A stretch of 64,000 bases of DNA, taken from positions 55,614,001 to 55,678,000 of the forward strand of contig CM069144.1 in the NCBI GenBank assembly GCA_035221665.1, given 5' to 3'. The position numbers were made by a program, and so were the translations under genes. This document shows positions 1-64,000 of the stretch, piece after piece. Under the pieces are notes generated by a model. The model worked only from the letters and a program-made list of their open reading frames with translations, made no database searches and was not told where the DNA came from. The stretch's first letter is position 1. Each line of letters opens with the position of its first letter. This DNA is from Okamejei kenojei (taxonomy: Eukaryota).

Positions 1-303
1 CGGAGATTTACGGTAATGGCCGCTCGTCGGTACGCGGGGGTTTCGTGGACATTTTCCATCATGTTGAAAAATCTTCATGAGTCTTCCTGTGCTTACCTGC
101 CGTTAGCGAGTCTTCCCGAGTACCTGCCGTTAGCGTTACAAGCCGCTAAGAGACGTCCCCGAGCACCGACGTACCCGCTACGTTCATTCTCCGTGCTTAC
201 CACGAGTCTGATTTTTTTTAAATCTCAGGAGAGCTCTTGGAATGAACCCGTACCGTGGGACAGGAGAGCTCTTGGAATGAACCTGTACCGTGGGACAAGG
301 CTT
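1..303. mobile_element. PIF/Harbinger-type MITE, truncated by window start; same family as 50297-50617, opposite orientation
   Basis: Reverse complement of most of 50297-50555. Ends in the TIR ...GGAATGAACCTGTACCGTGGGACAAGGCTT; the terminal 35 bp is tandemly duplicated (226-260, 261-295). Confidence 0.85.
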
Positions 304-987
304 ATACTCCAGGTTAAGGCTTGGATACTTAATAAATAGGGAAACAGTGTTGATGAAATGTTATGTAATATATTTTGGTAGGAAGAAAGAGGGATGAAGT
401 TATAAAAACAGAGAGACCTGGAGATATATATATGGACAAGCTTTGGAAGTGATTTAAAAGGCATGTGGGATCCTTGACTTTATAAGTGAAGGCATAATCC
501 ATTAAATCAATGGCGTTATTTTGAAACAGTACAAAAGACTGGTTCATTTGCAACTGGTGTATTGGGCTCCTATCTGGGAAGGTGTGTGTTGCTATCCTCA
601 GATCCGAGAAATTTCTTAGGTGATTTGATAAGATTGCTCAAAATCATGAAATTAATGAGGAAATGATCTCAATGCTACAGGGTCCAGACCCAGATTTAAT
701 GGAATTAGCAAAGGGGCAAACCATTTTCATACAGCAGGCATCTATGATCTAAAATTCAATACCTGGAAAGGTAGCGGAAGCCATTTCTAATTAAAGTTAC
801 AGAAAGGAATCAGAAGTGTTTAAAGGCACTAGACATATGCAATCATCCCACATGAAGAAGAAAAGAAACACGTGAAGAAGAAAAAATATCACAAGATTTT
901 AGGGATAGAATCGGGTAATGGGATCAAATGGGGCAGCCTTGCAGAAACCCAAGCTGGTCTCAATGGGATGTACGATCTTCTTATTTA

Positions 988-1755
988 TGGGCCTGGCCCA
1001 CTAAGGTGATTTTTTCAGGCGACTGCAGGCGACTGTCAAGTCGTAGCAGGTCTCTGATAAACCGACAACTGGAATGGCGCCTGGAAGGGCGACTGTCAGA
1101 GTGGAACACACACACACACACACACATCACTTCCTTCAGCAGCCCATTATGCAGGCGGGAGACAGGGCAAGCGGGAAGAGTGACATTCACATGGTGCAAA
1201 GTCAATGTGATACAGACACACACCACGATGAACAGGGAGGTTGACACTGTAATTAAAATGGTAAAACATAGTGTACGGGAAGGGTCACGTAAATCCTTTA
1301 AAAGGGGGGGGGGGGGAGAGGGGGGAGAAGGAGTGGAGTCAACTTGTAAGAAGCCAGAGATACACGGCTGTGAAGCTCGGTGGACATTAACATTACCGGT
1401 TAGTTATCCTTGGTTCTGAAAACTACTGTTTACTTTTTTATTTCCCAATGAGCCAATGAAATTCACCGGTCAGCACCGGTGACAACCTACGACAACCTAT
1501 GACAACCTGCGGCCTCCTGGCAACCCACTGCCACTGCAACTATGTCATGAGAATTCTTGTCGCCGCTAATTTTTGGATGACATGTTGAAAAATTAGCGGC
1601 GACCAGAATGAAGCCGCGACTAGTTACGAGAATGCGGGAACTACTCACCACCCTGCAGGCATCACCCTGCAACTTCCTGCGAACATGCGGCGACCTTGTG
1701 GCGACCTCATTATCACCTGTAGTCGCCTAAAAAGTCGCATAAGCGGGACAGGTGT
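988..1755. mobile_element. Harbinger-like non-autonomous DNA transposon (second family)
   Basis: Imperfect ~40-bp TIRs: GGGCCTGGCCCACTAAGGTGATTTTTTCAGGCGACT and AGTCGCCTAAAAAGTCGCATAAGCGGGACAGG. TTA precedes the left end. Shares a CCTGTCCC-type terminus and internal CATGTTGAAAAAT with the 50297 family. Confidence 0.7.
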
Positions 1756-3099
1756 TTCTAAGTGCTTTTATAATTTTTGGGATAAATTTCACAAGCTGTG
1801 GCAGTGTCATCATTGTTAGACTTCAAGCAGGGACCATGTACCAACGGGGCTAATAGTGCCCTTCATCCAATGCAACTGGACATAGATCCTGTTTTATAAC
1901 TAATCACCTATTTGAGTTAAAATACCATTTAACTCACTGTGGCACATTCACCCCATTTCCCAATGTATATTCCTGGGGATTAAAGATCTGCCGTGATTTT
2001 GTAATTGACTACTCTGGCACTGACATGCCACGAAACTGCAAATTGGAACCCAGCGACTGCACCCTGTAGTCTGGTGCAGTAATTCGTTTTTCAACACTGA
2101 GCACCTCATTTGTATAAGATACCAAATGATAATACTGCAGTTCGCAAGAAAATTCCATTACGCTATTCACTCGCAATTAAAGCCAGTATCTTGTGCAGTG
2201 CAGAGTGTGATAGCATTGTTGTAAAAAGTGTGTCTATGACCTTGTAACTCACTTCCAACTGCATTGTTTATGAATTATGAAGTGAAGTACAAACAGTTAA
2301 CAATGGCATCACATGCCGTACCAGCCTTTGGATCCTTTACTCTGGACCAGGTCTGCTAGCAGTAGTTCCAGCAAGGTCAAAAGAACACATTTCATTGCTT
2401 TGCATGCTTCATTGAGCCTGCCTCTACACTTGCTTAACAAGCGTACTGACATGGCAGCCAAACGTAAGCGTCTTTTTGACTGTTTTTTCAAAGTTCCTTG
2501 ACAATATCCAAGAGTCTCAGTGACAAGAATTGATTGAAAGTGGCACTGGGCTTTGACATTTCTGTGCACTGACTAGAGCAATTTTCCAAAATTTGGTACA
2601 AATTGTTGCCATCCATTTCTTAATCTCTCACTTTAATATACTGGATTGCCTGGATGTTTCAAAGCAGCTCACATGGCATGGCTGTGTATTGTAAGAGTAA
2701 ATAGAATGTCACTTGTTTTCAGCTGAGCGGAGAGTGTGGGGTGATTGTGTATGTCTAGTACCTTTAAACACACACCAGGTTGGCAGATGTGCCTCATTAG
2801 AAATTACCTGTCAATATTTATCACTGGTGTTTAAGAGACTAGCCTAAGATCATGGGTTCTTTCAATTCAGGGAATCCACAGAACCATTTTAAGTTGACGA
2901 CATGGAAAAAAAAACTATGGATATTTGGAAAATGTTGCGGTGCCTGAAGAGTGCAAATCTTGCCTCCGCAGATAGTGGGCTCTTGGTCCGAATGTGTAAC
3001 TCTTTCAGATATTGGCATTTAAGAGTTTAAGAGAAAGATAGATGCATATAAGTCCTGGGCTTCATTGGACAAATTTATCAAGGAGTCAATCTCACACAC

Positions 3100-3855
3100 A
3101 CACACAAGCTTTTACACATTATTCCAGATTCAGGGACAGTTTCTTCCCAGCTGTTATCAGGCAACTGAACCATCCTATCACCAAATAGACAGCGGTCCTG
3201 ACCTACCATCTAGCTCATTGGGGGACCTCGGACTATCTATAATCTGACTTAACTGGACTTTATCTTGCACTAAACATTATTTCCTTTATACTATATCTGT
3301 ACACTGTGGACGGCTTAAAACTATATACATAAAACGTTTTTGGTTTGCATTGTTTTTACATTTGCGGAAAAATGGTACTGGATAGCGCTACGATTTTTCA
3401 CCACTTAACTCACCATTCGCATGTGCTGCAAGTTCAACAAGGTTTGTTCCAATTGGTGGAATAGTACAAAAGTTATGAAGGTTTAAAAATCGTAAAAAAC
3501 GCCCCTTCCGGCACCCGCTGTCAATCATTGGCGACGAGGAGAATTAAGCTGAAGGAGCGGAGTGAGCAGAGTTTGTTGAGCAAGAGCAGCGTGTGGCGAG
3601 AGTAGCGTGCGGATCGAGCATCGTGCAGAGGGAGCAGCATGCGGGCTGCTTCTGCGGTGACCAGCATGACGAGCCGGGGGCCGCTGAGTGGAACCGGGAG
3701 ACGCAGAGTGAAACCGGAGCCAGACGTGGAGCCGTTGAGTGAGGCCAAAAACTGAAGGTGCGGGGTGAGCAGAGTGTGGGGTGGGCAGAGTGCGAACTGC
3801 GTCTGCACTGTACCTCAGCACATGTGACAATAAACTAAACTACACTAAACTAAAA
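3100..3855 (+). mobile_element. Rex1/Babar-type LINE 3' tail interrupted by an unclassified insert (3318-3805)
   Basis: Tail motifs ACTGGACTTTATCTTGCACTAAAC and CACTGTACCTCAGCACATGTGACAATAAACTAAAC, shared with the copies at ~20200, 24330 and 39700 and with the end of the 5100-6775 element. Confidence 0.65.
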
Positions 3856-4429
3856 CTTTTGTTAAAATTGTTCTCCATTTATTTGAGCTAATAGCTACAA
3901 AAACCTTTCTAATATTGAGGAAATTCTGCATTGCCAGAGGAGTTGACTTTCAGTTGATACATTAGATCAATGTCCCATTTATTTTCTAAATTGGGAGTGA
4001 AAGATCTAAATGCTGTATTCAAGGATCAGGTAAGTCTTCTGGGTACTCTGCAAATTATTTACGCCATTGAAAACGAGTATCAAATCATTAAAACATTGAT
4101 TTCTGTGGGATCCTGCTGTGCCCAAATGGGCTGCATTTTCTCCATTAAAAGGTCACCATTCAAATGTATGTCATTGGCTGTAAGGTGCCTTGAGGTTTTG
4201 AGAAATCTTGGTATTTCCTTTGTGGTGCCAAATTGACACGTTTTTATAAAAGGGGAAAGAGGGTAACATTTCCTGCGCTGAGTTCGACAGGATAATGTTC
4301 CCCAAGGGAAGCTCCTACATTTGTTGTAATTCTCATGGTGGAAACTGAAGTACTCAGATTGAGATCTTAACTTTGGTACGTAGGCACTTCTGGCCTTGAA
4401 CCCAACCTTCCTGGCTGCTACTTCAGGCT

Positions 4430-4900
4430 GAGTTCAGACATGCAGAACCTTGGCATCAGACTCAACCCCAAGTATGATTTCCTTCCCAACTTCACTCCAT
4501 TACCAAGGCGGCTTCCTTTCACTTTGGAAACTCATTCTTTCTCACTGCTGCCAATTTCCTATTCCACATTTTTAATCTCTCAACCCTGGGCTCTTCTGGT
4601 GCCCTCTCTGCAGCCTTAGCCACAGATTACAACTAATTGAAAACTCTTGCTCCATGTCCTCACAGATATGAAAGCCAGCTAGCACACAATTGTTGTTCCT
4701 GCCAAGATTTGATCATTTCCCATGCCACAGTAATTAATTCCAAGATCCTCGCCAATGAACACCTCCGAGGTCATGCCATCCACCTCCGTAATCTCATCCA
4801 GCCCTATGTCCCCACGCACACTCTGCATTCCTCCGGCAGTAGTTGAACATTGCACCGCTGGCAGCAACTCTTTAGCCGTCCTTGTTGTGGAGCCAAATGA
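4430..4900 (+). mobile_element. Old L2 LINE fragment
   Basis: Degenerate L2 ORF2 C-terminal motifs (ITKAASFH; HLRNLIQPYVPTHTLHSS in ORF 4637-4846). Confidence 0.55.
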
Positions 4901-5099
4901 GAAGCCATTTGGCCCATTGCTTCAGTGCTGGTCAAAGAAAGAGCAAACCAGTGTAATCCCATCTCCCAGCATTCCTTTCTGTGGCCTTCATTCTTTAAAG
5001 GCATGTCCAATTACCTCTCACATGTGATGAGGAGTTTTGCCCATTATTCGTGCAGGCAGTCATTTCTGCACCGCTCTATGAATAAAATAAAGTGCTATC

Positions 5100-6775
5100 C
5101 TCTTCTATAGGCACGAGTCTGGTGATGCTTCACATTAGTTCCAGCCTCCCGGATAGGCATGATCTACTGCAGTTTGCCCGCCATCGCAACAGGTCCAAGG
5201 CATATGCCATCTCCCTGACCCCACACTTATCGTTGCAACTGGACAAGCTAGATGCAATAAAAAATTTCCCAGCGTTGGACGAGTCCAGAACCAGGGGCCA
5301 CAGTCTTAGAATAAAGGGGAAAGCATTTAAGACTGAGGTGAGAAAAAACTTTTTCACCCAGAGATTTGTGAATTTGTGGAATTCCCTGCCACAGAGGGCA
5401 GTGGAGGCCAAGTCACTGGATGGATTTAAGAGACAGTTAGATAGAGCTATAGCGGCTAGTGGAGTCAAGGGATATGGGGAGAAGGCAGGCAGGGGTTATT
5501 GATTGGGGACGATCAGCCATGATCACAATGAATGGCGGTGCTGGCTCGAAGGGCCGAATGGCCTCCTCCTGCCCCTATTTTCTATGTTTCTATGTTTCTA
5601 TGTTTCTATGTAATATCTACATTGCAAGGATGTCTACATCAGACTCTTATTTATTCACCATAGCTCCAATTTCAACACCATCATCCCAAACAAAATAATT
5701 TACAAACTCCTGGACCTAATGGTTAGTATCCCATCTGCCACTGAATCCTTGACTCCCTGACCCATGGACTACACTCAATGAGGATATCTACAAAACATCC
5801 TACGCAATGATTCTCAACACTGTGTCCCACAACAAAGTGTTTTCAACCTCTAACTATATGCCCTATGTACTCATGATAGTGTGGCCGAATTCTGCTCTAA
5901 TTCCATTTACAAATGTGCTGATGACGCAGCGGTAGTGGGCGGAATCTCGAATAATTAATGGGACAAAGTACGGGCAGGAGATAGAAAACTTAGTAACATG
6001 GTGTCAGGGTAACCTCACCCCCAATATAAGCAAGATGAAGGAGCTAGTTATTAACTTCAGGAACAGAGATGGCGTGCATGCCCCAATCTCCAAAGTGGAG
6101 AAGGTCAAGAGCTTCAAGTTCCTAGGTATAAATATCACCAACAATTTGTCTTGGACCAAGCACAGCTGCAGCCAAGAAAACCCACCAATGCCTCTTTTGT
6201 TGCTGGACTAATGAACGTCAGCATGTCTCCAATGAAGCTTACCAATTTCTGCAGATGCATCGTAGAAAGCATCCTGTCGGGATGAATCACAGTTTGGTTT
6301 GGCAACCGCTCTCCGCGAGACCGCAAGCAATGCAGAGAGTTGTAGATGTAGCCCAGTTCATCACACAGATCAGCTTCCCCACCATCGACTCCATCTACAT
6401 GCTGTCTCAGGAAAGTAGCCAACATAAGCAAAGGATCTTTTTCACCCGGTTCATTCCCCCTTTTTCCCTCTCCTATTGGCCAGAAGGTACAAAATCTTGA
6501 ATGCTCCTATCACCAGATTCAGAAAAATCTTCCCCCACAGTTATCAGACCACTGAATGGTCGTCCCATAAGCCAGGTATAGCTTCCAACCTACCCTATTG
6601 TGAACTTTTTTTCTGCACTGTAACACTGTGATTTTATAACACTACATTCTGCATGCTGGCATTTTCTCTTTGCACCACGTGTTGTATGTTGTAGGTCTTG
6701 ATTGTACTTATGTTTCGTATGTTTTGACTGAATAGCACACAAACTAAGCTTATCACTGTATCTCCATATGCAGCT
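5100..6775 (+). mobile_element. Decayed Rex1/Babar LINE (RT and 3' end) with a nested CR1 piece
   Basis: Frameshifted RT motifs typical of Rex1/Babar: LPDRHDLLQFA..RNRS, LLFI..SS.FNTIIP, LCTHDSVAEFCSNSIYKCADDAAVVG, RQEIENLVTWCQ. Tail ends GCTTATCACTGTATCTC. Confidence 0.8.
5237..5612 (+). mobile_element. Young CR1 (HER1-like) LINE 3' fragment
   Basis: LDKLDA...ESRTRGHSLRIKG...NFFTQRFVNLWNSLPQRAVEAKSLDGFKRQLD, then the CR1 3'UTR and a (TTTCTATG)n tail. Confidence 0.95.
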
Positions 6776-6821
6776 TTTAAACAGATTTAAAATAAAATAG
6801 GTATTATTGGTGTTTGTATTG

Positions 6822-6912
6822 GTCTCAACAAGGGTTCCGACCCGAATAGTTGCCTATCCATGCTCTCCAGGGATGCTGCATGACCCGTTGAGTTACTCCA
6901 GCAACTTGTGCC
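6822..6912 (+). mobile_element. Penelope-derived pseudo-LTR fragment (degenerate)
   Basis: AAGGGTTCCGACCCGAA...CTCCAGGGATGCTGCATGACCCGTTGAGTTACTCCAGC matches the repeat family linked to the GIY-YIG C-terminus at 55845-56167. Confidence 0.75.
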
Positions 6913-7114
6913 CGTTATTGGTTTATTATTGCATAATAATGATAATCGCATATCAATGAATTATGTACTTTATTTTACATCTATGTTCCTTATGCCCCAC
7001 CTATGAAGGAAAGTAGGTCCTTTTTTTTAAATCTATTCTATCTAGCTCCCTCATGATTTTCAAACACCTCAATTAAGATCTTCCTTAGGTTCAAAGAAAG
7101 CAACTTTAGCGAAA

Positions 7115-7255
7115 AATATAAAAAGAACATGCTGTAAGCACTCTGCCTGTCAGACAACATCTGTGCAAGGAGAAACAGTTAATGAGTCAGATCCCAAGCT
7201 TTTCTTTTCAGAGCTGTTTTTATTTCAGATTTGCAGCATCTGCAGATTTTTTGAA
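7115..7255. mobile_element. Older Penelope-type inverted piece plus tail
   Basis: ATGCTGTAAGCACTCTGCCTGTCAGACAACATCTGTG...TTTATTTCAGATTTGCAGCATCTGCAG; same layout as the younger copies. Confidence 0.5.
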
Positions 7256-10200
7256 ATTTTCAATCCTTTGTATTCAATGTTTTCTTGGCAGTCTGCAGTT
7301 TTTCAACCCTGTCAACATCCTGGTAGATTCTTTCCTCACTCTTACATGTGAAAATACATCTGTCCTGTAATATGGTGACTGGACGTCTCTTTACACTAGC
7401 TGGATTTTAATCTGGTACATCCTCCAGAGTCTTATAGTCTGCGCCTCAGCTAATAAAGGAAGGGACTCCTTGAGTGACACTGTGCAAATAATTTGGAATT
7501 CAGTGACCATTTTTTTGATATGGCCAATTGTATGCTTTTGCAAAGGGGATATATTTAATGATCATTTTGACTTATTTAACCAAATGGTGATCTTTAATGC
7601 CCTCATCGTACAATTTAGCTCATCCTCTTCCTTCCTTGAGCGATCTTTCTTTGCAATAGCCTTGCGCAAATTCCTTTTACTCCAACCACTTTGTGGAGAA
7701 ATGTGAATTGGTCACTGTGTGCTTGTCCTTCATAAGTCTGATGTATCTTTAAGATCAGAAATCACAGTACTGGTGAAATTACAAACGTAACTGCTTTTTA
7801 TGGATGCTGGTATTAGTTATGCACATGGTTTGAGTGAGATGATGTATCCAATGCTGATGCATCTTAATCGCAAAGTTTTGTCATATTAAAACAGGGCTTT
7901 CAATTTCCATTTTGCATCGAGTGCAGAATTCTGGCATTTTTGCTGTGCACAGAATCATTATCTTGCCTATTGGGAAATATTTTGTGACTACCCACTCTTA
8001 TTTGAAAAAATAGCTATTTCCACCATGAGAGAGAGAGGAGGCTTTTGATTGAACTCTGATCCCAGAGGTGAGAGAAAAATCTTCTAAATTATTTGCCACG
8101 CAGCCTCCTGCCAGAGAGGCGACTTTCATCCCATTAAACTGGACTTGATTTAAACACAGGTATCAGAGGTGAGAGATCGGTATTTTAAATCATCGTCTCG
8201 TCGGCCCTCCGTGGAACTAGACGGTATGAGTCTTGGCAATGAATTCATGGAGCCATGCCATTTCCAAAGATTGGGTTGGTAATTTTTACCTTTGTGACTT
8301 TTATCCCACTGGTCTGGAAGATGGAGCATAGGTTGCTTGATTTTGTTTGTAGAGCCAGACACTTTCAAGCACATTGGGCTGATGTCTGTCTGCCTCCACC
8401 ATCACACCTTTACAATTTCTTTCACAAATCCCCAACATTTTGTGCGGTAACTGGTCAATACATTTGGCTAGAATTAATAGTTTTATTTTAATGAAGAAAA
8501 TTAAATTCACGTTGTGTCTGTATATTAAAAGTTGGAAACGGCTTTAGTGCTTTAGGGGTTAAATACATTACAAACCAGCTACGCTATTAAATATTGATAA
8601 AGGGAAAATCTGATCTGTCGAGATTTCAAAATAATTCAATAAATACATTTTATTTACTTACCTGCAAGACAGAGCAGGCGCTTTTTACAATAAAAATTTG
8701 CCCATAAAATATTTTTAAGTATTGGCAGCTGTGTATGTTGCTTGTTAATAACTATTGAAGCATCTGTTAGGAATAGTTAACTTTTTTTTTTACACATTCT
8801 TGTCCAACATGCCTGGAGCAGAATCTACTGATGGTGCAGTCTCTGTAGACTGGGGCAGACACATAAGATGGGGACAGAAAGGGAAAGGTTGGAGAGAAAG
8901 AGAGAATGGGAGAATGAGGATGGAGAAATTAGTAATGAGTGAAAGGTCAGGATTAATGAAGATATAAGGGAGATAAAAGGAATCAAGTATATATTTGTTC
9001 AGGATTTTTTGCCGGTTGCTAGGACTTTGAGGTAAAATAACTAAATTGAAGTAAAATGACTAATATTAGGTAAAATGACTGTGGTTCAAAGTAATAAAAA
9101 AAATTCCCGTCCTCATTCTTGCAAATTTTCTATGTTAACCTATTCATATTTTGTCAAATCTCTCTCACAGTCCTGAAAGGATATTTTAAATGTCTCCTCG
9201 CCTACTTGCTGCCTTCTCTAAAAATTTGCAAACTGCATCATCTGTATATGGAGGCATATTAGTTAGAGTGGGTACAAAATAAGCAAAAAATCAAAGCATC
9301 GACTGTGGGAATAACACCAAAGCAAAAATCCATTAATATTAAAGGAGGTGACTATTCACTCCTACAAATGGACAAATCACTTTGTTGTGTCAGCCTTTTT
9401 TGTCCCTAACTGCATTGAGTCATTAATATTTCCACCTTACAAATTGCTCAGTGTTATTAAATATCATTTTGCTTGAGTTTGTAGTGCAGCTTTCATGGCA
9501 ATCGATAAGCGAACCAATGCAGATATATTTTATTTCTTTAAATACTTTCCCTTGCACTACATTATTCCTCCTGCTCTCCAGGGCTTCCCACCCATGTCGC
9601 GCCTGGCTTCATGTACCGAGTGTAAAATTGGTTGAATAATCTTTTCCCACACCTTCATCTACACCTTTTGCCACTGGCTATTAAATAGAGGGCGATGTTC
9701 CTCTCTTCAGGAAACAAAACCGTAATGGCTCCTCTACTCTTTTTTAATGGGGAGTAAGATTGCCTTCCTGGTCTTTCTGGTAATTTTAACCATATTTTGC
9801 CTTTCACATGAATAACTGCCTATGTGCAGACATTTTATGTTCTTGGGCAGACGGGTATACCCTATACCTGTATTAGTTTTTGTTTCCCCACAAGATATTT
9901 ATTATACTACACTCCGATGATATAAAAGAAACTCTGTCTAATCTGACAGCATGTCAAAGACAGCAGGGCGATTCATACAAGTGTGCTGCCTGACACTGGA
10001 TTTCTATCTGTTTGCTGTTGCGTTTTGCAACAATTTATTAATGAAAACCAGGTTTCCTCTGCGAGAAAAGGCCCCTGTTTTTTTCTGTGGAAATTATATA
10101 TTTTACAAAAGCCAGCCAGTTCACAGCGGCACTGGAAAAGGCTTCCAGACAGGCTGCCTAGCCATCTTTCTGGCCATGGAATCATGGTGTGAGATGACGA

Positions 10201-11778
10201 ATTGTGGTAAGGGGCAGATGATGGGTAAAAGGGAGGCAAGAGCCCCTTAGACCTGAGTCCTGGGCACTTTGTTGCAAAACTCAACTAAAACTAAACTAAA
10301 TTGTTTTTATAATGAATTGTGATTGAACAGTTCAGATGATGTCATTAAATGGTTTATGGACATCAAGCAGAACCCCTGGGATTGGAATAGTACGGTCTTA
10401 AACCCAGTAACAGGCATCTGCTGCTCTTTATTACGTATAGTCTGACATTTATTTAAAAAATAAAATTTGTTTTGGTATTTTTATATTGTAATGTGTAGGT
10501 GTGTTAACCATGCCAGATGCAATGTAGAGCACACTTGGGTGAAATGCTAATAAAATAAGTGATGTAGGAACTTGAAATATGGTATCATACAGCTGGTATC
10601 CATATACTGCTCCTTGTGCATGTGTGTGTTACAGTATATAAATGTATGTGCACTTTAAATTATTAAAGTACAACCTCTTGCATAACATGTTGTGCATTTG
10701 TTTTCATTGGGAAAGGCCAGCATTTATTACCCTTCACTAATTGTCCACCTCTTTGAAATGCTGGAGTCTGGGTCCTTGTGTTGGATTCATATGAATGACC
10801 CAGATCATATGAATGACCCAGAGATGTAAGGCGGGAGATGAAAGAGAATGGATGGGTCTGCAGTGTTCAAAGTTTGTGGACAACTCAGGTAAAATGAGAA
10901 GGGACGCTACAGTGAGCTTTCAGTTTCTTCAGAGGTTTTAGCCCGAAAATCCACTGTGCTCTGGACACGGCAGTAATCGGATAAAAAAAAGGGGATTAAT
11001 AAGAGACGACTTCAATTATCCAGCGACTTTTTCATCCCTCAGCCGATTTAGTATTTTGAACAGCACCCACCCTTGTAATAAAGGAACATGGAAATCAAGT
11101 TATAAATTTATGCACTCCAAAGATTTTTGCTTAGTATTGGCATTTGAAGAACTGCAATGGATATTTCTTAATATTTAGGATAATTGAGGATATTTGGCTG
11201 TGAAGTTTCTGCCTTCTTTATTCAATTTCTGGCGTTGGTGACGAGGGCCCTATTTATTGGCAATCTGTAAATACCCTTGAGAGGTTGATGGTGAGCTACC
11301 ACCTTGATCCACTGCTCTTCCTCAGCTTCATTTAGAGTTTCAGGATTTAGACCCAGTGATGTGGAGGGAACAGCAAGATATTTCCACCTCAGCACACCCT
11401 GATATTCGGGGAGGAATCTGCTGTGGATGTGATTCCTCGCCATTTGCTGCCATGTTCTTCTTCAAGGTAGAGGTTGTGAGTTTGAGAGGTGCTGTCGGTG
11501 AAGTCTAGACGAATAACTGCAATGCAGCCAAGCTGCACCAACGCTTGAGGGAATGAAAGTTTAGTGTTTTGGACAGGCTGACAGTCTGGTGTGCTGTTTT
11601 GCCCCATATGTGGCGAGCTTTTTGAGTGTTTGTTGGAGTGACATTAATTCAGGCGTATAAAAAATGTTCCCTCACAGTCCTGGTGGAATGGCATAGTGTT
11701 GTGAGGAGGTGGAGCACACTCCAGGTAGGAGATTTAGCTTCTCCTCTGCTCCTGTAGCCACGACATTCATGTAATAAA

Positions 11779-12007
11779 AAGGAAATGCAGACGCTGGTCT
11801 ATTCCAAAGCTAGACACAAAACGCTAGAGTAACTCTCAGTGGGCCAGGCAGCATCTCTGGAGAAAATGGAGAAGTGACGTTTCGGGGTAGGGACTCTTCT
11901 TCAGACTAATCAGTCTGAAGAAGGGTCCCGACCCGAAGATTCACCTATCCATTTTCTCCAGAGATGCTGCCTGACCCACTGAGTTAGTCCAGCATTTTGA
12001 GTCTATC
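11779..12007. mobile_element. Penelope pseudo-LTR inverted pair (hairpin) with two degenerate hammerhead motifs
   Basis: Arms meet at CTTCAGACTAATCAGTCTGAAG. Possible degenerate TSD CACGACATTCAT / CACAGCATTCAT. Confidence 0.85.
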
Positions 12008-12194
12008 ACAGCATTCATCCGTCTGAATTGGTTCAGATTCTGATTAATGGTGACCACATTGAAGTTTCTCATAGAGGACTTGTCAGTGGTAATGCCAATA
12101 AATGTATGAAAGGTAGATGTTTAGAGACTCTCTTGTCAGAGATGGTGAATGCTTGGCACTTGTGCAGAGCAATTATTACTTGTCCCTTATCACA

Positions 12195-12790
12195 GGTTCA
12201 CAAGTTATAGGAGTAGAATTAGGCTATTCGGCCCATCAAGTCTACCCCACCATTCAATCATGGCTGATCTCTGGCTCCTAATACCATTTTCCTACCTTCT
12301 CCCCATAACCCTTGACACCCGTTCTAATCAAGAATATGTCTATCTCTGCCTTAAAAATATCCACTGACTTGACCTCCACTGCCTTCTGTGGCAATGAGTT
12401 TCACAAAAAAAGACTAAAGAAGTTCCTCCTCATCTCTTTTCAAAAAGAGCACCCTTTAATTCTGAGGCAATGACCTCTACTCCTAGACTTCCACTGGTGG
12501 AAACATCCTTTCCATATCCACTCTATCTCTGCCTTTCATTATTCTGTAAGTTTCAATGAGGTTCCGCCTCAACCTTCTAAACTCCAGAGAGCAGAGGGCC
12601 AGTGCTGTCAAACACTCATCAAATGCTAACCCACTCATTCCTGGAATCATTCTTGTAAACCTCCTCTGGACCCTCTCCAGAGCCAGCACATCCTTCCTCA
12701 GATATGGGGCCAAATTTTCTCACAGTAATATGACAGATATGGGGCCCAAATATGGCCTGACCAGCACCTTATGGAGCCTCAGCATTACAT
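12195..12790 (-). mobile_element. CR1 LINE 3' fragment
   Basis: ORF 12483-12713 APYLRKDVLALERVQRRFTRMIPGM...LEFRRLR.NLIETYRIMKG, plus CR1 3'UTR. Confidence 0.9.
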
Positions 12791-13177
12791 TATATCAGGC
12801 CTGTATACTGTCTTGACCTTGCTACATGTTGGCTTGGATGGCTTTATATTTTGAGGAGTTGTAAATGGAATTGAAGTTTATGCAATCACCAGAGAGCATC
12901 CTTACTGTTGACCTGATGGACAGAAGACCATTAAAACATTTGAAGACCATTGGATCTAGGACACTACTCTGCAGAATGTGTGCAGCAATTCCTGGAGTTT
13001 TGTCCTCCACTTCCGGTTGAATATATCTGCAGTTGTTTTCCCCTTTTATTTGGCCTTCATATGTCCGGCTCTGCTCAATCAGGATGGGAATATTTCTTCA
13101 GACCTCTCCAATTTTTAATCATTGGCTTGACCATTGGCATTCATAATTAGATATGACGTGGTCTGTGATCTGATCCA

Positions 13178-26060: not shown

Positions 26061-26494
26061 CTCTCAAATAGTTTTAGGACAAATATTTTTAAACAGTGAT
26101 TCTCTTGACCTTTTAAAACAAACAAGGGGAAAATAAGGAAAAACTGAATGAATGCCACAGAAAAGGACATGGAACAATTGCTTTTCAAACCTTAAAATGT
26201 TTCCCCTACCACAAAGGGATTTCTTAGAGTGGGAGAAAACCATTGGCATGTTTAGTGATGTATAATATAGGAAAATCCTAAAACCGGTTGCAATTAATGC
26301 TAGTTCTAAAATACAACCTTTATTGTGTTCATAGATGAGGCCTGTGACCATTGTAGTTATATGTTGGTACAATGGGAAAACCACCACTCCAGATCAAATG
26401 TTATCACTTGAAGAAAAGAGGCAATTATGATTTGGAGTTTATTTCCAGAATGAGTGAATATTATTGGTATATTGTAATGGTTTGCTATGTAGAT

Positions 26495-26795
26495 CACAAC
26501 TTTTAAGAAACATTTCGTCAGGTCCATGGATAGGACAGGTTCAGAGGAATATGGGTCAAATGCAGGCAGGTGGGACGAGTGTAGATGGGGCACGTTGGCC
26601 GGTGGAGGCAGATATCATAGTGGGTTTTAAGAGGCTTTTTGATAGGAACATGGATATGCAGGGAATGGAGGCAATGAAAGTACGAGGAATAGAGGGATAT
26701 GGATCACATCCAGGCAGATGAGATCAGTTAAACTTGGCAGCATGTTTTGACACAAACATTGTGGGCCAAAGGGCTGCGCTGTTCTAAGTTCTATG
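26495..26795 (+). mobile_element. Two adjacent CR1 3' tail fragments
   Basis: TTTAAGAAACATTT...ATGGATAGGACAGG and TTTTAAGAGGCTTTTTGATAGGAACATGG. Confidence 0.7.
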
Positions 26796-26991
26796 TATAA
26801 CAAATGTATAGAGGCAAGTGGAAGAATGATGGTGTCAGCAGGTCAGATATGTAAGAAAATTATTCTTGTAATGGAGAGGAGAACAGAGCAATGTGCAGGA
26901 AAGTGATTGTTTGTCAGAGATGTGCCTCTGGGTGGTTGGAATGGGCAGAACACACTGAGAGTTAGCTTGGGTCTCCACACAGAACTACAAC

Positions 26992-27305
26992 CTGTATGGG
27001 AAAGGAACTGCAGATTCGGGTTTACACCAAAGATAGGCACAGAATGCTGGAGTAACTCAGCGGGTCAGGCAGCATCACTGGAGAAAATGGACAGGTGATG
27101 GTTTCGGGTCGAGACCCTTCTCGAGACTGAGAGCCAGGGGAGCGGGAGACTAGAGCCATGAAAAGGCACAAAGAACAAAAGACTGAAAGGTATGAAAAGA
27201 GCAATTCAAGGCCACGAAGGATGATCAAGGAAAGGTGGAGCCCACAATGGTCCATTGTTGGCTGTGGAAGGGGTGATAACAAGGGGGTAGGACCAGTGAA
27301 AACTG
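26992..27305 (-). mobile_element. Penelope 3' fragment (pseudo-LTR plus upstream sequence)
   Basis: GGAACTGCAGAT...CTGGAGTAACTCAGCGGGTCAGGCAGCATC...TTTCGGGTCGAGACCCTTC. Confidence 0.85.
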
Positions 27306-27944
27306 CTACACTGAGACATAGCATCGTGGACTGCCCAGGAGGTCAGTTGGATTTTTATCTAACCCCTCACTCACTGTATCACCGGTATCATTAATGATTC
27401 CAGAAGCAGTAAATATGTTGCTAAGTCGAAGGGTCGGCTGCACTTTATGCCCGGTGGTTCAGCCTTGTACCAACATAGCCAACTGAATTGAATGTGCTTG
27501 CCAACCTTCAATTACACAGTTGGCAAGAGTTACCTATCCATTTATTTTTATTTGTTTTATATTTGTTTCAACTTTCTGCGAGCAGAAGGCCATCAGCTCG
27601 GACCATGAGCAAGGCTTTAGTTCCCACAGTCTGTGGCCTACTCACCACTTGCAGCCCACTTTGGCTCACAGGAGGGTTGCCACACCGATGCCAGCAGTGT
27701 GTTCAAAGCTGCACAGCTGCAAAAATGTTGTGTGACCACGGGGCCTGCATTGGCAGTGGCCACAAAGGTCGGGCTGGAATCAGCCTGATCGAGCTGACTG
27801 TGTAAAAGCAGCAGCCAGTTTATGCCGTGTACGTATTTATTAATGAATGAATAAACACATTGTACGAGTGAAAAATATCGGCCAGTAAAGTACGGCATAG
27901 GCTGTGAATCCATTAGCACATTATAATGGATTGAATTTGAGAGC

Positions 27945-28263
27945 TTAGTTTAGTTTAGAGATACAGCGTGGAAATAGGCCCCTCGGCCCACTGCATCGAC
28001 CAGTGATCCCTGCACACTGACCCTATCCTACGCACACTACGGACAATTTATAATTTTATCTCGCCACAAATTAGCCTACAAACCTGTACATCTTTGGCGA
28101 TCAGGAGGAAGCCAGAGCACCCGGAGGAAGCCAGAGCTCCCGGAGAAAACTCATGCAGGTCACAGGGCGAATGTACAAACTCCATACAGACAGCACCCAT
28201 AGTCAGGATTGAGCCCGGGTCGCTTGCGCTGTAAGCAGCAACTCTACCACTGCACCACCGTGC
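27945..28263 (-). mobile_element. HE1/V-SINE
   Basis: Full structure, with an internal tandem duplication of GGAGGAAGCCAGAGC. Confidence 0.9.
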
Positions 28264-28779
28264 ACGCAATAGGATATGATGAGCTCAACAGCAGTATGGA
28301 GCATTCGGTGGGTTGTGTCTTTGCTTGGTAATGAGTGATAAAAGAGTGAGTCTAGTTAATTGTAAGCTAACAGTGAGCACCTTGTCTCTGTGGACTATAT
28401 TGTCATCTGGCCCAGATTGGGAAATACTTTAGCTGTATTTGTCATATAAATATAAGCATTTGCGATCGCATATTGAGTGAATTGTAGTTAAATTAGTTGC
28501 AATCTAACGGCTGTTGAACAAAGATTTGCTCAGTGTTACCTCTATAATTTTGCAATGAGTGAGGAAGAAGCCTTATTTATGTGCAGAGCCAGTCGGGGTA
28601 TTGTTGTCCTGACAATTTGGATCGGGTGGAATGTGAGTTGTACACTCTATCCAATTTCCTTCTACTTTAATGTTAATGGTGTGTAAAATTGGACAAGGGA
28701 TCATTCCTGTGACTTGATGGTTTTGGTAACATTCTCCTTTGGTTTCCCTCTCACTTTGGACAAACAGGTTAACGTTTGT

Positions 28780-28993
28780 CACAGTGGCGCAGCTAGTAAA
28801 GCTGTTGCCTCACAGCGCCAGAGTCCTGAGTTCGATCCTGACCTTGGGTGCTGTCTGCGTGGAGTTTGCACGTTCTCCCTGTGGCCACATGTTGAGTGGA
28901 TGCAAAAGTGTGTAGCATAGAACTAGTGTGAACGGGTGACCGATGGTTGCCAAAGGGCCTGTTTCCATGCTTTATCTTTCAATCAATTAATCA
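28780..28993 (+). mobile_element. Internally deleted V-SINE
   Basis: CACAGTGGCGCAGCTAG head, GAGTTCGATCC, partial V-domain and tail. Confidence 0.8.
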
Positions 28994-29078
28994 ACCTCGA
29001 GGGATTTGTCTGGTTAGACATTTTAAAATCAAATTTAATATTTCTCATACATCAAATAAAAAATAGCTTTGAAGAATT

Positions 29079-29378
29079 GGGTGGCATGGCGGTGGGGTTG
29101 CTGCCTTACAGCCCCAGAGATCCGTGTTCGATCCTGACTATGGGTGCTGTCTGTACGGAGTTTTACGTTCTCCCCGTGACTGTGTGCATTTTCTCCGGGT
29201 GCTCCTGTTTCCTCCCACACTGCAAAGATGCACAGAGGGTCGTAGGTTTGTTGGATTTGGTAACATTGTAAATTGTCCCTGGTGTGTAGGATATTGCCGG
29301 TGTACGGGGCGATCGCTGGTTGGTGCGGACTCAGTGGGCCGGTGGACCTGTTTCCTCACTGTGTCTCTAAATCTAAAG
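29079..29378 (+). mobile_element. HE1/V-SINE
   Basis: Head, GTTCGATCC B-box, V-domain and tail. Confidence 0.9.
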
Positions 29379-30429
29379 TCTAATTGAGTTTAGCTTATTG
29401 TCAAGTGTAACGGGGTACAGTGGAAAGCCTTTGTAGCGTGCTGTCTCTGTCATGTGATTGCTACTGTCGTAAGATGATCTGGTGAGTGAGATCCAGGCAG
29501 TGAACAGAATACTGGCGCAATACATTAAAGTACTATTCTGATCTAGAAAGCTTCCTTTCTTGGAGAACCTTGCTGTCCGCTTGTTTATGCCAATTTGTTC
29601 TGCAGCACTAGAAACATCAGCCAGTGAAAGCCCCCAATGCTGAAGCAATGCCCCCCTGATTAGTAATGATCCTGGTTTGTGTTAACATTATTGGGTTCGA
29701 GTACTTTACTTAACCACAAACAATAAAATTTCGCAGCTGCGTGATGTGTGACAAAAAAAACATGTACAAAGGAAGCCACAGAAAAGAAAATTCAAACAAA
29801 TAACATCATTTTCAGGAAAGAACAAAAAGGAATTTTTAATGATATCTTAATATTGATTGGAACTTGGCAGCAGACCAAAAGCCCTACTTAACTGGGACTG
29901 GAACAGGGACAAGGTTAAAGGGGTCTGTAAATGAGAGTATTACCCTGGAAGAGCCTGTACCAGTATTTGTAGAAACGCGTGACTTACTCCTGAAACATTT
30001 ATTCTGATTGCCAGTCTTACCGCATCAAAGTGTCACACAGACAAAACTGTGCTTCATTTTATATTTTAATCAATACAAATCACAACTTACCGAAGTATTT
30101 TGATGTAATGAGACAGTGCACAGCCAAGAGCGTGAAACAAGCTTGATTGGCTCCCAAGGACGCTGAGCTTGGGTGCGTAACTGGATACATTCATTCACAA
30201 ATAACACAGGAATAGGAATGGTTGAAAGATAGTTACCTGCGCTGACAGCAAATGCAACAGGCAGGAATGTAAATTTACACCAGGCAGCTGTTTTACTGGT
30301 AGATCATATTGTTCAGTATTACGTAATGCAGAGTCAGCCATTCAATATTTAATTTGACCACATATAAAATGACCCTGCAATGGTGCTTGTGTATGGATAT
30401 GACTTATTCTATAATGGTGCAAATGTGAG

Positions 30430-30765
30430 TCTTCTGTCCTCAGCCCTGTTCTCCCGAAGGCCATAAGCTCTTCCAGGCCTCTACACTTATATCTCTTCAG
30501 TTCTGGCATGTCCTTGGGTATACTCCATTTTAACCATCCCACCAATGTTGGCTGTACCTTTGCCTTGGCCCCTAATGCCTGGAATTCCATTCCTTAATCT
30601 CTCTGCCTTTCAACAAGGCAGTCTGAACACTCATTGACTGCACTTTTTGGCCATCTGTCCTCATATCTGTTTATGCAGCTAGGTGCCAAATTTTGTTTGA
30701 TTGTGCTCTTGAAAAGGGCCTCTGGGTATTTTACGACATTAAAAGGCATTGTGCAAAAGCAAGGT
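30430..30765 (+). mobile_element. Old L2-type 3' tail
   Basis: ...CTGGAATTCC...TTTTACGACATTAAAAGGCATTGTGCAAA resembles the elasmobranch L2/Deu-SINE tail. Confidence 0.55.
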
Positions 30766-32336
30766 TTTTTGTGACCTTTTGCTCTGCATATGTCTGGCCT
30801 CACTGTATTACAGACCCAATGCTGTGAATCTGTCTGACCCCATGGTACTACCGCCCCATTGCCATATGGCAGTTTAATCCATAACAAATAGACTAATTCC
30901 TGGATTGCTTGCTGGCCCCAAGATAGTTGCTCTGCAAACCACCTACAGTGGGCCACAATGGTGAGCAGCGATATTCTTTAAACCCTCAGAAGCAAATGTT
31001 TTTACACAAGCAATTATAGGAACAACTCCAGGCAAAATCAGCCATTCTGTTCTATTTTTATCCATGAATTTCGTTCTCCAGCTCCTACGCAACCACACGC
31101 TGTAACACTGTGCCAACAAAGGCTGTCTTTTTGCAGCTGAATACCCTGACCTTTATCTGCTATCATACTCTCGGGGTTGTCGCGTGAAGATTAAAGATGA
31201 CCGTGCTATGTGTGGCGGTGAATTATGCAGTGTTGCTCTGCGACTTGGCCCTAACAAGCTCGAAGACAAACGGAAGCCTACAACAATGGCAGAGCAGAGA
31301 TGCATTTCCTCCTGGCTCCGACACCAAACCTCATGTCACGATGAAGGGAGAGACTGACCCAGGAAGCAGCCATGGCCTTTGATGAGCGATCTCCTGCTTC
31401 CTGAGATAGTGACCTTTCCCTAAAAAAATACTGATTGGAGCACAATCCAATTATCATCGGTAATACCTTGAGGCAAAAGATCCAAGTATTTTTAGGAGAC
31501 ACCATCCTGAGGATATTTTGAGAAATCCTGCCCATTGAGAATGTTAACATCTGAGCTCATCAACATCCTCTGTTGCTAAAACAATATTATTAAAATTCTA
31601 AAAGTGCTTAGAAGAATGAATGAAGGGCTGTCCCCCTCATAAGCGTGAATTTAAACCTTCATTGATTGAGCAGTGTAATAAAAGAGATTAATTGAAATAT
31701 TGTGAGACACTTTGTGGATTGCCAAAGACTCTAGTTCATGCTAGGAAAGATCAATAAGTCTCAAATTGAAAAAAAAAGTTTGTTTTTTAGGGAAGAATCA
31801 TTTTCCACATCTTGGCGCAAGCAATATTAAATTAATAAATGATTCTCTGAATCTCATTCCTTTTCTGTGGGCATAGTGTAATTTGGTGGAGCTGAAACTG
31901 ATTGAGTCATTCAGCAAATCAAAAGCACTTTAGCCATAAATATTAAAAAGACTTATGATCCACAGAGCAAGTAATGAACAGCATTTCAGTGCTTAACCGA
32001 GTGCCAGTGAACTCTCCAATTTGCTCTGTGCACATTTTGAAGGATGGGTTACTCAGAAACCTATTAGGGTTCAACATTTTTCCAAGTTTGGTGATGGTAT
32101 AAAACAAAGTGTGATTGCAAAGAGAGATGGAGGATGTTTAGGTATATTATTGCCATGGGTATAATGAAAAGCGTTGTTTTGCATGCTCTGCAATCAAATC
32201 CAATAATACTGCACATAAATACAACTAAGCCAACCTCACGTAGAATAGGTAGCACAAACGGAGGAGTGCAGAGAATAGTTAGGATATTATTAGAGCAACT
32301 AGAAATGGTGCCAGATTTACTGGTTTAAAAGGATGG

Positions 32337-32630
32337 AGGTAGAGCTACTGCCTTACAGCACCAGGGTTGGACCGGGGTTGGATCCTGACTACGGGTGCTT
32401 GTTTGTACAGAGTTCGTATGATCTCCCCATGACCTGCGTGGGTATTCCCTGAGATCTTCGTGTTCCTCCCACACTCCAAAGACGTACAGGTTTGTAGGTT
32501 AAATGGCTTGGTATAAATGTAAATTGTCACTAGTGCGTGTAGGATAATGTTAGTGTGCGGGGATCGCTGGTGGCTGCAGACTCAGTGGGCTGAAGGGCCT
32601 GCTTCTGCGCTGTATCTCTAAACTAAATTA
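32337..32630 (+). mobile_element. HE1/V-SINE
   Basis: V-domain and CR1-derived tail with CTAAACTAAA end. Confidence 0.9.
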
Positions 32631-33039
32631 AAGTCAAAAGTAGGCCAATTGTATTGAATGATAGTAGATCATCTTTAGGGACCAGCTCCCTCTGAGTCGC
32701 CATGCCCTGGTGACATCTTGGGTCTCCAAGAATCAGGACGTAAAGAGATTCAAATCAATTAAAAAAAAATTTTTTGTCATATGCACGAGGACGGTGCTGT
32801 ACAGGAAGGATGAATATCTTGCTTGCAGTAGCATGACCACAGACACCAGGTCTCAGGAAATACTGAAAAATATAACATTGTACATAAAATATACCTACAT
32901 TCCATCAGACAGTGAAAAGTAAGAAAAGACTGTGCAAAAAACATTAGTGCAAATATACACAATTACAAAACAAATCTATGGGTGTGCAAGAGGTGGTCAG
33001 TGGTGTTCATTGTTAAAATAAGATTGGTTATTAAAGGGG

Positions 33040-33820
33040 AAATGGACAAGATGTGTGAGTGGGCAACATGGCAGATAGAATAACATCTGCAAAAATGTTA
33101 ATTCATATCCTCGGAACATGTGTCTGAAAGCCACATACTGCTGAAGCAAGCGATTCAGTTGGCAAAATGTTTGTTGGCCATTTATTAGGAGAGGGTTTCA
33201 GTACCTGAATAAAAACGTCTCAACTGCAATTATATCATGGTGTGATGTAACTACTCCTGGATAGACTTGCCATAGAGGGAGTGTGCCAAAGATTAGGTAG
33301 ACTGGTCCAACGGATGGTGTGTTTACCACATGAGGAGAGATTGGTTAGAACACGCCTATAGTGTCTAGAGCTTAGAAGAATGAGAGAATTCATTGAAAGA
33401 AAACATGGCGGTGGATCTGTGGAACTCTTTGCCACATAAGGCTGTGGAGGCCAAGTCAATGGATATTTTTAAGGCAGAGATAGATAGATTCTTGATTAGT
33501 ACAGGTATCAGGGGTTATGGGAGAATGCAGGAGAAGGGGTTAGGAGGGAGAGATAGATTAGCCTTGATTGAATGGTGGAGTAGACTTGTTGGGCCGAATG
33601 TCCTAATTCTATTCCTATGACCTGATGAGATAAAAAAGTTCTCGCAGGCCTCGATGGAAAGGTTGTTGGGAGAATGTTTCTCCGAGCAGGGAAGTATAGA
33701 ACCAAGGCCACAATCTCAGAATAAGGAAGAGGCTCTTTTGGACTGAGTTGAAGAGAAGTTTCCTTATGAAGAGGATAATTAATCTTTTGGTATTTTCTAA
33801 ATAAGAATGCTGTGATGACT
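33040..33820 (+). mobile_element. Old CR1 fragment with a younger CR1 tail nested at ~33405-33620
   Basis: ORF 33393-33620 (VDLWNSLPHKAVEAKSMDIFKAEIDRFL) lies within degenerate CR1 ORF2 sequence. Confidence 0.75.
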
Positions 33821-34129
33821 CATTCACTGCTCTTTATTTCTTCATGATAAATTAATCACAGAGATACACAGATAATCACAGAGAAATTAATCTGGGAGAT
33901 ACTACAGGGACTCCAGCAATTCACACTCTTCAGCAAGTAGTGGATCATGTGGGATATATCCGAGTTTGTTAATGATACAAAACAGGATGCCCTCGTGAGC
34001 AGAGTCTTCAAGAGGACGTGCCTATCACTTATGATCTTATGACCTGATGAAGTGAATGGGTGAGAATGTGTGGTTGGCATATAATGTGAAAATATACATT
34101 TTCTTAGTATTTTTTATAGATGAGAGATT

Positions 34130-34658
34130 GGGGCGGCACAATAGACAATAGACAATAGGTGCAGGAGTAGGCCATTCGGCCCTTCGAGCCAGCACTGCCA
34201 TTCAATGTGATCATGGCTGATCATCCCCAATCGGTACCCCGTACCTGTCTTCTCCCCATATCCCCTGACTCCGCTATCTTTAAGAGCCCTATCTAGCTCT
34301 CTCTTGAAAGTATCCAGAGAACCGGCCTCCACCGCCCTCTGAGGCAGAGAATTCCACAGTGGCTCAGCAGTAGATTTGCTGCCTGACAGCTCCAGAGACC
34401 CAGGTTTGATCCTGACTACGGGTGCTCTCTGCACAGAGTTTGTATGTTCTCCCTGTGACTGCATGAGTTTTCTCCAGGTGCACCGGTTTCCGTCCACACT
34501 GCAAAGACGTACAGGTTTGTAGATTTGTTGGATTTGGTAAAATTGTAAATTGTCCCTAGTGTGTAGGATAGTGTTAATGGACAGGGTGACCCTTGGTCGG
34601 CGTGGACTCGGTGGGTCGAAGGGCCTGTTTCCATGTTGTATCTGTAAAGTAAAGTCTA
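34130..34658 (+). mobile_element. HE1/V-SINE split by a CR1 tail
   Basis: Starts GGGCGGCACA and resumes CACAGTGGCTCAGC at ~34355. Confidence 0.85.
34141..34355 (-). mobile_element. Young CR1 3' tail inside the V-SINE head
   Basis: (ATAGACA)n tail; WNSLPQRAVEAGSLDTFKRELDRAL. Confidence 0.9.
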
Positions 34659-35177
34659 ACATTGGAAGCAGTTGCCGTATCCTTGCACACTGATCGCTGA
34701 AACCTATCATGCAGGTGCAGCAACCAACTAGGAAGGCAAACAGTATGATGGCCCTTTATTGCAAGACAAAACGGGTGTAAGAGTGGGCATCTTAATAAAA
34801 TTACATTTGGCCCTGTGGCACCTCGTGTAGAATATTGTGTACAGCTCTGTTCAACCATGAATGCACTTCCAATGGAGAGAGTGCTACAGAGAGCCAGAGT
34901 CATAAAGGTATACGGCATAGAAACAGGCCCTTCCACCCATGCCGACCAGGTTGCAACTGGGTTAGTCCTACTAGATTGATTCCTGAGATGGTGGTCTTAT
35001 TCTATGAGTATAAATTACGTGGACTGGCCCTATACTCTCTCTAAAAGAAAGTGAGTTGATCTCACTGAATAGTTACATGGCTTGGCCGGGTAAGCGAAGG
35101 GATGATGTTTCCACCTGGCTTAGGAGTCTGGAACAAGGCTCAAAACCTCAAAATAAGGGGTCGGTCATTTGACAAAA

Positions 35178-36932
35178 TATAGAAACATAGAAACATAGAA
35201 AATAGGTGCAGGAGGAGGCCATTCGGCCCTTCGAGCCAGCACCGCCATTCATTGTGATCATGGCTGATCGTCCCCTATCAATAACCCGTGCCTACCTTCT
35301 CCCCATATCCCTTGACTCCACTAGCCCCTAGAGCTCTATCTAACTCTCTCTTAAATCCATCCAGTGACTTGGCCTCCACTGCCCTCTGTGGCAGGGAATT
35401 CCATAAATTCACAACTCTCTGGGTGAAAACGTTTTTTCTCACCTCAGTCTTAAATGACCTCCCCTTTATTCTAAGTGTGGCCCCTGGTTCTGGACTCACC
35501 CAACATTGGGAACATTTTTCCTGCATCCAGCTTGTCCAGTCCTTTTATAATTTTATATGTTTCTATAAGATCTCCCCTCATCCTTCTAAACTCCAGTGAA
35601 TACAAGCCTAGTCTTTTCAATCTTTCCTCATATGACAGTCCCGCCATCCCAGGGATCAATCTCGTGAACCTACGCTGTACTGCCTCAATCACAAGGATGT
35701 CCTTCCTCAAATTAGGAGACCAAAACTGTACACAATACTCCAGATGTGGTCTCACCAGAGCCCTATACAACTGCAGAAGAACCTCTTTACTCATATATTG
35801 AAATCCTCTTGTTATGAAGGCCAACATTCCATTAGCTTTCTTCACTGCCTGCTGTACCTGTAAGCCAACTTTCAGTGACCGGTGTACAAGGACGCCCAGG
35901 TCTCGCTGCACCTCCCCCTTATCTAACCTAACCCCATTGAGATAATAATCTGCCCCCTTGTTTTTGCCGCTAAAGTGGATAACCTCACATTTATCTATAT
36001 TATACTGCATCTGCCACGCATCTGCTCACTCACTGAACCTGTCCAGGTCACCCTGCAACCTCCTAACATCCTCTTCACAGTTCACACTGCCACCCAGCTT
36101 TGTGTCATCCGCAAACTTGCTAGTGTTGCTCCTAATTCCCTCTTCCAAATCATTAATATATATGGTAAACAGTTGCGGCCCCAACACCGAGCCTTGCGGC
36201 ACTCCACTCGCCACTGCCTGCCATTCTGAAAAGGACCCGTTCACTCCTACTCTTTATTTCCTGTCTGCCAACCAATTTTCTATCCACGTCAACACCCTAC
36301 CCCCAATACCATGTGCTCTAATTTTAGTCACCAGTCTCCTGTGCGGGACCTTATCAAAGGCTTTCTGAAAGTCTAGATACACTACATCCTCTGGCACCCC
36401 TTCATCTATGTTACTTGTCACATCCTCAAAAAATTCCAGAAGATTAGACAAGCATGATTTCCCTTTCATAAACCCATGTTGACTTGGACTAATCCTTTTA
36501 CTGCAATCCAAATGCCCATCGCTGGATCAACCATTAAGCAAAATAAGCACATGCTTAGGGCATCAAGGGAAGGGGGGCACTTTTCAAATATAAATAAACT
36601 GGAAGTATACAAAAATAAACATTATTTTCCATCTTTTGTTTCATTTTGAAAAATAAAAATGTATTTTATGGTTTATTATTGTTTATATTTTGAATTACAT
36701 ATATATGGGGGCACCCAAATCTTTTAAGTGCTTAGGGCCTCTATGGGTCTTAATCCGGCCCTGCAAATGCCCCATTATTACCTTTTTAATAATTGACTCC
36801 AGCACCTTCCCCACCACCGAAGTCAGGCTAACTGGTCTGTAATTCCCCGTTTTCTCTCTCGCTCCTTTCTTGAAAAGTGGGATAACATTATCTATCCTCC
36901 AATCCACAGGAACTGATCCTGAATCTATTGAA
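35178..36932 (-). pseudogene. Young 5'-truncated CR1 LINE, ORF2 reverse transcriptase (disabled)
   Basis: [82 protein letters not shown]. Stops at ~36254 and ~36026, a frameshift at ~35475, and a (TTTCTATG)n tail. Confidence 0.97.
36517..36763. mobile_element. hAT-type MITE inserted in the CR1
   Basis: Perfect 8-bp TSD CAAATGCC (36509-36516, 36764-36771). Right TIR reads CAGGGCCGGATTAA on the minus strand; left TIR is CATCGCTGGATCAA (10/14 match). Confidence 0.85.
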
Positions 36933-37305
36933 CTGAGAGGATAAGGCCCATCTTCAGCTAAACGTTAGAGACTCTTTGGAATTTTCCATCGAAAAGGTCT
37001 GTAGCGACTCAGTTGCTAGTATGTTCAAGGTGGAAATCACCAATTGGTTGGATATTAAAGGAATACAATCATCGTGAAGGAAAGTGGCGCTGAGATAAAA
37101 GATCAGTCATGATCTTACTGACCCAATGGTCTCCTGCTTCTGTTGCTTACATTCATAATAAAAATATCATACCATATGCAGGTATTTCTAATTGATTTAA
37201 ATGGGGCTGCTTTCATTGTATCGATGAAGTGGGCAGATTACCCAACCTGAAAACTGAGTCCTATGAGAAAATATGTATATGAGGAAATACTATGAGACAA
37301 GTATA

Positions 37306-37435
37306 TGTCTGAAAAAGGGTCTCGACCTGAAACATCACCTATTCCTCCTCTCCAGAGATGCTGTCTGCCATGCACTGAATTTCTCCAGCATTTTGTGCCT
37401 ATCTTCAGTGTAAATCAGCAGTTCCTTCCTCCACA
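37306..37435 (+). mobile_element. Solo Penelope pseudo-LTR
   Basis: GTCTGAAAAAGGGTCTCGACCTGAAACATCACC... plus tail. Confidence 0.85.
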
Positions 37436-37744
37436 TGAAGCAACTTGCGCTGTCTCTGAATTATCAGTTTGGTCTGCACGGCAGCATGAGTCCGAGTTTC
37501 TGTAGGTTGACGATTTACCCAGTGTTTTCTCCACTTCCATTCTTCCTTCCTCATCCCCCTGAAAGTTTGAACTCATTGCTGGGATCCAGATCTGCGGATA
37601 CTTCACGCTTTCTGGTAGTTTATTGACGCAACCGTTATTTGTCAGCCGAGCCTCACTACTCAGTGTTAATAGGCTATTAATTCAAAAGGACATCACAGCC
37701 AAATGTTACCCCGTCATTGTTCAAAAGCCAGTGAAGCACGAGTT

Positions 37745-38140
37745 GGGAGCGAAGTGGTGGTGTTACTGAATTAACAGCTAGGATTCTGGACACTGATCCA
37801 GAGGCACGAGTTTGAATGTTAACATGGAATCTGGAGAATTTCAATTCGAGCAATTAAATAAAAATCTGGATTTTTAAAAGAAGCCAGTCTCTGTTACAGC
37901 AGACATGAAACTACTGGATTGTTGTAAAATCCCATCTGGTTCATGGATGTTCTTCAGGGAAGGAATTCTGCCTTTCGTCTAGCATTTGAAGCTCTTTACA
38001 ATTTGCCATTTTAACCAAAAAAGTAGTCTACACTTAACTCCTGAGCCACCAACGTTGTCGACTCTGAACCACCATCTAGGGTCATGGCCGTTTATGGATG
38101 GACAATGAAGGCAGCAATGCCATTGACATCCTATGAACAA
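37745..38140 (+). mobile_element. Old tRNA-derived SINE (elasmobranch type)
   Basis: Degenerate head (GAGTTTGAAT) and body AAATCTGG...GGATTGTTGTAAAATCCCATCTGGTTCA...GGGAAGGAATTCTGCC; recognised from memory only. Confidence 0.55.
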
Positions 38141-38221
38141 ATATATAACAGAGAAAACTATGTAACCTGAGCGCTAAAGCCCAAGCTTCTTTCAAACAAC
38201 AGCGTATATTAGAAAAGATGC

Positions 38222-38418
38222 AGAAACACAGAACTGCAGATGCTGGTTAATACACAAAAGGACACGAGTGCTGGAGTAACTCAGCAGGTCAGGCAGCATC
38301 TCTGGAGAATATGGATAGGCGATGTTTCGGGTCGAGACCCTTCTTCAGTCTGAAGAACAGTCTCGACCCGAAACGTCGGCTATCCATGTTCTCCAGAGAC
38401 GCTGCCTGACCTACTGAG
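38222..38418. mobile_element. Penelope pseudo-LTR inverted pair with two hammerhead motifs
   Basis: TTTCGGGTCGAGACCCTTCTTCAGTCTGAAGAACAGTCTCGACCCGAAACGTC. The right arm is interrupted by a LINE tail and resumes at ~38665. Confidence 0.9.
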
Positions 38419-39694
38419 ATCGTTCAATGGTTCAGTGGTTCTTTATTATCACATGTACCAAGGTACGGTGAAATTCTTACTTTGCAAACAGTTCATTAAA
38501 ATTATTGCCATGCGTAAATACAATCCCAGATTAAGTACAGGATGAATAGTAACAGCCCACTGTGTCCATATGTAAGAATCACCAGGTTATGGCACCATTT
38601 TTAAAGTCCACACTGGAGCTGGCCATAACGGCCCGTTGCTGTTATCGCCTCCATCCAGATCCATCCAGCACTTTGTGTCTATGGCACTGTGGCAAGTCAA
38701 ATTTCACCACACCAATTGGTGTATGTGATAATAAATGTCCTTTGTATCCTTTGTATCCTTTGTATCCAACAGTGTATATTAATTTTTGCCAATAATAAAC
38801 CAAAGCATCCTGGGGCTATTGATAATATAATTACTTTGAGAGGGAGTTGAGAAAGATGGAAGCAGAATGGTGGAAGGCTGATGACAGTAAGTCAAGAGAT
38901 TGAAACAGGGTCTGGGCAAATATATAGTGCTGGAGGGGGATGAACATAACAGGAATACGAGGAAAAGGACGATAGCTTGGAGACTGAAAGAGTTGGCTGG
39001 GGATGATCTGGTTGAAAGGTGAAGTTTATTTATGCAGGGGAGGATGTGATGCTGGAAATTTGGATACATCCAGAGTGAAACTGAAAGTTTAACCTGATAC
39101 AGCAAAATAAAGGTACTCATTATTTTAATTCTACTATTACTAGTTTGTGCATGTTATACCACGAAAATAACTCACAGCTCAGCCAGAGTGCTAAAGGAAG
39201 AACTTTTTTTAAGAACAGCTGCATTTTGCTGAACTAATAAGACACAATATAGAGAACTAGAGGTGTTAATCTGATATCCCATGTCACACTGTTAAATCAA
39301 CCTGTTTACTGCTGTGGGTAACATGCAATTTAAACTTAGACTTCAGGTGTTATCAATAAAGGTTGAATTTGCAAAGAAGTTTCATAGGTTTGTCATCGCT
39401 GTCCGATTCAATAATTCTTTGCATTTTTTTAAAATTTAATACTCCAGCCAATAGTTTGATGTTGTCAGAGCAAAGGATTTGTCTTGCACTATACAGTCAA
39501 GTCCAAATAAATGGAAGATTTTTACCTCAGTAAAACACTTCAATTTTAGTCTTAGGTTTTGCACACTTATATGCCTTGAAATGCAACCAACTATTGTTCT
39601 TTCAATGACTTACTTCCAGGCATACTGCTATTATATCCCACAAGGAATTATATCATCACAAATTATTATTTTCCTCTTTCAATCAATTCTTTGA

Positions 39695-40100
39695 CCTCAA
39701 TGGTGACACTCGGACTTTGATTGGACTTTGTTGGCTTTACCTCGTACTAAACGCTATCCACTTATCATGAAAGACACAAAATACTGGAGTAACTCAGCGG
39801 GACAGGCAGCATCTCTGGAGAGAAGGAATGGTTGACGTTTCAGGTCGAGACCCTACTTTAGGGATTCTCTCCAGAGATGCTGCCTGTCCTGCTGAGTTAC
39901 TCCGGCATTCTGTGTCTATCTTCGGTTTAAACCAGCATCTGCAGTTCCTTCCAACACATTCCCTTGTCATGTATCTATACACTGTAAATGGCTTGAATGT
40001 AATCATATTTTGTCTTTCTGCTGACTGGTTAGCACGCAACAAAAGCTTTTCACTGTACCTTGGTACACGTGACAGTAAACTAAACTGAACTGAAACTGAA
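39695..40100 (+). mobile_element. Rex1/Babar-type tail containing a Penelope inverted pair (39770-39958)
   Basis: Tail motifs on both sides; hairpin arms 39772-39855 and 39866-39920 plus tail. Confidence 0.8.
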
Positions 40101-40424
40101 CTTTGCTGAAATCCCGGAATCCTTTAGCCGCCCAGTTCCGTTGGAAGATCTTTGACCTGAAACGCCTACTCTGTTTCATCTTCCATAGATACTGCACAGC
40201 CTGCTGCATACTGTATATTTGACTGTGGAGAAGGTGATAACAAGTGAAACTAAGCAGGATGACAGTGAAACTAGTGGCATGACTAGGGTGGGGGTGGGAT
40301 GGAGAGAGAGGGAATGCAATATCTGTTTGTATTGCCATTTTCAGAGAACAATGGACTTGGATCCGAACATCCTTTATATGAAATAACTTTTGGATATCCC
40401 CAAGATAACTATATATTATTGGGT

Positions 40425-40617
40425 GTAGACAAAAATGCTGGAGAAACTCAGCAGGTGAAGCAGCATCTATGGAATGAAGGAAATAGGCAACGTTTCAGGC
40501 CGAAACCATTCTTCAGACCCGAAACGTTGCCTATTTCCTTCGCTCCATAGATGCTGCCTCACCTGCTGAGTTTCTCCAGCATTTTTGTCTACCTTTGATT
40601 TTCCAGCATCTTAAACA
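40425..40617. mobile_element. Young Penelope inverted pair with 15-bp TSD
   Basis: TSD TATATATTATTGGGT at 40410-40424 and 40618-40632; near-perfect inverted arms. Confidence 0.92.
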
Positions 40618-40639
40618 TATATATTATTGGGTATGCTGA

Positions 40640-40985
40640 ATTGTTTCCTTCAGAACAAAAGAGATCAAGGGGAGATTTGGTTGGAGAATGTATATTTATG
40701 AATGTCCTGGAGAGGAAGAATCCATTTTCCTCAGCAGAGGAGTCAAAAACTTGAGGACATTGATTTGATATAACAGTGGCGGAGAGTTTATAGAGATTGA
40801 ATTCTCTCAAAAAAAATGTTGAGGCCTGCATTTGGCTGTCCAGAAGAGTGATATAGGTAGAAATCCTCATCATTTTTAAAAGGTACCTGAATGATTTGAT
40901 GTGAGGTTAGCTGCAAGGTTGTGGAACAAGAGCTGGCAGCTGGGATTAATCTCAAAATGGTACAATTGGCCATCTCATGAGCAAA
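40640..40985 (+). mobile_element. Old CR1 3' fragment
   Basis: AAGGGGAGATTTG...GCAGAGGAGTCAAAAACTTGAGGACAT...TCATTTTTAAAAGGTACCTG. Confidence 0.6.
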
Positions 40986-41910
40986 AAAGATTTATATGAT
41001 ACTGTGGTGTAATCGATATCGATTGTTGTCAAATCTCTGTGATGAAATGTATTATCAGTCTAAATTGAGACAGCAGTTACGTTTGTTCTTTCCTGTACTT
41101 CCATGAATGAGAGATGGTGTGGAAATCCCACCGAATTAACAGCCTGTGGAGGTGTTGTGCATTGGGCCAAGCACCGAGTATCAATGTGGCCGCTGAGCTC
41201 CCTTTGGGTCGGTACCAAGTTTTTGACTTTGAAGCGGAGTTTTTAACTGAAATCTGGGAAAAAATAGTGGAAGATATTTAATGCATTGAGTTCACATCAA
41301 CAATAGGTGCCATAAGTCATTTGACAGCACCATAAGACCCCAAAAGTGACTTTGAAAAAAGGGTGGAAGAAATGTTGACTGTCACATACATCAGCCATGT
41401 GCCACTGTATGACCTGAGCTATGAGTTGTTTTCGGAGTTGCATCTGGGTTCCGCTGTTGACAGATTTTATTCAAAAGTAAAATCAAAGAGGCTGGGTCGA
41501 AGCTTTTGTTTTGGCTGTAATCTTTTAATTTAAAGATTAAAGGAACACATAGAACCTTCTGACCTGTGACTGGTAAAAGAACAAAAAGGGATTTCCAGTG
41601 ACCAGTCCTTGGTATCAGATGGAATCCCTTTACGCTCCAGTCTCCACTTTATTTTTGCGCATTCAGCTTTGCAAGACGATTTGCTTCTGTGCTTTCAGCC
41701 ACATATCACGAGCCCATGAATCGCAAGAGAATACTTCTGAGTCAGTAAGTCAAGATGCCTTCTGGGATCCAGGGTATCCAGAGTATCCATCCAATGTATC
41801 AAGCTAGCATCCAAACCACACCATTTTGTTTCTCTCACTCAGCTCTAAATCCATGGTGCAAATTGTTTCTGATTTAAACATCATTTGTTACTCACATTCA
41901 GGCTTAGTAT

Positions 41911-42489
41911 CATAATAATAACTTTATTACGGACTCAAGGTCCAGACAAGGGGCAACATTACATTAAAAATGCATTGCATATCAAATATCATAAATATAT
42001 ATAAAATCATGGTAAATCACATAAAAACATCATAATTTATATATTTAAAAAAAACCCCACAATACTTAAGTTGAAAATCCAGAGTAAAAAATGATCAATG
42101 TTGTACAACGAGACAACAATACCAGTGTCTCCACAACTGGGATTCGTAGCGTGTAGTGCTAACCCTTATGTTTGTCAAGGCCACAATAAGCACATTTTTA
42201 GAGTCATTTATCCTGCAAATGAATTTATACATGTGGTGTCTTAGGGTAGCTTCTAAAGTACTGACTCCTGCAGCCACAAACATATTACTGGCACTACACC
42301 ATCTTGGTTGCCTTAGCAGTGTCCTCATGGCATCGTTATATGCCACCTTTAGTCTCTGCATACTTGTCTTTAAATAGCTCGACCACAGGTGTGCAGTGTA
42401 GAGGGGTGTGCAGTATGCTCTAAATAGCAACATCTTCACCACATCTGCACACGCACCAAATTTACGCAAGAGGATATCCCCCCCCCTTT
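41911..42489 (-). mobile_element. Young 5'-truncated RTE-X-like LINE
   Basis: Open 124-aa ORF RKFGACADVVKMLLFRAYCTPLYTAHLW...LKVAYNDAMRTLLRQPRWCSASNMFV, resembling the RTE-X C-terminus. (ATT)n tail; TSD CTTAGTAT at 41903-41910 and 42490-42497. Confidence 0.8.
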
Positions 42490-42490
42490 C

Positions 42491-42801
42491 TTAGTATAGT
42501 TTAGTTTAGAGATACAGTATGGAAACAGGCCCTTCGGCCCACCGAGTCTGTGCCAACCAGCTATCCCTGCACACAAACGCTATCCTGCACACATTAGGTA
42601 CAATTTACAAGCCAATTAACCTACAAACCTGTGTGTCTTTGGAGTGTGGGAGGAAAGCGAAGATCTCAGAGAAAACCAGGTCACGGGGAGAACGTACAAG
42701 CTCCGTACATACAATCACCCATAGTCGGGATTGAACCTGGGGCACTGGTGCTGTAAGCACTGTAAGTCATCAAATCTACCACTGCACCACCATGTCGCCC
42801 C
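42491..42801 (-). mobile_element. HE1/V-SINE
   Basis: Full structure; the RTE-X copy inserted into its tail. Confidence 0.9.
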
Positions 42802-43423
42802 TCCCTCATTCACTTCTTAAGATGCAGAAGTATTTTATTCAAGAAATGGACTTAGTGACCCAGGTTGCATTTACTCATTGTGTTTTTCTGATCGATTAAC
42901 TGCTTTCCCTGATTAGACTGAGTTCTCACATTCTGGTGTTAGGGTTCTGGTAGGTTGGTAGTGCATCTCCTGGTATTTCCATGCCTGCTACCATCAAAGG
43001 TTCTGCCAGAGAGAGAGGTGACCACCAGACGATGCTGATAGGTACTACAGGAATATCCTGTTGCTGTTATCCTCTGAAACAAGTATATCATTGTGGATGC
43101 ACTTGAGGGTGATGACCTCTCAGGGCCAAATAGTAGCAGAGGTCAGAACGGTGGCGCTGTATCTGATTCTGTTACGCGGCAGTGTAGGGCTAAGTTCAGG
43201 TAAGCAATAGTGATGGGACACTCCTTCGTCAGGGGTATAGGCAGTCTTTCTTGTGGCCATGAATGAGACTCCAGGATGATGTGTGGCCTCTCGGGTGCCA
43301 GGGTCAAGTGTGTCTTAGGGCAGTCACGGGGCATTCTGAGAGGGGAGGGTGAGCAACCAGAGTTTATGGGCCACGTTGTTATCAACAATATTGTTAGGAT
43401 GGGAGACAAGGTCCTGCAAAGAG

Positions 43424-43636
43424 AAGAGTAGGAAGGAACTGCAGATGCTGGTTTACATTGAAGATAGACACAAAAAGCTGGGACAGGCACCATCCCTGGA
43501 TTGAAGGAATGGGTGACGTTTCGGGTCGAGACCCTTCTTCAGACAAACAAGGGTCTCGATCCAAAAACGTTACCCATTCCTTCTATCCAGAGATGCTGCC
43601 TGTCCCACTGAGTTACTCCAGCCTTTTGTATCTATC
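43424..43636. mobile_element. Penelope inverted pair inserted in CR1 ORF1
   Basis: TSD TCCTG(C/T)AAAGAG at 43412-43423 and 43637-43648. Confidence 0.88.
43513..43544 (-). ncRNA. Minimal type-I hammerhead ribozyme motif (Penelope-type)
   Basis: Minus strand GT-CTGAAGA-A-GGGTC-TC-GACCC-GAAA-CGTC-AC: intact CUGANGA and GAAA cores, stem II, palindromic ACGT stem III and a GUC site. Stem I appears to be only ~2 bp. Confidence 0.65.
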
Positions 43637-44204
43637 TCCTGTAAAGAGTATTTAGGGCATATGGTGTAGGTTAAAAAACAGGACCTCCATGGTTGCATTC
43701 TTAGGGTTACTACCCATACCGCATGCTAGTGCTTGTTTTATCACTTTTTTTCTCCTCTATTTAAGATAAACATTTTAAAATTGAAATATATTGTTGGGCA
43801 TATGTTTTCTGTTGTTGGTCAGACAAAGGAGGACTTGCTGCCACTATGCTTTTGTGGAGACTATGAAGAAAATATTGGAAATGCAGATACTTCCACAGAC
43901 AAGGCAAGACGTGTCTGAAAGGATGGTGGGTGAATTGTTTGTGATCTACTCCCGTCCTTTGGCACCTGCACAGGGTTTACTCATACTCCCAATGTCCTGA
44001 ATGCTCCTTCTCTACATTGAAGAGTCCCTGGTGTCAGTGGACTGTTGCATTTCTTTAAAAGGGCTATGAGCATATTTTTGGATGTTTTGCCTTTGTCCAA
44101 CTGGTAAGCAATCTGGACATGTGAACAATGTAGCCACCCTAAACAGCCATCCGAATGCCTCATCTAGGGCCTCAGTGCTGGGAGATGTTGGCATGGACAT
44201 TATG

Positions 44205-44345
44205 TGTAGGATGGAACTGCAGGTACTGAGAATACGCACAAAATGCTGGAGTAACTCAGCAGGTCAGGCAGCATCTCTGGAGAAAAGGAGCAGGTGATAT
44301 TTCAGGTCGGAACCCTTCTTCAGACTCATTTTGTGTCTATCTTCG
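44205..44345 (-). mobile_element. Penelope pseudo-LTR
   Basis: GGAACTGCAG...CTGGAGTAACTCAGCAGGTCAGGCAGCATCTCTGG...CCCTTCTTCAGACT. Confidence 0.85.
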
Positions 44346-44432
44346 GACATTCACAAGCATATTGGAGGTCAGGCATCACAATTGCCTGGTGGACCACAGC
44401 TTTTGAACCAGGTGTGAGTTCTTGTTCTTCAA

Positions 44433-44758
44433 AGGGCAGCATGGCGGCGCAGCAGGAGAGTTACTGCATTACAGCGCTTGCAGAGCAGCGGGTTCGATCC
44501 CGACCACGGGTGCTGACAGTACGGAGTTTGTATGTTCTCCACGTGACTGCGTGGGTTTTCTCCAAGTTGTTCAGTTTCCTCCCATGACCTAAAGACGTAA
44601 AGGTTTGTAGGTTAATTGTCTTGGGTTTATATACTTGGCTTAAGTATAATTGTTCCTAGTGTGTGTAGGATAGTGTTAACTTGCGGGGATCGCTGTTCGG
44701 CATGGACTCAGTGGGCCAAAGGGCCTGTTTCCATGCTGTATCTCTAAACTAAACTAAA
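44433..44758 (+). mobile_element. HE1/V-SINE
   Basis: Head with GGGTTCGATCC, V-domain and tail. Confidence 0.9.
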
Positions 44759-44790
44759 AACCTTAACTAAATACCCTTTTCCTCAAATGG

Positions 44791-44933
44791 TTTCTTCTTC
44801 TTCTTGCGTGTGGCGTGCACAGCCTAAAGTTGTAGGTCAACTTTCTGTTCTATTTGATCTTGTTTGTGCACGTCGGGTTGTTTGCATTAGTCGAAACAGG
44901 GCGGACCACGTGAAGGCTGCAATCTCCCACCCC
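44791..44933 (-). mobile_element. Short non-autonomous retroposon with ribozyme head and Vingi/Ingi-like tail
   Basis: 8-bp TSD TCAAATGG (44783-44790, 44935-44942). Minus-strand tail ...GTGCACGCCACACGCAAGAAGAAGAAGAA. No tRNA/5S head and no ORF. Confidence 0.8.
44880..44933 (-). ncRNA. HDV-like self-cleaving ribozyme (54 nt, minimal P4)
   Basis: Minus strand: GGGGTGG(P1) GA GATTGCA(P2) GCC(P3) TTCACGT(L3) GGT(P3') CCGCCCT(P1') GTTTCGA C(putative catalytic) TAA TGCAAAC(P2'). G1.U wobble at the predicted cleavage site. Confidence 0.8.
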
Positions 44934-45474
44934 ATCAAATGGCTAAAGATTGTGTTGTTGCACTGAAGACAGAGGTGAATTTCATCCCTGATGTTTGCCT
45001 TTGCCAAGAGGTGACTCCTGAGATATGGGAAATAGACTACCACCTCATGCATCTCACTGTAATGCTTTATTTTCAGAAGGCAATGGCTTGCATTTTGGGC
45101 AGGCTTGTAGAGGACCCTTGCCATGCAGATGTTGAATGTAAGGTTCATCCTCTCATATGTTTCTGGAGAGAACCACTGGCTAACATTATTAATTGGATCA
45201 GAGCATTCTTGAAATTCATAGCAACACGTTGAAGTACAGAGGACACACTGGAGATGATATGTTGGCAGATTTGATATCTCACCTTGCATTTGGTCTCAAC
45301 ACTGTCCAAGGGTGGGCCCAGTCATACTATGTGAGGTGCCAGATACATTTTGTACTTGTCTGTTCTGTTTAATGCCAGCCCTAAATGGCTCATGTTAACA
45401 CTGTCCTATTCATACACATGAGGTTCCTGACCTGCATGGAAAGTGTCAATGAAGTTGAGCACTTTGTTTCCCTG

Positions 45475-46100
45475 GTCAACAGGGTTGGAGCACACATAAT
45501 TGAGGGTAATATACTGACGTAGATTGAAAATTGGCTATCAGACAGCAAGTGAAGAGAGGGAACAAACGGACCTTTCTCAGGTTGGCAAGCTGTGATTTAT
45601 GGGATACCACAGGGAGTGGTGCTTGGCCCTGCTCTATATCAATGATTTGACTGAGGGGACTAAATGCAATATTTCCAGATTTGCAGGTGAAACAAAAGTT
45701 GGACTGCGAGTATGTAGAGAGATTTTGAAGGGGCCTCAAGGGGATTTAGGCAAGCTGAATGGATGGGCAAGTATGCAGCTGTTGAAATATAATGTAGAAA
45801 TATGTGGTTATCCTCTTTGATACCCAAAGTGAGAAACAGATTTTTTCTTAAATTGTGTATAATTGGGTGAAATGGATGTTCAAAGGGATCTCGGTGTTCT
45901 TGTCGACTTCACTGAAAGCCAACACATCCCATCTACATCCCAAAATATAATCCATGTAGCAAATAATTAGGTAGGCAAATGGCATGTTAGCATTCATCGT
46001 GAGAGGTCATTAATGCGAAGATGTTTTGGTAGAATTTTTTGGAGCCTTAGTGAGACTGCGTCTAAATTATTGTGTATAGTTTTGGTTTCCTTATAAAAAA
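45475..46100 (+). mobile_element. Old CR1 RT fragment
   Basis: Degenerate GIPQGVVLGP, YINDLTEGTKCNISRFAGETKVG and RLRLNYCV.FWFP. Confidence 0.8.
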
Positions 46101-46844
46101 AAAGGAATAAACAGGTTATATAAAACATGAGAATTCAAGGAGATCTGGAACATGAAACGGATTAAAAATAGCATGCTCTGATCCCTGAATCTGAGCTAAA
46201 ATTGCAACATTTTGTTTAGATAAATAGAAAATATATTGTGAAATCCTAACCACATAATTCACCAGCAGGATGCAGGGCAATTCCATTGGCCTTTTTTATG
46301 GGTTCTGTTTATATCCTACAATTAAAATAAGTAATTATTTGATTGAATGCGTTTAATGATGCAATGTATTTTAGTACCACATGTTTTTGCTGTGTCCGGT
46401 ATCCCACCGGCTAGAGGGTGCTGACATGAGGATGGAAACACTTTGAACTGATTCTGCTTGTTCTGCTTCATATATTTATGGAGTAAAATCATGCTTTGAT
46501 ACGTATCAAAATACATATTTTCAATTGAGGTCAAATAGTTCCAAAATAAATTATTGCGCAATTTAATAGTTATTTATTACATTTTTGCGTATTAGAGTTT
46601 ATGGAATTTATCATAACTTCTATATTTCGTATATAATGTATTGCAGCATCCATAATGTTCCTTTATGATATTATACACAGTTCCTGGGGAAAATGTACAT
46701 TTTAATGTAACTTATATCCATATTTAATTTCCAGGGTGAGAGTGGAAGTGGGAAGTAAATAAAATAAAGTCTTGCATTTATAGTGTTCCTTTAACATTCC
46801 TTCTAGTGCATCCCAAAATATAATCCATGTTTTAGAGCATCCGA

Positions 46845-47153
46845 TTTAGTTTAGTTTGAGTTTAGTTAAGAGATACAGCGTGGAAACAGGTCCTTCAGCT
46901 CACTGAGTCCGCACCAACCAATGATCACCCATACACTTGTTATATGCTAACACTAGGGACAATTTGCAGAAGCTAATCAACCTAAAACCTACACACATTT
47001 GGATTGTGGGAGGAAACCGGAGCACCCGGAGAAAACCCACACGGTCACAGGCAGAATGTAGAGACTCTGTACAGACACCACCCCGTAGTCAGGATTGAAC
47101 CTGGATCTCTGGTGCTGTAAAACAGCAACTCTACCGCTGTGCTACTGTGCCCA
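46845..47153 (-). mobile_element. HE1/V-SINE
   Basis: Full head-V-tail structure in reverse. Confidence 0.9.
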
Positions 47154-47499
47154 TCCTTGTGCAAAGAAAATTCTCATGAGTAGCTAAAGAACTGTTTTAG
47201 TAAAAGTTGATGCTGGAGCTTTGCGACTCCTTCTGGGCTGGTCACAGAAGAAGATCTACTTCCATCCAATACAATCACACCACTCTTTTAAATCTCTATT
47301 CCAATTGGAAATCAATTTTTCTCATTGTCCTGAATTTACATTCTGCACTCTTCAATTTTTCTCTTTGCTCTACCTATTGTACTTATGAATGGATTAATTG
47401 CATTCATGTATAGTATTATCTGATTTAATTGGGTAGCACACAAAAAGAAAAGTTTTTCACTCTATCTCAGTACATGCGGCAATAGTTTGAAAGATAAAC

Positions 47500-47706
47500 A
47501 TTGTCTCCAATGCTGGTCGTGAATCCTCCCTTCAGCCTCTGTTCAAAATACTGCAGAAACAAGCAGCCTCCAATTTAATGTCTCAGAGGAAGCTCCGTCT
47601 ATACTCCACAGGCCCAGATTTGTGTGCTTAAGACTCTAGTACAGAGTCTAATTCCCCACAACCTTCTGATCCAGAGAGAGAATGCTCCCAATTGATACAT
47701 AGCTGA
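47500..47706 (-). mobile_element. Ancient Deu-SINE (SacSINE-like) relic
   Basis: CCTCCAATTTAATGTCTCA...GATTTGTGTGCTTAAGACTCT...CCCACAACCTTCTGATCCAGAG; related to 49560-49782 and ~21680-21840. Confidence 0.55.
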
Positions 47707-49189
47707 GATCGGTATAACTGTTATATGACTGTTGAGCTTCCAACATTTTGTCCTTCATGAAAACTTCTGCCAGCTTCATATCCTTATCTCCATAACCCTG
47801 TAACAATTTGGATCCATGTCTAAGGCTGCAACTCCACTGAGTGAAAAAACTACCTTCCCGATGTCTTTGGCCAAAAGGTTCTCTCTCGTTGCTGTTTTTT
47901 CTCATGATCTCAAGGAAGAGCTGCGGGACTCAATCGCAGAATGCAGTTCGCTTCAGGTTTCTTATTTGGCCTTAAAATAGTCTCCATTAGTGAGATACAA
48001 TTTGAGAATGCCTCCTTTGGCAACTGCTCCTTGCACTAAATATTTAAATGCCCCAGCTCTTGCAATCTGGAATTGGGTAAATGTCTTAAATGGAACCTGT
48101 TGGAAGCACTATGCTTATTGTGGTTCTAGTACTGAGGTAGGCATGCAGTAACATAATGCTTAATATATACAATAATAGGGTAATGTTGAAATTCAGAGTT
48201 TAAATATAGTTTAACTAGTAAACCTAAAAAACATTTAGTTGTTTTTTTAAACCTGATTATATTCCATGTCCAAATGTTTAGTATGTTTGCATTAATTTCT
48301 TGTGTAATTTTCGCAACATTACATTGACAAAAATAGACATCTTGGCATATTTCTTTAGTGCATTAAATATTATGGGTTATTTTTATGCAGCAACTGATTG
48401 TATAACAGAACATATTTTAATTTAATGTACAATGCTGATGAAAAACCGTATATTTCATCAACATTGTCCATTAAATTAAATAGGTTCTGTTGTACAATTG
48501 GTTGCAGCAATTTATTTCACAGATTGAGGCAGCCTACACTTATAGTCTGTATTATTTTCTTGGTACTTTGTTACTTTATTTTCATTGACTTTAAACCATT
48601 GCTTCCTGAAATAACAATTTGTATACCTATTCCTTATTAGAATTGCACAGATGGCAATGAGGGATTTTCTGTTTCTGGAAATCAGAAATAAATACATCAC
48701 TGTCTCATTACTACAACATTTCTGGCCCCCACTAACTTTATCCCTACTGAACTATTATTTAAGTCAGTGCATGGGACTCGGTCCAAAATAAGACAAGCTG
48801 CTCGTGTAGCTCTTCATTGATTTTCCCTTAATTTGTATTAAGACAAAGTCCATAAAATTATACAAAGCTGGTAATACACAATGCATTGATTTGAAATTTG
48901 TATTCTTCGTTATTTAATGGTAAGCGTGATTTGATAGACTCTTGTTTGATTTTTTCAACTGAAGAGTACAAAAGAATATAAAGGTAGGAGGATGAATGGA
49001 TTTAGCATATCGATCAGCTATAAATTAAATGAATGACAAAATAAGCTAAAGAAACTGAATGGCGGCTTAAATTTACATGCATTTATATTAAACATTATAG
49101 TGGTGAAAGAATATATTACGTGGTGCTATGATTGTATGGAGTGATTCTCTTTATTCTTGGTCCTATACGTTTCTAAGATATGAGGTAAA

Positions 49190-49350
49190 GGGCGGCACAG
49201 TGGACAGCGGTAGTTATTGCCTTATAGCTTTGATCATGACTAGATTGTAAAATTGTCGCGAGAATGAAGGGTGGTGTTAGTGTACAGGGGTCGCTCGTCG
49301 GCACGGACTTTGTGGGTTGAAAGGCTGCATCTCTAAACTTAACTAAATTA
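49190..49350 (+). mobile_element. V-SINE lacking the V-domain (internal deletion)
   Basis: GGGCGGCACAGTGG head joined almost directly to the tail. Confidence 0.7.
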
Positions 49351-49559
49351 AATCCTTGGGACATTTGTTTTAACTTATCAGCAACAACTCATTGTTAAAA
49401 AAGAAACAAGGCAGCATTCACAGCTGTTTCAGGCCAACTTTTAAAGTACAGCTACCTTTATAATTGAGAGAACAGGTCACTGCCTCAACAAGCTCTGATA
49501 AACCACCAAATGGAAATGATCCACTCAGCACCCTCCATTTGTTGACAAGGGTTGGATAG

Positions 49560-49782
49560 TATTCAGGACATTGGAGGTAATTCCTTTAGTTCTTTTTTAA
49601 GGAAGTGCCATAGAATATTCCGCGCACATCTGATGGGAGTGAGCGAGGTTCCAGATGAATGGTTCACTTGAAAGATGACATCTCTGATAACTTGGTCAGT
49701 CACTGCAGTTGCAGTCCACATTTTTCATTCTTACTCATGTGAGTGAGACATGAACCCACACCCTCATCTGAGGCACAGCTGA
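49560..49782 (-). mobile_element. Ancient Deu-SINE (SacSINE-like) relic
   Basis: CAGGACATTGG...AGTGCCATAGAAT...GAAAGATGACATCTCTGA...TGAACCCACA...CACAGCTGACA resembles the reverse Deu domain and tRNA head. Confidence 0.6.
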
Positions 49783-49787
49783 CAATA

Positions 49788-49919
49788 CAGTCTGAAGAAC
49801 GGTCTCGTCCCGAAAAGTCACCCATTCCTTCTCTCCAGAGATGCTGCCTGTCCCGCTGAGTTACTCCAGGTTTTTAGGTCTATCTTTGGTTTAAACCAGC
49901 ACCTGCCGATCCTTTCTAC
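49788..49919 (+). mobile_element. Solo Penelope pseudo-LTR with 13-bp TSD
   Basis: TSD ACAATACAGTCTG at 49782-49794 and 49920-49932, overlapping the element start by microhomology. Confidence 0.88.
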
Positions 49920-50189
49920 ACAATACAGTCTGCTTATTCTGCTGACGATATCCCTTTGGGGAGGGCACACTCCCCATGTTTTTTCTCATAGTTAATACAT
50001 TGCGGATCTTCCTCCACTTTATGTCCTTGGCACATTTTATGATATTGATCTTTCATCTCATTGCTCTGTAATTGTGTCAATACTGAAGGAACTGTTTTGT
50101 GTAACTTGCAGTGTTCTGCTTTGTTCCAGGTCCTTTGCTGTTCTGGCCATTTCAATCCATTGCAGGTTACTGCATTTTCATATTTAAAG

Positions 50190-50830
50190 AGTCATAGTCA
50201 TAGTTATACAGTATGGAAACAGGCCCTCTGGCCAAACTTGCCCATGCCAAATGAGCTCAATCTATATTAGTCTCACCTGTCCGTGCTAGGCCCTTAAAGC
50301 CCTGTCCCACGGTACGTGTTCATTCCAAGAGCTCTCCCATGTTTAAAAAAAAATCAAACTCGTGGTAAGCACGGAGAATGAACGTAGCGGGTACGTCGGA
50401 GCTCGGGGACGTCTCTTAGTGCTAACGGCAGGTACTCGGGAAGACTCGCTAACAGCAGGTAAGCACGGGAAGACTCATGAAGATTTTTCAACATGATGAA
50501 AAATGTCCACGAGAGCCCCGAGTACTGACGAGTGGCCATTACCGTAAATCTCCGAGTTCGAATCAGGGCAAACTCGGGAGAACTCTTGGAATGAACTCGT
50601 ACCGTTGGACAGGGCTATTATTCCTCTAAACCTATCTTATCCATGCACCCTTCTAAATGTTTCTTAAATGTTGCAACAGTACTTGCCATAACTACCTCCT
50701 CCAGCAGCTTGTTCCATACACCCACAACCCTCTGTGCCCCCCCAAACCCTTTAAACCTATGTCCTCAGGTGCTCGATTCTCCTTACTCTAGGCATTTACC
50801 CAATATATTCCTCTCATGATTTTGTTCATG
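50190..50830 (-). mobile_element. CR1 3' tail fragment hosting a MITE
   Basis: (GTCATA)n tail and GGAAACAGGCCC; resumes TTCCTCTAAACCTATC after the MITE. Confidence 0.8.
50297..50617. mobile_element. PIF/Harbinger-type MITE (complete)
   Basis: ~42-bp TIRs AAGCCCTGTCCCACGGTACGTGTTCATTCCAAGAGCTCTCCC and GGGAGAACTCTTGGAATGAACTCGTACCGTTGGACAGGGCTA; 3-bp TTA TSD (50294-50296, 50618-50620). Confidence 0.9.
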
Positions 50831-51206
50831 ATCCAATTACACTGAAAACATTCCTGAACTTTGAATAAAATAAGCAGCAACCTTTTTAACCTTTATTTCA
50901 TTTAAGTTGTTTCTAAATCTAGTTTTATGTCACCAACCACTGTTGTTTTGGGAGTGTATTTGCCTTTGCATCGAAGTGTAATAGTAAGATTAAACGAGAA
51001 CTTACCAATTCGAAGTTTGATCCTTATTTTATGAGGAGTTACGATGAGGGATTACGTGAAGAAGTCCCGCCGGAGCGCATGCTTATCGTACTTCAAAGCC
51101 GCGGCGTGAAAACACAGAAACTCAATAGCCGAAGTAACAGAGTAAGGTTTTTAGAAGACTAGAACTACCAGATGATCCTTTCGATTATGAGGGTGGGAGC
51201 GGAGGG

Positions 51207-51319
51207 CATGTAATCCCTCATCGTAACTCCTCATAAAATAAGGATCAAACTTCGAACTGGTAAGTTCTCGTTTAATCTTACTATTTTACTTCGGAGTCAC
51301 GTGAGTGACTACGTGAAGA
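51207..51319. repeat. DIRS internal complementary region (ICR)
   Basis: 51207-51285 is the inverse of 50980-51058, and 51283-51319 is the inverse of 55623-55659, i.e. the circle junction. Confidence 0.93.
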
Positions 51320-51544
51320 TTTCAAAGCTCTGTGATTTCATGCCATAGATACAGTTCCATACGACACACTGCCTTGGTTGACAAAGGATAACCAAATAAT
51401 GTATCAAAAATTGTTTAATTTATACAATAAATGTCTTAAACAATAAAAATGTTCACAACAGTAATAACCCCTCTTTCGCAGGGGAAATTACAAAGGAGAA
51501 CTCAAACAGAACCCAAAACTGCTTGCCCAATCTTTGCATTGTGA

Positions 51545-52200
51545 GGACAGGTTTATCATAACCCTAAAAGGTTCCTTAACTGGACTATCCTGCAGTGAAG
51601 ATTTGGTCTAATGGCACGTCCTGCGCCTTTGCTGCTTACGTTGATGCCGCCCTGGTGGAGTGATTTAAACCCATCAGTGTCTACTCCAGCAAAATGCAAA
51701 CCTGTTTTGGTCATCTAGCAATAGCTTGTACTGACACCTTTGTTTTATGTGGCTGATGACCATTGCTGTTTCAGAGTCTCTGAGACTCTTGATGACCTTG
51801 ATATTATTAGCTCAGATGCATAATTACACATAGTCTTAGATCAATGGGTATATTTTAAGCTTAATTTGGTTCCAGCCATCCCTGGCCTGCTCTGTTTGAT
51901 TAGATCATATGCATAAAACACAATATCATCTACAGAAGAATGCATGCTGTCCAGTCATAACTTTTGCAATATTTGGACCCATAATGCTGCCACTAGCACC
52001 ATGAACATGATCACTTTGAGTGTTAACTTCCGGAAAGGCAGAGATGTAATTGGAGCCCATTGCCAAAGCAGTGTGAGAACTATGCTCACATCCCAGATTT
52101 CTGAATATGTAAGTCTGGGAGGGTTTTGTTAAAATACCTCCTATGAATCGGCCAACAATAAATGAGATCCGACAGAGTGTTGTCCGGACCCTTGCCCTAA
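51545..52200 (-). pseudogene. DIRS tyrosine recombinase remnant
   Basis: HSTRAAST*AAKAQDVPLDQI (HxxR box) and KLTLKVIMFMVLVAALWVQ (box I, catalytic Arg apparently lost); stops and frameshifts. Confidence 0.85.
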
Positions 52201-52559
52201 ATAGGAGGACAAAGTACTTCTAGTACTATGAATGGCACTATAGCTTAACTGCTCGTCAAATTGTAATGTAGCCAGGAACTCCAATACATCCGGTATGCCT
52301 GCAATTTATGATAAGATATATTTAACTGTAAACAGGACATCTCCCATTTCTTAATATGAGACACATATTGTTTTTTTTAAAATATTATTTAATTTAAAAA
52401 AGAACATTTTTTAGTACTATCTCTCCAGACCATCAGAATCACATTGATGGTTCTACTCAATAGTCTGAGTCCCTGGAACAGTCTGGTCAGAAGATACAAT
52501 CAATAAATTAATATGCTCATGTAAAGGGGAACTTTCCTCCTGTCCCAGTGTGAACCAAC

Positions 52560-53200
52560 AAGTTACTGTAATTGGGATGATCATGAATGCTGTGTCATCC
52601 GTCTCAACCCAATGGGACCATGCTGTGTGGACCAGTTTAGAACCAACTAAACACCTAAGTGTAGTCATACTCTATTTTGGTGAGACCTTGATTGAATGAG
52701 GAAGAAATGGGGAAAGCGTAAGAACGTACATCCCCAATGTAGCCCGAATGTATCCTCCGGTACTGCCCCTAGATTTGGTTCCCATGCCGAATACAGGTAC
52801 TGGTAAATTAACCCAGATGCAACAGATCTATGTCTGGCAATCCATACCGGCTAACAATGATTTTGAAACTTTTGGATTCTTAACTCATTTTTTGTTTGTC
52901 ATGGATTTTACATGACCTGGTGTCTGCAACTTTCGCATTACCTCTACCTGATAGGTAGATATCTGAGACCCAGATGTTCCTTGTAATGCACCTGTGCCAG
53001 ATGAGGCCAGGCAGAGTGTTACAGAATAATGACCTCATTCTACCCATGTGATTGATATGGGTACCTGCTGTGGTATTATCAATCGGAAGCTGCACATGCA
53101 ATCATGCATTGTTGAGCAGAATTCTTTAGGCCATAGAATGCACCCAGCATTTCTACATCGTTTGCCCCATCCTCTGCAGGGTTAATGCTTCTTTCACATT
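52560..53200 (-). pseudogene. DIRS RNase H and methyltransferase-like remnants
   Basis: ORF 52880-53101 HVQLPIDNTTAGTHINHMG...IW.RCI..NIW (DNTTA RNase H motif), followed by GLPDIDL, YAFP and NWSTQ motifs. Confidence 0.85.
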
Positions 53201-53985
53201 TTATCTGTCGCCCCAGCCAGACTTGATATCAGTGGCTCCTCATCCTGAAGCTCACATCAGTTTGTAAACTAAAGGTTATTGAGTCAGAATGTCTCTAGTA
53301 CATCGCGAGACATTAGTTACAATTTTGGCCGTAGGCAAAGTACTGCCATGTTAATTAACCAATGATGACCTTAAATAGCCAATCATTCTAAATGGTACTA
53401 ATCTAAGTTTAATTAGATGGGTGAGGACCTAACCTCTCAACAGGTGTGTGGTAGCTGAATATTTATCTTTCAGATCTATGGCTGCCAATATAACACCCTT
53501 TTTTATCCCAGTTACAATACTGACATTTTTATTTAAATCTTTTATACTGGACCTTAAGGGTTAAGTATGTTCCGGCCCAGAATGACTCGACACCCACCAT
53601 CGTCCTTTTGGCTGGGGAATTGGACACAATTGTTAAGGCTGATATGCATCATGCACCTGTAGAGTTAGTGGTATTGAACCCCAATACCCAACTATGTGTA
53701 TTTTGTACGGATGGATGTACTTCCGAGATACATATTCGAGATCCCCGGATACAGTCCAATATTCACTTACTGTTTCTTAATCTGGAAGGATATGGTTTTT
53801 GAAGTCTCATCGTCCAGGTGTTCCCCTGGGTAGTAGAGGATCTGCGCAAGGCTGTGAACCATGGGTTGAGCGTAGGCTGGATATTTATTCGTAAATTTTA
53901 AACTAACAAATGGGCATTACACAGCAGGGTCCTTATCCTGTTGTGTTTAGATAGTGGCCTTGCCATTTGTCCAAACGCCATAATT

Positions 53986-54155
53986 NNNNNNNNNNNNNNN
54001 NNNNNNNNNNNNNNNNNNNNNNNNNNNNNNNNNNNNNNNNNNNNNNNNNNNNNNNNNNNNNNNNNNNNNNNNNNNNNNNNNNNNNNNNNNNNNNNNNNNN
54101 NNNNNNNNNNNNNNNNNNNNNNNNNNNNNNNNNNNNNNNNNNNNNNNNNNNNNNN
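53986..54155. other. Assembly gap (N run) inside the DIRS element
   Basis: Run of n characters. Confidence 1.
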
Positions 54156-54394
54156 TGCAGCCTTAATTCATGCGCCCTCATGATAAGCTCCTTTAGAGCG
54201 ATGCACAGTAAACAGATGTTTGATAAGTGAATTTTTTATTTATTTTTTATTTTTCCCATTATGAAGTCCTGGAACTGGTGAGGACCATTAATTTGCTGGC
54301 CAGATTGTCATCCCTGACTTCACCGGTATGGTAAATTGCTAACCATATCCTGGAGCGTGGCTCTTGTGATTTGGTGTATGCACATAAGCAGTGA

Positions 54395-55095
54395 CACCAC
54401 TTCAGGGTCAGCATTCTACTGCCCTGGCTCTCCCGGCTGATGCTCACGGGAGGTCACACACACGGCCCTAAACGAGGTGCTGGTGTGATGGGTCCCCAAA
54501 CTTCAGGGTCAGCATCCTACTGCCCTGGCTCTCGTGGCTGATGCTCACAGGAGGTCACACACAGCCCTAACAAGGTGCTGCTGTGCTGGGTCCCCATGTC
54601 GTGGCTCTCCCGGCTGATGCTCACGGGAGGTCACCACTTCAGGGTCAGATTTATACTGCCCTGCTCCTGCTTACAGGAGGTCATACACATATCCCTGCCA
54701 ACAGGTGCTTGTGGCGCGGCACTCCCGTAGGCCTGCACTGTGAAATGTTTGGTGTCAGCAACCCATTGACCCGAACTGGTCTGCCCTTTACCACCGGGAG
54801 ACCTTGAGCAGCCCTCTCGTAGTTGCTGCTGGCACGGCTCTCCCGTAGGCCGGCATTTTCACACATGAAGCAGCCCTATCCCCCAGGCGCTGCTAGCGCG
54901 GCTCTCCGTAGGCCAGCGCTGTGACAGATACGGCGTCAGTTGAACACTGACCCGTCCTGGTCTCCCCCTCCAGCAGGGAGACCTTGAGCAACCATGTCCT
55001 AGGCGCTGCTGGCGCAGCCTGTCCCATAGGCCGGTGCTTTTTACATGAAGCAGCCCTGTCCTAGGCGCTGCTGGCGCGGCCTGTCCCATAGGCCC
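54395..55095. repeat. GC-rich imperfect tandem repeats in the DIRS 5'/gag-like region
   Basis: About three copies of CTTCAGGGTCAGCAT..TACTGCCCTGGCTCTC...GGAGGTCACACAC, then about five of GCTGCTGGCGCGGCTCTCCCGTAGGCC. Confidence 0.8.
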
Positions 55096-55844
55096 TCGCT
55101 ATTATAGTGGAGTCTCACTAATTTGGTTGTGTGAATTTGTAAAGGGTGAAAATACTCTTATTATCGAAGAGGAACTCTTGCAGCCTGACTCACCCGAGTT
55201 CTAATAGGGCTGCACAAGTTCTCTCTCCCTCCAATTTTAATCCATGCCAGGGGCAACGTGTCTGTGAGTCGCTGACCGACTGTCAGCGATTCTAGCAATA
55301 TTTAAACGGCATCCCCGCAGGCTGGAAGCCACTGACTGCTTTGTCAGCGGCTGTTATCAGGAAACCCAATCTTTTGCCGGCTATCCGCTTCAGCAGTCGG
55401 TCCGGGGTTTCCCCGCAGCCCATAGCCGGCTTAGGCATCGGACCTCCAATAAATCCGGCAGGAAACCTCTGAAAAGAGAGGCTCCTGCTCGGATACACAA
55501 TGCTGGTAAGTAAAAACACTTACCTTCTAGGTTTAAACTTACCGCCGGCAGGAGCGTTGCCCCGCCAGTCCGGTGCTTGCCAATGCGCTGACATAATGAC
55601 AAGCATGCGCTCTGGCGGGACCTCTTCACGTAGTCACTCACGTGACTCCAAAGTAAAATTGAGCAACAGGTTTCATTTTTTCTTTAGCTTCAGTTGTTCT
55701 TCATTTGTTTGAATATTTATCTTCTTCCCACCTTGTGGTAAACATATTTATCCAATAATAATTTAACTTCACCCAGCCACAAAAATGCCAAAACTGCTGC
55801 TTCCTTCCTGATTGATCAACACAAACTATCAGAGTTTGCCAATG

Positions 55845-56167
55845 GGTACACAAAATGCTGGAGAAACTCAGCGGGTGCAGCAGCATCTATGGAGCGAAGG
55901 AGATAGGCAACGTTTCGGGCCAAAACCCTTCTTCAGACTGATGGGGGTTGGGGGGAGGCGGGGGGGAAGAAAGGAAAAAGGAGGAGGAGGAGCCCGAGGG
56001 CTGAGGGAGAGGTAGGAAGGGGAGGAGACAGCAAGGGTTAACAGAATTGAGAGAATTCGATGTTCATGCCAAGAGGATGCAGACTCCCCAAGTGGAATAT
56101 GAGGTGCTGTTCCTCCAATTTGCGGTGCCACTCGATTTTTTCAGCATCTGCAGTTCCTTCTTTAACA
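55845..56167 (-). mobile_element. Penelope 3' fragment with GIY-YIG C-terminus, hammerhead motif, inverted tail and 15-bp TSD
   Basis: Minus strand HRKLEEQHLIFHLG.LHPLGMNIEFSQFC*; CTGAAGAAGGGTTTTGGCCCGAAACGTT; TSD CAGAGTTTGCCAATG at 55830-55844 and 56168-56182. Confidence 0.92.
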
Positions 56168-56812
56168 CAGAGTTTGCCAATGATTGTACTGTGCTATCAA
56201 GCGGGATGGTGGGGCCTAGTGGAGGTTGCTTGCAATAGCTGGGGTTGCTGGGTTTACATGTTATTCCATCTCGTCTTTCGGAATACCAACAGCTATGGCC
56301 AGCTTATGTTGGAGGCAGGGGAAAGACCAGGAAAAGAAATGAGTCCCTTGCTTCATTGAGCAGAGGCCTGTCACTGCAGCAAAACAATAGGCTGTGCACA
56401 GAATCCATTGCATGGGGAATATGCAGGACCTGGCCACGAGCAACTTTGTGAGTCTTAATTCAAGACCCAGTTTTCCGTGACTTCTCAATCCCTTGGCACA
56501 TCATGTACACCCAACAACCGGCATTGGCTTATTTTACAGCGAATGATGTCCACTTAGAATATTTATTTGCCTCTTTACAAGCATCTCTTTAGTTATATTA
56601 TTTGGATTAAATGTTTCCAGCATCTTGGTCCACCTCAGTTGTCACACCCGTTGAAGAAGTATTCCCCATCCCACTGCCAACACAACTCTGCTGTGAGAAG
56701 TGAATTGATTCAACACCACATATTCATTTTGTTTCCTCAATCTATTCCCTTTATTTTCTAAAGCTCACCTATTCGAAGTAAAAGACGGAAAAGGCAATGC
56801 CAATCTGTTGAG

Positions 56813-57267
56813 TGTGTACGAAGGAACTGCAGATGCTGGTTTAAACCGAAGATAGACACTAAACAGTTCCTTCAGTATTGCTACAATTACAGAGCAATGA
56901 GATAGATGAAAGATCAATATCATAAAATGTGCCAAGGATTTAAAGTGGAGGATGATCCGCAATTTATTAACTATGAGAAAAAACATGGGGAGTGTGTCCT
57001 TCCCAAAGGGACATCATCAGCAGAATAATCAGACTGTATTATGTAGGAAGAAACTGCAGATGCTGGTTTAAACCAAAGATAGACACAAAAAGCTGGAGTA
57101 ACTCAGCAGAACAGGCAGCTTCTCTGGAGAGAAGGAATGAGTGACGTTTTAGGTCAAGACCCTTCATCAGACTGAAGAAAGGTTTCGACTCGAAAAGTCA
57201 CCCATTTCTTCTCCCCAGAGATGCTGCCTGTCCCACGGAGTTAATCCAGCATTTTGTGTCTATCTTC
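56813..57267. mobile_element. Composite Penelope insertion carrying a copy of local flanking DNA
   Basis: Tail (56813-56860), inverted copy of 49921-50098 (56861-57040), then an inverted pseudo-LTR pair (57041-57267). Confidence 0.85.
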
Positions 57268-58479
57268 TTTTATTCTCTTGGTGTTCAAAAATCTATCAGT
57301 CTCAGTTTTGAATATACGCTGCTTTGAACAACATAACCATTTTGGGTAGGGGATTCCAAATATTTGCATCCTTCTTTAGAAAGAAAGTTTTGCCTTTGAA
57401 GACTTGCACTTATCCTGAGATTATTCCCTGTCATACTGGACACTTCAACTAAAGAAGCAACCCCTCAGCATCAACTTCTGTCAAACCCTCACAGAATCTT
57501 TTATGTATTTTTCAAAATTGAATGCATGGAAAAGAGAACACATCCTAGAAATATTTTAAATTGAGGATAATATACCGGCAATAGGAATATGAAAATCCTA
57601 ATGTATTATTGCATTCATAGGTACCGGCATGGTTAACTTACAAAAAACAAAGATTTTTAAATGCGCGCAAAACTCCCCTTTCCGTTTTTCACTGAGCACG
57701 AGCACTCAATAAAATGTCATACATATAGTTCAATTGATTGTCGGGCAAAAAAAATTGTGGTTAACATCCACATCAAATTGAATGGATAAAGGTTAACAAA
57801 AAGTAGATAACTCTAACTACAAATAAATTCTGGATATTGATTTACAAACATATGGCCAGGATTTATTACAAATCATAGCCTTACACAGACGCACATTGCA
57901 AGGCTCTGATGTCTCTTGTCATATACAGAATACACTGAGGGACACTGTGAGGTCAACCTGACTAGTAGGCCTCAGCGATCAAACGTGTCCCACCTGTCTT
58001 GGCCGCTAGTGCAGGTGTTCTAGGTCAGCTCTCCTTGTGGTTATCAATCGCTGACAGTTGACAGTTTAATTTTACAGCCCAAGCACCTCATTACTTGTGC
58101 AGACACTTGGAGAACATGTGGGCACTGGATTGGATCAGCGATCAATGACAAAGGTTGCATAAGGGTACAAGTGGTAGCACTAAAAGTGAAGGTCTCCATG
58201 CATGAGATGGCAGTGGTAGAGATACATGACAGGGAGGTTTAGCTGACAAACAGTCTGTCACTGCTGAGGGAATGGAGTTTTACTATAGAGTCTTTGACTA
58301 TAAATCGGCATCATCTGCTCACAGAAGAGTATTTGGGAATGCTGGTGCACTACAAAAATAAAAGTAATAACACTTGGTGGGTGATTTTAAATACTAATAA
58401 ATATTTATTGATGGAAGATTTTGCAAACAGGTTAATTTGAATTATATAGAGGAATCCGGCAATGATTTTACTTAGGAAT

Positions 58480-58776
58480 TTTAGACTGAAGATACAGCGC
58501 AGAAACAGGTCCTTTCGCCAACTGAATCCACACCGACCAGCGATCACCCTGTACACTAACACCATTCTACACACTAGGGACAATTTACAATTTTACCGAA
58601 GCCAGTTCACCTGCAAACCTGGAGTATGGGAGGAGGCCGGAGCTCCGGGAGAAAACTCACACAGTCACAGGGAGAACGTACAAACTCTGTACAGAGAATA
58701 CCCGTAGTTAGGATCAAACCTGGGTGTCTTGATGCTGTAGAGCAGAAACTCTGCCGCTCCGCCACTGGGCCACCCC
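58480..58776 (-). mobile_element. HE1/V-SINE
   Basis: Tail GATACAGCGCAGAAACAGG, V-domain and head. Confidence 0.88.
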
Positions 58777-59172
58777 AATGTTTTAATAAGTTTTAATAGT
58801 TAACCATTCCATAGTTTAAGTCTTTAATCAGAGACTTTTTTTCTCAGCAGATATATCATAATGATAAAATGATTTTGCCTCAATGTCTCTGGAGCAGAGA
58901 ACATGCTGGAGATTTTGCTTCTGCTCACAATCCCAACCTGAACTTGCTGAAACATAACCACATGAGCTTCAATTGAGAGGAGCAAGAGGCTTGGATAGAC
59001 AGCCCTCCTGTAGTTGAATAGCCAACTGCTGCTCCTGTGTGTGGGCGGGACTTTTAGCCAAGTCCATTCACAACATTGGTACTTGTCTTACAAAGTAGAA
59101 AATTGACCTAATATTGCTTGACCATCGAATTCCTGCTCAATATCAGCCGGAGACAATGCCTCATCAATTAGC

Positions 59173-59430
59173 TTTAGACGTTAGACTTCAGAGATAAAGC
59201 GCGGAAACAGGCCCTTCAGCACATTGAGTCCGTGCTGACCCTATGCACAAATATCCTACACACTAGTGGCAATTTTTTAACTGAAGACAATTAACCTACA
59301 AACCCGAATGTCTTTGGAGTGAGGGAGGAAACTGGGGTGCCCAGAGAAAACCCACTAGGTTACAGGGAGAACATACAAACTCTGTACAGACAGCACCCTT
59401 GGTCAGGATCTACCTCTGCGCTACTCTGCT
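59173..59430 (-). mobile_element. HE1/V-SINE (degenerate)
   Basis: GCGCGGAAACAGGCCC...TCTTTGGAGTGAGGGAGGAAAC...CAGACAGCACCC. Confidence 0.8.
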
Positions 59431-60906
59431 GCTGCTCACTAATGTTCAAGTTAGTATTTTCTGGGTCAGTCAGCTTAGATCTGATCTCATCACCTGATAG
59501 CATATGTGACAATGCAAGGTATACTTGAATAACTGACACTGGGCTGCCGTTTATCCATGGACTTCAGACAGGGTTTACGTATCAAATTATTAACAAGCAA
59601 TAAATATAGTCTCAAACTTTCTGATCAGCAGTGATGCCGTAGCTTTACGTAATACTCAAACATACCTTGCGTAGATGATCCCAATGGGAAGCCCTTTCGC
59701 AAAGCTCTCCAACATCATGTTCATGCCCGTAATAAGACCCAACCCACCCTCCCAAAAAGCAAATGAAGTGATCCTAGATTCTGACATTCAGAAGTGTCAA
59801 AAAATATTCACTAACTTTGAAAAGTTAATGAAATCATTAAAAATATTTTTTTTAATCAAAAATTAAAACATTAAAACTTAAACAATTAAAAAACATTTAA
59901 TTCACCTAATTCAAAAAGTGTAAATTGTTGGTACTCTATTATTGTTTAGTGGTGTGATTAAAGCTGTAATTAAATAGCGATTATTTTTTAAATTACATAA
60001 TTAATCTCAATTAATTATTTTTAATTGCCCAACAGGCTAAATTTTATGTAATTATGATGACTTATCTCATCAAAAGATCGTGAAACAATTTTAAAACTAT
60101 GCATAAAAAACACTGTTGCTTGCCTTTATCAAACTAGTTGCGCCTGTGAACTGTGAGATGTAGACTTATTCCCTCACCATCATTGTATGTCTTCTGCTGA
60201 ATTGACGAAGGAATAGCACTAATGACGCACAAAGATATCGATGTCTTAACTGTCACAAAAGAACGCTTTATTTACCACTCACACCACATGATCAATAAAG
60301 TGTGTTTATTGATGTAGAATAGCATGAATTGATTTCCTTACTGCTTGAGCAATTGTGAGATTGTTGCCTGTAATTGTAAAACCACCATGTTAGCAAACAC
60401 AGACATGATCTGAATGCCACAAGTCTTATCACAGCTTTCTTCATCTACAGACCAGCTGTTAGGTAGATGATATATTATATTAATTTTTTTGTATACTTTC
60501 ATCAGATGTGGGCATAAGTCTCAAGGCCTGCATTTACCGTCATTTAGAAAGCTGCAGTGGGCTGCTTTCTTGAACGTGTGCAGTCAATGTGTGGAGGTAC
60601 TCCCACAGTGAAGGGAATGCTGGCAAAACCCACAGGGATGAAGGAACAATAATCTTTCTGCCAGGCCGGCATTGGATGTGGCTTGGAGAATAACATGGAA
60701 GTAGTGTCCCTTCCCCCTTATCATTCTAGGTGGTAGATGTTGCAGATTGTTGAAAAACTCTTGATACACACTGAATCCGTGAGCATGCTTGGGGTGATGG
60801 TGGAGGCAGATACGATAGTGGCACTTAACAGGCTTTTAGATAGACACATGGATATGCAGTGAATGGAAGTATGTGGATCATGTTCAGGCAGATGAGATTA
60901 GTTTAT

Positions 60907-61184
60907 TATTATTTTTTTATTATCAAAAAAATTAATCAATTATTAAAAATAATATTTACAATACAATAAAACACAACAGCACCCACCACCATAATACAAG
61001 ACAAACAAATATAGTAAATAAACTACAACACAACTATGTTACAATCCTTGTCCAGGATGCATTCAACCTCCCGCAGTGCCCAGCGGTCCCGAAACCCCCC
61101 CCCCCCCCCCCCCCCAGGGTGCCCGTGGACAGCGCGTAGGCCCTCTCCAACACCACCCCAAAGGCACGGACGTAACCCCGGAGG
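60907..61184 (-). mobile_element. Tx1-clade LINE 3' fragment nested in a CR1 tail (60780-61260)
   Basis: Minus strand RGYVRA..VVLERAYALSTGTL..FRDRWALREVECILD; A-rich tail; TSD TTAGTTTAT at 60898-60906 and 61185-61193. Confidence 0.75.
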
Positions 61185-62324
61185 TTAGTTTATCTTGGTA
61201 GTATGTTAAGGCATAGTGGGCGCATGGGCCTGTTCCTGTGCTGTACTGTTCAATGTTCTACGTTGTTGTGAAGGAAGCAAAGCAGGTCAAAGTTCAAGGT
61301 TACAGACGTGTCCCAATCATGCTTACTGCTGCGACTCGCATCTTGTCAATCATTCTGTGTGTTGTTGGAGTTGCCTCACCTTGACACGTGGGGAGTATTC
61401 CGCCACACACATCAAGCTTGTGCCTTGTAGTCTATAGAAGAATTTGGGGAAATTAGCAGCTGGATACTGAACGTCATTTGTTGCAGAATAATGAAGTTTT
61501 GACCTGCTGTTACAGCAGTCCAGTGAAATGACTGGTCAACAATATGTTTAATTCAGATATATGCAAGGTATTGCATTTTGAGCAATTAAACCAGGCAGGA
61601 CCTTCATGTGAACTGTACATTTTTATATGTATTTTATTTTTTTTTTTTAAGCAGCATGCTGATAATTTACCCCAACAGGGATGGAAGGGTTGGATATGTG
61701 GGTGGCAGGGGCAATGTGTATTGACTGTTCCCTATTGCTTATAAAATGCATTTGCATCCCTGGATGCCCATGAATGCTACGGTTGTATCTGAGATTCAAT
61801 AATAACTGTGATCATTCAAAAGCAAGTCCGGCAAGTGATTAGTTTATTGGGAACATTTTGTTTGAAACTCAAAAAGGTGAAGACCATTATGAAAATAATA
61901 TATAATAATAAAAGTGATGCAAAATAAATCATTAGTTTGAGTTTGGCATGAAGGCATTCTGGCTCGCCAAGGCACATGACTATATAGTGATGTTGCATCA
62001 ATTTATGCCAATTCTCTGCATGACCAGTTTCCGATCTCATTCTTTCATATCATCTTGGAATAAAGAACATTAGGGGATGTGGTTTCCTTGGGATACTTCT
62101 TGGTTTCCTCATAATAAAATATTTAAACAAGTTAGTCTATTTCATCCTGATACTCCTGTTAACATGTCTTTCTCACCAGCATTGGCTCCTGGTCAAGCAA
62201 ACTCATCCTTATTTTCATCTCCATACCAGGTCTTATTTTAATCTTTTCACTATTGCTGAGCATGTCTTCAGCTGCTTGAGTTTCAGAATCTCGACCCTTA
62301 GCCTCCCTGTATCTATACATTCCA

Positions 62325-62510
62325 CAAAAAGACACAAAGTGCTGGAGTAGCTCAATGGGTCAGGCAGCATCGCTGGAGAATATGGAGAATGAAGTTTCAA
62401 GTTGGGAGCCTTCTTCAGTCCCAACTTGAACATCGCCTTTCCATGTTCTCCAGAGAGGATGCCTTTTTGTGTCTTTCTTTGTTCACCAGCATTTACGGTT
62501 CTTTCCGTCT
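62325..62510. mobile_element. Degenerate Penelope inverted pair
   Basis: GACACAAAGTGCTGGAGTAGCTC...CATGTTCTCCAGAG plus tail. Confidence 0.7.
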
Positions 62511-62535
62511 ATGTTATACAATCCAATCTTCCTTC

Positions 62536-62840
62536 AGTTTAGTTTAGTTTAGTTTAGTTTAATTTAGAGATACAGCGCGGAAACAGGTTCTTTGGCCCAC
62601 CGAATCTGTGCCAACCAGCGATCCCCGCACAGCTACACTATCCTACACTGAATAGGGACAATTTACAATTGTACCGAAGGCAATTAACCTATAGATTTGC
62701 GCGTCTTTGGAGTGTGGGAGGAAACCAGAGGACCCGGAGAAAACCCATGTGGTCACGGGGAGAACGTAAAAACTCCATACAGACACCACCTGTAGTGTGG
62801 ATCGAACCCGGATCTCTGGCACTGTAATGGTGCAACTCCA
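62536..62840 (-). mobile_element. HE1/V-SINE
   Basis: (TTTAG)n tail, V-domain, GGATCGAACCC. Confidence 0.9.
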
Positions 62841-62934
62841 AGGCAGTGGTAGAGTTGCTGCCTTACATCAACTTACCTCAACAACCAAACTTCCAGTCAC
62901 CTGAATCTATATATTTTTTGCCTCCAGCTCTTCA

Positions 62935-63056
62935 CACCCACCCCCATCCCTTACTTTCAGTCTGAAGAAAGTACCCAACCTGAACCATCATTCATTTTTT
63001 TTTCTCCAGAGATGCTGCCTATCCTGCTGCGTTACTCCAGCACATAGTGTCTATCT
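62935..63056 (+). mobile_element. Penelope pseudo-LTR
   Basis: CAGTCTGAAGAA...TCTCCAGAGATGCTGCCT...GTTACTCCAGC. Confidence 0.75.
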
Positions 63057-63761
63057 ATCCTATTATCTCCCTATGTGGGTTGATAATAAATATTGTGTGA
63101 TAATGCTTTTGTGAAACCATGGTCTTAAAGATATACAGTAATATAAAGATTACATTGCATCTATGCCAATGCTTGAGTTTTTAGCTTACTCTCCCTCTCC
63201 TTCATCTTTTCATAATCTTTTCTGAATCTGCACAAGCCAGTTTGACCTTATACTCTGGCAGATGACCTGACAATGGAGTGTATCACAACTTTGATCCAAT
63301 TGTTGCCTCCTAGCTTTTAAGGTTTTTCTTTTGCCCTTTTCATGTTTGAGAAAGCAGTGAGGAAAGATGAAATTCAAAATTCCAAACTGCCCATATTATC
63401 TGATCGAAAATATTCTGATGAGAAGTTACCAGAGCACAGCACCCTTTCAAAACTCTTCAGCAAAGGTAAAATATAAAACTCGCTAATTTGCAGGTACCAT
63501 CATTGGGTTTTCCTTTTCCTATATTTAATGATTTCTTGCTTTACCTGTTGCAGGTTTCAACAATTTTTCTGGTTAGCTTCTTGCCTGTTCCAAAGGTTGT
63601 ATTTTATTCCTTAAGCATTTTTCATCTGTTGATGCGTGGATTTTCACCGAGAGAATTGGCTTGAGGAGTGATTATGAACCAGCAATGTGAAAAGGCTTCA
63701 GCCCTGGAAACATTACACCGATTCACTCTGTTTCTCAATTTACTTCACTGAATCCAACTTA

Positions 63762-63892
63762 AGTTTAGGGCAGAGATACAGCGCGGAAACAGGCACTTCT
63801 TCCCACCGAGTCCGTGCCAACCACTCATCCAGAGAACACTATCCTACACTCTAGGGACAATTTACCAATTTTACGAAGCCAATTAATCTACA
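63762..63892 (-). mobile_element. V-SINE 3' half
   Basis: GAGATACAGCGCGGAAACAGG...GGGACAATTTAC...GCCAATTAA. Confidence 0.8.
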
Positions 63893-63995
63893 CCAACCTG
63901 ATTTCCCAGTGGCTCAGCACTTCAACTCCCCCTCCCATTCAGAATCCGACCTTTCTGTCCTGGGCCTCCTCCATGGAGAGAGTGAGGACCCTCAT
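63893..63995 (+). pseudogene. Penelope GIY-YIG endonuclease fragment
   Basis: Translates QPDFPVAQHFNSPSHSESDLSVLGLLHGESED, typical of the Penelope EN C-terminal region. Confidence 0.85.
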
Positions 63996-64000
63996 AAATC

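Follow-up and report, generated by a model that had tools for sequence, protein, structure and literature searches.

How does host DNA that lies beside one retrotransposon remnant come to stand, inverted, inside a neighboring one? The question is raised by a stretch of 64,000 nucleotides of Okamejei kenojei (contig CM069144.1 of assembly GCA_035221665.1, positions 55,614,001 to 55,678,000, forward strand; here called the window), in which a non-coding piece of about 180 bases has been copied from beside one such remnant into another about 7 kb away. A first-pass annotation, made from the letters, had explained this by a reverse transcriptase (RT) that started on a tail and jumped by microhomology to a read-through transcript of the neighboring copy. 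The layout that it described is for the most part real; for the route, repair of DNA is slightly favored below.

The two copies and their junctions

Local alignment of positions 49788-50102 (+) with 57174-56856 (-) gave 88.7% identity over 319 columns, which bears out the proposed inverted duplication. For the non-repeat part (49921-50098 against 57040-56861) our recount agrees with the earlier one: 11 letters are substituted, and copy 2 has 4 nt inserted. The adjacent pseudo-LTR (pLTR) was copied along with it as claimed, but the coordinates given for it were 2 nt off: the partner of copy 1 is 57174-57041, with 20 substitutions in 134. Within the window, a BLAST search with 49921-50110 returned the query itself, 56856-57040 (E 3e-72) and one 13-nt chance match, and nothing else.

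Table 1. Features of the duplication and of the DNA between its copies (positions in the window)
Feature	Positions	Strand	Basis or remark
Copy 1 TSD, left half	49782..49794	+	First six letters (outside the element) absent from copy 2
Copy 1, solo Penelope-like pLTR: 100-nt body and 34-nt tail	49788..49921	+	Aligns with the window's other family arms; 13-nt TSD
Copy 1 TSD, right half; the copied flank starts here	49920..49932	+	TSD search
Copied non-repeat host flank, 3' end TTTTGTGT (50095-50102)	49922..50102	+	BLAST, alignment
Decayed DIRS-like element, contains a 170-N gap	50972..55659	-	Inverted repeats
Separate Penelope-like insertion: pLTR, ORF 3' end, inverted tail, 15-nt TSD	55830..56182	-	Connects the family with a GIY-YIG-type ORF end
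Copy 2 terminal tail, unit positions ~85-134, near the family majority	56813..56863	-	Family alignment; contig overlap
Copy 2 captured flank, inverted copy of 49922-50102	56856..57040	-	BLAST, alignment, public contigs
Copy 2 arm 1, full pLTR and tail; tail-to-flank junction as in copy 1	57041..57174	-	BLAST, alignment
Copy 2 arm 2, inverted tailless pLTR	57168..57267	+	Family alignment, folding, contigs

Copy 1 is the donor, as had been proposed from its own 13-nt TSD; both halves of the TSD were found, nine of the 13 letters being the element's own end letters too. Copy 2 is an ordinary head-to-head Penelope pLTR pair to which a captured flank and a second tail have been added, the flank and the tail meeting at an 8-nt microhomology. 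The second tail and the microhomology joint had both been noted at first pass and were found again, the joint being the 8-nt match TTTTGTGT, found unchanged in copy 1 and with a single mismatch in copy 2. Arm 2, which the first-pass annotation does not mention, overlaps arm 1 by 7 nt, as happens in the pair at 38230-38418, and the copy 2 locus folds at z -9.1. No TSD was found around the whole new unit of copy 2 (best 5 nt), one being present at 10 of the 18 other clusters in the window, and neither an intron nor a poly(A) mark is present in the copied tract. The result, a duplication of non-coding DNA, is probably neutral.

The event was local, as had been held: donor and copy 2 are separated by 6753 nt (2065 without the DIRS-like element). 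Since a 170-N gap (53986-54155) falls between the copies, this distance and the relative orientation depend on the scaffold join.

The repeat family and the element between the copies

The repeat appears to be a Penelope-like pLTR, as first assigned, supported by the comparison of arms, a hammerhead core pattern and the tie to an ORF end. Family arms stop near unit position 100 or near 134, i.e., an optional tail is present, and an optional tail of 30-40 nt is a described feature of pLTRs (PMC8557442). The minimal hammerhead core pattern is matched by five family arms vs. none in 100 shuffles; in copy 1, arm 1 and arm 2 the core is changed and the pattern unmatched, and Rfam at its gathering score found no hammerhead. 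Head-to-head pLTR pairs number eight in the window, copy 2 included. In the separate Penelope-like insertion (Table 1) a 33-aa piece (56041-56139) matches the C-end of P0002 at 84%; P0002 shows RVT_1, in an RT part that may be another element's, and a weak GIY-YIG match (E 0.008, below the cut-off). A protein atlas search with the ORF end gave no usable match, and Pfam scans of stop-free frames found no RT of this family in the window. The family is very large, 146,000-171,000 public contigs being aligned per run. When further captures were sought in the window, a flank that matches elsewhere just once, over a long stretch and at high identity, was present in 1 of 19 pLTR clusters.

The element between the copies, which we take to be DIRS-like from its repeat layout and motifs, has inverted terminal repeats and an internal complementary region (50972-51058/51207-51293, 95%; 51026-51087/55598-55659, 84%; 51283-51319/55623-55659, 97%). 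It holds only short broken frames, in whose fragments no Pfam match to a tyrosine recombinase or to RT/RNase H was obtained. The two copies had been said to bracket it; they do so by position only, with about 870 and 1200 nt between them and its termini. A role for it in the duplication was rejected because no ends are in common; it is a bystander, and its link to the duplication is incidental.

Routes by which the flank could have been copied

The explanation that we prefer, giving it about an even chance of being right, is DNA repair inside an existing Penelope pLTR palindrome, started by homology and ended by microhomology (ectopic strand annealing of the DDSA type). An ordinary head-to-head pLTR pair with one tail would have stood at ~56813-57267 beforehand. 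This palindrome, whose arms could form a strong hairpin, would have broken near unit position 84-87, and the end bearing arm 2 and the beginning of arm 1 would have invaded the nearest same-subfamily copy at 49788. There the donor tail and 180 nt of flank would have been copied; donor and tract are seen in the sequence, and DNA is the presumed template. At TTTTGTGT the new strand would then have come off the donor and paired with the matching 8 nt of the other end, which had kept its own tail, a route suggested by the junction that is seen today.

Several observations agree with such a course. When positions 84-134 of arm 1 and the flank are taken out, a normal palindrome is left, like the seven other head-to-head pairs of the window. 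At one end of the tract stands a homologous repeat, the 134-nt pLTR, and at the other the 8-nt match, the combination that characterizes DDSA. A near donor is what a DNA template predicts, so that the short distance calls for no further assumption; among copies of the same subfamily, the one at 49788 is the closest. Divergence is 20/134 between copy 1 and arm 1, 17/99 between arm 1 and arm 2 and 12/177 in the flank, so that divergence in the pLTR arms is roughly double that in the flank, which is expected if the arms predate the capture. By Fisher's test the flank differs from the copy 1-arm 1 pair at p 0.024 (0.07 excluding CpG changes) and from the arm 1-arm 2 pair at p 0.013 (0.028 excluding CpG changes), these p values being post hoc and borderline and one of the 17 arm-arm differences being merely the shared center base. 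The derived states that copy 1 has in common with arm 1 in this comparison, at positions 84 and 100 with none in 1-83, and the absence of the state at position 100 from the copy 2 terminal tail also fit a break near there. Exit matches of at least 8 nt are common (80 of 281 200-nt tiles). Arm divergence and the nearness of the donor slightly favor DNA break repair over the RT jump.

Other observations count against repair. Both shared derived states are weak, position 100 being a CpG change in 8 of 15 other arms and position 84 being found in 2 of 24. Position 101, considered as a third shared state, was rejected as a majority-call artefact at a CpG. Copy 1 has six private changes within positions 84-134, a number above what the repair model expects. 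Normal annealing over the ~50 nt of tail homology would be expected to give a clean repair, so the 8-nt exit must be assumed. In a Poisson fit the repair model is best (-16.7), but all five fitted models lie within 1.4 log units, among them the RT jump of the first-pass annotation (-18.1) and capture from local DNA (-18.0). The predicted allele with the palindrome and without the flank was not observed among the contigs of four runs, and the layout also matches the RT-mediated captures published in PMC3846280.

DDSA (Fiston-Lavier, 2007, as described in PMC3276153) is a known route for segmental duplications in Drosophila, one case being a 37.5-kb tandem. As in those duplications, a repeat shared by donor and acceptor marks one breakpoint, the adjacent unique DNA is copied and the exit shows microhomology; unlike them, the tract here is 180 nt long and lies within a retroelement palindrome, and the pre-existing acceptor repeat is a postulate.

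The next route, possible though somewhat less probable than repair, is a single retrotransposition. Primed at 56812, RT would have gone through the tail and switched at TTTTGTGT to a read-through transcript of copy 1; flank and pLTR would have been copied next, before the usual inverted arm was formed. Penelope-like RT starts internally at the tail (PMC11167929), so that a jump is required to obtain the flank. A 10-nt antisense match to the tail (50085-50094, immediately before TTTTGTGT) adjoins the landing site, such a match occurring, by a post hoc count, in 22 of 3964 30-nt tiles. Folding of present-day copy 1 or arm 1 RNA with flank gave a pairing of at most 0.01 between the tail and this motif, and an RNA stem between tail and landing site is unsupported in present-day sequences. 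That the match stops at the 5' edge of copy 1 would be explained by an internal pLTR promoter, as reported for D. virilis in PMC2377424; but the same edge is the family's usual turning point and therefore says little. An RNA template alone does not predict insertion 2-7 kb from the donor, nor does the jump sit well with arms about twice as diverged as the flank. A TSD is lacking, though 8 of 18 other clusters also have none. Pfam scans, which covered 99 of 118 stop-free frames of at least 55 aa from 44000 on and 150 of 204 frames of at least 62 aa before 44000 and left out frames mostly within known repeats, found no host gene to supply a transcript; apart from two RT pieces (36029-36526) they gave one chance match below the cut-off and nothing more.

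A more specific form of the RNA route, in which a trans-acting Penelope RT works on nascent read-through RNA of the 134-nt solo pLTR before that RNA has left its locus, starts at the tail, jumps at TTTTGTGT to the flank and inserts within a few kb, we consider unlikely. If true, small inverted duplications would keep arising nearby from this very large repeat family, and they would preserve a record of past template jumps by this RT.

Capture of host DNA between Penelope pLTRs has already been published for Adineta vaga (PMC3846280), where trans captures likewise have two direct pLTR pieces around unrelated DNA, an inverted tail-less pLTR at the 5' side and an insert without element ORF. Those cases have full pLTRs, TSDs and one empty site, and no local donor is named in the passages on them; here, by contrast, the 3' pLTR is a ~50-nt remnant, a TSD is absent and a donor is found at a distance of 2-7 kb.

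In 3' transduction by L1 a source element and its downstream flank reappear together in a new insertion bounded by the retroelement. Here, too, source element and 3' flank were copied together, the tail-flank junction being identical in both copies; unlike in L1 transduction, there is no poly(A) end and no TSD, and the flank is closed by a second tail because this type of RT starts internally at the tail.

Still less probable is capture during insertion. Here the new cDNA end, or a host polymerase, would have left the element RNA at the 8-nt match for genomic DNA close by, taken up the flank from it and gone back to the element RNA at the tail; arms and tail would derive from the master element. 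It accounts for the short distance and for the little sharing between arm 1 and copy 1, and L1 insertions with nearby genomic DNA templated in are reported in PMC11702581. It requires that the landing site happened to be 180 nt downstream of another pLTR that also had the right orientation, a coincidence estimated at a few percent, and leaves the arm-arm divergence unexplained.

Exactly two genome-wide BLAST hits, which the first-pass annotation would have taken as support for transduction, would not separate these models, since the same junctions result when DNA is repaired inside a palindrome already in place. Both candidate routes, Penelope-type host capture and DDSA, are already known, and the locus is a further example. 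Its value lies in being cleanly testable: the donor, the copied tract and the two junctions can all be read, and repair and RT jump call for different earlier alleles. A genome-wide tally of tail-flank-pLTR units would bear on whether Penelope remnants move neighboring DNA via RNA in cis or serve as homology patches for repair, and the former touches on the later steps of Penelope insertion.

Public contigs at the site of copy 2

Public contigs of four runs (organisms A, B, C and D) were aligned to the site of copy 2 only. Organisms A, B and C each have two versions of copy 2. In run X1 one contig equals copy 2 exactly and another has 15 other letters, the number that separates the window's two copies over that span. 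Summed depth is tens to hundreds over the flank vs. millions over the pLTR. The two versions speak against a high-copy repeat and against assembly doubling; with two copies in the window, the flank is low-copy, as the first-pass annotation required. The left-flank contig extends 24-26 nt into the terminal tail in four of four runs and the right-flank contig begins within arm 2 in three of four; no empty site for copy 2 was seen in these runs.

An artefact or other event (assembly doubling, a dispersed repeat or staggered-break inversion of the segment between the copies) is very improbable: the 170-N gap separates the copies and none of the contigs listed for the copy 2 site crosses the tail-flank joint (56860) with 31 nt to either side of it, but organisms A (run X1), B and C carry two versions, flank depth is far below that of the pLTR, and the repeat ends on either side of the gap fit a single DIRS-like element.

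The listed joints that skip 225-253 nt were not counted as earlier alleles; they occur in all or most runs, that of organism A included, their sides measure 20-28 nt, and their sources are other copies of the family. Organism D (run X13) shows a single flank version at a depth like that of its single-copy neighbors, with the left contig entering the tail; this fits the prediction of the repair model but was set aside as support for it, contigs dropping variants, the records being filtered and the right flank being uncovered. In organism C one contig spans 56941-57081 at a depth of 78 vs. 42-51 alongside, which may reflect collapse or conversion.

Donor and captured tract

A solo Penelope-like pseudo-LTR (pLTR) and its flank of about 180 nt of non-repeat host DNA (copy 1) recur inverted in copy 2; local alignment within the window matches 49788-50102 (+) to 57174-56856 (-) with 88.7% identity over 319 columns. 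In the repeat part the copies differ at 20 of 134 positions; the non-repeat part has 11 substitutions and, in copy 2, an insertion of 4 nt, as the first-pass annotation had counted by hand, and BLAST against the window found no third copy of it. Copy 1 is the donor, as had been supposed, since copy 2 has just the downstream half of the 13-nt direct repeat bounding copy 1. The copies lie 6753 nt apart (2065 nt when the intervening element is subtracted), one on each side of a 170-N gap. The intervening DIRS-like element has a DIRS-type repeat layout and no Pfam match in the scanned fragments; the suggestion that the duplication is tied to it by bracketing fell, no end being common to both. Over the captured tract neither a Pfam family (in the frames scanned there) nor an Rfam family was found, and no function is indicated. 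The duplication is a tidy, testable single event.

Features of the window (window positions)
Feature	Position	Remark
Copy 1, pLTR	49788-49921 (+)	
Copy 1, flank	49922-50102	
13-nt direct repeat	49782-49794, 49920-49932	bounds copy 1
DIRS-like element	50972-55659 (-)	between copies
Copy 2	56813-57267	arm 1 57041-57174, arm 2 57168-57267
Head-to-head pLTR pair	38230-38418	turns at same 7-nt overlap as copy 2
Second arms skipping internal sequence	44327-44346, 62455-62500	
Penelope-like insertion	55830-56182	15-nt TSD
Element with terminal inverted repeats	50298-50616	second copy at 1-264 (window start), 90% identity
Retroelement 3' end, three copies	5238-5605, 16408-17057, 35175-35853	91-93% identity; RVT_1 fragments at 36029-36526
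5S rRNA-like sequence	20526-20642	single
Self-inverted sequence	48386-48509	124 nt, 82%

The repeat and the build of copy 2

Judged by its sequence, the 134-nt unit, with 30 arms or pieces in the window, carries the marks that the available text of PMC8557442 and PMC6155905 gives for Penelope-like pLTRs: a minimal hammerhead core (5 of the 30, against 0 in 100 shuffles), an optional 34-nt tail (arms stop near position 100 or 134), head-to-head arm pairs (8 in the window) and, for one arm, a possible GIY-YIG ORF end (the frame upstream of arm 55848-55940 has its last 33 residues in common with the C-terminus of a protein whose own GIY-YIG match is weak). The family is very large, with 146,000-171,000 contigs aligned per run; seven further head-to-head pairs lie within 11775-62506, their arms 7-24% apart. 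In the Penelope-like insertion a pLTR without a tail is combined with the ORF 3' end and a single inverted tail of about 26 nt, a layout indicating that in this family free tails are joined to other pieces during insertion. The predicted C-end of protein P0003, a GPCR in the database, is this ORF end as well; gene prediction probably read through into a repeat of this kind.

In element sense copy 2 opens with an inverted arm that lacks a tail, followed by a full arm with its tail, the 180-nt captured flank and the final ~50 nt of a pLTR with tail. The annotation's second tail, joined to the flank by microhomology, was borne out: the joint falls within a match of 8 nt, perfect in copy 1 and altered at one position in copy 2. 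No target-site duplication (TSD) surrounds copy 2, the sole capture of this type among the window's 19 pLTR clusters; just 10 of the 18 others have one. The two second arms that skip internal sequence resume at this same motif, TTTTGTGT, or just before it; it may be a recurrent joining point, the cases being too few to test.

Routes to copy 2

Both junctions of copy 2 can be read in two directions, as reverse transcription or as repair. We see an even chance that copy 2 arose by DNA repair inside an existing pLTR palindrome, of the duplication-dependent strand annealing type described in the available part of PMC3276153. After a break inside the palindrome the broken end would invade copy 1 by pLTR homology, synthesis would run on into the flank, and the new strand would exit at the 8-nt match onto the old tail. 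Counted in its favor is that such repair predicts a near donor. Counted likewise is that divergence is higher in the arms than in the flank (12/177): copy 1-arm 1 20/134, p = 0.024 (0.07 without CpG changes); arm 1-arm 2 17/99, p = 0.013 (0.028). So are the only derived states common to copy 1 and arm 1, positions 84 and 100 (both weak), the first adjacent to the joint position and the second past it, the exit match of 8 nt on hand in 80 of 281 tiles, and the strong folding of the locus (z = −9.1). Counted against it are six private changes of copy 1 in positions 84-134 and the exit on 8 nt instead of longer tail homology.

Possible, and less probable, is the jump from tail to read-through transcript that the first-pass annotation had proposed: reverse transcription would begin on the tail, switch at the 8-nt match to the flank of copy 1, run through its pLTR and add the inverted arm. 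The junctions agree with this as they do with repair; they are shown, as are donor and tract, and what we infer is the type of template, the event order and the earlier allele. The available portions of three papers supply the same layout in host-DNA captures of Adineta vaga (PMC3846280), internal initiation at the tail (PMC11167929) and an internal promoter in the D. virilis pLTR (PMC2377424). Beside the joint, 10 nt match the tail in antisense orientation (22 of 3964 tiles hold such a match; post hoc); in folds of present-day sequences they are unpaired with the tail. When five models were fitted roughly, by Poisson, to hand-entered counts without CpG changes, repair with a switch at 84 or before scored −16.7 and whole-copy reverse transcription −18.1, with the other three at −17.6, −17.8 and −18.0, which is not decisive. 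The bolder reading of cis insertion from nascent solo-pLTR RNA is unlikely. Still more doubtful is DNA-templated capture during insertion, with an L1 precedent in the available text of PMC11702581; supplementary figures on templated insertions in the L1 preprint may be relevant. Any other origin is very improbable.

The architecture has been published before, and so has each of the two candidate mechanisms; in the literature searched, which includes few subscription papers, we found no Penelope capture whose donor was mapped a few kb away.

Occurrence in other organisms and further elements

Public contigs of 4 of 17 listed runs (organisms A-D) were aligned to 56200-57700 at 88% likeness, and two versions of the tract are present in three organisms. 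A, which may be the sample behind the window itself, has one contig identical to copy 2 (0 differences, 56909-57067) and another in which 15 letters differ over 56909-57083, as many as separate the two copies of the window there; B has two across 56910-57069 (6 and 13 other letters), C two versions across 56861-56970 (4 and 9), and D one version of the flank. Summed contig depth, which is not copy number, is 20-230 over the flank versus millions over the pLTR; this excludes the flank as a dispersed high-copy repeat and upholds its low-copy status. Contigs from the unique left flank enter the tail by 24-26 nt in 4/4 runs and those from the right flank begin within arm 2 in 3/4; among the contigs listed for this region none crosses a junction with 31 nt to its left and right, and none of the four runs showed an empty site. 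Orthologous flanks differ from A by ~3-5% in B and ~8% in C and D; this puts the capture, diverged by 6.8%, at roughly the age of the split from C.

In C (run X10) a single contig covers 56941-57081, against two each in A and B, and its depth is ~1.7x that of its neighbours; the two copies may have been collapsed, or gene conversion may have acted between them.

The ~320-nt element lies inside a SINE-like repeat; its terminal inverted repeats are 47 nt long (89%), its 3-nt flank is AT-rich, and it resembles a PIF/Harbinger MITE. The three retroelement 3' ends, one of them preceded on the minus strand by RVT_1 fragments, are probably a young LINE family, and the 5S rRNA-like sequence, barely over the Rfam gathering score, is probably a pseudogene.
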